Positions 1-64,000 of a stretch of DNA of 64,000 nucleotides are shown here, piece by piece (within the stretch, counting starts at the first letter, position 1; each line of letters begins with the position of its first letter). Position numbers and translations under genes: made by a program. The stretch is from Naegleria gruberi. Its lineage: Eukaryota. The stretch lies in the NCBI GenBank assembly GCA_000004985.1, contig GG738908.1. One strand, given 5' to 3'. The notes beneath the pieces were generated by a model. That model was not told the origin of the DNA. It was given only the letters and a program-made list of their open reading frames with translations, and did not search any database.

Positions 1-1735
1 ACCATTACCATATAAAGTTAATAATGTCAAGGCTTGATTAAAATTAAAATTATTATTAATAGTTTTTAATGGTGTTATTTGATTTTTTAATATAGTTTTT
101 GAAATTAATTCTTTATAATTATTCAATTCAGTTTTAATATATTGTAATGATGTTAAATTATTTAATGCAATTCTTAAATTTACTACTTTTGGATATAATT
201 CTAATGATTTAGTATTTAAAACATTACATTGTGATGATACATCATTATAACATGTTGTTTTACCTTGATTATATGCTGCATTTACTAAATATTTATAATT
301 TTCTAATTTTAAATCATCAAAATCATTCAATGTTGTATTTAATTCTTGAAATGTATTACTTGCATTTAATAAATTCATATAATTATTAATATTATTATAA
401 TAATTTAAATAAGTTATATTCATATTAGTTAAATTAATTAAAGAATATTGATTTTTAAATTCTATAATAGGTAATACTTGTTTTAAATTATTTAAATTTA
501 TATTTGATAAATCTAATGTATTATTAAATAAAATAGAAATGGATGAAATAACTTGTTGATTAATATTTGAAATACTATTAATAGAATTATAATATTTTGT
601 AATATCACCATTTACAAAAGTATTTAAAAGAGATTTAGATGAAGAATAATAATCAAATAAATTAACATTTGGTAATTCAACAAAAGTATCATTAATATAT
701 TTAATATCTTTAATTAAATTATCAATACAATTAGTTTGTTGTAAAATTGAATTAAAAAATAAAACTTGTGAATAAATATCTTGAATAAATTGTAAAGATG
801 GAATTGAATTGATGGCAAATGTTAAACTTCTCAAATCATCTTTTAATAATTTATACTTGTTTGGTAATGTTTGATTAACATCTTGATTAAATAAATTTAA
901 ATTATTAAAAGTTAAATTTAAATTTGAAATTTGATTAAAAGATAATTGTAATTCATTTAATTTTAATTTTAATTCAAATTCTGATGGTAATTGTGATAAA
1001 GTATTATTCATATAAATTAAATTATTAATTAATGTTATAATTGGTAATTTAAATAAATTAATATTATTTTGTAATATAATAGTTTCATAATATAAATTTG
1101 ATAATTGTACAATATTACTTGTTTTAAAATGTGATAATTCATATTCATATTGATTAAAATATTTAAAATTTAATGTTGTATTCGTTTGATCTTGTAATGT
1201 TTGTATTGTATTTATAGAATAATCTATTGTTGTAATTTTATTTAAATTTAAATTAATTAAATCAATTAAATTAATTAAATTATTTAAAGAATTTGATAAT
1301 CCAATAATAGAATTTTCAAATATCAAAGTAGATGTTTTTAAATTATTAACATGATCATCACCAACTGTAATAAATAATTGTTTTAATTCAATAATTGAAT
1401 CTTGTAATGGTTTAATTCTATTTAAAATATTATTATTTAAATAATTATTTATATTATTAATATTTAATTCAATATTATTTATAGAAGGTACTTGTTCTGT
1501 TATAGAATAAACACATTGATTCCATTCTGATAATTTACTTGCTGTTGGTAATTTACTTAATAAACTTGTTTTAAATTGATTATATTGTGTTTCTAATTGT
1601 GTTACTATTGTTGGTAAATTTTTAGCAAATTCTAATACACTTGATACAAGTGTTTCAATTTCATTATAACTATTTATACCCTTATTTATAAAACTACTAA
1701 TTTCTATATTAGATTGATATGCAAACACAAACCAT
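1..1735 (-). CDS. Asn/Ile/Leu-rich low-complexity protein, function unknown. The 3' end runs off the window edge. Proposed structure: ATG at 1735..1733, a 52-nt intron (1681..1732) immediately after the start codon, then an open frame down to position 1.
   Basis: The minus-strand frame is open continuously from 1680 to 1 and reads MGINSYNEIETLVSSVLEFAKNLPTIV... The only in-frame way to reach an ATG is a GTTTGT...AAATAAG intron after the start codon. The donor is non-consensus, so the 5' structure is tentative. Confidence 0.45.
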
Positions 1736-1827
1736 ACTCTTTTTTAAATTATATATTTTAAATATATTATTATATTTTATAAATATTAATTTATATTGTT
1801 AATATATTATTATATTATTAATAATTA

Positions 1828-2484
1828 TTATATAATTAAAATTAAATTAATAAATATAACATACATTAATAAAGCAATATTTAAAATAACCCATATAAGT
1901 AAAATAATTCTAAAAGCACATATAATTCTCTTTCTCTTTTCATGATCTTTTGCCCATGCACCATAATTATCTAATCTAAATTTTTGATCTCTTTCACCAA
2001 GTTTACAACAACAACAAGAACCAATTGAATAAAACAATGCACCTAAAAAACAACAAAATTCAACAAGTAAAATTCCTAAACAAATTAAACCTAATGCACC
2101 ATATGCACCAATACCTTCAGCATAATCAACTAACATTGATATAGCTGTTTGATTAGAAATATCAAAATTTGTAATTACTTTAGGTGCTGAACGTGTATCT
2201 AATTTCCTTGTTCCATAATTGTATAATGTTAATCTAGGTAATACTGATACTAATTTTACAATATTCTTATCAATACCTGTTCCTAAATTAAATATTGCTG
2301 ATGATAAGGATTCAATACCTTTATTCATAATAGAATCTCTTAATGATGAATATTCATTACTAGTTGCAATTACACCTGTACTTTCTGTACTTTCTGTATA
2401 TTGTACGTTAAATGTTAATAATATTAATACTATTAACATTATGGAATATATTAATATATTATTATAGATTGATAACCTTTTCAT
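1828..2484 (-). CDS. small membrane protein (218 aa) with an N-terminal signal/anchor and a C-terminal cluster of transmembrane segments including a CCCC motif; function unknown
   Basis: Complete ORF with start and stop. Hydrophobic N-terminus (LIYSIMLIVLILLTF) and C-terminal hydrophobic segments (GALGLICLGILLVEFCCFLGALFYSIGSCCCC, IILLIWVILNIALLMYVIFINLILII). Confidence 0.4.
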   Translation of the reverse strand: MKRLSIYNNILIYSIMLIVLILLTFNVQYTESTESTGVIATSNEYSSLRDSIMNKGIESLSSAIFNLGTGIDKNIVKLVSVLPRLTLYNYGTRKLDTRSAPKVITNFDISNQTAISMLVDYAEGIGAYGALGLICLGILLVEFCCFLGALFYSIGSCCCCKLGERDQKFRLDNYGAWAKDHEKRKRIICAFRIILLIWVILNIALLMYVIFINLILII

Positions 2485-3119
2485 TCTCTATATATGTTAG
2501 TTGTATTTGTAGTATTTGTTATTGGTTATTAAATAGAAATGATGAGGATGAGAGAAAGGAGGATGAAGAGTAATAAACCTTCAAGAAGCCTTTTGTAATA
2601 TGTTACTAAGGAATATTGAGGAGTAGGACAACAATCAATAAATATATACACGAGAGAGAGATGAGAATATTTTCTTGAAAATGTTAATGATGCGCAAAAG
2701 CAGTTACTATTGTTGGTTTGATAAATCCTTAAAGGCTTGGATTTTTTTAGAGAGAATTTTTCGCTTTATTTACTGTGTGGTGATGTTGATTAACTTGGAA
2801 CTGAAAATGCCCTTAACAATATTATTCCCTTCTTCTAAGTGAGGCTGGAATGCATATTCTAACACCTCTCAAAAAAATTTATAACCGTTTGATTGAAATG
2901 TCCATAACAGTCACTGTGGTTTTCCTCTCTTACGCTGCTTCCATGTTTATACATTAACAGATGATGAAGGAACAAAATGTTTATCACCTCTCTTAATATG
3001 GATTTATTTCATGGGTGAAATACAACAATTCTAAGAAGGAATCAACTTAAGGTACTATTAATTTTTATAACATAACATCCTTAATGAACCTTCACAAACC
3101 AAATTAAATAGAAATAAGA

Positions 3120-3191
3120 TCCCGTGTAGTCCAATGGCTAGGATACCTGGCTTTCACCCAGGAGGTCCGGGTTCAATTCCCGGCATGGGAG
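3120..3191 (+). tRNA. tRNA-Glu (anticodon UUC)
   Basis: 72-nt cloverleaf: acceptor TCCCGTG/CATGGGA, anticodon loop CTTTCAC (anticodon TTC), T-arm CCGGG-TTCAATT-CCCGG. Confidence 0.85.
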
Positions 3192-3210
3192 GATTGTTTT
3201 ACAATGTGAA

Positions 3211-3666
3211 TTATTTATTTGGTTTTTGTGGGTATGACATTACTCTTTGATACAAGTCTAAAACCTCCAATTCTGATTCAGTGTTGTTATCTAAAACATT
3301 TTCATTCAATTTCACCATTCTATCAAGATTAGCTCTAATTTGTTTCCTCTCTTTTGAACTCCAAGCTCTTGCATATCTTTCAATAAGATTTTGCATCAAG
3401 TAATCAGTGTCAACTGTTTTGGGATTTTCACCAAGTTGTGTCAATATTACTTGTTGTTGATCATTATCGGAACTATTGATCAATGTGAAATGTTGTGCAT
3501 TTAGCAAGAATTGTTCTCCATATCGTTTGGCAACTCCATTACACATCTTGAGGAATAATGATGGAAAGGAGGAATAAAATTGTGGAATTACTTCAATTCC
3601 CACAAGATCAGAAGAAACAAAATACACAATAAAGTGTTGCATTTTTATTGTGTTGACATAGAACAA
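3211..3666 (-). CDS. hypothetical small protein (about 140-150 aa); function unknown (possibly a longin/roadblock-like fold, not established)
   Basis: Complete ORF with non-repetitive composition: MQHFIVYFVSSDLVGIEVIPQF...QNLIERYARAWSSKERKQIRANLDRMVKL. No recognisable family signature. Confidence 0.4.
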   Translation of the reverse strand: MFYVNTIKMQHFIVYFVSSDLVGIEVIPQFYSSFPSLFLKMCNGVAKRYGEQFLLNAQHFTLINSSDNDQQQVILTQLGENPKTVDTDYLMQNLIERYARAWSSKERKQIRANLDRMVKLNENVLDNNTESELEVLDLYQRVMSYPQKPNK

Positions 3667-3787
3667 GATTTAAATATAGATCTACCAAGGTTACAAAGGT
3701 GTAACGGCAGGAAAGCTCATGGTCACATTTTATGCCTGAAAACCCAATCTGAGTCCGATTAAGGTTATTCTGATTTCAAAAAGAACG

Positions 3788-3845
3788 TAAGCCTAACACG
3801 CTTAAGGTCGCGGGTTCAAGCCCCGCTCGCTGTAACCTTTTAACA
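3788..3845 (+). pseudogene. 5'-truncated tRNA-Val(AAC) pseudogene: the 3' 48 nt of the tRNA (anticodon stem to acceptor end) plus 10 nt of 3' flank, identical to the intact tRNA-Val gene at 40254..40327
   Basis: taagcctaacacgcttaaggtcgcgggttcaagccccgctcgctgta followed by accttttaac is identical to the reverse complement of 40244..40301. The D-arm and 5' acceptor half are absent (upstream is ...tttcaaaaagaacg). Confidence 0.75.
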
Positions 3846-3913
3846 TATGCTTAATGGTTCAAAATTCAAACATTCCTTAATTCCTGAACAACCTCAATTT
3901 AGTGTTCATGTAA

Positions 3914-3987
3914 GCCTTCCTAGCTCAGTTGGCAGTAGCGCTGTCCTAGTAAGACAGAGGTCTTGGGTTCGATTCCCAAGGGAGGCA
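3914..3987 (+). tRNA. tRNA-Thr (anticodon AGU)
   Basis: Acceptor GCCTTCC/GGGAGGC, anticodon loop CTAGTAA (anticodon AGT), T-arm TTGGG-TTCGATT-CCCAA, discriminator A. Confidence 0.85.
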
Positions 3988-4180
3988 AGGTTTTAGTGTT
4001 AGACTTAGATTTTCGTTCAGAGAAATGAGTTTACATCTGATATTTAAATTTTTATCAATGATGTGTGAGTCAATTTTATATTTTCAATAATATTTTAGTG
4101 CTTCTGCAACAACAAAATAATTTTCAATTTAATTATTGATTTACTCGAAGAAAGAACAATAAAATTATCAAGTTAAAAAA

Positions 4181-7100
4181 ATGTTGAAAAAACTCACAAA
4201 TGTTCTCTCAGCTTCAACAACAACATCATCATCATCGGCTGCTGCTTCTTCTACCACTTCCATAGTAGCATCCATGAATTCCATGATGATGAAAAATAAT
4301 TTATTATTAACAAAGAATAATTTAATTCATCATCATCATCAATCGAAGGCTTCTTTTTCATCACTATTAAATGTGAGTCATTATGAATCATCATCACCTT
4401 CCGATAATATTAGTAGTAATATACAAACAACAACAACAACACAAAAGGCTCCAAGTAAAAATTGTACTACTAAAAAGTACATTGAAGATACTAAACCATC
4501 AAAGGCTTCTTCTACTAATATTAATGGTCATTCATCTACATCATCATCTACATCATCATCCTCTCAAAAGATAGTTATTAATACAAAATTAAATACTAGT
4601 GTTAAAAACTTTATTAGAAATTCATCATCCTCATCATCCGCATCCGCATCATCCTCATTAATTCAAAGTGAAAATGATAAAAAGATTAAAAAACAAAAAA
4701 GTACAGATTTAAAATCACTTTCATTAAAACTTCATGAACCTTTATTTGGAAGTGAAAGTGTTGAAAATATTTCTAAATTAACAGAATATTCAAATCAAGT
4801 AAAAGAAAGAATATTAAAATTATATCAAAATTATGAACCATATCAATATGTTGAATTAACAAGATATTTACTTTATTTAAATCAAGTACAATATATTCCT
4901 GATGTTATTACAATGGCTAATAAGAATAGAAATGTAATTTCACATTATTCATTTGCTAAAGAATTAGCTTATCAATTAGAAAGAAAAGGAAAACATATTC
5001 ATAGTCATTTAAATGAATATGAAGGTATTGATACTAAATTAATATTAAATCAATGTTCTAAATGTTTAGATTTAATGATTTCAAGTGGATATAAAGCTGT
5101 TAAAACTACAAATACTGATATTTTCATTGACATGTTATGTTATAGAATTAAAATGTTTCATCATTCAAATGATTTTAAAGGTAATTTTTAATTATTTTTA
5201 ATATATTTAATTTAATTATTTTTATTTAATTTTAATATTAATATAGGACTTAAAAAATTATTTGAAAATCAATTAAAACCATTAACATCAAGATTTTTAA
5301 CACATCCAGTAGTATTATGTAAATTATATAATGTATTAGGACATGTTTTAATTGAAATGAATGAATTAAATTATTTATATGAACAAGTTTATGCTAAAAA
5401 TATTAATAATCATTTTAATATAGTTAAATTAGTTAAAAAAGGAATATCAGGTACACCATTATTTGTAACAGTATCTGAATTACTTTCTAAATCTAATATT
5501 TTACATACAAATATAGCAAGTAAATTAAGTTTATTAGGAGTTGAATATTTAGAATTAGCTAAAAAAGAACAAGATGCAGAATTTTTAAAAAAATTAGGAG
5601 GAACAATATCAAAAACATATGGAGATTTATTTGATGTTGATAAAAATAATTTATTACCATTGGAAAATTACTTTTCATTCTATTTAAATTTTATTTCATA
5701 TTATTGGAATTTATATAGTGATGTATTAGATAGAAAATTACTTAAATATGTTTCTGTTAGATTTTTATATTTATATGCTCGATTAGTACATGATTCTGCA
5801 TATGATGTTAGTAGTTCAAGAGAAGCTGAATATGTTCATCAAGTTTTAATTGAAAATCAAATTCCATTAACAAATGATATTTATCATTGTTTACTTGTTA
5901 TTTATGCACATACTGGTAAACAAGATTTATGTGAAAATTTATTTAATACTATTATTAATAGTAGTAATGATAATATGAATGATATGAATGATAGTAATGA
6001 TATGAATAATATAAATTTAAATAATATCAATGATATGAATAATAATATGAATAATATGAATAATTCTAATAATTCTAATAATTCTAATAATAATTCTAAT
6101 AATATTTATGATAGTAAAAGAACAATTTATCAATCAATGGTAAATGCCTATTCAATTATGGGTAATTTTGAAAAGGCACTTTATTATGCAACACAAGTTA
6201 AAATGAATATTGAAGTATTGAATGCATTATTAAAATCAGTTGCAACATTATGTTTACCAAATATGAGAAATTTAAATGATGAAGATTATATATTATCATG
6301 TTTACAAAAAACAATACAATTATTTGCAGATCATTCAATTCAATATGATGGTATAACATTGAATACATTAATTAATATATATGGATTATTAGGTAAATTA
6401 CCATATATGATAAAACATTTTCAAATGTTAGTTGATAATATAAATTTTAAAGAATATGTTAATGCTATTACATTTACAACAGTAATTAGACATTTATGTA
6501 TGAATGATCATTTTGATTCAGCACTTGATATGTTTAATCGTATGAAAGAATTAAATATTAAACCAACACGTGTAACTTATAAAGTATTACTTGAAGGAAT
6601 GATATTAACAGGTAAAGATTGTTTACCAATGATTATGCAAAATATGAAATATGATAATATTAGTATGGATGATCATTTAGTTGGATCAATTGTTTTATAT
6701 TATGCTAGTAGAACTAGAAATGAACAACAATTAATGGATATATTAAGTGTTGTTGATAGACATAAAAGTGAATATACTCCAAAAGTTTATGAACATTTAG
6801 TTTTATTTTATTGTAAAATTAATAATTTTTCAAGAGCAAGATTTTTAATTTATGAAATGTTAGAACGTGGTGTTACTCCTACAATGAGAACATTTACACA
6901 TTTTATTACATTTTTACATACACATATGGATTCATTTGATTTATTACATATTTTATTACCTATTGAACAAGATATTGTAAATTATATTACACAAAGAAAG
7001 AAGGGTGAATTAAATAGTTTATCTAATACTATTTTTGATGGTAAAGATTTAGGTATTGGCCTAAGTTTATTACAAATAATGTTACAAAAAGTTGATTTTA

Positions 7101-7771
7101 CACAATTACAAACTAAAATTGAACATTTATCAAGAGATCATTATTTAAATAAGAATGTTTCTTATATTTTATCAGGTTTAATTAAAACAGATCCAAATGC
7201 AAATGTTAAAGATTTTATTGATAATTTAATTTATTTATTTGAATCATGTGGATGTTCTCCATTTGCATCTACAAATGCTCTATTTTTACATGTTATTAGT
7301 GAATTAAAAGGTCCATTTGAAATGAAACAATTTTATTTGGAAATGAAGAGAAATAATTTAATACTTGATATTAGATCATTTAATTTATATTTGGAAGCTT
7401 TATTAAATACTGAAGGTTCAAATTCAATGTGGAAATATTTTAATACTTGTCAAACAAGTACTGAAATTATTAAAATTAATCCAGATATTGATACTCTTCA
7501 TATTTTAATTAGATCTATTAGAGATTTTAATGATATGGAATTTATTTTATCTAAATATAGACAATTTATTGATAGTACTAGATATTTATCACCAAAACTT
7601 TCAAAACAAAAAACATCAAAGAATTCACCACAATTAAAAGAGGAAATTATTTCTTCAATTTTAGATGCAATTGAATCAAAGGAATCATTAATTAATAGTA
7701 ATCAAACTTTTGCAAGAATTGAACAAATGAAAGATTATTTACAAAAGGCTTTATTTTCATTCATTGAATAA
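4181..7771 (+). CDS. pentatricopeptide-repeat (PPR) protein, probably mitochondrial. Two exons, 4181..5180 and 5247..7771, with a 66-nt intron GTAATT...ATATAG. Ser-rich N-terminus and an internal poly-Asn tract.
   Basis: The two ORFs join in frame across a GT..AG intron (KG|GLKKLFENQ...MNELNYLY). There are repeated 35-aa helical PPR-like units (e.g. HCLLVIYAHTGKQDLCENLF, NTLINIYGLLGKLPYMIKHFQ, NAITFTTVIRHLCMNDHFDSALDMFNRMKELNIKPTRVTYKVLLEGM). Confidence 0.7.
5958..6108 (+). repeat. coding trinucleotide microsatellite (AAT/GAT/ATG units) encoding an N/D/M/S-rich low-complexity tract inside the PPR gene
   Basis: Imperfect trinucleotide repeats such as gatatgaat gatatgaat gatagtaat ... aattctaat aattctaat aattctaat. 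Confidence 0.6.
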
Positions 7772-7858
7772 ATAAGTGTTTATGTTTTTATTATTATTAT
7801 TATTATTTTTATTACAAATATTTGTAAATCATTCAATTGATAAGTTTTTTAAACCTCT

Positions 7859-9782
7859 TTATAAATAAGATATCAATAAAATAATTGCTGCAATCATCAA
7901 GGTAGTAGTCAATGAAAATTGAACTGATTGATTTGAATCATTAATCTTTGTACTATTGGCAGCTTTAGTTGATACAATTGGTGTTGTTCCATTATTAGTA
8001 CCATTATTTGATGAAGGATTTGAATCACATGGATAAGTATTTGGAATGACATATCCACTCGTTGTTAATTTGAGTGGTTTGAATCCATAAACATAATTTT
8101 CATAAACCAATTCAATAGACAAGGCAACATAACCTTTAGATGGATTAGGAACAAAAACTTCCCAAATATTTGGAGAAGTTTCAGATAGATTTGATGACTT
8201 GTAAGTTGATCCAATGGTTGAGATACGGAAATCTCTAGCATTAGTATTGTTTGCTCTCCATAGATAGACATTGGTTGGTTTGATGGCACTCCAAACAGTA
8301 ACCTTGACACCAGTGTCATTGTAGATGTGTGTGAAATTGTATTGAGGTAGATCAATTCCCTTAACTTGCATATAGTAGAATAATAAAACTGATTCTATTG
8401 CATCTGAATTGGAAAGTGAGTGTCCAGTATTTGGAATGTAACGTAAATATTTCTTTTTAATATTATTCATGTAAGGCCAACTCTTTAAAGCAAGATCTAT
8501 TCGATTAATCATGTAAACATATTAATTATATCAATTCATGAATATATAAAGTTATAACACACTTACCTGGCCACATAAATTCATCACCAAGAGCATTAAT
8601 CATATAAATTGAATGATTAGAAAATCTTTCTCTATATGCAAATGGATCTTCAACTGATTGTAAAGCAGTAAATGCAGCAGAATCAACTCTCTTCAAAACA
8701 CCTTGAGAATTGTAATCATATAAAGCAATTGGCCAAGCACAAAGTGATTTGTTAATTTGAAGAAAACTTTCTTTCAAATTCAAAACTTGAATACTCAAAG
8801 GAACGAGTGCTTTAACACGAGGATCAGCAGCTCCAACCAACCAAGCTAATTTATCACATTTTAATATAAATTGTAACAATTATTGTAAACTTACCAGCCC
8901 AACCTATTATTTTCAAAATTTCAATATTTCAATAAATTTAACACACATACCTCTTTTAGAACCTCCACCAATTGTAAACTTTGAAATTGAAACTCCATTC
9001 AATTTGTAAATAAAATCCTGAACAACATCCATAGCTCTCATTGAAGTTTTTGCCATTGGTAAATGACCCAACCATTCATAAGTTTTCACATCAATTGGTA
9101 AATTTGCTGATGATTTATTCTCATATCTATCCATGAATGCATTCCATGTGTAGGCAATGAGTGAATCTTCACTACGTGCTGTTTTACTTGGATCAGATGA
9201 AAATATAATTGGTTGATTGGGAACAATGTAAACTTGTGAAGTGATGGAATTAGTGGAATAGGCAAGTGATTTTAACATGTCATTGGTGGTTGGCATTGAT
9301 GTGGAAGAAGAACCTCCTTCAATATATAAAAATGATTCATTATAGTTGGTGTTGAGATTATTTGGAACCACAATGGCTAGATAATGTTTCCTTTTTAGTA
9401 GTATACATTATTATTGTAATAATATTCAATAGTATTATTATATTGTAAATAATGAAATAGGATAGAAATAACAAACATACCATTGTGATGAAGAACCCAA
9501 TTCTTCACTTGTTAACCAATCAACTCCTCTAATAGAGAGAGTATACATAACACCCACATCCAATGTAGTTGTTGCCAATAAAGTATAATTCATTGCAGGT
9601 GATGATAAATTTACATAGTCATCAATTATTGCTGCACTCACACACAAGGAAAATAGAGCAGCAACAATAAAGAATGCACCAATGATGAAGGTATATTTAA
9701 TGACCCGTTGGTTATTTGGTTCATGCATTTTTTTCTTTTTGTTAATAATCAACGAGGATGGCAATGAATTGAAAAAAGTCAA
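7859..9782 (-). CDS. PhoPQ-activated pathogenicity-related protein family member (AprA-like secreted/membrane-anchored protein). Exons 9782..9481, 9390..8951, a 9-nt microexon 8903..8895, 8845..8567 and 8496..7859. The start may instead be the ATG at 9728.
   Basis: All introns are GT..AG and 47-90 nt long (donors GTATGT/GTAAGT). Family motifs are ...FTIGGGSKRGWAAWLVGAADPRV... and ...GDEFMWPDLALKSWP... The N-terminal signal anchor is IIGAFFIVAALFSLCVSAA and the C-terminus is hydrophobic (GPI/TM-like). Confidence 0.7.
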
Positions 9783-9926
9783 GACATGCCAAACGTCATA
9801 ACAATAGAGAAACCTCCTTCTTAATATTTACCAACCAAATAACCGAAATCCTTATTGGTATGTTTGAGTCTGTGGCAAACCTAGTATAATTCCGAAAGTA
9901 TATTACAACCAGAAGGCAAATATATT

Positions 9927-11282
9927 TTACTGATTTTCAATTGAAAATCTTGAATTATGTACACACAGAGCAATTGTATGAGGTTGAGGTTCTGGTCTTG
10001 GTGCTCCTCTTTTTGTCGTTCTAGGCATTTCGTAGTGACCTTCATGCACCACTTTAGCTTGATTAATACTGAATCCTTGAACATTTAAGAATGATGAGCT
10101 CCTTTTAAATGGTTCTTCACTAGTGGGTCTTTTGAATGACTCTTTTACAGAATAGGTGCTCATTGCAGATCGAGGTCTCAGCGTATCTGATACTATGGAG
10201 ACAACATCTTGATGTCTAGTCGTTTGTTTGTACATTACCTTAGAGAGAGCTGATTTTGGTCTATTTTTTAGGGAACTCGAATTATCATATGCAAGGGTTG
10301 ATGGATTGAAAATTGTTCTTGAATTGACTGTTCTTGGAACGCTTTGCCTAGTTGAATACTTTTGCATGAGTGAGGTATGAGTTCTTCTCCTTTCCTCACC
10401 TTCTAAATGTGCCGAAGTTGAAAAGTCACTAGCACTTCCTTCAAAACTATTATCAAGCACATATGAATGAGGTCTAGCAGTTATAGAATTTCGTTTTGCT
10501 GCATTTCTTACTTTTTCTGAGAGGGCATGTTTGTTAATTTCAATAAAATCCTTCTTATCACTCATTCTACTGCTACACCTTGATGTGCTTATATCATCTC
10601 TATATTCATGAAGTACGGTCGTTATCAATGGTCTTTCATGATGTTCATCCAATGTTTGATGCCATGGATTGGTGATGGCTGCATTACTTTCATCTCTTCT
10701 TTGCATTTCATAAAATGATTCATCGTATAATTCTGATGGAGTTTTTGATCGATGACTTGAATCCAGCTTTCCTTTCTTTGTTAAAGGTGCAGAACCTGGA
10801 CGTGGAATTATAGGAGCCCTCTTTGCTATCGAATACACGAAGGATGATTGAGGTCTTTGAGAGTTTTTGGAATTATTGAGAGATGGCGAATTATTATAAC
10901 TTCTAATTGAAACTGCATCACCTCCCCACGACACAGGTTCACTCACATTATCATCATGATCTAATTTATAGGCTGAAGTATTGATATGAATATTATTTTC
11001 CTTCTCCACCTCTTTTTGTTTAAATTTTGGATGTGCTGATGAGGGTCTACTACCATTGTTTTGTCCTGTTGAAAGCTTTTGGAAGGAACGTAATGAGTTT
11101 AAATCATCTTCCATTAAATGTTTGCTATTATTGTTGTTGTTGTTATTAGTAATAGAGCCTCTCCTAGAAGATGAAGCTGATTGGGGCCTAGGTTTATTCT
11201 TATCCGATATTATTGATATCGAAAGATCTGTTATGTGAGAGCGATTATAATTTGATGATGACGATACAATGCTGTTGGGCAT
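9927..11282 (-). CDS. Ser/Asn/Arg/Pro-rich, probably disordered protein (451 aa); function unknown
   Basis: Single long ORF with low-complexity composition (SSSRRGSITNNNNNNNSKHL..., many RS/SR and PRP motifs). GC content is slightly higher than in the neighbouring genes. Confidence 0.5.
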   Translation of the reverse strand: MPNSIVSSSSNYNRSHITDLSISIISDKNKPRPQSASSSRRGSITNNNNNNNSKHLMEDDLNSLRSFQKLSTGQNNGSRPSSAHPKFKQKEVEKENNIHINTSAYKLDHDDNVSEPVSWGGDAVSIRSYNNSPSLNNSKNSQRPQSSFVYSIAKRAPIIPRPGSAPLTKKGKLDSSHRSKTPSELYDESFYEMQRRDESNAAITNPWHQTLDEHHERPLITTVLHEYRDDISTSRCSSRMSDKKDFIEINKHALSEKVRNAAKRNSITARPHSYVLDNSFEGSASDFSTSAHLEGEERRRTHTSLMQKYSTRQSVPRTVNSRTIFNPSTLAYDNSSSLKNRPKSALSKVMYKQTTRHQDVVSIVSDTLRPRSAMSTYSVKESFKRPTSEEPFKRSSSFLNVQGFSINQAKVVHEGHYEMPRTTKRGAPRPEPQPHTIALCVHNSRFSIENQ

Positions 11283-11564
11283 TCTTCCATATAGTTACTA
11301 TTAGTATTGTTGTTGATAAAATTTTGCAGAGAATCCTCCTCAATAGAATTTACAGGTTTTTTTTTCTAACGGTTTTCAAACCTTGCTTCCTGATGCTGCA
11401 TGACACTCTTATCTGTAGAGTCAATTCCCGCCCACAAAACCATTCAAAAAATAAAAATATTCAAATAAAAATTTAATAAACCAAAGACACTTTACCTTTA
11501 TCTAAAACTCTCTGTCTTTTTTCACCAACACTATTACAAGGTTAAGTATTTGAATAGAAGCAAA

Positions 11565-12179
11565 TTACAACTCTTCAATCTTTTTCTTCTTCCTTTCTTG
11601 TTCTTCTTCAACAGCCTTCTTATATTCCTCCATGCTATTGACTACTTTTCTGCCCAACTTGGTTTGATCATATGTAAATACTGTATCGTAGACATATTGA
11701 CAAACTTTACCAGTCTCCAATTCTACGCTGAAAATTAATTCGGTCAACTTTTCAAATTCCTTCTTGTGTTCTTCAACTCTTTGTGGTTGTGTTTTCAATT
11801 CTTCAGAAGAGTTGATCAACAAGTCGAGGAATCTGTCCTTTTGCTTGGCAACAAGAGCAAGTTTTGCTTCCTTTGTTTTAGCTGTACTCAACAAGACAAC
11901 AAGGAAAGTTCTAATAGCAGTCACATTACCATCACATTTGAAAAAGTCTGTGAATATATATCGGAATGGATGAGGATCAAATGTAAAGGATGGATCATCA
12001 TTATAATTCTTCTTTTGTACTTCTTCACCTGAAGATGATGGTGTCGATGATGATGATGATTCTTGTGTATTGTGGGCCAATGCTGATGGAAGCAAGACCG
12101 CTACAAGAATTGCAATCGATAGAAAGATGATGAGGTTTCGTAATGATGACATTTTTTGCTTGTGTGAAATATTCAACAT
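11565..12179 (-). CDS. secreted/ER-lumenal small protein with a cleavable signal peptide and a C-terminal KIEEL (KDEL/HEEL-like) tail. The start is probably the ATG at 12152.
   Basis: MSSLRNLIIFLSIAILVAVLLPSALA signal peptide followed by a hydrophilic helical body and a C-terminal ...KKKKIEEL stop. Confidence 0.5.
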   Translation of the reverse strand: MLNISHKQKMSSLRNLIIFLSIAILVAVLLPSALAHNTQESSSSSTPSSSGEEVQKKNYNDDPSFTFDPHPFRYIFTDFFKCDGNVTAIRTFLVVLLSTAKTKEAKLALVAKQKDRFLDLLINSSEELKTQPQRVEEHKKEFEKLTELIFSVELETGKVCQYVYDTVFTYDQTKLGRKVVNSMEEYKKAVEEEQERKKKKIEEL

Positions 12180-12220
12180 ATGTACTGTACTCTGTGGTTT
12201 TACAAGATAATGGAAATTAT

Positions 12221-14074
12221 TTACTCGTTTGATGATGGTGACGATGTAGAGGAAGCAGCTGCTTGTTTTTTCTTTTCAAGTGGATTGACAAACTTTTTCT
12301 TTGCAAGAGGATTAACTGCAGGTGTGGCTTTCTTTTCACTGGCAGCTGTCAGCTCAGATAACAGTTTTTCAATTTCTTCTGGTGTTTCGAAAGGTGTATC
12401 CTTCTTTCTTGCCTTAACCAAACTCATTAATTTAGACCAATAATTAATATTAAAATTCAATGCCAACAATTGAGTGTTGTTGATGATTGCCTTAGGTAAA
12501 TATACATGTTCCTTAAGAAGTTGGAGGAAATTCAATCCTAATTTGTATTCATTCATGTTAGGTCCAATAATTAATGCTCCAATTAATTGGTATTGTTCTC
12601 CAATTGTATTGAACAGGAATTTCATATAGATATTCTTTTGAATTTGTTCATCAATTACTATAGTTTGTAAATTTGAATCGGTAGAATCATATTCTCCTAG
12701 GCAAGTAATGTGAAGTCCAAAAAATTTTGGAGTTTGAGAGAAGAAGAGCTTGGAATTCTTCTTAGAAAGAATGTGATGTGCACAGGCACTGGCTTGTTCT
12801 CTAGCACTAGTCCAATTTTTCCAAACATTGGTCTTTCCTTCTTGTGTGGTTATTTCTGCACAATCACCAATACAGTAAATATTTGGAACTATTGTTGAAT
12901 TATTTGTATGAATTTGGAAGTGTTCATCCACTAAAATACCACCATTGACACCAAGTGATGCATCCAAACATTTAGTTGCAAGACTGGTTTCACTATTAAC
13001 ACCAACAGCTTGAACAATCAAAGAGCATGGAATAATTCCATTACTTGTCTTGACACTATGTGCAAGATTATTAACATCACTATATAAAATACTCTCCACT
13101 TGAGTTTCTAATTGAATATCAAGATATTTTCCATATTTCTCCTTAGCTAACTTTAAAATCATATCACAAGCAGCTTCGTCACGGAGAAGAGATTTTCCCA
13201 AATGTTTTCCTCTACCAATTATGGTAATCTTTGGTAGAATGTTGGTATTCTTAATGCTCCAAACTTCTTCAATGGTTTGCTTTGAAGGTTGTGCAGAAGC
13301 TTCGCCATTCAACAACTTTTCAATTGCTTCATAACCTTCAATAATGTGACTAACAATGTCAATAGATAATGTACCACTTCCAATAATAACAATTCTATTA
13401 TGATCTAAATTATTTTCATTACTTTCATAATAATCATATAATTGTTTCATCAATTGATGAATATATTCAACTTGTTCAATATTTCTAATATATAAATAAT
13501 TCGATATTTGTGATTGAATTTCTCCAAAATTAACAATTAATTGTTCTCTATTCAATCCTATAACACTCTTCTCATTTGAAACTTCTGTTGGATAATTAAC
13601 AACATGAGCCTTTCCGCCAATACATAAACAAAGTGTATCATAATGAAGTGAAATCTCATCATCACTTCCAACAGTTTTATATTTAATAACTTGTTCAACA
13701 TTATTAATATCAAAAACTGAAGTATTAAACAACACTTGATCCACACCATATTTTGTAATAAAACTATTATTCTCTCCATTTAAATGAATTCCTCCAAAAT
13801 AATCCAAATGCTTGGAATGCCATTGCAAAAACTTGAATCGGAAGAATAAATTAGGTCTACTACAAAAATCCTCTCTTGTAATTAATATAATTTTGTATTG
13901 TTTTTCTTGTTTTTCAATTTCTCTGATAGATTGAATAAAACTGAGACCAGAATAACCACCTCCGATGACAACCATTGTTTTCAATGGTGTGCTACTAGTT
14001 GTGGTTGTAGTTGTGGCAGTAGTAGCAGTGGATGACAGAGTTTCAGTTTGTTCGGCCATTTTTTTCAATTTCAA
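12221..14074 (-). CDS. FAD/NAD(P)-binding pyridine nucleotide-disulfide oxidoreductase, PYROXD1-like
   Basis: Two Rossmann motifs (VVIGGGYSGL; IVIIGSGTLSIDIV) and YCIGDCA near the C-terminus. Colinear similarity to human PYROXD1 (YDTLCLCIGGKAHVV vs YKKLCLCAGAKPKLI; IYCIGDCAEIT vs IYAAGDICTTS). C-terminal Lys-rich tail. Confidence 0.75.
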   Translation of the reverse strand: MKLKKMAEQTETLSSTATTATTTTTTSSTPLKTMVVIGGGYSGLSFIQSIREIEKQEKQYKIILITREDFCSRPNLFFRFKFLQWHSKHLDYFGGIHLNGENNSFITKYGVDQVLFNTSVFDINNVEQVIKYKTVGSDDEISLHYDTLCLCIGGKAHVVNYPTEVSNEKSVIGLNREQLIVNFGEIQSQISNYLYIRNIEQVEYIHQLMKQLYDYYESNENNLDHNRIVIIGSGTLSIDIVSHIIEGYEAIEKLLNGEASAQPSKQTIEEVWSIKNTNILPKITIIGRGKHLGKSLLRDEAACDMILKLAKEKYGKYLDIQLETQVESILYSDVNNLAHSVKTSNGIIPCSLIVQAVGVNSETSLATKCLDASLGVNGGILVDEHFQIHTNNSTIVPNIYCIGDCAEITTQEGKTNVWKNWTSAREQASACAHHILSKKNSKLFFSQTPKFFGLHITCLGEYDSTDSNLQTIVIDEQIQKNIYMKFLFNTIGEQYQLIGALIIGPNMNEYKLGLNFLQLLKEHVYLPKAIINNTQLLALNFNINYWSKLMSLVKARKKDTPFETPEEIEKLLSELTAASEKKATPAVNPLAKKKFVNPLEKKKQAAASSTSSPSSNE

Positions 14075-14341
14075 AAAACTATTTCAAATTCTTTAAAAAC
14101 AATTTAAATAATGAGAAAAATCTTATTTTAATACGTGCTTTCATAAGGAAGCACAAATTATTTAAAATATTACAACAATATTAAACCTAGGTATTTAACA
14201 TTGCATTTTCTGATGAACATTTCATGAACTTTAAAAAACCAAACAAAATTTTAATGTGCAATTTCCTAAAGCTATTCAATCACATCAGCAAACAAAGCAA
14301 AAATCAAAGGCTAGCCTCTCATCATGAACAACCATTAAAAA

Positions 14342-15779
14342 ATGTCAGCAGCAAATAGTAGTGATGATACAACAACAACAACAGGAAATAATTTATTTCC
14401 ATTGATAAATCATTTGGATCAGGTAAAACAAGCTATCGGATCAGATACTGATGATTTTAAATTCATGACTCAGGATAATTATCTATTCTATTGTTATGGG
14501 AGGGTGAAGACTACAACATTTCCATCAATTGAAAGTGGTGATGATGAACAAATTCAGGATATGAAAAAGATTAGAAGGGAAATTAGAGGGTTAGCCTTTG
14601 ACAAGGATAGTGGAAAGTTGGTGAGCAGATGTTTACACAAGTTTTTTAATTGTAAGTATTTATTTATTACTCTTTATTGTAAACTAAATAATAATATTTG
14701 GAAATATTTGAAAAATTATTGCAATTTTAATAGTGGATGAAAATGCAGAAACAAATACAGAATATTTAGAAAACAAGTATAATCCAAATGGTGATTGTAA
14801 TTTATTGGATATTTTCCTTGTTTTAGAAAAGTTGGATGGTTCAATGATTATGCCAATTATTGTCGATGGTAAAATTGTGTTTAGAACTAAAAGAGGTTAT
14901 TTTAATCAAGTTACAAATCAAGCAGATAAATTTGTAGCTGAATCTCAAGTGAAATATTTGGAATTTTGTACAAAATTAATGAAAGAAGGATATACACCAA
15001 TATTTGAATTTTATTCGAAAGAGAATATGGTGGTAATTGAATATGATTCAACATTTTTGACTTTAATTGCAATTAGATATACAGAAAAGGGAGATTATGT
15101 ACCATACAATGAAATGTGTGAAATGTGTAATGAATTTTCTATTCCATTTGTGAAATGTATTTTCAGTAATACTGACCAAGATGAACAATCCAAAAAGACA
15201 GTTATCAAATCATTCAAACAATTGAAGAGCAAAGTGAATACAATCAAAGGTATTGAGGGAGTTGTCATTCGTCACAAAGTTTCAGGTGAAATGTTTAAAT
15301 TCAAAACCAATTGGTATTCTGAACAACACAAAAAGAAACAACTTGTTACTGATGGTAATCCATCACCAGCACATATTTGGAAATTTGTAATGGATGATTG
15401 TATTGATGATATCATTCCAGTTTTAAATACTGAAAAGGAAAAGCAAGAATTGAGAAGGTTTAACGATGAGGTCTTGAATGCTATTGATGATTGTGCTAAA
15501 AGATCTTTGGAAATTATTGAATTTGCAATGAATTTAGGAAGCGCAAAAGAAACAGCAAGTTACATTGCCCAGGAATCAGGTCATAATACTATTTTCAAAA
15601 AGATTGTTTACAAAATCAAAACAGAAATTGACAAGAAGACTAATCAGCAAGACTACATGTCACCTCAAGATGTTGTGAAATATTTCCTTTTACAATTTAT
15701 TTTCAAGGATTTGAATTTGGTGAAGGAATGTTTAAACACTCCAGACTTGGTTTACACAAATTACAAAATTACAAATTGA
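14342..15779 (+). CDS. T4 Rnl1-family ATP-dependent RNA ligase (stand-alone adenylyltransferase/ligase domain, about 447 aa). Two exons, 14342..14651 and 14734..15779, with an 82-nt intron GTAAGT...TTTTAATAG.
   Basis: Colinear with T4 RNA ligase 1: IRGLAFDKDSGKLVSRCLHKFFNLDEN (T4: [30 protein letters not shown]); motif I lysine adenylation site LEKLDGSMI (T4 LTKEDGSLV); FEFYSKENMVV (T4 FEFVAPTNRIV); motifs IV-V EGVVIRHKVSGEMFKFKTNWY (T4 [20 protein letters not shown]). Confidence 0.75.
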
Positions 15780-16241
15780 GTGATTGACTTTTTATCCACA
15801 GACATTACATTTTAATCTTTAGATGAAACTCATAAAGCAGTAGTGATATCTTTCATGATTTCCAAAAACTGAAACAAACCAATGACATCAATTTTGAGTG
15901 GGAAGTAAGGATTACATTCAATTCTGATGTTTACTTTCATATCAATTGGACCATGTTTCTTATATTCTTATTCACTTCCATTTTCAAAATCCAATTCATT
16001 AAATTCGATTGTTATTGTAAACATCAAAAGAGAAACCAACCAATAAAACCTGTTAATTTTTAATAATAAAAAATTTCATCAATTTCGTAATGCATTAAAC
16101 CCTGACCTAAACAACAGTTAACACTCCGAAAGCACCTTCTAAACTATTTAAAGAGGATCAATTGTTTCAGTCTGTTCATTACATTATTAAAAAAAAAGAG
16201 TCTATTGTCATTGGTCTCAATAATAATAGAAACAATAGAAA

Positions 16242-19200
16242 ATGGTTTTGGGAACTATTATTAAAGAATTTAAAGACAATATATTTTGCTCTTGGATTTG
16301 GCCTGATTTACTTGATCCTATTAAAAATCAATCATCTAAAGGGTTCAAAGTCTTTGAGAAGGAAAACCTGAATGTTAGAGAGGCAACCAAAGATGAAGAA
16401 GCCTATTATGAATATCAATTCAAACTTATCAAAGAAGCAACTGCAGGTATGGAGTTTAATGCTGATGATGCTGATGGTGGTGATGATAGCAAAAAGGAGA
16501 CAGATTCAACAATGAGTATTAGCCAAACAGTTGTCTTATTACATAGATTGGTGGGTTGGGTTCTGATTCAAATGATTGGTGCGACTCTCCTCATGCAATT
16601 GTGTGATAGTGTTGCCTTGTATATGAAGAGAAGGGTTTTTGAGTTATTTGAACAGGAAAATATTCAAAGCTCTGAATTGTTATGGTTTGCAACCTTTTAT
16701 TTGATGATTGAATTCATATTCAAAAACTTGAACAAATTCTCTGAAAATTATTATTACATGAAGAAAGATTATGGACAAACTATAATCTCAAATAGTATGC
16801 AAAGTATGGTATTGAGAAAATTATCAAAACTGAGTTACATTCAAAAGTTGACCAATTTCAATTTTGGAATAGTGGACACAATATTGGGGCAAGATGTTTG
16901 GTCTGTGAATTCAAACATTTATGACCTCCCAAATTTCTATTCACATATTTTCTATATTTTACTGTGTATACTTGCTATTTATGATTTGGTTGGATTTAAA
17001 GCTACAATGATAGGAGTATTATTTCTTTTTGTTTCCTCTCCATTGTACTATCATTTTTTGAAGAAACGAGAGGCCAACTATGATGGAAATACAAAATTAT
17101 GTGATAAGAAATCTAGTACACTATCTCAGTTTATTCAATCTATTCGATTGATCAAAATTTACACATTGGAAAATAGATTTGTTGAAAAGATTTGTAAAAT
17201 TCAAGAATCTTTCAAGACTAATTTGAAATCCACAGAATGGCTTAATTTCATTATTGATGCCATTTATTATGTACAGAGTTTTGTTGTATCATCATTGTGC
17301 TTTTTTATTTACTGCTATATTGATGGAAATCCTCTCAAGTTGAGTACAGCTCTCACAGTTGTTGAATTGGCAGACTCCCTCAAGTATCCATTATATGCAA
17401 TTTCCAGTGATTTACAATCAATTATGAATAAGAGACTTGCCATTCGAAGACTTGGCCATTTATTGAATAGTCCAGAACACTCACAACACAAGAATCATAC
17501 TGATTCTTCAATTGTCGAGATGGAAAATGTTAGTGCTAGATGGTCTCAATCTGAAGAGGATGATCCAAACTATTGCATTCAAAATGTTAGCACAACAATT
17601 AAAAAGGGTGAACATATTGGTATTATTGGTAAGGTGGCCAGTGGTAAGAGTTCATTAATTTATACGATATTGAACGAATCACACATCGTAGAGGGTGTTG
17701 TAAGAATTAAGGAAAATTTGAAAATTTCATTTGTTTCTCAATCACCTTGGATTAGAAATGCTACAATCAAGGAAAATATTATTTTTGGATCTACAAACTT
17801 TGACAAGAGCAGATATGAAAGTGCATTATTTGCAGCTGACTTTAAATCTGATGTTGAGGAAATGCAAAATGGAGACGATCAAGTGATTGGAGAGCGTGGA
17901 ATTAATTTAAGTGGAGGTCAAAAGACAAGATTAGCACTTGCTAGAGCACTTTATCACAATTCTGATTTGTACATTTTTGATGACATTTTGTCAGCAGTTG
18001 ACATTCACACAGCTGCCAATATCATTAAGAGAGTATTTGTTGGAGAAAATGCCTTCCTTAAAGATAAGACAGTTATTCTTTCTACTCACTTACTTAAATT
18101 AATTCCTCACATGGATAGAACCATAGTTATGGATAAGGGGAGAATAGTTTTACAAGGAAATTATGACTTTTTGGTTGGAAAATTGGAAGAAAATGTTGCT
18201 TTACGTGAGCTCTTTGAATCAGCCACTCATTCTGTTAATAGCAATGTTGAAGAAAATCAAAACCCCTCTAAAGACGAAGCACTGGATGATGAAGAAGAAG
18301 AAGGAGATGAAGGAGAACCTGAAGAGGATGAATTATCAGAGTCTTCTTCTGATATGTCTCAATCTGAAGGTCCTTCATTCTCTCTCATTAGACAATTTTT
18401 ATTCTCAATCAACAAGAGTACTATCTATCTCTCTGTAATGGCTGCATTTTCTCTTCTTGAGCCTGTTTCAGGAATTTTTAAAGATTATACATTATCTGAA
18501 TGGTCAACTGATGAGAAGTTTGTTTATCACTCACTCACCTTTTACTTGATAATTTACATTTCACAAGGTTTTGTACAAATGTTTGCAATTACCTTGAACA
18601 CTATGATTTCCAATACCTTTTTATATGAACTAGCCGATGTTTTCCAAGAAAAGTTAATCAAACAAATATCAAGAACTAAACTCAGATACTTTGAAGATAT
18701 TCCAAGTGGTAAAATTTTAGATAATATTGGTTATGTTAATGAAATTAGAGATAACATTAGTTATAGAATGACAGATTTGTTGACAAATACTTGGCAAGCT
18801 ATTTGTTCAACTATTGTTGTTATTTATTCATTTCCTCTTTCAATTCTAATGCTTTTTGTGTCTGTTCCAATCACAAGTTATTTCAGAGGTATCTATACTA
18901 ATGTTTCAGATAAAATTGAACTAATTCAAAGTGATTTCCATGATCCAACTCCAACAATTAGTGCAGAAATGTTGGATGGTTTAGATACTATTCGAAGCTA
19001 TGGTAATGAGAAATTTGAACATCTCATTAATGATATTAATACTCAGAAAAAGCCAATTAATACTCTATCACACTGCAAAGAACTTGCATGGTTTTGGTTT
19101 TATATTAGAAATGATTTCTTCAGAGAATTGATTTCTTCTCTCAGTGTTCTTGGAATATTCTTCTATTACTTTTGGAATTATGATCCAAATAATGCCAACC

Positions 19201-20159
19201 TCAAAACAATTCAAATTACAATTAGTTTGTTCTATGTGAGAACGTCAGAATTGGTCATGAGTACAGAAAGGATCATGTATACACTCACCAAGGCAAGAAA
19301 CTCATTTAATTGTGTTCAAAGAGTTCAAAAGTTTTCAAATTCCATTCAAGAAGAAAATTATGGAGATGACAAAAAGTCTCTCGTCCAAGAAACTTCAAAC
19401 GAAGGATTGAGTGTCAGTTTTGATAATATTTCTATGAGGTATCGAGAGGAACAAGATTTAGTGATCAGGAATGTAACGTTTAGTGTTGCTCCTGGTAGTA
19501 AATGTGCAATTATTGGTAGAACAGCAAGTGGAAAATCCTCATTATTCAATTGCTTGTTAAGGTTTCAAGAAATTGAGAATGATAATAATAACAGTGGTAT
19601 CTATTTGAATGGAACAGATGTGAGGGATCTTTCATTACATGCTTTAAGAACATCAATTTCTTTCATTCCTCAATCTCCAGTGCTATTTTTGGGAACTTTG
19701 AGAGAAAACCTTGACTTTAATAATTCTAATAGTGATGAGGAAATTTGGAGTGCCATTGAACAGGTTGGACTTTCAGAGTTGTTGGAAAGAAAGGTCTGTA
19801 AAGAGAGTCAATCCATGCCAAATATTAAGGAAATACTAGACTATTCAATTTCTGAAAATGGAAGCAACTTTTCATGTGGAGAAAAACAATTAATATGCTT
19901 GGCTAGAAGTATTTTGAAAAAATCCAAATTACTTTTAATGGATGAAGCCACAGCCAATGTTGACTCATTCACCGATTCTCAAATTCAAAAGACTCTTCGT
20001 GGTCCACTATTCAACAATTGTACCATCATTACCATCGCTCACAGAATTGAAACTGTTAAAGATTATGATAGAATCATCTTGATGAAATTGGGAGAAATTG
20101 AAATGAATGACACTCCATCTCAAGTTTTACAATACTATGTAGAGAATTACAATCAATAA
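16242..20159 (+). CDS. ABC transporter, subfamily C (MRP-like) full transporter without TMD0: two TMDs and two NBDs
   Basis: NBD1 has Walker A GKVASGKSS, signature LSGGQKTRLALARALY and Walker B LYIFDDILSAVD. NBD2 has Walker A GRTASGKSS, a degenerate signature FSCGEKQLICLARSIL and Walker B LLLMDEATANVD. There is an acidic linker between NBD1 and TMD2. Confidence 0.85.
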   Translation: MVLGTIIKEFKDNIFCSWIWPDLLDPIKNQSSKGFKVFEKENLNVREATKDEEAYYEYQFKLIKEATAGMEFNADDADGGDDSKKETDSTMSISQTVVLLHRLVGWVLIQMIGATLLMQLCDSVALYMKRRVFELFEQENIQSSELLWFATFYLMIEFIFKNLNKFSENYYYMKKDYGQTIISNSMQSMVLRKLSKLSYIQKLTNFNFGIVDTILGQDVWSVNSNIYDLPNFYSHIFYILLCILAIYDLVGFKATMIGVLFLFVSSPLYYHFLKKREANYDGNTKLCDKKSSTLSQFIQSIRLIKIYTLENRFVEKICKIQESFKTNLKSTEWLNFIIDAIYYVQSFVVSSLCFFIYCYIDGNPLKLSTALTVVELADSLKYPLYAISSDLQSIMNKRLAIRRLGHLLNSPEHSQHKNHTDSSIVEMENVSARWSQSEEDDPNYCIQNVSTTIKKGEHIGIIGKVASGKSSLIYTILNESHIVEGVVRIKENLKISFVSQSPWIRNATIKENIIFGSTNFDKSRYESALFAADFKSDVEEMQNGDDQVIGERGINLSGGQKTRLALARALYHNSDLYIFDDILSAVDIHTAANIIKRVFVGENAFLKDKTVILSTHLLKLIPHMDRTIVMDKGRIVLQGNYDFLVGKLEENVALRELFESATHSVNSNVEENQNPSKDEALDDEEEEGDEGEPEEDELSESSSDMSQSEGPSFSLIRQFLFSINKSTIYLSVMAAFSLLEPVSGIFKDYTLSEWSTDEKFVYHSLTFYLIIYISQGFVQMFAITLNTMISNTFLYELADVFQEKLIKQISRTKLRYFEDIPSGKILDNIGYVNEIRDNISYRMTDLLTNTWQAICSTIVVIYSFPLSILMLFVSVPITSYFRGIYTNVSDKIELIQSDFHDPTPTISAEMLDGLDTIRSYGNEKFEHLINDINTQKKPINTLSHCKELAWFWFYIRNDFFRELISSLSVLGIFFYYFWNYDPNNANLKTIQITISLFYVRTSELVMSTERIMYTLTKARNSFNCVQRVQKFSNSIQEENYGDDKKSLVQETSNEGLSVSFDNISMRYREEQDLVIRNVTFSVAPGSKCAIIGRTASGKSSLFNCLLRFQEIENDNNNSGIYLNGTDVRDLSLHALRTSISFIPQSPVLFLGTLRENLDFNNSNSDEEIWSAIEQVGLSELLERKVCKESQSMPNIKEILDYSISENGSNFSCGEKQLICLARSILKKSKLLLMDEATANVDSFTDSQIQKTLRGPLFNNCTIITIAHRIETVKDYDRIILMKLGEIEMNDTPSQVLQYYVENYNQ

Positions 20160-20266
20160 AAAACATGCATAGCACTCTTAATATATTAAATTATTGCTTA
20201 ACATCCAATTTATGTAAACCTCTAGATGTGAATGTTATAACAAGAAACTATTCTTAATGAATGTAA

Positions 20267-20340
20267 GCCGTCATAGCTCAGTTGGATAGAGCACAGGACT
20301 TCTAATCCTGGGGTCGTGGGTTCGAGCCCCATTGTCGGTA
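20267..20340 (+). tRNA. tRNA-Arg (anticodon UCU)
   Basis: Acceptor GCCGTCA/TGTCGGT (one T-T mismatch plus G-U), D-arm GCTC-AGTTGGATA-GAGC, anticodon loop CTTCTAA, T-arm GTGGG-TTCGAGC-CCCAT. Close to human tRNA-Arg-TCT. Confidence 0.8.
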
Positions 20341-20456
20341 AATGTTTTAATTTTTACTCTCAGATTCATGTGGAAAATTCAATCAGGATTACAATAGTAC
20401 AATATGGATTAAGGTGATTTTTGTAGGAGTGTTAAGGTGATCTTCCTTAATGTGCT

Positions 20457-20527
20457 CGTCTCGTGGTGTAATGGTAGCATAGTGGACTTTGAATCCATTG
20501 ACGGAGGTTCGATTCCTCCCGAGACGG
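20457..20527 (+). tRNA. tRNA-Gln (anticodon UUG)
   Basis: Acceptor CGTCTCG/CGAGACG, TGGTGTAATGGT D-arm typical of tRNA-Gln, anticodon loop CTTTGAA, T-arm GGAGG-TTCGATT-CCTCC. Confidence 0.85.
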
Positions 20528-20924
20528 TAAACGTGGCGAGCCATAGAATTTTATTTAATATATTTCATTATAGCTTGATGTACACCCTTTGATAATGGAT
20601 TCGAATGAATAATTGTAAAATCGAGTCGATTCATCGAATTAATTTTGTGAAACAAATAGTAAGGACTGAAATAGGTAATCTGTTGAGCTGGTTATTCAAG
20701 TCAATCACAGTTGTCTGATTATTGGATATCATTAGACCAGGTGTAATTCTCCTCACTGCTAACCAGCTTTCATGAAACTCGTCACAGAGCTTGGTTTCAA
20801 TTTTATGTGTGTTGAATTGATCATCTATTCAATTCTTTCTTATTTCCAGTCTAAAATTATTTCATAAATTATTTACAAAATATTTATTATTACAATTATA
20901 ATATATTATTAATTATTATCTAAA

Positions 20925-21317
20925 TTATCCCCATGCAATTTTAAGAGAATAATTAATCACGAGCATTCCGTTTGTATTAAAGTGATCAAATAAATCACCA
21001 ACGTAATCATCAGGATTTGGACAAAAAGCCTGTCCACAATATAAAAACAAAGTTTGGTTTGGATTTGTAATCCTCAGCAGTTTATCTCGGAGAAAGGCTA
21101 TCACAGTATTAAAAGAACTTGCTGCACCAATAGTATACTTCTTCTTTTTCAAAATTGGAGCACTACCAACGGCTTGGAATAAAATCATTACTTTTCCACT
21201 TTCAACTTTTTCTGTTGTTGTTGTTGGAGTTGTAGCTTCGTTGGTGTTTGATAATGTTTCCGAAGATGCATCAGTATCATTTGATGATAATTGTTGATCA
21301 ACAGCACTTGAAGACAT
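20925..21317 (-). CDS. atg12: ubiquitin-like autophagy protein Atg12
   Basis: 130 aa ending in ...LVINYSLKIAWG with a terminal Gly before the stop. The core KVMILFQAVGSAPILKKKKYTI...FLYCGQAFCPNPDDYVGDLFDHFNTNG matches the Atg12 ubiquitin fold. Confidence 0.8.
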   Translation of the reverse strand: MSSSAVDQQLSSNDTDASSETLSNTNEATTPTTTTEKVESGKVMILFQAVGSAPILKKKKYTIGAASSFNTVIAFLRDKLLRITNPNQTLFLYCGQAFCPNPDDYVGDLFDHFNTNGMLVINYSLKIAWG

Positions 21318-21444
21318 TTTTTAATTATTATTCTAAAACAATTCTAATTGGAATGTTTTTAGATTTTAAATCACACATTTAAAAAGTTAAATAATACTAT
21401 TCGATGAAAGAATATATTTGCATATTTTACTTGATGTGAATATC

Positions 21445-22635
21445 TTACAAGGAATGTTCGGCAGCAAATTGTTCATCCTCATCGTGTTCAGCTTCTCTGA
21501 CAAAAATAAAGAGGGCTCTTCCTTCAATTGAAGACAATGTTTGAGAATCATCAAATGGAATAGGTCTCTTAGGGAATGAGTTTAAGGTTAATTCATAGTC
21601 GGTTTCAACATTGCTATATCTGGATGGTTGCCATTCAGTTGAAGGGTAAGCATGGATAAATCTGTGAAGATCACCAAATGACAAATCCAAAGAGAATTTT
21701 CTTTGCACTTCTGTTCCATTTGGTAATTTCAATTTGATATTCTTATATTCTGCTTCATTGTTGTAAAATACAATTTCATTTCTAATGTCATTACGTGTCG
21801 ATTCATTGATTCTTAATTTTTTCATAAAAGCATCAACCTTGGCTTGCCTTTCTCTCTCCACTGCTAATCTCTTTTCTTCCTTTTCTCTGTCAATTCTTAA
21901 GGATTCCTCGTATGCTCTGTCTTGTTCTTCTCTTGCCCTTCTTTCATATTCTCTTTGAAGTTTTTCTTGTCTTTGAATTACCAATTGAGAATCCAAACGT
22001 TCATGCACTTCAATTAATTGAGTCATTAAATTATCAATTACATGAGTTTGACCATTTGACATTTCTGTTAAATTTTTCAATTCAGTCAAACCATCCATTC
22101 TCCAATGTACTTGATTTCCCAATAAAACAGCCAAGAAAGGATAAGATGTTGCTTGTAATTGATTAGAAATACTATATCCTTCACTGGATCTGATTGAACT
22201 TGAAAAAACTACAAAGTTAGTATTTAAAAATTCAATAAATTCCTTTTTACAAAATATGTTTTGAATAAAATCATAACTATCGTCATGTCCAGGTGAATGT
22301 AAATATACAAGTAGAATTTGATCATTATTTTTACAGAAATCAATAGCTTCTTTGAATGATTTGTCAAATAATTGTGGAATCAATTCATGAATGCTGGTTG
22401 TAATATGTTCTTCGTTTACGGTTTCATTATGTTGAGTAAGTATTTCTTCTACTGAAGGTAGATGTGATATAATATCCACAATTAAATCCTGTAATGACTG
22501 ATTATTTTGAGCAATGGCTTGTTGTTGTATTTGTTCTCTTACCACAGTTTCACTTGGATTTGCAGCGAATTTAAAAGGTAAATAGCTAACAAATGTATTA
22601 TACAGCCAACTAAATATACTATAGAGGAAACTCAT
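21445..22635 (-). CDS. FAF2/UBXD8-like protein: thioredoxin-like UAS domain, coiled coil and C-terminal UBX domain
   Basis: UAS-like segment (ILLVYLHSPGHDDSYDFIQNIFCKKEFIEFLNTNFVVF), an ER-rich coiled coil (QREYERRAREEQDRAYEESLRIDREKEEKRLAVERERQAK) and a UBX-like C-terminus (IKLKLPNGTEVQRKFSLDLSFGDLHRFI). Confidence 0.7.
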   Translation of the reverse strand: MSFLYSIFSWLYNTFVSYLPFKFAANPSETVVREQIQQQAIAQNNQSLQDLIVDIISHLPSVEEILTQHNETVNEEHITTSIHELIPQLFDKSFKEAIDFCKNNDQILLVYLHSPGHDDSYDFIQNIFCKKEFIEFLNTNFVVFSSSIRSSEGYSISNQLQATSYPFLAVLLGNQVHWRMDGLTELKNLTEMSNGQTHVIDNLMTQLIEVHERLDSQLVIQRQEKLQREYERRAREEQDRAYEESLRIDREKEEKRLAVERERQAKVDAFMKKLRINESTRNDIRNEIVFYNNEAEYKNIKLKLPNGTEVQRKFSLDLSFGDLHRFIHAYPSTEWQPSRYSNVETDYELTLNSFPKRPIPFDDSQTLSSIEGRALFIFVREAEHDEDEQFAAEHSL

Positions 22636-23213
22636 TCTTGATCAAATTGTTATTTAAATTATCAAAGCCTTCCGAACAAGAAAACAAGAAAACAACTTTG
22701 TTGGTAATCGGAATTTTTTTTAGAATAAAAAAGTTATTTTTAAAATCATTAATAAATTAATGAATCATCACGTTGATTATGAAAATTTATTACAAAGATG
22801 ATGTAAGCAAATTCAATATGACAGAACATCATTGTTCTCAAGTTTGTTCAATCATAAAAGCACTTAGTGTGGTTGCATCCTAATTTTCTATTTAAAAGGA
22901 GTTCTCAAGAGATATCATCCGACACACAACATTAGCCTTCATATTTACATTTGGATAACAAAGTTTTTAATAGAAAAACTAAAATTGAAATAGGCTTCCA
23001 TACAATAAGAACCGCCTCCATCATTCACTATCAATTTTAAGCCATCCTCTTAACTACTACAACAATTTAATATCATCTTTATTTTGGTTATCATCTTACC
23101 TTCATTCTGTTGCTGCATTTTCGAATTGAAAAAAAAATATTGAAAGCAATAACTTTGTTATCATCACTTATTTTCATCATACATTCTCCATAGTAATACA
23201 TTAACGGAATTTA

Positions 23214-24272
23214 TTGGACAGAATGACTTCGGATTCGTTTAAAATTCTACCAATGAACCTTGGTTTAATTTCTATTCAAAGAAAACAGTTTCATTTCTAT
23301 AGCAAGGCTTTGCTGAAAACGTTATTTGTCAAGTTGGACTCACCAAATAGATTTATTAGTTTTATTGAGACTAGAGATGAAATTTCAATTATTCTTGATG
23401 AGGAAAGTCTTGAAAATGTTAAGAGATATAAAGAAATGATACAATCCTACCAATTGAATATGGATGCAATTTTACTTGAACAAGGTTCCATATGGAGAGG
23501 TATTCTGATACATTCAGTATCATCTAGTGAAAGTGGAAGTTCTAAATCATTATTGGAAAAGTCATCGGCAAGGTCTATTTATCGTTATGCTAGTATTTTG
23601 TCATCCAATAATATTTCAATTTTCTATCATTCACTTTGGAATTTTGATTTATTATTGATTGAAGAAGAAAATTTTGATAAAGCTATGGAATTAATTCAAA
23701 ACAAAGTTGAAAGTGGTTCAGACGAAAAGGAAGAAGAAATTATTCCTCCAAGTTTATTCCAAAGAAAGAGAGAAGAAATTGAGGGAGAAGAAGAAAATTA
23801 TGAATCGGATGAATTGACTGCATTGGATGATAAACTCTTCATGTGTAGATTCTCAGGCACTCAATATCAATATCATATTAAGGATATGTTAAATATTCTG
23901 TGGTTTGAATATAAGCAAATTGGAGACTTTTTTGCTCTGGCATCATTTGAAGATGAAAATGTAATAGTGTTAAATGAACAAGTTTATGAAATGCTTGGTT
24001 TGGAGGATACAGAACAAGAATGCACGGCTATGATAGAAACTATTCCATTGAAATTCGTTCCAGTAATGATTCATACTACAGAGGGTCTTGGATTTGATGA
24101 AGCTCAAATTGGTGTTGTGTCAAAATTAACAGGAAGTTTACTGAGCCACCCTGAAAAAATAGCAGTCATTTACTTTTCAACTTTTGTGACTGATTACTTG
24201 CTTATTCAAGAAGAAAAAGTAGAAAGTGCCCTAGAACACATTAAGCAAAAATTAGAAATTACAGATAAATAG
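23214..24272 (+). CDS. CASTOR/GATS-family ACT-domain protein (homologue of the cytosolic arginine sensor for mTORC1)
   Basis: Colinear similarity to human CASTOR1: FISFIETRDEISIILDEESLENV vs FFSLTETPEDYTLMVDEEGFKEL; C-terminal LGFDEAQIGVVSKLTGSLLSHPEKIAVIYFSTFVTDYLLIQEEKVESALEHIKQK vs LGFDECGIVAQIAGPLAAADISAYYISTFNFDHALVPEDGIGSVIEVLQRR. Confidence 0.65.
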   Translation: MDRMTSDSFKILPMNLGLISIQRKQFHFYSKALLKTLFVKLDSPNRFISFIETRDEISIILDEESLENVKRYKEMIQSYQLNMDAILLEQGSIWRGILIHSVSSSESGSSKSLLEKSSARSIYRYASILSSNNISIFYHSLWNFDLLLIEEENFDKAMELIQNKVESGSDEKEEEIIPPSLFQRKREEIEGEEENYESDELTALDDKLFMCRFSGTQYQYHIKDMLNILWFEYKQIGDFFALASFEDENVIVLNEQVYEMLGLEDTEQECTAMIETIPLKFVPVMIHTTEGLGFDEAQIGVVSKLTGSLLSHPEKIAVIYFSTFVTDYLLIQEEKVESALEHIKQKLEITDK

Positions 24273-24300
24273 ATTACAATAGTTCTTGTGATTAAGATCT

Positions 24301-25521
24301 TTATTTGTTATCATTAAACATGTGCTTTCTTTCAGGGTCTATACCTTCATAAACCATACTCTTTTCGATGGTTTTAACAAATTGGATACCTTTTTGAATT
24401 TCCAAACTCTTTTGCAAAAATTGAATAAATCTTTCATCAGAAATGAAACAATCTGGTGTGATACGTTTCTTTTGATTTTTAACAAGGTCATAATGCTTAA
24501 AAATCCAATACAGAATTTCTAAAGCAAAATCCTTGTCAAATTCAACTTTAAACATGTTACAACCTTGAGTTACAGTCCAACTGCAATAATAACATTGCTT
24601 AGTATTGGTTGCTATCATTTGAAGATACATTTGAGGAATGTAATAAACTGGAACTTCTTCATGGGGTTTCTTCTTAATGTAGGAAAAGGTGAGTGGAATA
24701 TCTCTACCTGACTCACGGTCCTCCTTCTTGACATACTTTTCAACAAAGCATGTTGGACACTTAATTTCTACACATGAATGAATTTCATTAGTATCAATAG
24801 ATTGTAAAAGACCATCTGGGGATGCACCAAGAGCTGGCAACTTTTCAAAGCTCAGTTCATACTTTTCCAAATCTTCCTTTGTAAAAACTTGATTTAATCT
24901 ATCTTCAGTAATGATATAAAATCCAGTTTCACAAAACATGTCATAGTCAAAATGAGAATTCAAAATAGTTGAAACACAATTGAGTTCATGATTAGATCCC
25001 CAATCCATAAAAACTCTCTTAACAATTTCCTCCTTTGGATTTTCATTGGATGGTTGTTTAAGTTGATCAATTTCCTCATCTGTCATACCCAACTCTTTCA
25101 ATTCATCCCTTGTTAAAATTGATTCATAAATTGTACCAACAGTTTCCTTGTCTTGTTTTAAAAATGATTTTGATAAATCTAACATTTTCACAGCTGCAGG
25201 AGAAAAGAATCCGAGAGCTTTACTCAACCTAGAGGCAGTAATTCTATTTGATCTCAACTCGAGCCATTTATCACTTCTTTGTGGAAATAAATGACAATTA
25301 TTTTCATCAATAGGTTCATTAGGAGGATTCAATGGCACATATCTATTAACATAAATTTCCTTGATATCTTCATAGTAAAGTGCTTTCCATTTCACGTTTG
25401 GATTCTCTCCGTTAAATTTGTTATTGTTCTTTTCTTGATGGATTGATAATTTTTCAATACTTTCAACTAGACTTTGCTCATCGGAATGATCAATATGTTC
25501 TTCTTCGAATTGTTGAGACAT
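24301..25521 (-). CDS. YqaJ/lambda-exonuclease-like PD-(D/E)XK nuclease domain protein (viral recombinase-type exonuclease) with an N-terminal acidic extension
   Basis: Motifs RITASRLSKALG (YqaJ motif I), GASPDGLLQS and EIKCPTC (the SPDG ... E-x-K-C-P catalytic core shared by lambda Exo, YqaJ and herpes alkaline nuclease). Convergent with the CASTOR-like gene; only 28 nt separate the two stop codons. Confidence 0.65.
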   Translation of the reverse strand: MSQQFEEEHIDHSDEQSLVESIEKLSIHQEKNNNKFNGENPNVKWKALYYEDIKEIYVNRYVPLNPPNEPIDENNCHLFPQRSDKWLELRSNRITASRLSKALGFFSPAAVKMLDLSKSFLKQDKETVGTIYESILTRDELKELGMTDEEIDQLKQPSNENPKEEIVKRVFMDWGSNHELNCVSTILNSHFDYDMFCETGFYIITEDRLNQVFTKEDLEKYELSFEKLPALGASPDGLLQSIDTNEIHSCVEIKCPTCFVEKYVKKEDRESGRDIPLTFSYIKKKPHEEVPVYYIPQMYLQMIATNTKQCYYCSWTVTQGCNMFKVEFDKDFALEILYWIFKHYDLVKNQKKRITPDCFISDERFIQFLQKSLEIQKGIQFVKTIEKSMVYEGIDPERKHMFNDNK

Positions 25522-25641
25522 TTTTTTGTGGTGATTTTACAAAAATTCTTGTTGTTCAATAAACAACTAGAATTATTGATGTAACAATACAAAATTTTGT
25601 GACATGATATAAAATTATAATGAATAAATCTGTTAATTTAC

Positions 25642-27166
25642 TTAGTAAGTGAAGGAGAGCAAACCTGTTGTTAAACCTGCTCCTGTACCAATCAAAAGCA
25701 CTCTGTCACCTCTCTTAATTCTGCCATCTTGAACTGCTTCATAGAGAGCCATAGGTATGGATGCAGAAATAGTATTACCAAACTTTTCCAAAGTCTTTAC
25801 AATTCTATCTTTTGGCCATCCAAAGATTTCAGACTGTGTGAGTGAATTATTGTTAAATATGTGAGAAACCGTCCACATAAAGTATTAACTTACCATTGCG
25901 TGGAATGCAGCATGAGAGGCTTGATGAGGCACAGCCCAATCAAATCCTTCGAATTTTCCTGTTGATAATCCTTCTTGGTAATCTTCCATAACTCTAATCA
26001 TTTTAGAAATTGTAAACTCCAAAATCTTTTTTCCGTTCATATCGAAATACATATAATTTGAAGGTGTGTAAATGTGATTAGGGTGGAATTCACTACCACC
26101 AGATCTAATTGATGTATAATCTGTTCCGTCACTAAATGTTCCAAACATGTATTTAGTAAGACGACTCTTATCTTCTGGTTTACTCTTTGTCAAAACTACT
26201 GCAGCAGCTCCGTCACCGATTAAACCTCCAGCATCTGAAATGTTCGATTAAAATGTGAAAAAATTGAAATACTTACGTGGATTTTGTTCAAAATTCAAAC
26301 CAACAGTACTGATTTCGGTTGAGACAATCAAAATTTTTTCATACATTCCACTTTCAATCAAACCAGCACACATGTGGAAGGCAACCATGAATGATAAGCA
26401 TGTAGAATGTACAGAAAGTGATGGTTTTCCTGAATCACCCAATCCCAATTCCTTATGAATGAAACATGAGGTATCTAGAATGAAATTGTGTGAAAAAGTG
26501 TTATCTTTTCTAAAACTTACCTGGAATAGTTCTTTGAGGAGTACCTGATGCATTAACAATTAAATCCAAATCTTCAACCTTCAAATTAGCATTTTTCAAA
26601 GCTTCCAAAGCAGCTTGAGCTCCCATCCATGAAATTGTAATTTCCTTGTCTTTCAATTCTTTGATTTCCTTTTCAGTTAGTACTTTCTTTGTATCAATAA
26701 ATTGATCTACATTCTTTGCAAACTTCTCCTTTCTAACTGTAAGAACGTGTTCTACAGAATTAGCCCATCTTCTCTCTTTGATTCCAGTTGTTTTTTCAGT
26801 AAATCCCTTTGGTTTACCACACAAAACATCAATTGTGGTAGATGAAACAATATTTGGAGGAAGATAACGACCCACTCCAGCAATTTTAACTTTTAAATCC
26901 AACTCTTTAGGATACAATTTGATATGGGTATCTTCTTCTTCTTCTTCCTCTTCTTCTTGTTTTCCACTACATGTATTGAAGGCTACATGTTGATCCGAAC
27001 ATCCAAAACTATTACCACAATCCAATTTTTGAGTTGGGAATAATTGTTGTAATAACATTTTGGTTCTTCTCTCCTTTGTAGTGTTATTATTGCAACATGA
27101 TGAAGAAAATAGTTCATCACCAGAACCTCCTGCAGTGCTATTCTTATTGTGGTGGTTACAGTTCAT
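25642..27166 (-). CDS. 3-oxoacyl-ACP synthase III (FabH/KAS III)-like condensing enzyme with an ~85-aa eukaryote-specific N-terminal extension. Exons 27166..26521, 26474..26277, 26234..25894 and 25833..25642; introns of 46, 42 and 60 nt.
   Basis: FabH N-terminus KVKIAGVGRYLPPNIVSS. Catalytic Cys in GDSGKPSLSVHSTCLSFMVAF, His in FDWAVPHQASHAAFHAM, Asn in FGNTISASIPMAL. C-terminal GDRVLLIGTGAGLTTG. All introns are GTAAGT...AG and the phases are consistent. Confidence 0.75.
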
Positions 27167-27646
27167 TATCCGGCTATTGTTTTGTGATTTTGATTGTTGT
27201 GAGCAAACGTTTGGGTGATTTTTTTGCTAAACTTATTGTTAACACGGAGTGATAGCAACAAATTTCCTGTTGTTGTTACTTGTTCGTTGTGTCTTCTACT
27301 TGGAATTGTCCCGTGTGTGATGACTTCTCATTGTGATATTGTTCTTTTAAAAGGTTCAAATACAAGAAATTTACTAGTAGTGGCAAGTTGAGGAAATTGG
27401 AAGGACGGAAATAAGGAGTTGATCGGAATAAATTTCATGAATGGATTGCTATTGAATGGTTCTTTATTACGGTATGTAACATTCTGTGATAAATCAATAA
27501 AAGACACTCGTCTTTCTAGTTTTACTGCAATATTTCACTACCTCAATATAATATTTCCTTTAAAGTTTTCCCTCCAAAGTTTTGTAATCGAAGGAAAAAT
27601 TTCCTCAATCAACTGGATATTTTGATTTTGTGTGTAACGGTAACAA

Positions 27647-27656
27647 AATTCCCGCC
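27647..27656 (+). promoter_or_regulatory. E2F-like motif (aATTCCCGCC) about 60 bp upstream of the SNF2/PICH-like ATPase start codon
   Basis: Isolated GC-rich TTCCCGCC element in otherwise AT-rich 5' flank. The same motif class occurs upstream of centrin and beta-tubulin in this window. Confidence 0.3.
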
Positions 27657-27711
27657 ATTCAATCCTCTTTTTGTTTTTAATTAACAGCATTTAATAAAGT
27701 CTTAAGAAAAA

Positions 27712-30700
27712 ATGGAAACTCTAGATATTGAAAATGATATCATTCCAACTATCAAATCGAGAACAAAGAAAAGAGCTTCTAAATCTTCAATTCCTCTCCA
27801 AGACATTACTCAAAAAGTGTTGAACAAGGGAAATGTGATTGCTAAGCAATGCGATGAAGATTATTCGAAAGGTAAAAAGGCGTTAAAAAGGGAATCAGAT
27901 GATGAAGAAATTGCTTCTCCAATCCCAATCAAATCTAGAATGCCAACGAGAAAGCCTTTGAACAAGAATACTGTTGAGGCAAAGCAACCTAAGAGAAAGA
28001 TCTCCCTTCCTTTAATTTCTTCCTCGGATGAAGAAGATGATTTTGAAGAATTCAAACAAACTAAGAGAGTAATAAGGAGAACAACAAGACCTCCAAAGAA
28101 GGTGAAGTTTGAAGAAAGTAGTGGTTCAGAGTTTGAGGAAAGCAGCCCTCAAGTAGTGTTCGATATTAGCAGTGATGAAGATAGTGTTGAGATTTTCAAA
28201 TCTGAGAAGAAGGAAATTATAAAGAAGGAAGTGGTTTTATCTGAGAGTGAAGAAAGCAGTGCTGATGAAGAAGCAGAAGAACAAGATGAGGAACTAATGT
28301 TAGATGAAGAGGAGGACTTTACTTCATCCTCCTCTGAAGAAGATTCGGAAGATGATGATTATCAACCAAAGAAAAGCAAGCCTCAAAGGAAAGCTGCTTC
28401 CAAACCTGTTGCTCCCAAGCCAAGAAAGAATGAAAGGGTTCTCTCTGATGATGAAATGGGCTCTGAAGAGGAAACCAAAGAAAAGCCAAAGGTTACTCTC
28501 ACTATTAAGAAAAAGAAAACTCCTGGCGAATTGAGACAATCTGAGAATGGTTGGTGCTTTGATGTGAAGAATGATCATTACGTTCTCAAGATTGGTGATG
28601 ATACTTACGGTTTTGCTCTATCTGCTGATATATTCGAAAAGCTCTACTCTCACCAACAGATCGGAGTTAAATGGTTAGTTGAGAGACATTTTGCTTCATC
28701 TTTAAAAGGTGGTTTATTAGCAGATGATATGGGACTTGGTAAGACAATTCAAATTTCCTCATTCATTCATGGTTTGTTTCTAACTCAGAAAGCTTCAAGA
28801 GTATTGGTAATTTGTCCAAACTCAGTGGTAGGAAATTGGCAGGTAAGTTACTGTTTTTTTTAATGAAATGTAATTCCATAACAGAAAGAGTTAGAAAAGT
28901 GGGGAGGCGATCAGATTAAGGGTGTTGTTATTTTCCACCAAGTTGGCAAAGCATCTTCAACAAACAGAAAGAGACAAGGTTTTGTAAAGGAGTTTGAGAA
29001 GTATGCAAAACAGGGCGGTGCTGTCATGTTGTCCACCTATCAAACCATAGCAAACCATGTTGAATATCTATCAAAATCCTTTTCAGGTGACAAACTTTTG
29101 GATTCGATCATCATAGATGAAGCCCACAAAATTAAGAATAAGGATGCCAAATGCTCAATGGCTTTGAAAACTCTTGGATCTGCCTCAAAGTTTGGTCTTA
29201 CTGGCACTCCCATAATGAACAAGTTGGTAAGTCATTTTTCAAGTACAGTTACTAATCTGTTTTCCCATCCAATGTACAATAGACTGAATTGTATTCTATT
29301 TACTCTTGGTGTTTTGGAGAAGATTTGCTTGGATCGGTATCAGAGTTCAGTTCCAATTATTCCACACCAATTAATCAGAGCACAAGAAGGGATGCAAACT
29401 ATACTCAAAAAATGGCTGGAAACAGAGCAGCAGATGATTTGAGAGAATTGGTTAAGCCATACCTTTTGATGAGAGGGAAAAACGCAGTCCTTACCATAGA
29501 TAAGAATTTATACAAGTCATCAAGCAACACAAGTGCTAAAATAGGTCAAAAGAATGATCTGATTGTTTGGTGCAAGCTCACTGATGAACAACAACATTGG
29601 TATAAGGAATATCTATCATCTGATGACGTCAAACAAGTGCTTAATAAGACTATGAGTGCCCTTGTTGGTATAGTTATTTTGAAGCAAGTTTGTAATCATG
29701 CCATTATGTGTAGTGGTTATGACGAAATAATGAAGAAAAAGAAAAAAGAACTTGAAGAGGAGGCAAAAGAAGACTTTGGAGCAGACAGCAGCGATGAAGA
29801 TTTCATTGAGGAGAGTGAAGTAGCTCCTTCCATGTCCTTTGATATGGATGATTTAGATGATAAACAGAGAAAAGCAATGGAAAGAAGGCTTAAAAAGATT
29901 CAAGACGATTTGATTAAGGAAAGAATCAGAAATGAACCAATCGAACAATTGATATCTTCTTCCGTTAAAGCACAATTGGTAAAGCACCTTGTTGAGAAAT
30001 GCAACGAAGAAGGACATAGGGTATTGATATTTTCTCAATACACAAGAATGTTGGACATTATTGGACATGTTTTAAAAAGTATGAAGGTAAAATTCAATAG
30101 AATTGATGGAAGTGTTACAAGACACCAAGACAGAACCCAATTGGTGGACGAGTTCAATGAAAATGAGAAGATTAAGTGCTTTATTCTAAGCTCTCAGGTA
30201 TGTTTGGTTTAAATTTATGGAGCTAACAATAATTCGTACAGGCGGGAGGTGTTGGACTTAACCTTGTTTCAGCTTCAAGAGTTATTATTGTTGATGCAAA
30301 CTTTAATCCATCCATAGATGAACAATCAGTTGACCGATGTTACAGAATTGGTCAAAAAGAGAATGTGATTGTTTATAGATTGATTTCAGCAGGTACAATT
30401 GAGGAATATATTTACAAAAGGTAAGTTAAAATCAAATTACTAATTCTTACCACTACGACAGACAAGTAAGCAAGACAACCGTATCTAGAACAGCAACTAT
30501 TGCGTCAAATCAATACAGATATTTGTCTCATGCAGATCTAGAAGAAATGTTCACCCTTAAAAAAACAAGTCATAGTGAAACATGCTCCAGAATGAATAGA
30601 ATTCACTCCAAAGATAGAAGAGATTGTGATGGGCTTGAGGAGCATATTGAAAGTTTGAAGCAAATGGAAAACGTTGTTGGCATATCAGATCATGATGTAT

Positions 30701-30891
30701 TATTCTGTAACCAAGCAGACGATATTGATAGTGATGATGCAGAAATTGAGGAAAGTAATAGATTGACCAGAATCGAATTGGCAAAGAAGATGAGAGAAGC
30801 TTTCCAAAAGATAGCAGGCTCATCATCTAATAGTTCAGAAATCAAACCAGATGGTGAGAAACAAGAAATTGATGCTGAAATAAGTGAATAA
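27712..30891 (+). CDS. SNF2-family DNA-dependent ATPase of the ERCC6/ERCC6L (CSB/PICH)-like subfamily. Exons 27712..28842, 28885..29226, 29283..30197, 30242..30420 and 30462..30891.
   Basis: Motif I LYSHQQIGVKWL...GGLLADDMGLGKTIQ (PICH: GGILADDMGLGKT), motif II DSIIIDEAHKIKN, LTGTPIMNKLTELYSIYSW, and C-terminal helicase motifs AGGVGLNLVSASRVIIVDANFNPSIDEQSVDRCYRIGQKENVIVYRLISAGTIEEYIYKR. Four GTAAGT/GTATGT..AG introns of 41-56 nt with consistent phases. Acidic, Ser/Glu-rich N-terminus. Confidence 0.8.
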
Positions 30892-31010
30892 ACCTACAAT
30901 CGTTGTGAGTTGTTTATATTTTAGGTTTCTAGCCAATGTTCACAGGCTTGGAACTTGGTTCAGTTTCTTACAAAGTTAGCCTTGGTTCGAAGTTACGATT
31001 CAAATAAAAA

Positions 31011-31526
31011 ATGTCTCTAGACTCAGATAGTGATGATGACCGCCTTTTTGAAAAGGAATCCAAGTTATACAACTCTTCAACACTTTTAGATGAAATTAAA
31101 CAAAAGCATGGAGATGACATTCATAAAAAAGTGGAAACAATGATTGCTACTGCTACAAGCTCAACTGTAAAAGTATCAAGCCATTCCGATAGATTTTCAT
31201 CTTCATCTAATATTAAAGGAGAAGAAATTGAATATTCTCGTTATGATTGTGGGAAATATGATAGTGGAGCTGATTGCATGTACATTAATATTCGTCACAA
31301 ACTGAGTAATGGTTGGTCCTCACTATTTTCGTTTGAGGATGACTATGTTAAAAGAGAAAAAAGAGTTAAAATTGGACAGAATGTCAGAATATTGAGGGAG
31401 AAAATGAGATTTCATTCATTGGATGATAAAACATTTATGTCATGCCTGATAGTTGCAATGAATCTTGGACCAGGTGATAAAGAGAGACTTTTAAAATCTG
31501 TAAAGGAGGTAAATCATGATGAATAA
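31011..31526 (+). CDS. hypothetical acidic protein (171 aa); function unknown
   Basis: Complete ORF MSLDSDSDDDRLFEKESKLYNSS...MNLGPGDKERLLKSVKEVNHDE. Its last 70 nt plus about 40 nt of 3' flank are duplicated at 33174..33281. Confidence 0.45.
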   Translation: MSLDSDSDDDRLFEKESKLYNSSTLLDEIKQKHGDDIHKKVETMIATATSSTVKVSSHSDRFSSSSNIKGEEIEYSRYDCGKYDSGADCMYINIRHKLSNGWSSLFSFEDDYVKREKRVKIGQNVRILREKMRFHSLDDKTFMSCLIVAMNLGPGDKERLLKSVKEVNHDE

Positions 31527-31565
31527 TTTCATTATAAAATTTCCAAACACAAATTTATTGAGATA
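31458..31565 (+). repeat. direct repeat copy A (~108 bp, about 90% identical to 33174..33281), covering the 3' end of the CDS 31011..31526 and its 3' flank
   Basis: atgaatcttggaccaggtgataaagagagacttttaaaatctgtaaaggaggtaaatcatgatgaata...aaatttccaaacacaaatttattgagata aligns to 33174..33281 with a few substitutions and small indels. Confidence 0.8.
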
Positions 31566-31782
31566 TCAGAAAACAAACAATTAAAATAAACTAATAGATA
31601 AAGTGCTCATACTACAACCTCTACGTATTCAAGGCAGTTTTTAGGAGACGAGCACATCAATGTAAAAGAGTTAATTTTACTTCTTCTAGATCATTTCCAC
31701 AGCCTGACCTTTGTTTCCCACATTAAAATATTTTCAAAAAATAGTGTTAATTATTATTGATAGTTTATTATTTCGTACCCTA

Positions 31783-33028
31783 CTATGCTCTCCTATATTT
31801 AATGATATATTCAGGATAACATTGACATTTGTCATAAACAATAAATTCTCTATAAGAATGAATAGAAGTATTAGAATGTCCAATAACACTGTCATAAACT
31901 CTCTTATTTGTAAAACTAATTTCTGGGGGTCTTCTTATTAGTCATTCCGTTTGGAGTAAAATAAGTTTGTTTTCCCAACACAACTCTACATAACAAGATT
32001 GTGAATTCATTATTTGAGTCTGGTGTACAATATTGATCTGATTTTGAACAATATTCGGCAAAATAAATACCAGCTCCAAATAATCCACTCAAACTTGCAA
32101 CTCTTTCATCAGATCCATGCTCAGTAATTGCTTGAACGTATTCAGGTTTAGTTCCATGCCATAAATATTTTTCATTCATATCAGAATTCAATCCACTATT
32201 TTTCATCCATTCGAATGCTGTTGATGATTTTGGAATTTCTTCAGTTTTAACTTGAATATAGTTTGGAGGATCTTGATATGATTGTAAATGATTAACTCTT
32301 GCTGCAAAAGATGAAAATAAAGAATAATTTTCCACTCTATGAACACTTGAAACTATTAATTTAGAATAAAATGCTTTTTGAATCTGATCTCTACCTGATC
32401 CGAGTGTACGGGTGTTACATGTGGAATTCATAATTTCTTGTACAATATCTTTCAAATATTGTGAAACATCAATTACATAATATCTTGAAGTGAATGATAA
32501 GAAAGTATTATTCTTCCAATAACTTGGAAGTGAAACAATTAATTGTTGTGATTGGGTTGATGGTTGAAACACCTTCTCAATCAACCATTGAACACTTGAA
32601 TAATGTCCATTGACTTGAACAATGGATGAATAATTTGATTTCTCATCACTTTTAACACCCAAATATAATTGACTGTTGAGATTGATCAGAGAAACTGAAT
32701 TATGATCACATTTCTTGACAATCCATTGGTAATTTTTCCAAGCAGGATTATCCCATTGAATGATAGAAACTCCCTCATTCATATATCCATTGTCAGCACA
32801 AACATATTTACCGCTGGCTTCACATTTGATGAGAACAATTAGATCATTCTGGTTGTTTCCTGTATCACTACTTTTTATCAAGACAAATTGACTACGACTG
32901 ACACTTGGATTCTCCCATAATTGAAAATAGGCTCCATTATTTGAAAAATCACTAGAAATATTCAAATATTTCCCACTGTTAACATTTTTAATAGTAACAG
33001 GTGTGTTTAATAGTGCTTGAACATGCAT
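31783..33028 (-). CDS. ricin-B lectin (beta-trefoil) plus PARP-type ADP-ribosyltransferase catalytic domain protein. Intact ORF 31916..33028. The catalytic C-terminus, including the Glu motif, continues in the +2 frame down to a stop at 31783..31785 after a 1-nt frameshift at a G5/C5 homopolymer (31925..31929).
   Basis: N-terminal QxW repeats (FQLWENP, IIQWDNP, YQWIV, VQWLIEK). PARP signature YLWHGTKPEYVQAITEHG...GLFGAGIYFAEYCSKSDQYC...ILLCRVVLGK. The downstream frame encodes FTNKRVYDSVIGHSNTSIHSYREFIVYDKCQCYPEYIIKYRRA*, matching the tankyrase C-terminus HSVTG...[21 protein letters not shown]. Removing one C from the CCCCC run fuses the two frames. Confidence 0.7.
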
Positions 33029-33173
33029 GTTGAAGAGATCACTGTGAAATATTGGTGGAAGATTTTTTTAAGTTGACTCTTTTTGCTTTGGTGAATGCTT
33101 AGCAAAGAATGCAGATGTTTGGATGTGTAAATGACAACTCGTCATTGCATTCGCACAGCGTTGCCTAATACTG

Positions 33174-33281
33174 ATGAATCTTGGACCAGGTGATAAAGAG
33201 AGGCTTTTAAATCTGTAAAGGAGGTTAAATCATGATGAATAAAGCCATTGTAAAATTTCCAAACACAAATTTATTGAGATA
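33174..33281 (+). repeat. direct repeat copy B. It contains a frameshifted pseudo-copy of the last ~23 codons of gene 31011..31526 (LMNLGPGDKERLLNL*) and ends on the stop codon of the minus-strand gene 33271..34065.
   Basis: See copy A. The 1-bp deletion ttttaaaatctg to ttttaaatctg breaks the frame. Confidence 0.8.
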
Positions 33282-34065
33282 ATTCTCTCAACTTGGTCAT
33301 TGCCTTGGAAATAATAGATGGGAATCTTCCATACATTGAAGCATCATAAATAACTTGTTTGATTTCAGATATTACCTGACTTTGCTTGATTGCTTTCTCA
33401 AGAGACATTTCAATGACATGATCATATTGACTTGGATTTGAGTTTTTAATTCCAACTCCATTGGCGTTGGCAGCAACAGAAAGTGATAAAGCAGTCATAT
33501 CACTCAACTCCAAGGCCCTCAAATAGGCATTCTCAACAGTTTGGTATAAAATGTTTGGATTTCCATTCTTGGTGGACATGGCATCTGCTGTTGTGGCCAC
33601 TGCCATAGCCATGGAAGTTGAATCTGCCAAATAAATTGATTTTTCAAAAGATTTCAACACAACATATTGATAGAGGAGTGGATTTCCATCCTTGCTTCCA
33701 GTAGCATCAGCGTTGGTAGCCACAGCCAAACTCAATGGTGTAGAATCAGCCAATTTAATAGCGCTCAAATAGGCATAATTAATTGATTCCAAATATGAAT
33801 TTAAATTCATCACTTCCATTGCAGATGCATCAGCATGTGTGGCCACAGCCATAGCCAAACTACTTGTTGAACATAAATCAGCAGCCTTTCTATAATAATT
33901 ATTGGCATCTCTGACTTGTCCAGCAAGAACTGATTGATCTGCCAATCCCAACAAATAAACTGCTAAATTATCATTCGTCTCGGAATTGACATGAACCAAA
34001 CTTCCCAAACAAATAAATATCAAGATGAGAATAACCAATTTTCCAATCATCATCTTTACTGACAT
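33271..34065 (-). CDS. secreted protein (264 aa) with a signal peptide and four tandem ~45-aa repeats centred on (S/T)xxLAMAVATxADAxxxKxGNP; function unknown
   Basis: Signal IGKLVILILIFICLGSLVHVNS. Repeats: YYRKAADLCSTSSLAMAVATHADASAME...; YLSAIKLADSTPLSLAVATNADATGSKDGNPLLYQ; SIYLADSTSMAMAVATTADAMSTKNGNPNILYQ; YLRALELSDMTALSLSVAANANGVGIKNSNPSQYD. Confidence 0.6.
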   Translation of the reverse strand: MSVKMMIGKLVILILIFICLGSLVHVNSETNDNLAVYLLGLADQSVLAGQVRDANNYYRKAADLCSTSSLAMAVATHADASAMEVMNLNSYLESINYAYLSAIKLADSTPLSLAVATNADATGSKDGNPLLYQYVVLKSFEKSIYLADSTSMAMAVATTADAMSTKNGNPNILYQTVENAYLRALELSDMTALSLSVAANANGVGIKNSNPSQYDHVIEMSLEKAIKQSQVISEIKQVIYDASMYGRFPSIISKAMTKLRELSQ

Positions 34066-34245
34066 TTTTTTAGATGGAGAAGGGCGTGTAATTTCAGGAG
34101 TTTCTGGTGGGTCATTCGAATAGGTGCGCGGACTTTCAAATTTTTTCTTTGAATTGTAACAAAGTTTACAATTAATATTTTAATATCTTTAATAGTACAA
34201 TATTTCAAGATTCTCGCTTAGTAGAAATAATTATTTGAAAAAAAA

Positions 34246-35601
34246 ATGCAAAAAAGTTTTGTGAGGAATTGTTATCAAAATGTTGTTGCATCAATTAAAT
34301 CATCTCATGAATTATGTACAATTCGGAGGAATATAATTTTTAATCAAAGAATGTTTGCAATTTTATCGAATGATCATCATCGTGATGGAGTAATGGAAAT
34401 AGCATGCAATAATTTCGGAAATGTCAGAGATTCGATTATTAAATTACAGAAAGTTATTAGTGAAAATAATTATTGTGAAGGAGAGAAGGAAAAGGAGAAA
34501 TTAATTTCCAATTTTTTGCAGTATTCGCAAGGAATGATGTTTTTGATTAAATCAATTTCTCAGGAGAGTTTTAATATTTCAGAAATGAAGCCAATTCATA
34601 ATTTAGAAATGGGAATTTCAATAGATGGAAAAGATGTTTTAGAGATTGATCAGGTCAGCTATTTGAATTTTCTTAGAAAAAGCTATTTAAGAGAATTCAA
34701 TAAGGAATATTTATGTTCAAGAGAAAAGCTAATTAGTTTAATTTTGTTGACTACCGAATTAATTTATTCAAAGAATGCAGAAGGGCTGAGAGCGATGGCC
34801 ATGTTTGTTCGAGATTATCCAAGAGTGAAAGAATTATATACTAAACTGTATGAAGGATCAATTGAGCAATCTTGGACTAGCATTTTAGGGAAACGATTTA
34901 GTGAAGATGAATTTGATTGGATTTATGATTTGGAAACTGAACTACCTCTAAATATTAATGGAATGTATAATATTTTCAAATCTATAACTACTAAGCAAAC
35001 CAAAGATGAAATAATAGATATTTGCGATGATGAAATGGTAAAATCCCCACTCAATCCTTATATTCCACTCATGAAAGGAGTTCTATTTAATAATTCTGAA
35101 TCTATCAATCAAGCTCTAGAAATTTTGAAAAATTCAAAACAAATCAACATAGATACCCTCCATAGAATTCATCAATCTAATTTATATAATAATGAAACTA
35201 CTAAGGAACGAATTAATGATCTAAAATTCACTCCAATCCTATTTTGGAAGTGTCACTTTGAAAATTCTAATAGTAACGTATCTGATTGGATCCACCAAAT
35301 TGAAACTCATTCAAGATTTCCTACGCATTACAATTTAATTCAATTAGGACTAACTTCATCATTTAGAAATGGAAATTACACTAGAGTACTGGATTTTATT
35401 CAATTAATGAAACATTACGAATCTCAAATACCTACTGATGAATTATTTGAATCTATTATGCTGGGAATTGAAGCAGCAAGAAAACTAAATAGAGAAAATG
35501 AGTTAAAATCATTCATTGAAATGCTCATAGACAAACATGGAGACAATTCACCATTTCCTTCTCTATTACAAAATCTTACAAACATTGAAAGCATTTCATA
35601 A
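34246..35601 (+). CDS. hypothetical alpha-helical protein (451 aa); function unknown
   Basis: Single complete ORF of non-repetitive sequence with no diagnostic motif recognised. Confidence 0.5.
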   Translation: MQKSFVRNCYQNVVASIKSSHELCTIRRNIIFNQRMFAILSNDHHRDGVMEIACNNFGNVRDSIIKLQKVISENNYCEGEKEKEKLISNFLQYSQGMMFLIKSISQESFNISEMKPIHNLEMGISIDGKDVLEIDQVSYLNFLRKSYLREFNKEYLCSREKLISLILLTTELIYSKNAEGLRAMAMFVRDYPRVKELYTKLYEGSIEQSWTSILGKRFSEDEFDWIYDLETELPLNINGMYNIFKSITTKQTKDEIIDICDDEMVKSPLNPYIPLMKGVLFNNSESINQALEILKNSKQINIDTLHRIHQSNLYNNETTKERINDLKFTPILFWKCHFENSNSNVSDWIHQIETHSRFPTHYNLIQLGLTSSFRNGNYTRVLDFIQLMKHYESQIPTDELFESIMLGIEAARKLNRENELKSFIEMLIDKHGDNSPFPSLLQNLTNIESIS

Positions 35602-35779
35602 TGAACTATATTGATTTCAATAGCAGACTATAGTAGATTAGAATAATATACAATCATTGAATCTTTTCTTATAGTACCTCAACACAAATAGTTCTAATTG
35701 AAAAATACAAGATCTTGTATTGTGGTTAAAACTTTGGCGCCAAAATGGTGTACGAATAAAAACACAAATTGAAAAAAAA

Positions 35780-36287
35780 ATGTTGACATCCCTACCATTT
35801 CAACTCGTTGTATTAGGAAACACTATTTGGTCTTTTGTTGTTATTGCAATATCCATAATTACACTGATCGTAAAGGGATCCATATTGCTTTATCCTTCAT
35901 ATGCTCTTGCGTTGGAATTTATTGGATGGTTCTGTTATGCAATCATCACGTATGCAAACTTGAAATTAAGTATGTAAATGTATTAATGCTTGATTGTTTG
36001 AACATTGACATTCCGAATACCTTAGATTCACTTGGAAATTTCACTGAAAATTATACACCAATTTTCTTGAGCTTGCCATTTCTATTGTTAATGTTGGGAG
36101 GTTCAATTTATTTTCTTTGTCTTCAAGTATATGTGTAAGTGGAATCAAAAATGATAATATTGATCAATTATGTAATAACAGATTAATGTTTGAAGTTATT
36201 TTCAACAGTATTTCCCTTGTATTAATTGTAGCAAACTTTGTTGCCTCTGTAATTGTTGGACTAACATTTGTTAGATTTGCTGTTTAA
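35780..36287 (+). CDS. TMEM216/TMEM17-family tetraspan membrane protein (about 135 aa). Exons 35780..35969, 36026..36134 and 36182..36287.
   Basis: MLTSLPFQLVVLGNTIWSFVVIAISIITLIVKGSILLYPSYALALEFIGW resembles the TMEM216 core (ILFFLNSYYSAVYFLAEVLMFIYKVVLLPYP). Four predicted TM helices. Two GT..AG introns (56 and 47 nt) with consistent phases. Confidence 0.55.
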
Positions 36288-36467
36288 TCCATTCGAAACA
36301 GTTTAAATTTGAGAAATTAAATTATTGCTGTATGAAAATATGTGATGGTAATCACATACTTCTGTTCAACAGCCTTATTATAGAAAACTGAAAATGTATG
36401 AGGATCAAAGAAAGTAATATTTAAAATAACAATATCGGAATCCAATCAATTCAAATACAAATAAAAA

Positions 36468-36896
36468 ATGAGTTCAAGTAAACCAAAGCTTGCCAACCCA
36501 AGTTTTCAAAAGAGCGAAAAGGCTAACCAAGAAGCCGCTATAGATGAATTAGAACAAATGTACAAACATAAATTCTCTTGGATGGATGATGTTGTTGATA
36601 TTAGAGATGAATGTCCATTGTGTATGGTCTATGTAAATTCACCTTGTTATGATGCTTTCAGTGATTATAACAAATTGGATGATGTTAAACTTGAATTGAA
36701 GAATTCCATCCGAAAGGAAAAAACATCTGAAAAGGAACTTGAATATAAACTCTATGTTCAAAAAACTGATTTGGCTTGGGATAAATTAATGAAGTGTGTC
36801 AATCCACAACAAGAATTATATTTGAATAGACAAAAAGAATTGAGATCATACATTAACAATGTCCAACAATATGAAAAGAAAGCATTAGGAGAGTAA
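36468..36896 (+). CDS. hypothetical small coiled-coil protein (142 aa) with a CPLC...SPCY cysteine motif; function unknown
   Basis: Complete ORF MSSSKPKLANPSFQKSEKANQEAAIDELEQMYKHKFSWMDDVVDIRDECPLCMVYVNSPCYDAF... Confidence 0.45.
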   Translation: MSSSKPKLANPSFQKSEKANQEAAIDELEQMYKHKFSWMDDVVDIRDECPLCMVYVNSPCYDAFSDYNKLDDVKLELKNSIRKEKTSEKELEYKLYVQKTDLAWDKLMKCVNPQQELYLNRQKELRSYINNVQQYEKKALGE

Positions 36897-37097
36897 TTTT
36901 ACAATAGGGTTATCATCAAAATAATAATAATAATTGAAATTACCAATTGAAAAGAGATCTCGGATATAATACTTGACAATATTATGATGCACAAATAATC
37001 ATCATAATAAAGTATACTACTCAATAAATATATTAATTTATAATCACAATAATTCCTAAACAATTTCAAAAGTGTAGTAAGGTAAGTTGTATGAAAC

Positions 37098-37106
37098 TTT
37101 CCCGCC
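37098..37106 (+). promoter_or_regulatory. E2F-like motif TTTCCCGCC about 65 bp upstream of the centrin ATG
   Basis: An exact TTTSSCGC-class element in an otherwise AT-rich promoter. Confidence 0.35.
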
Positions 37107-37167
37107 CAAAAAGAATTATTTTGCACCAACACTGCTACAATATTTCCCACCAACACAATACAAAAAA

Positions 37168-37686
37168 ATGCAAAAATACGGTTCTAAGAAGATTGGTGCA
37201 ACCAGTGCTACATCAAGCAATAAGCAAAAGGTACAAATTGAATTAACTGATGAACAAAGACAAGAAATTAAAGAAGCCTTTGATTTATTCGATATGGATG
37301 GTTCAGGTAAAATTGATGCAAAGGAATTGAAGGTGGCAATGAGAGCACTCGGTTTTGAACCAAAGAAAGAGGAAATTAAAAAGATGATCTCCGGAATTGA
37401 TAATGGATCTGGTAAAATTGATTTTAATGATTTCCTTCAATTAATGACAGCAAAAATGAGTGAAAAGGATAGCCATGCCGAAATAATGAAAGCTTTCCGT
37501 CTCTTTGATGAAGACGATTCTGGATTTATTACATTTGCAAATCTCAAAAGAGTTGCTAAAGATTTGGGTGAAAATATGACTGATGAAGAATTGAGAGAAA
37601 TGATTGAAGAAGCTGATCGATCGAATCAGGGACAAATCTCAAAGGAAGATTTCCTCCGTATTATGAAAAAGACAAACCTCTTTTAA
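37168..37686 (+). CDS. centrin (caltractin), an EF-hand protein with four EF hands and a basic N-terminal extension
   Basis: [54 protein letters not shown]...[76 protein letters not shown] is near-identical to canonical centrins. The ORF track ATG at 37087 is probably 5' UTR; the likely start is MQKYGSKK at 37168. Confidence 0.85.
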
Positions 37687-37836
37687 AATTTTTCAAATTC
37701 CCTTCTGTACAATTTCGCAACAATGACTAATATAATCATCCACCAATCTTCTATTTATCCTCCTTTTTTCTAATTATTATCAATAAATTAAAACTAATTC
37801 TACAAGAATAACAACAATTATTAATATTTAAAAAAA

Positions 37837-38301
37837 ATGAAATCCTTCGCTTCAACTCTTGCTCGCATCAATCGTCATAGCAGAATCTCAACAATTTCTT
37901 CTATTCGTTCTTTCCACTCATCAAGAGCTTCCCTTTTGGACATTAATATTGAAGATGATTTTAAAAAGTTTGAAACTTTGGCCGAACAAGGAAAGTCTGC
38001 TGAAGTTATTAGTATCATCAACAAGGACCAATTAGATGGTAAAATTACATATAAAAACGCTTGGAGATATATTCGCGGATATGCTCTCTTGAAGAAGGAA
38101 GCTGAAGCTGAACAATTATATAACCAATTTATTGATGTTATTAATCCTGATGATAAAATCTCGTTGATTTATCACTACAATGCTATCCTCAATGTTTACA
38201 TCAATACTCAAAATACTGACAAGGCTAGTAAGATTTTCCGTCAAATTCCAAAGATTCCAAAGAAGGCTTTCGAAGAATTGTTGGCTCAACAAAAGAAGTA
38301 A
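37837..38301 (+). CDS. small protein (154 aa) with an Arg/Ser-rich N-terminal mitochondrial-targeting-like presequence; function unknown
   Basis: MKSFASTLARINRHSRISTISSIRSFHSSRASLL followed by a helical body. Confidence 0.4.
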   Translation: MKSFASTLARINRHSRISTISSIRSFHSSRASLLDINIEDDFKKFETLAEQGKSAEVISIINKDQLDGKITYKNAWRYIRGYALLKKEAEAEQLYNQFIDVINPDDKISLIYHYNAILNVYINTQNTDKASKIFRQIPKIPKKAFEELLAQQKK

Positions 38302-38566
38302 ACAATACATTATCTTGAATTAATCATAACAATAATTTTAAAGTAATGCAAACCACTATCACACAAAGTTTTGGGACCTCCAACAATAACTTTAAACATC
38401 ATAGGACTTTTTAATAATAAAAAAACAATAATTATGTAAAATTACAGTAGGTCTTTATTAAATTATTATTAAATACTATTAGAGGAGCTGTTATGTGTTG
38501 TTAGTCAATGGTTAAATAATAACAATTTAATAATTTAATGAACAAGAAGCTATTTAATAATAAAAA

Positions 38567-40163
38567 ATGGATAGAAATACACCACAAGTAAGTTGTCGGA
38601 CCACTTTGCGTTTAACCATAAAATTAACCTCTTTTCATCACTAACAACAAATAAATACAACAGAATAACAACAATTATTCATCATCATCACATCATTATC
38701 ACGGTGGAAGGGATTACAATCGTAGAGATTATGACAGGTATGATAATAATTACTATCACAATGATAGAAGAGATTATGATGGGTATAATTCTTACTCAAA
38801 CCGAGGTGGAGGATCATCATATCACAACAACAACAACAACAACAACAGAACACCTCCTCCACGATCATCAAATTATAGGGAACAACAAGAAAATGGAGAT
38901 TCATCACCTCCTAGAAGTCCAACATCCTCATCCCAAACATCAAAAATTAGAGAAATGTCGTATGCTGAGAGGGTTAGTATTTTCAAGAAAATGTTAGATG
39001 ATTGTAAAGTTCAAATAGATGATGATTGGTCTAGAGCAATGAAAAGAGTTGGTAACGACTCTAGAGTTAAAATAATTAGTAGGATTCAAGATAGAAAGGA
39101 CATCTTTCATCAATACATTTCCGAAAAAATTACTAGGGAAAGAGAAATGAAAAGAGAAAAACGAAGAAAATTAAGAGAGGATTTTTTAAGTATGTTAGCA
39201 GAACTAAAATCTACTCCTATATTTTCTCAACCTAAAGCCTATCTATCAACAACTTATCAACAGGTTTTACCAAAAATTGAAAATGACCACAGATTTTTAA
39301 ATGTGGAAAGTGAGGATGACAGATTGGATTATTTTTACTCTTTTCTTGATGAATTGGAAAATAAGGATAAGGATATTTCAAAACAAGAAAAGAAGGAGAA
39401 GAAAATACGTTTTAAAGAGTTACTCATCAGGAAGAAGGAACAAGGCCTAATTTCCTACAGAACTCTTTGGAGACATATCAGAGAAAAAATTCAATCAGAG
39501 GAAGAATATAAAGCTTTAGATTACTGTGATAGATTGTTAGTTTGGGAAGAATTCATTTCAAATTTGGAGCTTGAACATTATAACAAGAAAAAGCAAAGAC
39601 GTGAAGAAAGAGAAAGACTCATTAAACAACATGCAGATAATTATTGGGATTTACTCTCTGATTTGAGAAAGAGTGGTAAAGTCAATGTACTTTCTAGCTG
39701 GAAGGAGGTTAAGCCAATAATTGAAACTGAGGATCGTTATCAAGCTATTGCTAATCAAACTGTAGACATACCACCATCTTCACCAATGAGGCATCAAGAA
39801 CAAAGATCACGTAATACTATTGAAAAGGCCAGAGCTATTTTCAATGATTTTATAGATCATTTACTTTCAATCTACAAACAAGACAAGAAAACATTTAGAA
39901 AATTGATTAAGGATTTGGATATTGTAATTGATGATACAAGCAACTTTGAAGAATTCAAATCAAAGATAGAGAAGGATGACAGAGTTTCATCAATTAGTCC
40001 TGACAATATTTCTATTCTTTTTGAGGAAGCTGTTGATAAGGCTAAAGACAAGAAAAGAAAATATCAACCAACCTCGGAAGAAAATTTCAATCAGGATGAG
40101 GTAGGTGAAGATTTTAAACACAGGAAAATTGAAGGCTCTGAACAGATGACAAATCAGCAATAA
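38567..40163 (+). CDS. multi-FF-domain protein (PRP40/TCERG1-like FF repeats) with an RDY/RGG/poly-N low-complexity N-terminus. Exon 1 is 38567..38587 (7 codons), intron 38588..38663, exon 2 is 38664..40163.
   Basis: MDRNTPQ|NNNNYSSSSHHYHGGRDYNRRDYDRYDNNYYHNDRRDYDGYNSYSNRGGGSSYHNNNNNNN... followed by five FF-like units (ERVSIFKKMLDDCKVQIDDDWSRAMKRVGNDSRVKIISRIQDRKDIFHQYI; KLREDFLSMLAELK...; KIRFKELLIRKKEQGLISYRTLWRHI...). The ORF-track His-rich ORF 38593..38997 is the wrong frame of this exon. Confidence 0.65.
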
Positions 40164-40253
40164 ACTCAAATTATTGTGATGTTGTAAATATTAAATATTT
40201 TTGTCTATCAAAATGAAGTAGAATTGAAAAATGTAAATAATCAGTTAAAAGGT

Positions 40254-40327
40254 TACAGCGAGCGGGGCTTGAACCCGCGACCTTAAGCGTGTTAGGCTTA
40301 CGATCTAACCAACTGATCTATCGCTGC
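40254..40327 (-). tRNA. tRNA-Val (anticodon AAC)
   Basis: Sense sequence: acceptor GCAGCGA/TCGCTGT, D-arm GATC-AGTTGGTTA-GATC, anticodon loop CTAACAC, T-arm GCGGG-TTCAAGC-CCCGC, discriminator A. Confidence 0.85.
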
Positions 40328-40476
40328 TTACATTTTGTGAATCATAACCTTATTCCACGTAATCTGGAAAGAGCAATTTCAGTTCTGTTATTTAAAAGTT
40401 TCTGTTTTGGCTGGAATTAAAACAGAATATTTCCATTTTAATATCTTTAAAAATAGAAAATAAAAAGCTTAAAAAA

Positions 40477-42123
40477 ATGGATCCGCAACAACCTGAAGAA
40501 GATACCAATCTTTTCGAAGAGATTCTACTCCGATCTGTTTCGACAACTGTTTCCAGTGAACCAAGTACAACATCTGAATATATTTATGATCATAAGGATT
40601 ATAAATTTAAATCTGATTCGGATATTCCAAGACTTTTACTACAAAGAAAAATACATTTTGGATCGGAAAGATATTTTCCAAATATTTGTAAGAGAATCAA
40701 TCCTTATAGTGATGTAAGATTTAGTCCGCATAAAAAATTGAAATCACATTCTTCCTTGATTTATCAAATGCATTTGAGCCATGTGATTCATGATAAGAAG
40801 AATGGACATAGAGGTTGTGTTAATTCTGTTAATTGGGCACCAGCTGAGGATGTATTGAAGAGTAATTGTTATGGAGGTGTAGATTTGAATAATTTGCTAA
40901 TTTCTGGAAGTGATGATTGTCATATTAATATTTGGGATGCAAACAAATCGAAATGTCTTCAAAGAGTTCCAACACCTCATACAGGAAATATATTTTGTGT
41001 TAAGTGGTTTCCAAATACTAACTTGTCGACATTTATTTCTAGTGCAGCTGATGGAAAGATTGGAATTTATAGAAATGGAAAACATACTCAATCTATTAAG
41101 GAACATAATGGAATGGTACATAGGGTTTGCATTGAGAATGGATCTTCTGATATATTTATTTCAATATCACAAGATGGTAGTTGTAAATTATTTGATTTGA
41201 GACAACCTGTGCATCAACATACAACTTTATTAACCTTAAAAGAAGGTTCCACTGGAACTAAATCAGTTGATATCAATAGTATTGACATGAATCCATTGGA
41301 TGTAAATGAATTCATTTTGGGATGTGATGATCAATACGTGAGACTCTTTGATAGAAGAAGAATTTTGAATAATGAACCAAGGAATACCTATTGTCCTACT
41401 AATTTAATCACAAGAAATCAAGAAGGAACACAATATCTATTCCCAACTCATGTGACAGGTGTTAGATTCAACAAACATGGTAACGAAATATTGGCTACCT
41501 ATAGTGGGGATAATATTTATTTATTTGATAAGAATGGCCCAGACTCAAAGATGAAATACAATGGGCATTGTAATATTAGAACAGTTAAAGAAGTTAATTT
41601 CTTTGGAGAGGATTCTGAGTTTGTAATATCAGGAAGTGATTGTGGAAATGTTTTTGTTTGGGATAAGAAAACAGGTTGTATTGTAAATATTGTAAAGGGA
41701 GATCAGCATGTAGTTAATTGCCTATCTCCTCACCCTTATTACCCAGGTGTATTGGCTACAAGTGGTATTGAGTATAATATCAAATTATTTGAAATGGGCA
41801 AATTGGACTATTTTGGAGATAAAAAAGAAACTAAAATTTCAAATAATATTGCTTACAGAGTTAATAATCAATCAAGCGATGTTTCTGAGTTGGTAAAGGA
41901 AAATGAAAGAAAATTGAGAGAAGGTCATCAAAGTTTAATTCTTCCAGCTAGTATGGTTTTGAATATTATGCAACTATTGAGTGAGACTGAAACTGAAGAG
42001 GCAACAAATCAACCACGTGTAAACAGAAGACAAAGAAGACTCAGAGAATTACTTCAATTCCTCGGAGATATGTGGCAAAGTGATGACGATTCTGATGAGG
42101 AAGACGAAAGTGACGAAGAGTAA
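40477..42123 (+). CDS. WD40-repeat protein, DCAF8 (DDB1- and CUL4-associated factor 8/WDR42)-like, with an acidic C-terminal tail
   Basis: HRGCVNSVNWAPAEDVLKSNCYGGVDLNNLLISGSDDCHINIWDANKSKCLQRVPTPHTGNIFCVKWFPN matches the DCAF8 signature (H.G.VN...W...G..L.SGSDD..V..WD...HxxNVF..KF.P). Multiple WD repeats; the C-terminus is ...DDDSDEEDESDEE. Confidence 0.7.
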   Translation: MDPQQPEEDTNLFEEILLRSVSTTVSSEPSTTSEYIYDHKDYKFKSDSDIPRLLLQRKIHFGSERYFPNICKRINPYSDVRFSPHKKLKSHSSLIYQMHLSHVIHDKKNGHRGCVNSVNWAPAEDVLKSNCYGGVDLNNLLISGSDDCHINIWDANKSKCLQRVPTPHTGNIFCVKWFPNTNLSTFISSAADGKIGIYRNGKHTQSIKEHNGMVHRVCIENGSSDIFISISQDGSCKLFDLRQPVHQHTTLLTLKEGSTGTKSVDINSIDMNPLDVNEFILGCDDQYVRLFDRRRILNNEPRNTYCPTNLITRNQEGTQYLFPTHVTGVRFNKHGNEILATYSGDNIYLFDKNGPDSKMKYNGHCNIRTVKEVNFFGEDSEFVISGSDCGNVFVWDKKTGCIVNIVKGDQHVVNCLSPHPYYPGVLATSGIEYNIKLFEMGKLDYFGDKKETKISNNIAYRVNNQSSDVSELVKENERKLREGHQSLILPASMVLNIMQLLSETETEEATNQPRVNRRQRRLRELLQFLGDMWQSDDDSDEEDESDEE

Positions 42124-42292
42124 CCTTAATAAATATTTATATTCTTACTTTTACTGAAGAATAATATTCAGAAATTTAATTATATAGAGGATTACTGAAT
42201 TACTAATCTTGAAAGTTGGTATTTTACAAGATTTAGTCTTTGATCCTTTCTAATGCCCAGTTTCTAATCCATAGTAGGTTTGATATTTTCAG

Positions 42293-44308
42293 GTGTTTAG
42301 TTATTGCTTAATCACCCTTAAAAAAATGCCACAAGTATCCATTCGGTATGATCAAGGTTTGATATGGGAGAAAAACATCCCTTTTCAAACTGCAGTTTCA
42401 AATGTTCTAGAAGATTTCAAAGCCTTAACCGGTCACTCTTGGAAATTTTACTCTTCAAAGTGGGTGCTAAACGAGAGACTCAGAATAGAACATGATCTGA
42501 TACTTGAGGCAAAACGTACTAACAATCCCATCACAGTTTCGGTTTGCAGATCAAATTTCTTATCTAACGAAATTGTTAATGTAGTAGTTACTCTATCTAG
42601 GGACCAGCAAATAGGGGATGCACTAGAAACGTTTCTCCATGCTAATTCTGGACAGTTTGGTTTTATTATCAACAACAAACCTGTTGTCAGCAGTGATGAG
42701 TGTAGCTGGTATTGCAGAGACAATGTTATCATCATACACGCTACTGTGGCAGCAGTTATGGTTCCTGGTAAAGACTATTCTGTCCACAAAAAACAATACC
42801 TGTTCTTTGACAAAACTTTATTTATCAAACGAGCTATAGAAACAACAGCAGCAGGGTTTCCAATTGTAATTTTAAGACCCAGAAGATTTGGAAAGTCTTT
42901 CAACTTGAGAATGCTTAGGGCATTTGTTGATATTAAGCAAACAGAAGATTTATTTTCAAGAACAAAAATTGAGAAACATATCACATTTTGGGAGAATCAT
43001 TATCACAAACATCCTGTTGTCTCTTTGTCTTTCGGTATGAAACCATTTTCTTCCTTTACTGCGTTTGTTTCGAACCTATGGATGTACATATCTAAGGCGG
43101 CTGAACGCTACCAAGAGTTGGAAACAAGTTCCAAATTGAATGAAATGGAGAAATCTCAATTTAAAAAGATACTCTCAGGCAATTGTGATGAAAGTTCCTT
43201 ATCTTTACTGATTGGCTTACTCTACAGACACTTTAATTCTAAGGTTGTTTTATTGATCGATGAATATGAAACTCCAGTCCTGGCACATATTAATTCAACA
43301 TTTTCAAAAGAGGTTCTAGATTTATTCTTTGGCATGTTCATATTCTTGAAAAATGATGAGTTCATTTTGGAAAAGATACAAACAGTACTTTTTAGTGGGG
43401 TGATTTTATTGAAAGATAAAGGATACCTGTCTGGAATGAATAATTTAGTTGCTTACTCTCTGGATAAAGACAATTACTTTAGTGAAGATTTTGGAGTTAC
43501 TGAAAATGAGCTATGCCAATTTCTTACTACTTTAAGACATGGAGAAGATGTTAGTCTTGAGCTTACCAAATTGAAATCATGGTACAATGGCTATGATGTT
43601 AACAATACTCCCAAATTTCTGTTCAATGTTTGGTCGCTGAGTTGTTATTTCTCGTTTGGTAGAACTGATTATTATTGGATTAAAACAGGATCGATTGATG
43701 AACTTGCAATGTTAATCAACTCATCTTGTGTCGATGTTATTGGTGATCTTGAATTGTTAATCAATGGAAAGGAGATAAGGAAAAAATTCTCTTCAAGTGT
43801 TGACTATAAGGCCCTTTCTTTAGAATGCTCAAGAGAAAAAACCTCACTCTTTTGGCAGATGATGTATTATGCTGGATATTTAACAGGATCTAATTCAAAG
43901 ACCAAACTATTTCATCTTGAGCAACCCAATGAGAATGACGACGATGTGATACGTTTGAGGATTCCAAACTTTGAGGTAAAATCAGCTGTTTGCGAACTAA
44001 TGGAACGCCTTCAAAGACACCCAAATCTAATTCTAAACGAAACTGTTTTTATTGTGCTAACCTTTAAAGGTGCTACACATGCCATCTATCAAACAATTGA
44101 ACTTACCAACTATTACAAATGGATCAATTGTTTCGAAGAGGAACTAGAATGCAAAGGCGTTGATGAAAAGTATTCTATCAAGTACTATTTCCCGAAATTA
44201 GAACAGTACTGTTCATTCACAAAATCTGCATGTAAAACAGTATTTCCTACTTTTACAAATAAAGAATTTAAATTTGTTATTGAAAATAAGATGGAAACTG
44301 ATAAATGA
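42293..44308 (+). CDS. 'AAA-ATPase-like' (PF09820) plus C-terminal PD-(D/E)XK nuclease-like (PF08011/PDDEXK_9) family protein, with an ~190-aa N-terminal extension of unknown fold
   Basis: Diagnostic block LFFDKTLFIKRAIETTAAGFPIVILRPRRFGKSFNLRMLRAFVD (family consensus YVDKT..I..L.......FLSRPRRFGKSL..SML) and LLIDEYETP (ILIDEYD.P). C-terminal ...AGYLTGSNSKTKLFHLEQPNE...IRLRIPNFEV... The N-terminal 190 aa (PQVSIRYDQGLIWEKNIPFQ...) have no recognised match. Confidence 0.65.
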   Translation: MFSYCLITLKKMPQVSIRYDQGLIWEKNIPFQTAVSNVLEDFKALTGHSWKFYSSKWVLNERLRIEHDLILEAKRTNNPITVSVCRSNFLSNEIVNVVVTLSRDQQIGDALETFLHANSGQFGFIINNKPVVSSDECSWYCRDNVIIIHATVAAVMVPGKDYSVHKKQYLFFDKTLFIKRAIETTAAGFPIVILRPRRFGKSFNLRMLRAFVDIKQTEDLFSRTKIEKHITFWENHYHKHPVVSLSFGMKPFSSFTAFVSNLWMYISKAAERYQELETSSKLNEMEKSQFKKILSGNCDESSLSLLIGLLYRHFNSKVVLLIDEYETPVLAHINSTFSKEVLDLFFGMFIFLKNDEFILEKIQTVLFSGVILLKDKGYLSGMNNLVAYSLDKDNYFSEDFGVTENELCQFLTTLRHGEDVSLELTKLKSWYNGYDVNNTPKFLFNVWSLSCYFSFGRTDYYWIKTGSIDELAMLINSSCVDVIGDLELLINGKEIRKKFSSSVDYKALSLECSREKTSLFWQMMYYAGYLTGSNSKTKLFHLEQPNENDDDVIRLRIPNFEVKSAVCELMERLQRHPNLILNETVFIVLTFKGATHAIYQTIELTNYYKWINCFEEELECKGVDEKYSIKYYFPKLEQYCSFTKSACKTVFPTFTNKEFKFVIENKMETDK

Positions 44309-44400
44309 AGCATTTCTATAATTAAAGTTATTATTTTTTAATTAATATTGAGCCTTAATACATAAATATTAATATTTAAATGTTATAAAAAATAAGAAAA

Positions 44401-45830
44401 ATGCTTCACTTATTACACCCATATTATGGCTACTCGGAGGGGTGTAATCTCACATCTGCCGAATCATTAAGGCAAACAATGATGAAATTGGAATCGGATG
44501 ACAATGATCATGATATCGGAGTGAAATTAAACAAAGAATTGAGAAGAAGAAAGATCAACGTGACGAAGGTTGTTTGTGCTTTTGGACTAGTACTATTCCT
44601 TATTACAGGTAATTTTTCTTTCATACATAAACCGATGAAATTATGGAATTGCATAGATAATTCATCCGTCTATGCTTTAGGTCCAAATTCAATTCCTAGT
44701 GGTGCTAAATATGCTCCATCGGAATTTGTTGATAATGGTTATTTGAAAGAACCTTATCTAATTATTGATGGAAATGAAATTCCAGTTAGAGATATAATTT
44801 CCTCTTCATCTCATAATCTGTTTTTGACCTATAATAATGATATTTATGGATGTGGACATAATGGAAGAATGCAAATGTACACAAATTCAAAGAAATCATT
44901 TTCTGATTTGGAAGAAGTTACAAAATTATCAATTCCAAACGCTGGAAATCCAAAGTTTAAACTTGCTTCTTCAGGTAATTGTTGGAATTGTTTTTATATT
45001 AATTAATTATGAATATTGAAACAGGAACTGATTTTAGCATTTGTATTACAGATGATAACAAGATGTTTGCAAGTGGAGTTAATTATTCGGGACAATGTGG
45101 AATTGGCTCTTCAAAACCTCAATTCATGGCCATGATAGACTATGAGAGCCAGTTATTATCATTAGATCCAAATTCTAATTGTGAAATTATTGAAATACAT
45201 TCAAACGATAACTCTACAATCTTCAGAACTAGTGAAGGGAAATTGTATGGATTTGGAAACCATTCTTATGGATGTTTTGGTTTGGGGGAGGATATCGAAA
45301 GAGAAAATCATGAAATATGTCGGGTTGGTAGTGGATCAAAAGAATTTATGAAAGAAAAGTGTATTTCCTTCTCATGTGGAATGTTCTTTGTTTGTGCTAT
45401 CACCGAATCAAATCATTTATATGCATTTGGATATAATAATTGTCATCAATTATCAGCTAAGGATTTGCACACTGTTTATACACCTGTCAAGATTAACTTG
45501 ACTGATTGTCTTTCCAATAATGCCAGTAATATTCCAGGTTACAGTGGGTTAGTTTCATCAGTAGTATGTGGAGGTTATTCCACTTTTGCTCTTTCCATGG
45601 ACAATAAGATATACATAACAGGTTATTTCAAATCAGATGACATTATCAAAAGTTTTAAATGCTTGACAGAATTTGAATTGGAAAGCAAAACCCCAATTCA
45701 AATGAGTAACGGTGATTTTCACTCTGCAATTCTAGTCAAGTATGATTATATTTCACATTTATTCCCTAGACTATCAACATTGCTTCAAATAGCTTACCTA
45801 AGTGATGTTTGTTTTCATTTTGATTGTTGA
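44401..45830 (+). CDS. RCC1-repeat (regulator of chromosome condensation-like) protein with an N-terminal transmembrane anchor. Exons 44401..44974 and 45025..45830 with a 50-nt GTAATT..ACAG intron.
   Basis: TM segment KVVCAFGLVLFLITGNFSFI. RCC1 blades DIYGCGHNGRMQ, MFASGVNYSGQCGIGS, KLYGFGNHSYGCFGLGE, HLYAFGYNNCHQLS, KIYITGYF. The exons join in frame. Confidence 0.65.
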
Positions 45831-45964
45831 AGCCTAAGATAAATATTGGAATATCAAGAAGAAGCTTTGTTGTTTGGTCACTTAAGTATTTTGTACTGGA
45901 AAAACCAGACAAACAAGATGTATAATCAATTCCACAAAATAGTGTTACTATTTATTATTCCATT

Positions 45965-48900
45965 CTATAAATGGACATTATCATTCTTATTCAACACCTT
46001 GTGGAAGTGGTGAATTGATAAGAAATAAGCCTCTGGTCTACCACTAAGATCAACCCACTCTTGTGTGGTCATATCATTTTCATGATTGAACCACAATCTG
46101 AAAATATGGTGTCTGGCAGGAACCCATGTGTGGTTAGTTACTGAATCAGTAAACAATGTAATACCTTGGAATTCACCCTCCAGAAGCATCTTGACCTTTT
46201 CCTTGAAAAGTGGAATATTTGGTGAATATAATGCTCGAGAGAATGCCATAGCATCACCCTGACCTCTCTTTCTTCCAAAAATCATACCAGCAGCTTCATA
46301 AATATCAGAAGTGGAAGCAAAGAGAGAGGCAACTCTGGCCACACTACAAGAGTTCATTTCTGAGATAAAGTTTGCATAGAGTCCGTTTCTCTTGTTTTGT
46401 ACATGTTCTAGAACAATTTTTCTCAAATAGTTAGTACGTTCCTCTTGGGTGGATGAGAATGGTGAAATGTATTCATTTCTTTGGATAGCCTCTCTTCTAT
46501 TAGCATTCTTTTGATGATTAATGGTTTGAATAAGGAGGCAGATCTTGGCTGAATTATCAATATCCAAAACAATTTCATTTTGTTGTCCCATCCAGTTATT
46601 GATCTTTACAAGGTACTTTTGAATTCTCTTTTGGAAAACCTCAGAAAGCTTTGTATACAATTCTTCAGCCTTTGGTGTGAGCTCTGTTAAATTCAAAATA
46701 TAATCTTCAATGTCTTGGTTTTCATTAACAGTTTCCTTAACAGTTTCAGTTGATGTGGTTCCAGACGATTCAGTTGAAACAACAGGAGTATTTGAAATTC
46801 CCAACATGCTTCTAATAGTTTCTCCATAGTGAGTTTCTTGAGATGAACTGTTGTTAATCATTTCACGATACTTTTCCTTCTTGATTTCTACAAATTCAGT
46901 AATCATCTTGTTAGTGTCGATACCAAGTAATGAGAACCACAAATCAACAGTAACTTCATCTAAATTCAATGAGAATCCACCCTTTCTTCTCAATTCTTCT
47001 TCAGCAATATTCTTGAAGAATAATCCCATGTCCACAGAGTTTACATCAACATATCCCAGCTTTTGGGCACAGATTAATTGGGCTAGGAATACTTCATTAT
47101 TTGGAATAACGTCTACAGTTCTGGTTTCTGGCTTGGTATTGTAATCAGTTAAGAGCTTTAACAATGTTTCAGACATCTTTTCTTGCATGTGTTCAGATGA
47201 GCATTCTTTTACAATTTGTAAACAAGTGTCCATAACAAGGTTTAATCTCATACTTTGGAATTCTGTGAGTTCAGATTCTGAACTTTCTTGTAATAACTTA
47301 TTGAGAACCAAGAATGGAATAGTCTTGAATTGTTCGAAAGCATATCCCATAATATCCAATGTTGCAATAAATCCCAAAATTGGCTTCATCTTTTGTCTGG
47401 AAACCTTCCAATGTTCTTCGCTGATAAACAATGGAAGAACTGCATTGATGCTTTCTCTTGAAGCACCAGAAATAATCTTAGCTTCATTTGGATTATGTTG
47501 TTCATTGACTCGAACATCCTTGAAACCACCATGAGAACTTTCTACATTATAAGCACTTCCAATAGAGAAGGTAACTGAGTCAAGGAAAGATTCCGCTGAC
47601 ATAAGAGATGTGGAAACTGAACTAATTTGAACCTTGCTAGAATCAGCAATAGCTGTTTGAGGACGATTGACCTGTAATCCCAAACATAAACAGTCCTTAT
47701 CTTGCAAGAGATCGATCCAATTACAACATGTGTAAAAACATGGTCCTATTTCATCTGCTTGCTTGGAGTACTTTCCCTTAATTTCTTCAAAATTCATAGT
47801 ATCTACAGAATTTTTGATTATTTCTTCTGCCTTTTCGAACAATTCAACATTGTTTTGAGCTCTTTGATCCAACTTCTTTTGTAAACTTCTCTTGGTAATA
47901 GATCTGTAAGCTAAAGAATTGAGGTTGGCAATCTTTTCATTGGAAAGAGTTCCAACCATAGATTCAGCTAAAACCTTGTTGAAATTCGCCAATGAATCAA
48001 AGATAGGTTCAATCAATTGGAAAAGAGCTCTTCTAACAGATCTGTCACGATTCTTTCTAATGTCTGAACTAATAGATTCCAGCTTTTCTTCAATAGTCTT
48101 TCCCTTGGTGTGAATCTCCTCCAATGAAGTAGTTTCGCTTGAGATGGTTCCAGCAGCTTCAATCAAAAATCTTTCAATTGACTTGATTTGTAAGGAGAGC
48201 TTTTCTATTGATGATGGTTCGCTTCTTTCGAATGCTTCTAACGATACAGGTACAGTTGTATTTTCGAATTCTAGGTAAATTTGAGATTCTGGAGCCAGTT
48301 CAATATTAATGAAAGATTGGAAAGTTATTAATCCATCATCATTTTCCAAATTAATCCTTTCCTTCAAAATTTCAATTCCTTCCTTATCCTTGACAATTAA
48401 ATTACAAGTCAAAGAACTTCCCTTTACAAGTTCAGTTAAACAATTAACACAAGTTGAAATAGAAGAAGCAGATTCAGCATATTGGAAAGTACCTTGAGCT
48501 GATCCCAATCTTGTCATATCTGTCAATAATCTTGCATCGTGTCCTGATGAAAAACCAATTGTATGGAACTCAAACGATTCACTCTCAGTTGTTAATCTCT
48601 TCTTCATCATGTCAATTGCAGTTTCTCTATTGCCATTATAACCATCTTGACCATCAGTAAAGAACACGATAGCAATTTGTCCATCCAACGCACCAGTAAA
48701 TAATCTAATAGCATCAAATACACATGCAAAATCAGTACCACCTCCTGCATGCACTCTTTGAACTTGATTTAACTTTTCAGTAAGTGACATTCTTGACATG
48801 TCAATCAATTCAGCACTTGTATCATAAGGAATGAATAGTACTCTCTCATTGTGACCATCAATATTTGTCAAGAGTGATTCCAGTGCCAATTTTGCTTCAG

Positions 48901-49162
48901 AGATGGCAGATCCACTCATTGATCCCGAACGATCAAGAGCAATGACCAGCAATTTACCTCTCTTTGATGATAATTCTTCCACATTTTGACCTTCCATTCT
49001 CAGCTGCATGGAAATTATATTCATGATTGATGAATCCAATGGAGACTCCACTTGGACCATCTTTTGCTTTTCAATACGAAATACAACTCCAGATGAAGTT
49101 GTTTGTTCTTCTTGGTGAGACATTTTTTTTTCAAAGTTCATCCTTGTTGATTTGATTCCCAC
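45965..49162 (-). CDS. large von Willebrand factor A (vWA) domain protein (1065 aa) with an N-terminal MIDAS-type vWA domain and a long C-terminal region of unknown function
   Basis: LLVIALDRSGSMSGSAI (DxSxS MIDAS), ...HAGGGTDFACVFDAI..., IVFFTDGQDG. The C-terminal ~800 aa are non-repetitive and unrecognised. Confidence 0.7.
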   Translation of the reverse strand: MGIKSTRMNFEKKMSHQEEQTTSSGVVFRIEKQKMVQVESPLDSSIMNIISMQLRMEGQNVEELSSKRGKLLVIALDRSGSMSGSAISEAKLALESLLTNIDGHNERVLFIPYDTSAELIDMSRMSLTEKLNQVQRVHAGGGTDFACVFDAIRLFTGALDGQIAIVFFTDGQDGYNGNRETAIDMMKKRLTTESESFEFHTIGFSSGHDARLLTDMTRLGSAQGTFQYAESASSISTCVNCLTELVKGSSLTCNLIVKDKEGIEILKERINLENDDGLITFQSFINIELAPESQIYLEFENTTVPVSLEAFERSEPSSIEKLSLQIKSIERFLIEAAGTISSETTSLEEIHTKGKTIEEKLESISSDIRKNRDRSVRRALFQLIEPIFDSLANFNKVLAESMVGTLSNEKIANLNSLAYRSITKRSLQKKLDQRAQNNVELFEKAEEIIKNSVDTMNFEEIKGKYSKQADEIGPCFYTCCNWIDLLQDKDCLCLGLQVNRPQTAIADSSKVQISSVSTSLMSAESFLDSVTFSIGSAYNVESSHGGFKDVRVNEQHNPNEAKIISGASRESINAVLPLFISEEHWKVSRQKMKPILGFIATLDIMGYAFEQFKTIPFLVLNKLLQESSESELTEFQSMRLNLVMDTCLQIVKECSSEHMQEKMSETLLKLLTDYNTKPETRTVDVIPNNEVFLAQLICAQKLGYVDVNSVDMGLFFKNIAEEELRRKGGFSLNLDEVTVDLWFSLLGIDTNKMITEFVEIKKEKYREMINNSSSQETHYGETIRSMLGISNTPVVSTESSGTTSTETVKETVNENQDIEDYILNLTELTPKAEELYTKLSEVFQKRIQKYLVKINNWMGQQNEIVLDIDNSAKICLLIQTINHQKNANRREAIQRNEYISPFSSTQEERTNYLRKIVLEHVQNKRNGLYANFISEMNSCSVARVASLFASTSDIYEAAGMIFGRKRGQGDAMAFSRALYSPNIPLFKEKVKMLLEGEFQGITLFTDSVTNHTWVPARHHIFRLWFNHENDMTTQEWVDLSGRPEAYFLSIHHFHKVLNKNDNVHL

Positions 49163-49550
49163 AAGATGTATTTATGCAAAACCTGTGGTGCATTTTCAAA
49201 AGTGATAAATGGATAATAATTGAGTGATGAGTGCATTTTAAAGAACGATCAATTGGATGAATTTTAATGCTACATGAATTTTGTTGTGTTGTTTAGTTGA
49301 TATTTGTGAAGTATCATTACAATGCATTTATTTTTTGATCCAATAAGCTGGAGTGATTTTCTCATATTGAGTATTCCATAATGTTGTTCTAATCTAAGTG
49401 GTCCCAATCCGATTGCATAATAAAACTTTCCCAATAATATTTTAACTTTCGAACAGTAACATTAAAATTTCAGTAAAACCAATGTTCATCACCAGCATTA
49501 CAATGACCCAAATAGTTAACATAAAAATCCGATATCCGTTCAAAAAAAAA

Positions 49551-50956
49551 ATGCTCAACTGGAAAGCTCCTCTCAGATTTTATTTATTTATTGTTGTTAT
49601 CAGCAGCTTCTTTACCTTGTCTATAATTCACAACAGCTTTGCCAAACCACTTTTCGGAGAGATACAAACAACATCACTCAATCAGAATATTATTTTCAAA
49701 CATGGGAGAGTGCTTCCGATCACGAATCAAACACTTCCTGTCGTATTCGATTGGTCGGGTGTGAGTATTACCTCTGCTTTTAGAATGGATAGTGAACAAG
49801 TTTTGGATATTAAAGTTCAACTCACAATGCACGATGTTGGAAATTTGTATAATGTTTACTTGTGGAAGGAAACTGAAAATGGTCCAAGAAAATTAGTTTC
49901 CAATCAGATTTTGACAACTATTTCATCACCAATTCCAAAGCAGTATACTGTTAGATTTACATTCCTTGGTGATCCAGAGGCATTATTCGTTTTTGAATTT
50001 GAAAAGAGAACTGAGGCCTTCCTTGGAACTGTTACATTATCTGATGTACAATTAATAAGTACTTTGGATGTTCAATTAGTTGAACAAGAAACAAGTCAAA
50101 CAAAAGGTTCAAATGGGAAATTAATTGTTGAGTTTCTTGGCGATTCTCTTTCTTGTGCATATGGTTTGTAATCATTTAATTAATATGGTCACTTTACAAT
50201 TTTCATTCTTTAGGAAATCTTGGAAAGCCACCATGTGGATATAGTGTAACCACTCAAGATGTTCATCAAAGCTTTGTTGTCAAGACAGCTCAGTATTTAC
50301 AAGCTGATGAGTATCATGTCGAATGTTACAGGTTAGTTTAAATTAATTCATAAATTAGTAACCATCTAATATTCTTGTTATAATGACGACATGCCTTAAT
50401 CTCATACATGGTGGATATGTTTTCAATATTGAATGTAAAATGTTTTTGCAGTGGAAAAGGAGTGGTTAGAAATTATGCAGATCCTTCATCCACATCTAAG
50501 GATCCTTATCCAGTTTATTATCCACGAACTGTTGCCAATCAAAACATTTCCAATTGGAACTTTACAGACTACATTCCAAGTCTCGTTGTTATTACTCTGG
50601 GTGGCAATGATTTCTCAACTGCACCTAGACCTTCCTATGAACAATATTATGGTGGATATATTAATTTATTGAACTTTGTTTATGGAAAATACCTTGCCAA
50701 AAAGCCTGACCTTAAAGTAGTTCTTGTTTGTGGCCCATTAGAGTTCGATTGTTGGGAAAATTACACTGAAAGAGTTTCAAATCAAGCAGCTCCTCAATTT
50801 CCTCAAAACTCACTCTATTTCCTTTCAATGCATAATTTATTGAATCAAAATACCGACATTGGTTGTGCATCTCATCCAAATGTTCAAGGAGATGAGAAGA
50901 TGGCCAAATTACTGTCCTCCTTCATTCAAAACAAGGTCTTATTACCTAGTCATTAA
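49551..50956 (+). CDS. secreted SGNH/GDSL hydrolase with an N-terminal beta-sandwich domain (carbohydrate esterase family 2-like). Exons 49551..50163, 50214..50331 and 50452..50956.
   Basis: Signal peptide MLNWKAPLRFYLFIVVISSFFTLSIIHNSFA. GDSL block IVEFLGDSLSCAYG|NLG..., block III VVITLGGNDFS, C-terminal D..H (GCASHPNVQGDEK). Two GT..AG introns (50 and 120 nt) with consistent phases (G|GA, AG|T). Confidence 0.65.
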
Positions 50957-51621
50957 ATAATTAATATTAATAATATACAACACTATTAAGTACTGTAACA
51001 CCACCATTCTGAAACATCCATCTCTCTAATTTGAACTATAATTTTCATGTCTCTTTTATAAAAAACATCTCTTTATTTACTCAAATTGACAAAATCCATA
51101 AAAGTGGCATCCCGTTCTAACTTCGAATGGAGAGATGCGGAGATTAAACAACTTCAAGTGTGAAAAGATTCTTCAGTATTACTGCGGATGCCTTTTTTTC
51201 TTTATTTCCACTTGTTTGCCTTTTTTCAACTCAAAACAACAAGGTCACAACACTTAAATCTCCAACAGTGAGAATACTTTGAAAAAGTGCCTAGATTCAC
51301 TCTAGCTAAATCAACTAACTCTCAAACTTTGAAGTTTATTTCCAACACAACACAATATCCAAATAGGTCTATCTTTTTTACAAGCTCTCCGTTTGCTTGA
51401 TGTGTGGATAACTTGTGTCTTCTCTCCATAATATATTACTCTTCTTGTCGACCATCTCTCTCAATTTGTAAATCGACAATTTCTGTTGTTGTTGTTTGAC
51501 ATATATTGAAAAATCAAGTCGAAAACACAATTAAGCACACCACAACACAAACCGACCTACTATTGTATCCTTGTATCATCATCTTTAATCATCATCATCA
51601 TAACAATTATTTTAATACATA

Positions 51622-53274
51622 ATGAAATTTCAAATCAATAAGGAGCAAATACAGCAATACTTTCATCTACCATTGGAAGAGGCTGCTATCAAGTTGGGAT
51701 GTTGCTCCTCTGTTCTGAAGAGAACATGTAGACAATTAGGTATTAAACGATGGCCCTACCGAAGAATGAAAAGCCTCTCAAAACGACAAAATCAACTCCA
51801 ACAACAATTAACAACCCTCCACGATCAATACATGAAGAGTAGGAAACAATTGGAAGATGTTGAAGGAGAGATGGATGTTATTATCAAGGAAGAATTGAGT
51901 GGTATTGCTGAAGGTGCTACTGTCATTATAGATGATGCAAATATTGATGTTGATCCAACACTGGATTATGATCAGAATGATATTATTAATATTAATACTG
52001 CTTCTTCTTCAACTGGTAATCCTACTACTTTTAACTTTAATAACAACTTTGAAATCATGTTGATTCCTTCATCATCAACATCATCAACATCTTCACCACC
52101 TTCAAGTAGTACATTGGCATCATCGTCTTCGGTATCATCTCTTCCTAATCATCATGTACATACATCATCCTCATATGTTTCTCCACAACAACAACAACCA
52201 TCAAAACCTGTTATTTCTCCATCACAACAACATGTTATTAGAGATGTTGAGTTGAACATGCAGCACAACAACAATAGCAACATGGATATGATGATGCCTA
52301 TTCATAATGCGAGTTCTAATTCGTTCACTGCTCCATCCACATCCTTCAATAACAACCTTCATCGTACAATGTGTGAATCCAATAATGGAGATCCAATTTC
52401 AATGACTACTAACATGCATATTTCTCCTCAGCAACAACAAGTAGGTCATCAGCAACATGCTAACAATCTTTGCAATACATCATTACATGAATCATTTGAC
52501 CATGCTTTTGGAAATGTTGTGAATAATAATCAATTTATGCAATCTTCGCATGTTGATGCTAATAAGCACTCATGTAATGGAATATCAAATACAGCATCAT
52601 CAAGTAGTAGTGGATGGAATAATGAAAAATCAGAATTGGATACATCTCAATATAATAATTTGGATAATGAACACTCGTTCGATGCATCTGTACATGAATC
52701 AATTAATACTGCTGATTATACAACGAGAGGGAGAGGAGGTTATTCATTTCCAAATCATAAACATGATTCAAGTAGGTCACCATCATCAAATTATGCCATG
52801 CAACATGTGGAGCCATGTTTTAGACCATTAATTTCAACATTGGATGGAGTGAATGTAAATGCTGCACTAACTAATGATAGAGGAGTGTTAATGTGGTTTT
52901 CTAAGGGGCTAATGGAAACACTCCCATCCTATTTTAATACAAAGGCAGTGAATAAGGATTATACTAAGGATGATACATTTAAAGGATCAACTATTGATGT
53001 ATATGAATCGTTTTATAGAAGAAGAGCCACACATGGAACTATTAGAATGATTCAGTGCTTTTTTGAAAGATATGTAGTGGTGGATAGTCATGGAGTGATG
53101 CTTGATCATTACTCTGCGCATCCATCTGCTGGATCGCATTACATGTGGTATTTGCATGTGAGGAAGGAAACTGATTTTTCTCTCATTTCATCTTATTTCA
53201 ATCCTTCCGATAGAAATAAGGCACTTCAGTTTGGGGTACCTTATACTTTCGAATTGGAGGATGACAACAAGTAG
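51622..53274 (+). CDS. RWP-RK domain transcription factor
   Basis: N-terminal FHLPLEEAAIKLGCCSSVLKRTCRQLGIKRWPYRRMKS (RWPxRK motif) followed by Ser/Asn/Gln-rich low complexity and a conserved C-terminal block (...RMIQCFFERYVVVDSHGVMLDHYSAHPSAG...). Preceded by an unusually C-rich ~600-nt upstream leader. Confidence 0.75.
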   Translation: MKFQINKEQIQQYFHLPLEEAAIKLGCCSSVLKRTCRQLGIKRWPYRRMKSLSKRQNQLQQQLTTLHDQYMKSRKQLEDVEGEMDVIIKEELSGIAEGATVIIDDANIDVDPTLDYDQNDIININTASSSTGNPTTFNFNNNFEIMLIPSSSTSSTSSPPSSSTLASSSSVSSLPNHHVHTSSSYVSPQQQQPSKPVISPSQQHVIRDVELNMQHNNNSNMDMMMPIHNASSNSFTAPSTSFNNNLHRTMCESNNGDPISMTTNMHISPQQQQVGHQQHANNLCNTSLHESFDHAFGNVVNNNQFMQSSHVDANKHSCNGISNTASSSSSGWNNEKSELDTSQYNNLDNEHSFDASVHESINTADYTTRGRGGYSFPNHKHDSSRSPSSNYAMQHVEPCFRPLISTLDGVNVNAALTNDRGVLMWFSKGLMETLPSYFNTKAVNKDYTKDDTFKGSTIDVYESFYRRRATHGTIRMIQCFFERYVVVDSHGVMLDHYSAHPSAGSHYMWYLHVRKETDFSLISSYFNPSDRNKALQFGVPYTFELEDDNK

Positions 53275-53550
53275 ATTGGTCATCTTTGTAGATTTAATTT
53301 ATTGTTGCCAACTGTAGTTTAAAATTCTATTGATTCATGTTCTTTTTGATTGAGGTTATTGTGAAGATAGAATTTATGAAACTTAGTTTTCGGTTCAAAA
53401 TCATGGCTTAACCTAATTGTGGAATGGATTTGGAATAATTGGATAATATTTTGAAACAATCTTCCCAAATCACCTTGGTTTTGAGAAACTGAAATTGACA
53501 CTTTCTTTTGAAACAAAATCAATCTTGGTGTTTACTTTGTTTTTTTAACA

Positions 53551-55806
53551 TTATTCCATTTTGGAATAATAAACTCCAGAATATTGTTCATCAGATGGTT
53601 CTCCACTAGTGGTTGTGGTCGAATTTCCATTTTCAACCACTGTAATTTTCTTCTTGAAACATTTTTCAATTATTGGAGAAAGTACTTTCAACCAAATGGT
53701 ATCATAATAGAATTCCTTCAATGAAATCTTATCTGCCAATAGGAAAATCACATAAATTTCCAATGCATCAGTTGTGATTTGCATTGTAGTGGATGAGAAA
53801 AAGTACAGAGCTGCTAAAATACTATCGTAACCAAAATATAATGTCAATGCAGAGATAAGTGTTGGAATGAATTGAGCCATTGAAACAATTGCATAAGTAA
53901 TCGAAGTGGCAAGATAATTAGTGCTCACAAATGAGACATCTGAAGCTTGTTTCAATTTTCTTTGAATGAGAACAGACAAGACAAAGAATCCCATTAATGT
54001 AATTATGATTGGTGTTGCAATCAAGACCAGTATCATTACAATCAACCCTTCAGCGCCTGACCCATCTTCATCAAATATATGAGGTATATAGTTCAATAAA
54101 ATTGCACTTAATATAATTACCAATCCACATCCAATTGTAATGGTATAGTAGAAAATGAGCATGATTATTGAGCTCAAATAGGTTTTCTTTCTACTCAAAT
54201 CTGCATTTTGCTTGGTATAAAGTTTGATTTTTTGATAGGTTTGATTCCACTTGATTACCAGAGGAATGAAAACATAATCGAATCCAATAGTGTCCATCGC
54301 TATGGAAATTAAGGTTTTGACAAATCTACTGGACTTGTCATCTTGTGCAGGTTCTGAAAATCCATCTGTCAATTTAATGATACAGTAAGAAAGTCTAAAG
54401 ATCCAGAAAGGAATTACTGAGAGAGCTCTCAAAATCATATCAAAATCTTTAAAAGCATATTTTCCTCTCCTAACGAAATCCCTCACTAATGGTAATACAA
54501 GTACAAAAGTAATTACAATAAATAATACAATTTCAATGCCCAATTCTAAATATGGATTCATAATTACTCTATAAATTGGATAGATAAATATGTGAATACT
54601 GTCACATCTACTTGAGTAAATGTTATTTTCATAACAATAACACATGAATGGATTACCAGTGGTCTGTAAATATTGATCCAGAGACATATATGGATAAAAT
54701 ACAGAGAATCCATTCTTCCCCAAGCAATTTCTTTCTGCAGAACGAGCTGGATAATTTACCATAAATGGACATTCTTGTTTTTGGACTCGAGTTCTAAATT
54801 GAGATTCTGATTTACAATATTGACATCTGTTGGTAAGAATTGATAAAATATGAAGATCTCTATACAGGAATGTTCTCTGTTCAGCATTTTGATAAATTTG
54901 TGAATAATTCTGAGCTCTAAAATACAAATTGAATGGATCATACAATGATTCATTCACATTACAAAATAAATTTTCACATGAAGTGAAATTTAAACTAGGA
55001 TATAAATGTAATAAGTGTTCTTGTCCATTTCTAGTTAATTTTGAAACTAGTTTTGAAACATCTCCACAAATATTAATATAATTGTCCTCTTCCACAGTAA
55101 TTACTTGATAGGTTGACGTAATTGGATAAAATAAATGGCTATCCTGAGTAAATAAATTCATATTCACTTGATCAATAAACGAAACCACCTTACTATAAAA
55201 CATTCCAAAAAAAGAAATTTTAAAGTTTGAATAACTTTGAAAAAACCTAATTTCCTGACATTCTATTTTACCAATCACTGGAGCCATCATTCCATCATTG
55301 AAATAATTATAATACTCATCCGAATTTCTTCTCGTTGTCTCTGTATAATTCAAATTATATGAACAATTCTTCCAGTGCAGTGAATTATGACTCATTGAAT
55401 TAATTGTTCTTGTTTTTCTACTCATAGATCCCAACTGTGATTTTCTTCTATTATTTAATAATGATATCTGTTCATCCTCAAGAGTTGGAACATCAAACTC
55501 CGATTCATCAACATTATTTAAATAATTATTATCATGAAATAATTTCACATCATGGCCACTAGTGTGCACGTTATTAGAATAGAGTGTGTCCATCAAGACC
55601 AAGACCATGATAATGGTCATGTAAATCATCAACAGTATGGTCACTATTTTGCAAAACACATTCATCGAAGATGGTGAGTTGTGTTCTTCTTCTTGTCGGT
55701 GGCTAGTCTTCTCCTGCTGTTTATATCTGCTTCTCGTCGACTCCACCTTTCTCTTTACGTTTATTTCATCAACACCATTATAATGATGAGAATCATTTAC
55801 AGACAT
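53551..55806 (-). CDS. multi-pass membrane protein (751 aa): an N-terminal signal anchor, an ~330-aa Cys-rich extracellular domain, then seven closely spaced TM helices (orphan 7TM receptor-like)
   Basis: Signal anchor FCKIVTILLMIYMTIIMVLVLM. About 20 Cys in residues 150-440. TM cluster ELGIEIVLFIVITFVLVLPLV ... LAALYFFSSTTMQITTDALEIYVIFLLA. No family assigned. Confidence 0.5.
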   Translation of the reverse strand: MSVNDSHHYNGVDEINVKRKVESTRSRYKQQEKTSHRQEEEHNSPSSMNVFCKIVTILLMIYMTIIMVLVLMDTLYSNNVHTSGHDVKLFHDNNYLNNVDESEFDVPTLEDEQISLLNNRRKSQLGSMSRKTRTINSMSHNSLHWKNCSYNLNYTETTRRNSDEYYNYFNDGMMAPVIGKIECQEIRFFQSYSNFKISFFGMFYSKVVSFIDQVNMNLFTQDSHLFYPITSTYQVITVEEDNYINICGDVSKLVSKLTRNGQEHLLHLYPSLNFTSCENLFCNVNESLYDPFNLYFRAQNYSQIYQNAEQRTFLYRDLHILSILTNRCQYCKSESQFRTRVQKQECPFMVNYPARSAERNCLGKNGFSVFYPYMSLDQYLQTTGNPFMCYCYENNIYSSRCDSIHIFIYPIYRVIMNPYLELGIEIVLFIVITFVLVLPLVRDFVRRGKYAFKDFDMILRALSVIPFWIFRLSYCIIKLTDGFSEPAQDDKSSRFVKTLISIAMDTIGFDYVFIPLVIKWNQTYQKIKLYTKQNADLSRKKTYLSSIIMLIFYYTITIGCGLVIILSAILLNYIPHIFDEDGSGAEGLIVMILVLIATPIIITLMGFFVLSVLIQRKLKQASDVSFVSTNYLATSITYAIVSMAQFIPTLISALTLYFGYDSILAALYFFSSTTMQITTDALEIYVIFLLADKISLKEFYYDTIWLKVLSPIIEKCFKKKITVVENGNSTTTTSGEPSDEQYSGVYYSKME

Positions 55807-55968
55807 TTTTTGTTGTGTTGATATCTGTAATGATTTTGGTTTTACTGGAGTTTATTACTGATAATTAGAATAATCCTCATCATTTATTTGATCAGTGCAC
55901 TGAGTGGGCTTGTTGTGTAATGGCAGTTTTGGTGGTAAAGAGTTTGATATTTACAAATATGGAAGGTA

Positions 55969-57408
55969 TTAAGTATTGCTTTGAATGACAATATCAGTAA
56001 AATTATACAAGTGATAGTAATCACAGGTAATGATATTGAGGAGGGATTGGTCATAACTAGGAATCCATTGTTGAATGGGACTTATCATTGGTTGAGTAAT
56101 ATCGAGAATGGAATAAGGTCGATTGAAGAATCCCTGAACAATCGTTCCAATGTTGGGTGTTAGAACTAGTTGGAGACTGAGGAGAGTATTTGAAATATCA
56201 TCTTTTGATTCAGATCTTTGCTTTAGCTTGCGGAGATTGTATTCATTGAGATAGTTGATATTGAGAGTGTCTCCCCAAGTATATTCAATATCGTCATTGG
56301 TGTGGAAATATTCGGCAATATCAGGACTCGTAGCTTTCAAGTAGTTATCATTGTAAAAAATAAAAACTCTTCTAGTGGTATTAGCCCACATACTTTCCAA
56401 TGTAGAATTCAATTTAAACTGAGATGGTTTGATCATGACATCTCCAACCTGAGTAATTATCTTCGACAATAAATAATCGTGATCCTTTTGAGAAAGTCCA
56501 TAAAAGTGATTGAAATCCAAAATGATAAACTCAGATGGAGCTACATTGATTACAAAATCTCTCACTTCACTCAAAATGTCCATAATTTTTCCAGCATAGA
56601 AATTATGGCAAATTTTGAATTGATTATCCAACGATTCTCTATCATCTTTACATATTCTAACATCAAAATATCTTATTCCGTGATTGAGTTGTTCCGTGGC
56701 AGTACAACTTTGAGTATTTGCCCAAGGAACCAACATCATTAACATGAAAGTTTTTGGAATAAACGGCACTGAAAAGACTTTCCACATTTCAGATGGTGAA
56801 TCATTTGCAAACATTAGTGCAGAATCATTATTTCTAAAATTAATGGAATTTGTAAATGAATCGTGAGTTCCAGGAATTTTAATTCTATTCAGTGGTTTCT
56901 TCTTAATCTTTTCATAGTTATCTGCCATCCATTTGTAATTTTTGTTCGACAATTCTTTACATTTCTGTTCCATCTTTCCTTCTGAAAATATCTTTATAAC
57001 AGGTTCAGTTATATAGAAGGGCTTTTCAAGTTGTGTATCTAAACTTGACGAAACTTTCATTAATTGTTCATCTCCAATTTTTTTTCTTTTCAATTCTTGA
57101 TGAATTTTCCAATCCTTTTCCAAGAGTTTCAATCGATAAGATTGTAAATTATTATTTGATGAAAATATCTTTCCAATAATCTCATTAGTAGAAGAAAATT
57201 CATGAATAAATTGTACAAAAGAAGAGTCATGAAAATATAAAATAGAAAAGAGAGCCACCACACTGATCAAAAATAACAAGCATCCTCCGATGATGAGAGA
57301 AATAAATGATGATGAACTTGTTTTCATTTTTTTTGTGCGTTGACTGAAGTTCTTAATTTGATGAAGAGACCAAAGAAAGATGTCAATATTTACAATACTC
57401 GTTTTCAA
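55969..57408 (-). CDS. PI-PLC X-domain-containing protein (PLCXD-like phosphatidylinositol-specific phospholipase C X domain) with an N-terminal TM anchor
   Basis: IKIPGTHDSFTNSI (catalytic His motif of the PI-PLC X box), ...GIRYFDVRICKDD..., TM anchor FISLIIGGCLLFLISVVALFSILYF. Confidence 0.7.
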   Translation of the reverse strand: MKTSIVNIDIFLWSLHQIKNFSQRTKKMKTSSSSFISLIIGGCLLFLISVVALFSILYFHDSSFVQFIHEFSSTNEIIGKIFSSNNNLQSYRLKLLEKDWKIHQELKRKKIGDEQLMKVSSSLDTQLEKPFYITEPVIKIFSEGKMEQKCKELSNKNYKWMADNYEKIKKKPLNRIKIPGTHDSFTNSINFRNNDSALMFANDSPSEMWKVFSVPFIPKTFMLMMLVPWANTQSCTATEQLNHGIRYFDVRICKDDRESLDNQFKICHNFYAGKIMDILSEVRDFVINVAPSEFIILDFNHFYGLSQKDHDYLLSKIITQVGDVMIKPSQFKLNSTLESMWANTTRRVFIFYNDNYLKATSPDIAEYFHTNDDIEYTWGDTLNINYLNEYNLRKLKQRSESKDDISNTLLSLQLVLTPNIGTIVQGFFNRPYSILDITQPMISPIQQWIPSYDQSLLNIITCDYYHLYNFTDIVIQSNT

Positions 57409-57535
57409 ATTATTAGAAGAGCTAAGGCCTGGTTTATGATTGGTTTGGTGGTAAAGATTTTATGTTGTTTAGATGTTGTAAAATGAATTAATTTCAAGTA
57501 TTGTTAAATAAAGGTATAATTCAAAATGAATGTAA

Positions 57536-57608
57536 GGGGATGTAGCTCACATGGTAGAGCGCTTCTTTAGCATGGAAGAGGTACGGGGATCGATACCCCG
57601 CATCTCCA
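57536..57608 (+). tRNA. tRNA-Ala (anticodon AGC) with the canonical G3:U70 identity pair
   Basis: Acceptor GGGGATG/CATCTCC (G3-T70 wobble), D-arm GCTC-ACATGGTA-GAGC, anticodon loop TTAGCAT, T-arm CGGGG-ATCGATA-CCCCG, discriminator A. Confidence 0.85.
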
Positions 57609-57685
57609 GCTTACTTTTTCTTTTGTTGGGAGGCTTTACAATAACAATTCCATTTTCCCTAACACGTTAATAATCGAATATGTAT

Positions 57686-59179
57686 TTAGAGTCGAATTCC
57701 AATTATCTCTGAAAGACTATCAATGGTGGAAATATCATCCTTTAAAATTTCTCTCTTATAAAGGTCAATCGGTTCAAAACCAGTTCTTAACATTGCAATA
57801 AATCTTCTCTTTTGAGATGAAAAATAACTTGTTTTCCATTCTTTTTCAGTCAGCAAATACCATGCTTTCAAGAATCTCTTTTCATAGAAAAAGTGAATCT
57901 TCTTGGAAAGAGTTGGATGTGATAGTTCCACAAATGAAGAAATAATTGAGTTAATTACATATAACTCCCTTGAAGAAATAGTTTCCATAGCATAGTAGAA
58001 CTCGTCAAGATTGTTTGTAAAAAAGTCAACTACTAATTTCTGTCCAATAGGAACATTTGATACTCCACTTATAGATTGAACGCTTTGATAAATGCATGTT
58101 GCAACAATTGTAGCATCCTTTTGAAATTTCTCATCGATTAACGAGTAGGCGTCAGGAGTTGAATAAATCAATCGTCTAACAATTTCCTCATCGTTTAGGA
58201 GAGTTTCACCACAGTCTGTCACTATTGTAGGTACATTATGCATTCCATAATACACTAAATATCTTAAAAGTTTCTCCTTTAAAACATTATTGCTTGACAT
58301 TTCATAACAATCCTTTTTCTGTCTGAAAAAACTGAAACAAATTATTGCTGCAAGCTTGTCACAATAGTAGCAATCAATAGTTGAAAATAATTGGTAAAGC
58401 TCTTCAATAGAGCCAAGAAAATAATCATTATCACTTTTCAGTATTGAAATAATTCTCTCACAATCGGTATACTTTTTAGAAACAAGTACAAGCTCATTTG
58501 GTATTTTCAAGTATTGTTCCTCAAAATAGGTTTCATAGTAAGCTTTCCAATGAAATATTCTCATGCACTGATTTATAACCCTGTCTACATCCGATACCAC
58601 TGAAAGGAGACTAGAAACTGGAATATTCAACGTGTCAACACTAATGATTTTTTCTGTACCCTGTGATAATTCCTCTACGTTTACCTTTTTCTTGATTATA
58701 TTTATGAAAGCTGAAACCATTTCAATAATTCTGTCAATTTTAAAAAAGAAGTCTTCATATTCATTTCTGTTAACTTTAAATAACCTTCGGAATTTACGTT
58801 CCATTAGTACTAAATCTCTCTCAAATTTTAAGTGTTCAAGAAAAGTCAACTCTGGAAAATTCAAATAAAACACAATTGGCAAAACTTCACTCAAATCATC
58901 GTTTTCAATATTGATGAATTGCTCTTGCAATTTTTCAAAACGTCCATTTCGTATGCCAAGACAATAAAATTGAATAAATTTGTCAAATTGGAATGGATTA
59001 TGCTTGTCCATTGATCTAAGAATTTTCGAACAAGTATGTGGAAATGCAAGGCTTATTCCGTGCTGGTCATTATCTTGATCAAATTCATCTTTAAAATTTG
59101 TACTGGCACGCAACGGAAGCTGATAAATAAACGAATAGATGAGAGGAAATAAATCATCATCCAAATCTTGTAATTTCAT
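57686..59179 (-). CDS. hypothetical protein (497 aa); function unknown
   Basis: Single complete ORF of non-repetitive sequence (MKLQDLDDDLFPLIYSFIYQLPLRASTNF...); no family recognised. Confidence 0.45.
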   Translation of the reverse strand: MKLQDLDDDLFPLIYSFIYQLPLRASTNFKDEFDQDNDQHGISLAFPHTCSKILRSMDKHNPFQFDKFIQFYCLGIRNGRFEKLQEQFINIENDDLSEVLPIVFYLNFPELTFLEHLKFERDLVLMERKFRRLFKVNRNEYEDFFFKIDRIIEMVSAFINIIKKKVNVEELSQGTEKIISVDTLNIPVSSLLSVVSDVDRVINQCMRIFHWKAYYETYFEEQYLKIPNELVLVSKKYTDCERIISILKSDNDYFLGSIEELYQLFSTIDCYYCDKLAAIICFSFFRQKKDCYEMSSNNVLKEKLLRYLVYYGMHNVPTIVTDCGETLLNDEEIVRRLIYSTPDAYSLIDEKFQKDATIVATCIYQSVQSISGVSNVPIGQKLVVDFFTNNLDEFYYAMETISSRELYVINSIISSFVELSHPTLSKKIHFFYEKRFLKAWYLLTEKEWKTSYFSSQKRRFIAMLRTGFEPIDLYKREILKDDISTIDSLSEIIGIRL

Positions 59180-59418
59180 TTTTTTTAATTCTCTCTTTGC
59201 TGAACCAAGTTAAATTATGATGACCTGGAAAGATTACAATTTAAATTAAAAATTAAAAAAAATGTCGTCATGATCAATAGGAGGAGATCGCATGTAATAA
59301 TCGTAACAATCCTTTACAATTATGATCAATAATTAGGAAATAAGATATCCAGTACTCAGGATAAAGGGAATTAAAAAGGAATATCTAGATACAAATAACT
59401 AGAAATATAAAACAGAAT

Positions 59419-59491
59419 CGCCCACCGTGGGGGTCGAACCCACGACCACAAGGTTAAGAGCCTTGCGCTCTACCGACTGAGCTAGACGGGC
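59419..59491 (-). tRNA. tRNA-Lys (anticodon CUU)
   Basis: Sense sequence GCCCGTCTAGCTCAGTCGGTAGAGCGCAAGGCTCTTAACCTTGTGGTCGTGGGTTCGACCCCCACGGTGGGCG, near-identical to metazoan tRNA-Lys-CTT. Anticodon loop CTCTTAA. Confidence 0.85.
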
Positions 59492-59686
59492 TACATATCA
59501 CTCCCCAAAAATCTCAATAAAAAATTATTAAGACTTACTTGTTTAATGGCTGAACTTAATAAAAGAATATTAAATAATGAAAAGAAATTTACTTAATTCA
59601 CTCTTACTTCTCTTGGTTTGGATTATTTCATACAAATACTAGATCAATTAACAAGTAGTTAGTGCATCCACATCATTCAGAATAAT

Positions 59687-61244
59687 CTAGTTTTGCCACT
59701 CGAAGAAGGTTTCGAGAATATGTGTTGGTATTTTATCTCTTTCTGGTACCGAAAGTAAGATTGCAACTTTCTTGAGTTTAGTGCAAGAGTTGCAAATTTC
59801 CTCAACAAGATGGTGAGTACATTGATAGCCTTCAAATCGAATGGACTCCAGTTCTTTAAGATTAGCTATTTTCAGTGCACCAACATCTGTGAGCTCTGGA
59901 GAACCAAGTATTTCAAGCTCTTTGATGCGTGGAAGCTCACAAATGAACGAAACATTTGAGTCTGTAACTTCAGCAATTTGAAGTCGTTCCAATTTTCGAA
60001 GAGGTGAAATGAATGGTATTGAATCTTTCGCACTCCAATTACACGAAAGATTTTTGAGATTGGTAAATGATCCTATTGTTTGAAACATTGAAAGATCCGT
60101 TTCTATTTGAACCAATTGTAATTCGGTCAAATTTGGCAATTTGTTGAAAAGCTCCTTAAATTCCCAGCTTGATATGTCCTCATTTTCAAATGCTAATGAT
60201 GTCAAATTATTGCACTTCGAGAGAGATTTGAAGAACTCTAAATTTTCGACTTCTTTTTGGTGATTCCAAATGTAGTCATTAAAACATGTTTTAAAGGTCT
60301 TGAGTTCTTTCCAATTGTTAATATTCGAGATATATTTCACAGATATGCTTCCTTCTATGTACAGTTTTTCCAATTGAGGAGTGTTCTCTACAAATTCTTT
60401 CGTGATAATTGGAACATCTCCTACATAAAATACTTCCTTAATTTTCTTATTTGTTTTTGCTAACATTTTTCCAATATTTTCAGAGTTGAAAGGAAGTTCA
60501 ACTTGCATATTTAACAGGATAGGCAGGATATGATCCAATTCGAAGAATTTCCACATTGTTAAAAATGTCAAACACTTTCTCTAAAACTACACTTGCACTT
60601 TTAACTCCAATTATATCCAATCTCTTAAAAACTCCACACAAATCAGAATGGTATCGTTTGAGTTTTGACAGTCTCCTCAATGCTTCCTTTTGAGATTGAA
60701 CATCTGCTTTACATTCACACAACTTGTTGACTAATCTTGTTTCCAACATTTCATTATTAGTAATAAACTGATGTCTCAATAGGAGCAGCAACTCTGAATG
60801 ACAATATAACGACAATACTTTTGCATCCACAATTCCATATCTAAATAAGAATTTGACTTGAGTATCTACCTTAAATCTTCCATACCAAGTTCTCATAAAC
60901 GTTTTCAAATTGAAAATTCCTCTCTCTGATGTTGCACTCGACATGAAATCTCCTCCCAAAAAATCGAAAATATATAAAACAATATCAGAAGGAATAAAGG
61001 ATGTTTTGAAAATTTCAAACACTCCCATTGTAGAACTCTTTTTAACGACCGATGCCTTCCTCGTATCACCAACAATCTTTGAGACTCGTGGCTTTGTCTC
61101 TTCCCTCTTGGTGTATGTTATCTTACTTGAAACTAATTCATTCTTTTTCAAAGCTGTGCCTGCGACTTTCTTTTTCTGATCGACCACAAGGCCTTTCCTT
61201 TGATTTTTACCTTCATCAACTTTACTTATCGTTGATTTCTTCAT
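59687..61244 (-). CDS. F-box-like/LRR-repeat protein encoded as two overlapping ORFs, an F-box part 61244..60498 and an LRR part 60571..59687. The frames differ by one nucleotide at an A5/T5 homopolymer (60566..60570). Either a frameshifted single gene or a sequencing error.
   Basis: F-box-like IPSDIVLYIFDFLGG in the upstream ORF; LRR units (LTSLAFENEDISSWEFKELFNKLPNLTELQL, LKELESIRFEGYQCTHHLVEEICNSCTKLKK) in the downstream ORF. Deleting one T from the TTTTT run gives a continuous ...LEKVFDILTMWKFFELDHILPILLNMQVELPF... There is no intron-sized GT..AG in the overlap. Confidence 0.55.
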
Positions 61245-62017
61245 ATTTTTTTTAAACTTAAAAACAAAAACTTTAAACTTAAAAACTTGTTGGTTGTTCA
61301 GTTAACCGCCTTAACTGATATTTGAATTATTCATCTGTTTTAAAGATTAAATACTTAACCAGTAAACTTAATAAAAAATGCTTAAAGACAAAGAAGGGGA
61401 TCAATCACTGCCACAGGCTGCAGTAAATCCGGCATCCATTCGTATTGAATATGGACCAACTAGATGCTGAGGACAAAAGACACCTCTTCATAAAACTGAA
61501 CGTTTTGAAAGTTTGGTTAGGAGGTGTAGAGTGCAATACAATTTAAAAGTTTGTTATGAAAAGGCTTCAAATTTGAATTCCGTTCAAATTTATTGGGAGG
61601 CAGAGAATGAAAGGGAATTAATATTTGAAGGATATTTGACTAGCTTTAGTGTGTTCGGAAATGGGCCTGGAGACAAGGAAGTGTTGGAATGGATCGAAAA
61701 CAAGATGAAGAAATAGTAATTTTAGATAATATCGAAATTAATTATTAAATTGGAATAGAAAGGATGACAGATTTTCTACCCTTGCAATTATTCTCATCAC
61801 GCAACACTAGTTGCTGTGAGACAAGGAATTGTCTTGAAGATTTCTTGAACGATTTAAATCATTAATAAGAATTTAATATTATTATTTAATTTTAATTATT
61901 TGATTTATTAGGTGTTGTCGAACTAAACATTGCCTACACGACAATGAATGTTCTATTAGTTGCTATTATTGCTCAGAGTCAGTTTATACAATTATAAGAA
62001 TGTAATAATTATTACAC

Positions 62018-63364
62018 TTATTCATATTGTGGTTCAGTTTCACCTTCAATATCACCATCAACTTGATCATCGACAGTGGCATCTTGGTATTGTTGATATT
62101 CATTAACCAAATCAGTCAAGTTGGATTCAGCTTCAGTGAATTCCATTTCATCCATACCTTGATCAATGTAAGTGTGTAAGAAGGCCTTTCTCTTGTACAT
62201 TTGTTGGAATTGAGTACCAATTCTCTTGAAAACTTCTTGGATAGCAGTTGAGTTACCAATGAAAGTACCAGAAACCTTTTGACCAACTGGAGGAACATCA
62301 CAAACAGATGACTTGATATTGTTTGGAATCCATTCAACAAAGTTTTGAGAATACTTTCTTTGCATTCCCAACATTTGTTCATCAATTTCGTTAGTTGACA
62401 AGTTAAGACCTCTGAAAGTAGCACTGGCAGCCAAATATTTACCCATAGATGGATCACAAGCAGCCATCATATTCTTCTTATTGAACATTTGTGAAGTCAA
62501 TTCAGCAATTGACAAGGCAGAGTATTGTTGAGATGAAGTAGCAGCCAAAGGAGCAGAACCAACAACGAAGAAGTGCAATCTTGGGAATGGAATCAAATTG
62601 ACAGCCAACTTTCTCAAATCAGAGTTCAATTGACCTGGGAATCTCAAGCTTGAAGTAACACCAGACATGACACCAGCAACCAAATTATTCAAATCAGCAA
62701 ATGATGGTTGTGGTAACTTTAAGGTTCTAGTACAAATATCGAACAATGCTTCATTGTCCAAACAGAAAACTTCATCAGCAGATTCAATCAATTGATGCAA
62801 ACTTAAAGTAGCATTGTATGGTTCAACAACAGTTTCAGACATTTTTGGTGATGGCAAAACAGAGAAAGCAGCCAACATTCTATCAGGGAAATCTTCCTTC
62901 AATTTAGATAACAACAAAGTACCCAAACCAGAACCAGTACCACCACCCAATGAGTGAGTCAATTGGAATCCTTGCAAACATTCACAATGTTCAACTTCCT
63001 TTCTCAAAACATCCATAATTTGGTCAGCCAATTCAGCACCTTCAGTATAATGTCCCTTTGCCCAGTTGTTACCAGCTGAACCTTCAGAAGCAATGAAATT
63101 ATCTGGACGGAACAATGTACCACTCTTTGATGATTTAACAGTGTCTAAAACTGATGATTCTAAATCAACCAAGACACTTCTTGGTACGTAACGGTTTCCT
63201 TGGCTTTCAGAGAAGTAGACACCCAAGTTTTCCTTTAAAATTGGATTAGTTTCGACGAATTCACCATCGGCATTTAAACCATGTTCATTACGAATGGTTT
63301 CCCAGAAATGTTGACCAATTTGGTTACCACATTGACCAACGCTGATTGATACGATTTCTCTCAT
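62018..63364 (-). CDS. tubB: beta-tubulin (divergent isotype)
   Basis: [17 protein letters not shown]..., [59 protein letters not shown]..., FPRLHFF, ...[27 protein letters not shown] with an acidic C-terminal tail. Roughly two-thirds identical to canonical beta-tubulins over the full length. Confidence 0.9.
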
Positions 63365-63466
63365 TTCTATTAGATTATTTAGTGTTGTGTTTTTTTTTGT
63401 TGTGAAAATAATTTTTTGGCACCTGGCAGGTTAAATACGCTTGTGTGACACTTTGTGGTTGTAATG

Positions 63467-63531
63467 TTGGCGCTTTTTTGATATTTTTAAAAATGAGCGC
63501 CAAAGTGTTAAACGTTCACAATTGGCGCCAA
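63467..63531 (+). promoter_or_regulatory. cluster of three E2F-like GC-rich motifs (TGTTGGCGC; GCGCCAAAG, the reverse complement of CTTTGGCGC; palindromic TTGGCGCCAA) 100-170 bp upstream of the beta-tubulin ATG
   Basis: The three TTGGCGC cores lie within 65 bp at 63467..63473, 63497..63504 and 63522..63531, in an otherwise AT-rich promoter. Confidence 0.4.
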
Positions 63532-63871
63532 CATGAGACTTGCCTTTTTGCTGGTGTGGGCAACAAATTTCGGTTGAAGTTTGAAGATTGTATCAAACTA
63601 ATCCGTTGATATGCAGTTTTCACAACTGTAAAGAGTGATGGAGGGTTTATTAAAACGTCAAACTGTTAGTTCACAATCTTCACAATAATATTTCAAACTG
63701 ACTCATTTACAAACCCAATAGCATTGAACAAATAAAAGGATTTTGAGTTATATTGCGTGCCCAAAGCGAACAGACATGTTTCATATGTTTTCAATACGCA
63801 GCAACAGGTTTTGAGTTCCCATGAAATTCAAGTATTGTTAAATAAAGGTATAATTGCAAATAAACGTAAGG

Positions 63872-63944
63872 GGAGGTGTAGCTCACATGGTAGAGCGCTT
63901 CTTTAGCATGGAAGAGGTACGGGGATCGATACCCCGCATCTCCA
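63872..63944 (+). tRNA. tRNA-Ala(AGC)-like second copy with an altered acceptor stem (GGAGGTG/CATCTCC gives A3:U70 instead of G3:U70); possibly a pseudogene or a non-alanine-charged variant
   Basis: The body from the D-arm to the 3' end is identical to the gene at 57536..57608. The 5' acceptor strand reads gggGAGgtg versus ggggatg. About 45 bp of shared 5' flank (ttcaagtattgttaaataaaggtataatt) and shared 3' flank (gcttactttttt) show the two belong to a duplicated unit. Confidence 0.6.
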
Positions 63945-64000
63945 GCTTACTTTTTTAACAGCAGGCACTAATTTGACAAATATTAAACGTTTCGTAAAAG

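Follow-up and report, generated by a model that had tools for sequence, protein, structure and literature searches.

A GG insertion in the acceptor strand of a Naegleria gruberi tRNA-Ala(AGC) gene is predicted to replace the G3.U70 pair by A3:U70

Introduction

The G3.U70 pair is the major alanine determinant in all domains of life, and neither insect nor human AlaRS alanylates a tRNA in which it has been replaced by A3-U70 (PMC9976931). In mitochondrial tRNA-Ala the G.U pair has been translocated, to G2.U71 in Drosophila and to G5.U68 in human mitochondria, and the latter pair is used by human mt-AlaRS (PMC9976931). According to Sun et al. 2016, as cited in PMC8583063, eukaryotic AlaRS also tolerates a displaced G4:U69 pair. 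Histidine identity in eukaryotes is determined by G-1 opposite A73 (PMC9976931). At the level of the genes, tRNA loci in animals have elevated mutation rates and variable flanks, and disabling alleles segregate among them (PMC6130373; PMC13010820). For Naegleria gruberi, 924 tDNAs have been reported in the genome (PMC2888827).

Here, we analysed two tRNA-Ala(AGC) genes in a 64-kb window of N. gruberi NEG-M nuclear DNA (the window being the whole stretch of DNA studied, 64,000 nucleotides), and we compared the second gene, whose 5′ acceptor strand carries two extra G residues, with the first gene and with related loci.

Results

The second tRNA-Ala gene differs by a single insertion

The window has a G+C content of 22-35% and densely packed long ORFs, four of whose translations are identical to annotated N. 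gruberi proteins of a 259,034-bp scaffold, and ARAGORN and Rfam identified eight tRNA genes in it, all of eukaryote type. Two of them are the tRNA-Ala(AGC) genes that the original prediction had placed at 57536-57608 (copy 1) and 63872-63944 (copy 2); their Rfam tRNA scores are 53.6 and 53.0 bits, respectively, against a gathering score of 29. The features of the two genes are as follows.

57493..57535 (+), 5′ flank of copy 1, made up of the invariant 28-nt block TTCAAGTATTGTTAAATAAAGGTATAAT at 57493-57520 followed by a variable spacer to GTAA
57536..57608 (+), tRNA-Ala(AGC) copy 1, canonical, with GGGGAUG/CAUCUCC, G3.U70 and A73 (ARAGORN, Rfam, fold)
57609..57619 (+), trailer of copy 1: GCTTAC and T5, a Pol III terminator-like run
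63827..63869 (+), 5′ flank of copy 2, made up of the invariant 28-nt block at 63827-63854 followed by a spacer to GTAA
63870..63944 (+), tRNA-Ala(AGC) copy 2 in its ancestral limits, 75 nt (alignment, leader motif)
63875..63876 (+), 2-bp GG insertion in the 5′ acceptor strand of copy 2 (gapped alignments)
63945..63956 (+), trailer of copy 2: GCTTAC and T6

Pairwise and three-way alignments show that, within the tRNA, copy 2 differs from copy 1 by a single event, GGGGA-TG to GGGGAGGTG. In the gapped alignment, gtaaGGGGA--TGTAGC of copy 1 stands against gtaaGGGGAGGTGTAGC of copy 2, and in a longer view gtaaGGGGA--TGTAGCTCA stands against gtaaGGGGAGGTGTAGCTCA. The other 73 nt of copy 2 carry no substitution, the 3′ strand CATCTCC is unaltered, and the GG is also the sole difference inside the tRNA from the gene on L001, a metagenome contig described below. 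ARAGORN and Rfam call copy 2 as a 73-nt tRNA (63872-63944) in a shifted register, GGAGGUG/CAUCUCC. At the Thr, Arg, Val and first Ala genes of the window, GTAA or ATGTAA adjoins the mature 5′ end; in copy 2, GTAA adjoins GGGGA at 63870, which places the ancestral +1 at this position. The original prediction read the acceptor strand of copy 2 as GGAGGTG instead of GGGGATG. This reading is correct in the register that ARAGORN and thermodynamics prefer, but it is the ungapped view of a GG insertion and does not reflect substitutions. The stem had also been said to pair through compensatory wobble pairs. Since CATCTCC is the same in both copies and the 5′ strand alone was altered, by one insertion, nothing in the stem is compensatory. 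A slippage of TG followed by a U4-to-G change would be a truly compensatory two-step route, and it would produce the same sequence as a single GG insertion.

The most stable fold of copy 2 contains A3:U70

Folds, energies and pair probabilities were obtained with ViennaRNA. The cloverleaf of copy 1 has an energy of -27.1 kcal/mol and the 73-nt form of copy 2 one of -27.4 kcal/mol, and the 75-nt copy 2 in the shifted register, with two unpaired 5′ G residues followed by GGAGGUG/CAUCUCC, reaches -27.1 kcal/mol. The shifted stem gives A3:U70 and G5.U68 with pair probabilities of at least 0.98, and it re-pairs because the strand starts with GGGG and A5 comes opposite U70. A form with a 2-nt bulge that preserves G3.U70 has an energy of -22.2 kcal/mol or worse, which is 4.9-6 kcal/mol worse than the shifted register. 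These values bear out, for the most stable fold, the claim of the original prediction that position 3:70 becomes A:U. The register GGGAGGT with G3, which had also been raised, is mismatched at three of seven pairs by inspection and was rejected. Copy 2 thus has the features of a functional tRNA-Ala in its 7-bp acceptor cloverleaf, AGC anticodon, A73, G1-C72 and G2-C71, and G3.U70 is absent from its stable register.

The maintained pairing had been taken to argue against random decay. If a dinucleotide is inserted after A5, 2 of the 16 possible ones preserve pairing, and over all internal sites 2/84 distinct 2-nt insertions leave all seven pairs in place. That the stem stayed intact is thus modestly lucky; it is the sole point that favours a non-random change, and the odds are low but not compelling. 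With these fractions, and with a canonical gene on L001, the argument is weak.

Outside the mature sequence, the leader GTAA(G) is complementary to the trailer (C)TTAC in both copies (57531-57536 with 57610-57614; 63866-63870 with 63946-63950). The GG insertion extends this helix (GUAAG/CUUAC), and the minimum free energy of the pre-tRNA is -36.2 kcal/mol compared to -31.2 kcal/mol. Judged by these folds, the longer leader-trailer helix might slow end processing of copy 2. Nuclear RNase P measures along the stack of T and acceptor stems to find where to cut, so the 73-nt shifted product is the expected one.

The two copies have a gene-sized unit in common

There are exactly two occurrences of the 28-mer TTCAAGTATTGTTAAATAAAGGTATAAT in the window, one before each tRNA-Ala gene, where chance would give 0, and GCTTACTTTTT in the 3′ flank is identical in both copies. 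The common upstream block (about 29 bp in the original prediction) and the common 3′ flank were thus rightly noted, and the inference that a unit of 150 bp or more had been duplicated was overstated. The sequence common to both copies amounts to about 133-135 bp (57487-57619 and 63821-63955), with an abrupt end on either side. It consists of roughly 48 bp of upstream sequence, the tRNA, GCTTAC and the T-run, so that its limits coincide with those of the gene unit, from the upstream block through the T-run. A larger segmental duplication was considered and rejected, since similarity ends at about -48 (copy 2) or -60 (copy 1, L001) and directly past the T-run. The spacer between the invariant block and GTAA differs among copy 1, copy 2 and L001, with four differences between the spacers of copies 1 and 2. 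No further tRNA-Ala fragments were found in the 64-kb window. From this pattern, the common flanks are best read as promoter-proximal and terminator elements of the tRNA-Ala family, kept alike through constraint or concerted evolution, and not as what is left of a recent segmental duplication of greater length. In copy 2, the A and B box regions, upstream block and T-run are identical to those of copy 1, and they presumably act as promoter elements in Naegleria.

A related locus carries a canonical tRNA gene

The neighbouring tubulin gene served to locate the orthologous locus.

62018..63364 (-), divergent beta-tubulin gene (EFC38385.1), anchor for the orthologous locus

The translation of this ORF is exactly that of N. 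gruberi EFC38385.1. The protein is of a divergent type, with about 65-70% identity to ordinary beta-tubulins, and N. fowleri and N. lovaniensis each have a single protein at 88-89% identity to it. Naegleria has separate divergent mitotic tubulins, to which we presume this one may belong.

Using the tubulin protein, we found L001, an ENA metagenome contig of 2,630 bp (PRJEB11402) that is 98% identical to window positions 62018-64000 over 2 kb. L001 has a tRNA at the same position with the canonical GGGGATG; the variant is thus not conserved in the closest relative of the locus, and on the haplotype of the window the insertion is therefore a recent, derived change. Over the whole 2 kb, 20 substitutions and two indels (17-19 bp) separate L001 from the window, with differences at 1/1347 positions of the tubulin CDS, at 3/386 of the distal intergenic region and at 1/56 downstream of the tRNA. 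L001 could be another Naegleria haplotype or strain, or a recent paralog instead of a strict ortholog. At -60 to -49, L001 and copy 1 both carry AAAATGAATTAA and copy 2 carries other sequence, so copy 2 has also lost the distal edge of the family upstream block.

The divergence between L001 and the window is clustered in about 120 bp 5′ of the tRNA (window 63751-63869 compared with L001 663-790), with 14/83 substitutions and indels of 19 and 17 bp; in the tubulin CDS and the distal intergenic region it is 0.07-0.8%. Mutagenesis associated with transcription at tRNA flanks, or a tract of gene conversion, would fit this cluster.

In N. fowleri, N. lovaniensis and one further metagenome contig, there is no tRNA within 5 kb of the orthologous tubulin gene, and the upstream neighbour is not conserved at these loci. 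The comparison of orthologous loci that the original prediction proposed thus yielded a canonical gene in L001 and, in the two other Naegleria species, loci without a tRNA; the tRNA gene at the copy 2 site is restricted to the N. gruberi lineage. When metagenomes were scanned for the exact N. gruberi Ala(AGC) body, 0 matches were obtained, as did a viral-contig scan for the N. gruberi-type Ala(AGC). We also scanned metagenomes with the looser pattern GGGGA N{0,2} TGTAGCTCACATGGTAGAGCGC, which permits 0-2 extra bases at the insertion site. It returned no GG-type variant, and all 23 matches in 22 loci were canonical; these loci are Ala(TGC/CGC) genes of other, non-Naegleria eukaryotes and are uninformative on the variant. 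A protein search with the neighbour gene past the window end, taken from L001, matched only itself. A search with the ORF neighbouring copy 1 returned the N. gruberi protein and distant homologs from N. lovaniensis and Logan, and since the loci of these homologs carry no tRNA, no ortholog of copy 1 was obtained.

As a separate observation, tRNA-Ala(TGC) genes on metagenome contigs of AT-rich eukaryotes can be grouped by nearly identical 70-nt upstream flanks (L004, L017 and L024; L005 and L009; L010, L014 and L018; L011 and L023; L022 and L025). The members of a group are either paralogous copies or the same locus across samples.

Other tRNA genes and upstream motifs in the window

Eight tRNA genes per 64 kb is above the genome-average density implied by 924 tDNAs. 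Among them, tRNA-Arg(TCT) (20267-20340) and tRNA-Gln(TTG) (20456-20528) lie on the (+) strand with 115 bp between them. The ORF at 51622-53274 (+), whose translation exactly matches an N. gruberi protein annotated only as 'predicted protein', encodes 550 amino acids with an RWP-RK domain at the N-terminus (Pfam E = 4.8e-23) and is a putative transcription factor of the plant/protist type.

The tRNA genes other than the Ala pair have their own upstream motifs. Five of the six (Glu, Thr, Arg, Gln and Lys) are preceded by YCTTAATD, 4-42 nt upstream and in sense orientation, at the following sites.

3079-3086 (+), YCTTAATD
3875-3882 (+), YCTTAATD
20252-20259 (+), YCTTAATD
20445-20452 (+), YCTTAATD
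59526-59533 (-), YCTTAATD

In the whole window the motif has 28 matches compared to 34 expected, so there is no overall enrichment, and 5/28 precede tRNA genes; we regard it as a candidate Pol III element located upstream of tRNA genes in Naegleria. Most tRNA genes, namely those at 3914, 20267, 40327(-), 57536, 59491(-) and 63870, have ATGTAA or GTAA directly before the mature 5′ end, at -6 to -1, and this may be a conserved initiation or leader motif.

Discussion

We consider copy 2 to be a transcribed but uncharged young pseudogene, or a mildly deleterious allele, that results from a recent GG insertion, and we give this reading a probability of about 0.6. According to this reading, GG would have been inserted recently into the 5′ acceptor strand of one member of a large, redundant tRNA-Ala(AGC) family. 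The gene is probably still transcribed by Pol III, and RNase P would trim the transcript to the 73-nt tRNA that starts at 63872. This tRNA would not be charged by cytosolic AlaRS with G3.U70 gone; the loss of charging known for A3-U70 would extend, by analogy, to the Naegleria enzyme. The crippled copy would be tolerated alongside many other Ala(AGC) genes, and copy 2 can be called redundant because N. gruberi has about 924 tRNA genes. Consistent with a pseudogene, the lesion lies in a required element of the stable fold and is not conserved in relatives. Several points speak against it: the stem is intact even though just 2/84 internal insertions would keep it; there is one lesion only in the tRNA body and the core upstream block, with 0 other tRNA changes, so that decay is not demonstrated; eukaryotic AlaRS can accept a shifted G4:U69 pair (PMC8583063); and L001 might be a paralog. 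If copy 2 is a pseudogene, it would be a very young one. The observation that started this work is thus real, although it was mis-described, and its interpretation is partly right: of the two outcomes proposed, the uncharged pseudogene is the most likely, since the stable fold lacks G3:U70 and A3-U70 abolishes insect and human alanylation.

An error of sequencing or assembly in the reference scaffold, with a canonical tRNA-Ala(AGC) as the real gene, is an unlikely source of the GG. The only other sequence of the locus, L001, carries GGGGATG, the change falls in a G-rich stretch, and no second variant-bearing sequence was found, the 23 matches in 22 loci of the looser scan being canonical. However, those matches come from other organisms and are silent on NEG-M, and L001 is clearly another haplotype or strain (20 substitutions, two 17-19 bp indels), for which real differences are expected. 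In addition, a clean 2-base insertion is, from general knowledge, atypical as a consensus error in a multi-fold Sanger assembly. We also find it quite improbable that the variant still serves as an alanine tRNA, whether through a fraction of molecules with the GG bulged out or through a Naegleria AlaRS that accepts the displaced G5.U68. The bulged fold preserves G1-C72, G2-C71, G3.U70, G4-C69 and A5-U68 as in the wild type, AlaRS is established to charge short acceptor helices, and the promoter elements are all intact; but this fold is 4.9 kcal/mol less stable, has a negligible pair probability and would need an RNase P cut 2 nt further upstream. For the displaced pair, tRNAs with G4:U69 are charged by eukaryotic AlaRS (PMC8583063), and human mt-AlaRS uses G5.U68 (PMC9976931). 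The only enzyme known to use G5.U68 in this way is a mitochondrial one that co-evolved with its tRNA, and the cytosolic AlaRS of insects and humans does not charge a tRNA with A3-U70 (PMC9976931).

A selected new function, in the form of a changed amino-acid identity or of a deliberately uncharged regulatory tRNA with a stem selected to pair, for example through the TG slippage and U4-to-G route, is the least probable of the explanations and hardly to be expected. Besides AlaRS, the synthetases that ignore the anticodon, SerRS and LeuRS, need a long variable arm, which copy 2 lacks, and the altered identity suggested in the original prediction is unsupported. The fully paired stem, which 2/84 internal 2-nt insertions permit, and the intact remainder of the gene and upstream block would suit selection, and one extra G left by RNase P would put G-1 opposite A73, the histidine determinants (PMC9976931). 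HisRS also uses the anticodon, however, and the variant is not conserved: the nearest relative is canonical, and more distant Naegleria have no gene at the locus. The 3′ strand is unchanged, and a single GG insertion accounts for everything. It is likewise very improbable that copy 2 is expressed as a stable tRNA that AlaRS charges via G5.U68 or that is partly histidylated through G-1. If true, the former would mean that a cytosolic AlaRS tolerates a two-pair shift, and the latter, partial histidylation after imprecise RNase P cleavage, would bring His to GCN alanine codons.

The pseudogene or mildly deleterious allele that we favour matters little by itself; it is a further instance, in a heterolobosean, of an event that is most likely ordinary for a large tRNA gene family. 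It illustrates how a single indel in an acceptor strand rich in G can remove the alanine identity pair and still leave a perfect cloverleaf. Since generic tRNA finders score copy 2 as good, tRNA counts for N. gruberi may include dead copies. Should the variant be charged after all, cytosolic AlaRS would be known to tolerate a wider range of displaced G.U pairs. For Heterolobosea, the upstream motifs and the 5′ divergence hot spot offer a possible start for work on the promoters used by Pol III and on how tRNA genes mutate.

Compared to canonical eukaryotic tRNA-Ala(AGC/IGC), copy 2 has the same cloverleaf, AGC anticodon, A73, G1-C72 and G2-C71, and it differs in having two extra G and, in the stable fold, A3:U70 instead of G3.U70. 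The T-loop AUCGAUA and the 5′ half GGGGAUGUAGCUCA are typical of eukaryotic tRNA-Ala, of which copy 1 is a full member, and the same 27-nt 5′ half occurs in 22 metagenomic Ala genes. In its shifted register, copy 2 has its sole acceptor wobble at 5:68, the position of the G.U pair in human mt-tRNA-Ala. In contrast to the mitochondrial type, in which the translocated G.U is fixed, conserved and matched by a co-evolved mitochondrial AlaRS, copy 2 is a nuclear, cytosolic-type gene, and its change is private to one copy and one haplotype when compared with copy 1 and L001. The G4:U69 tRNAs resemble copy 2 in that a G.U displaced from 3:70 is usable by eukaryotic AlaRS; they differ from copy 2 in a displacement of one pair instead of two and in being non-Ala tRNAs, and the enzymes tested on them are from animals only (PMC8583063).

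The closest likeness is to disabled tRNA alleles (Thornlow et al. 2018, PMC6130373; Bell et al. 2026, PMC13010820), which have in common with copy 2 a single private lesion in a large family, fast-evolving flanks around an otherwise conserved body, and redundancy (about 924 tDNAs in the case of copy 2). The divergence cluster 5′ of copy 2 would fit, by analogy, the mutation picture of animal tRNA genes. Both studies are on animals, and no comparable case is known from Naegleria. Unlike the disabled animal alleles, copy 2 carries an indel that leaves a perfect cloverleaf, which generic models score normally (53.0 compared to 53.6 bits).
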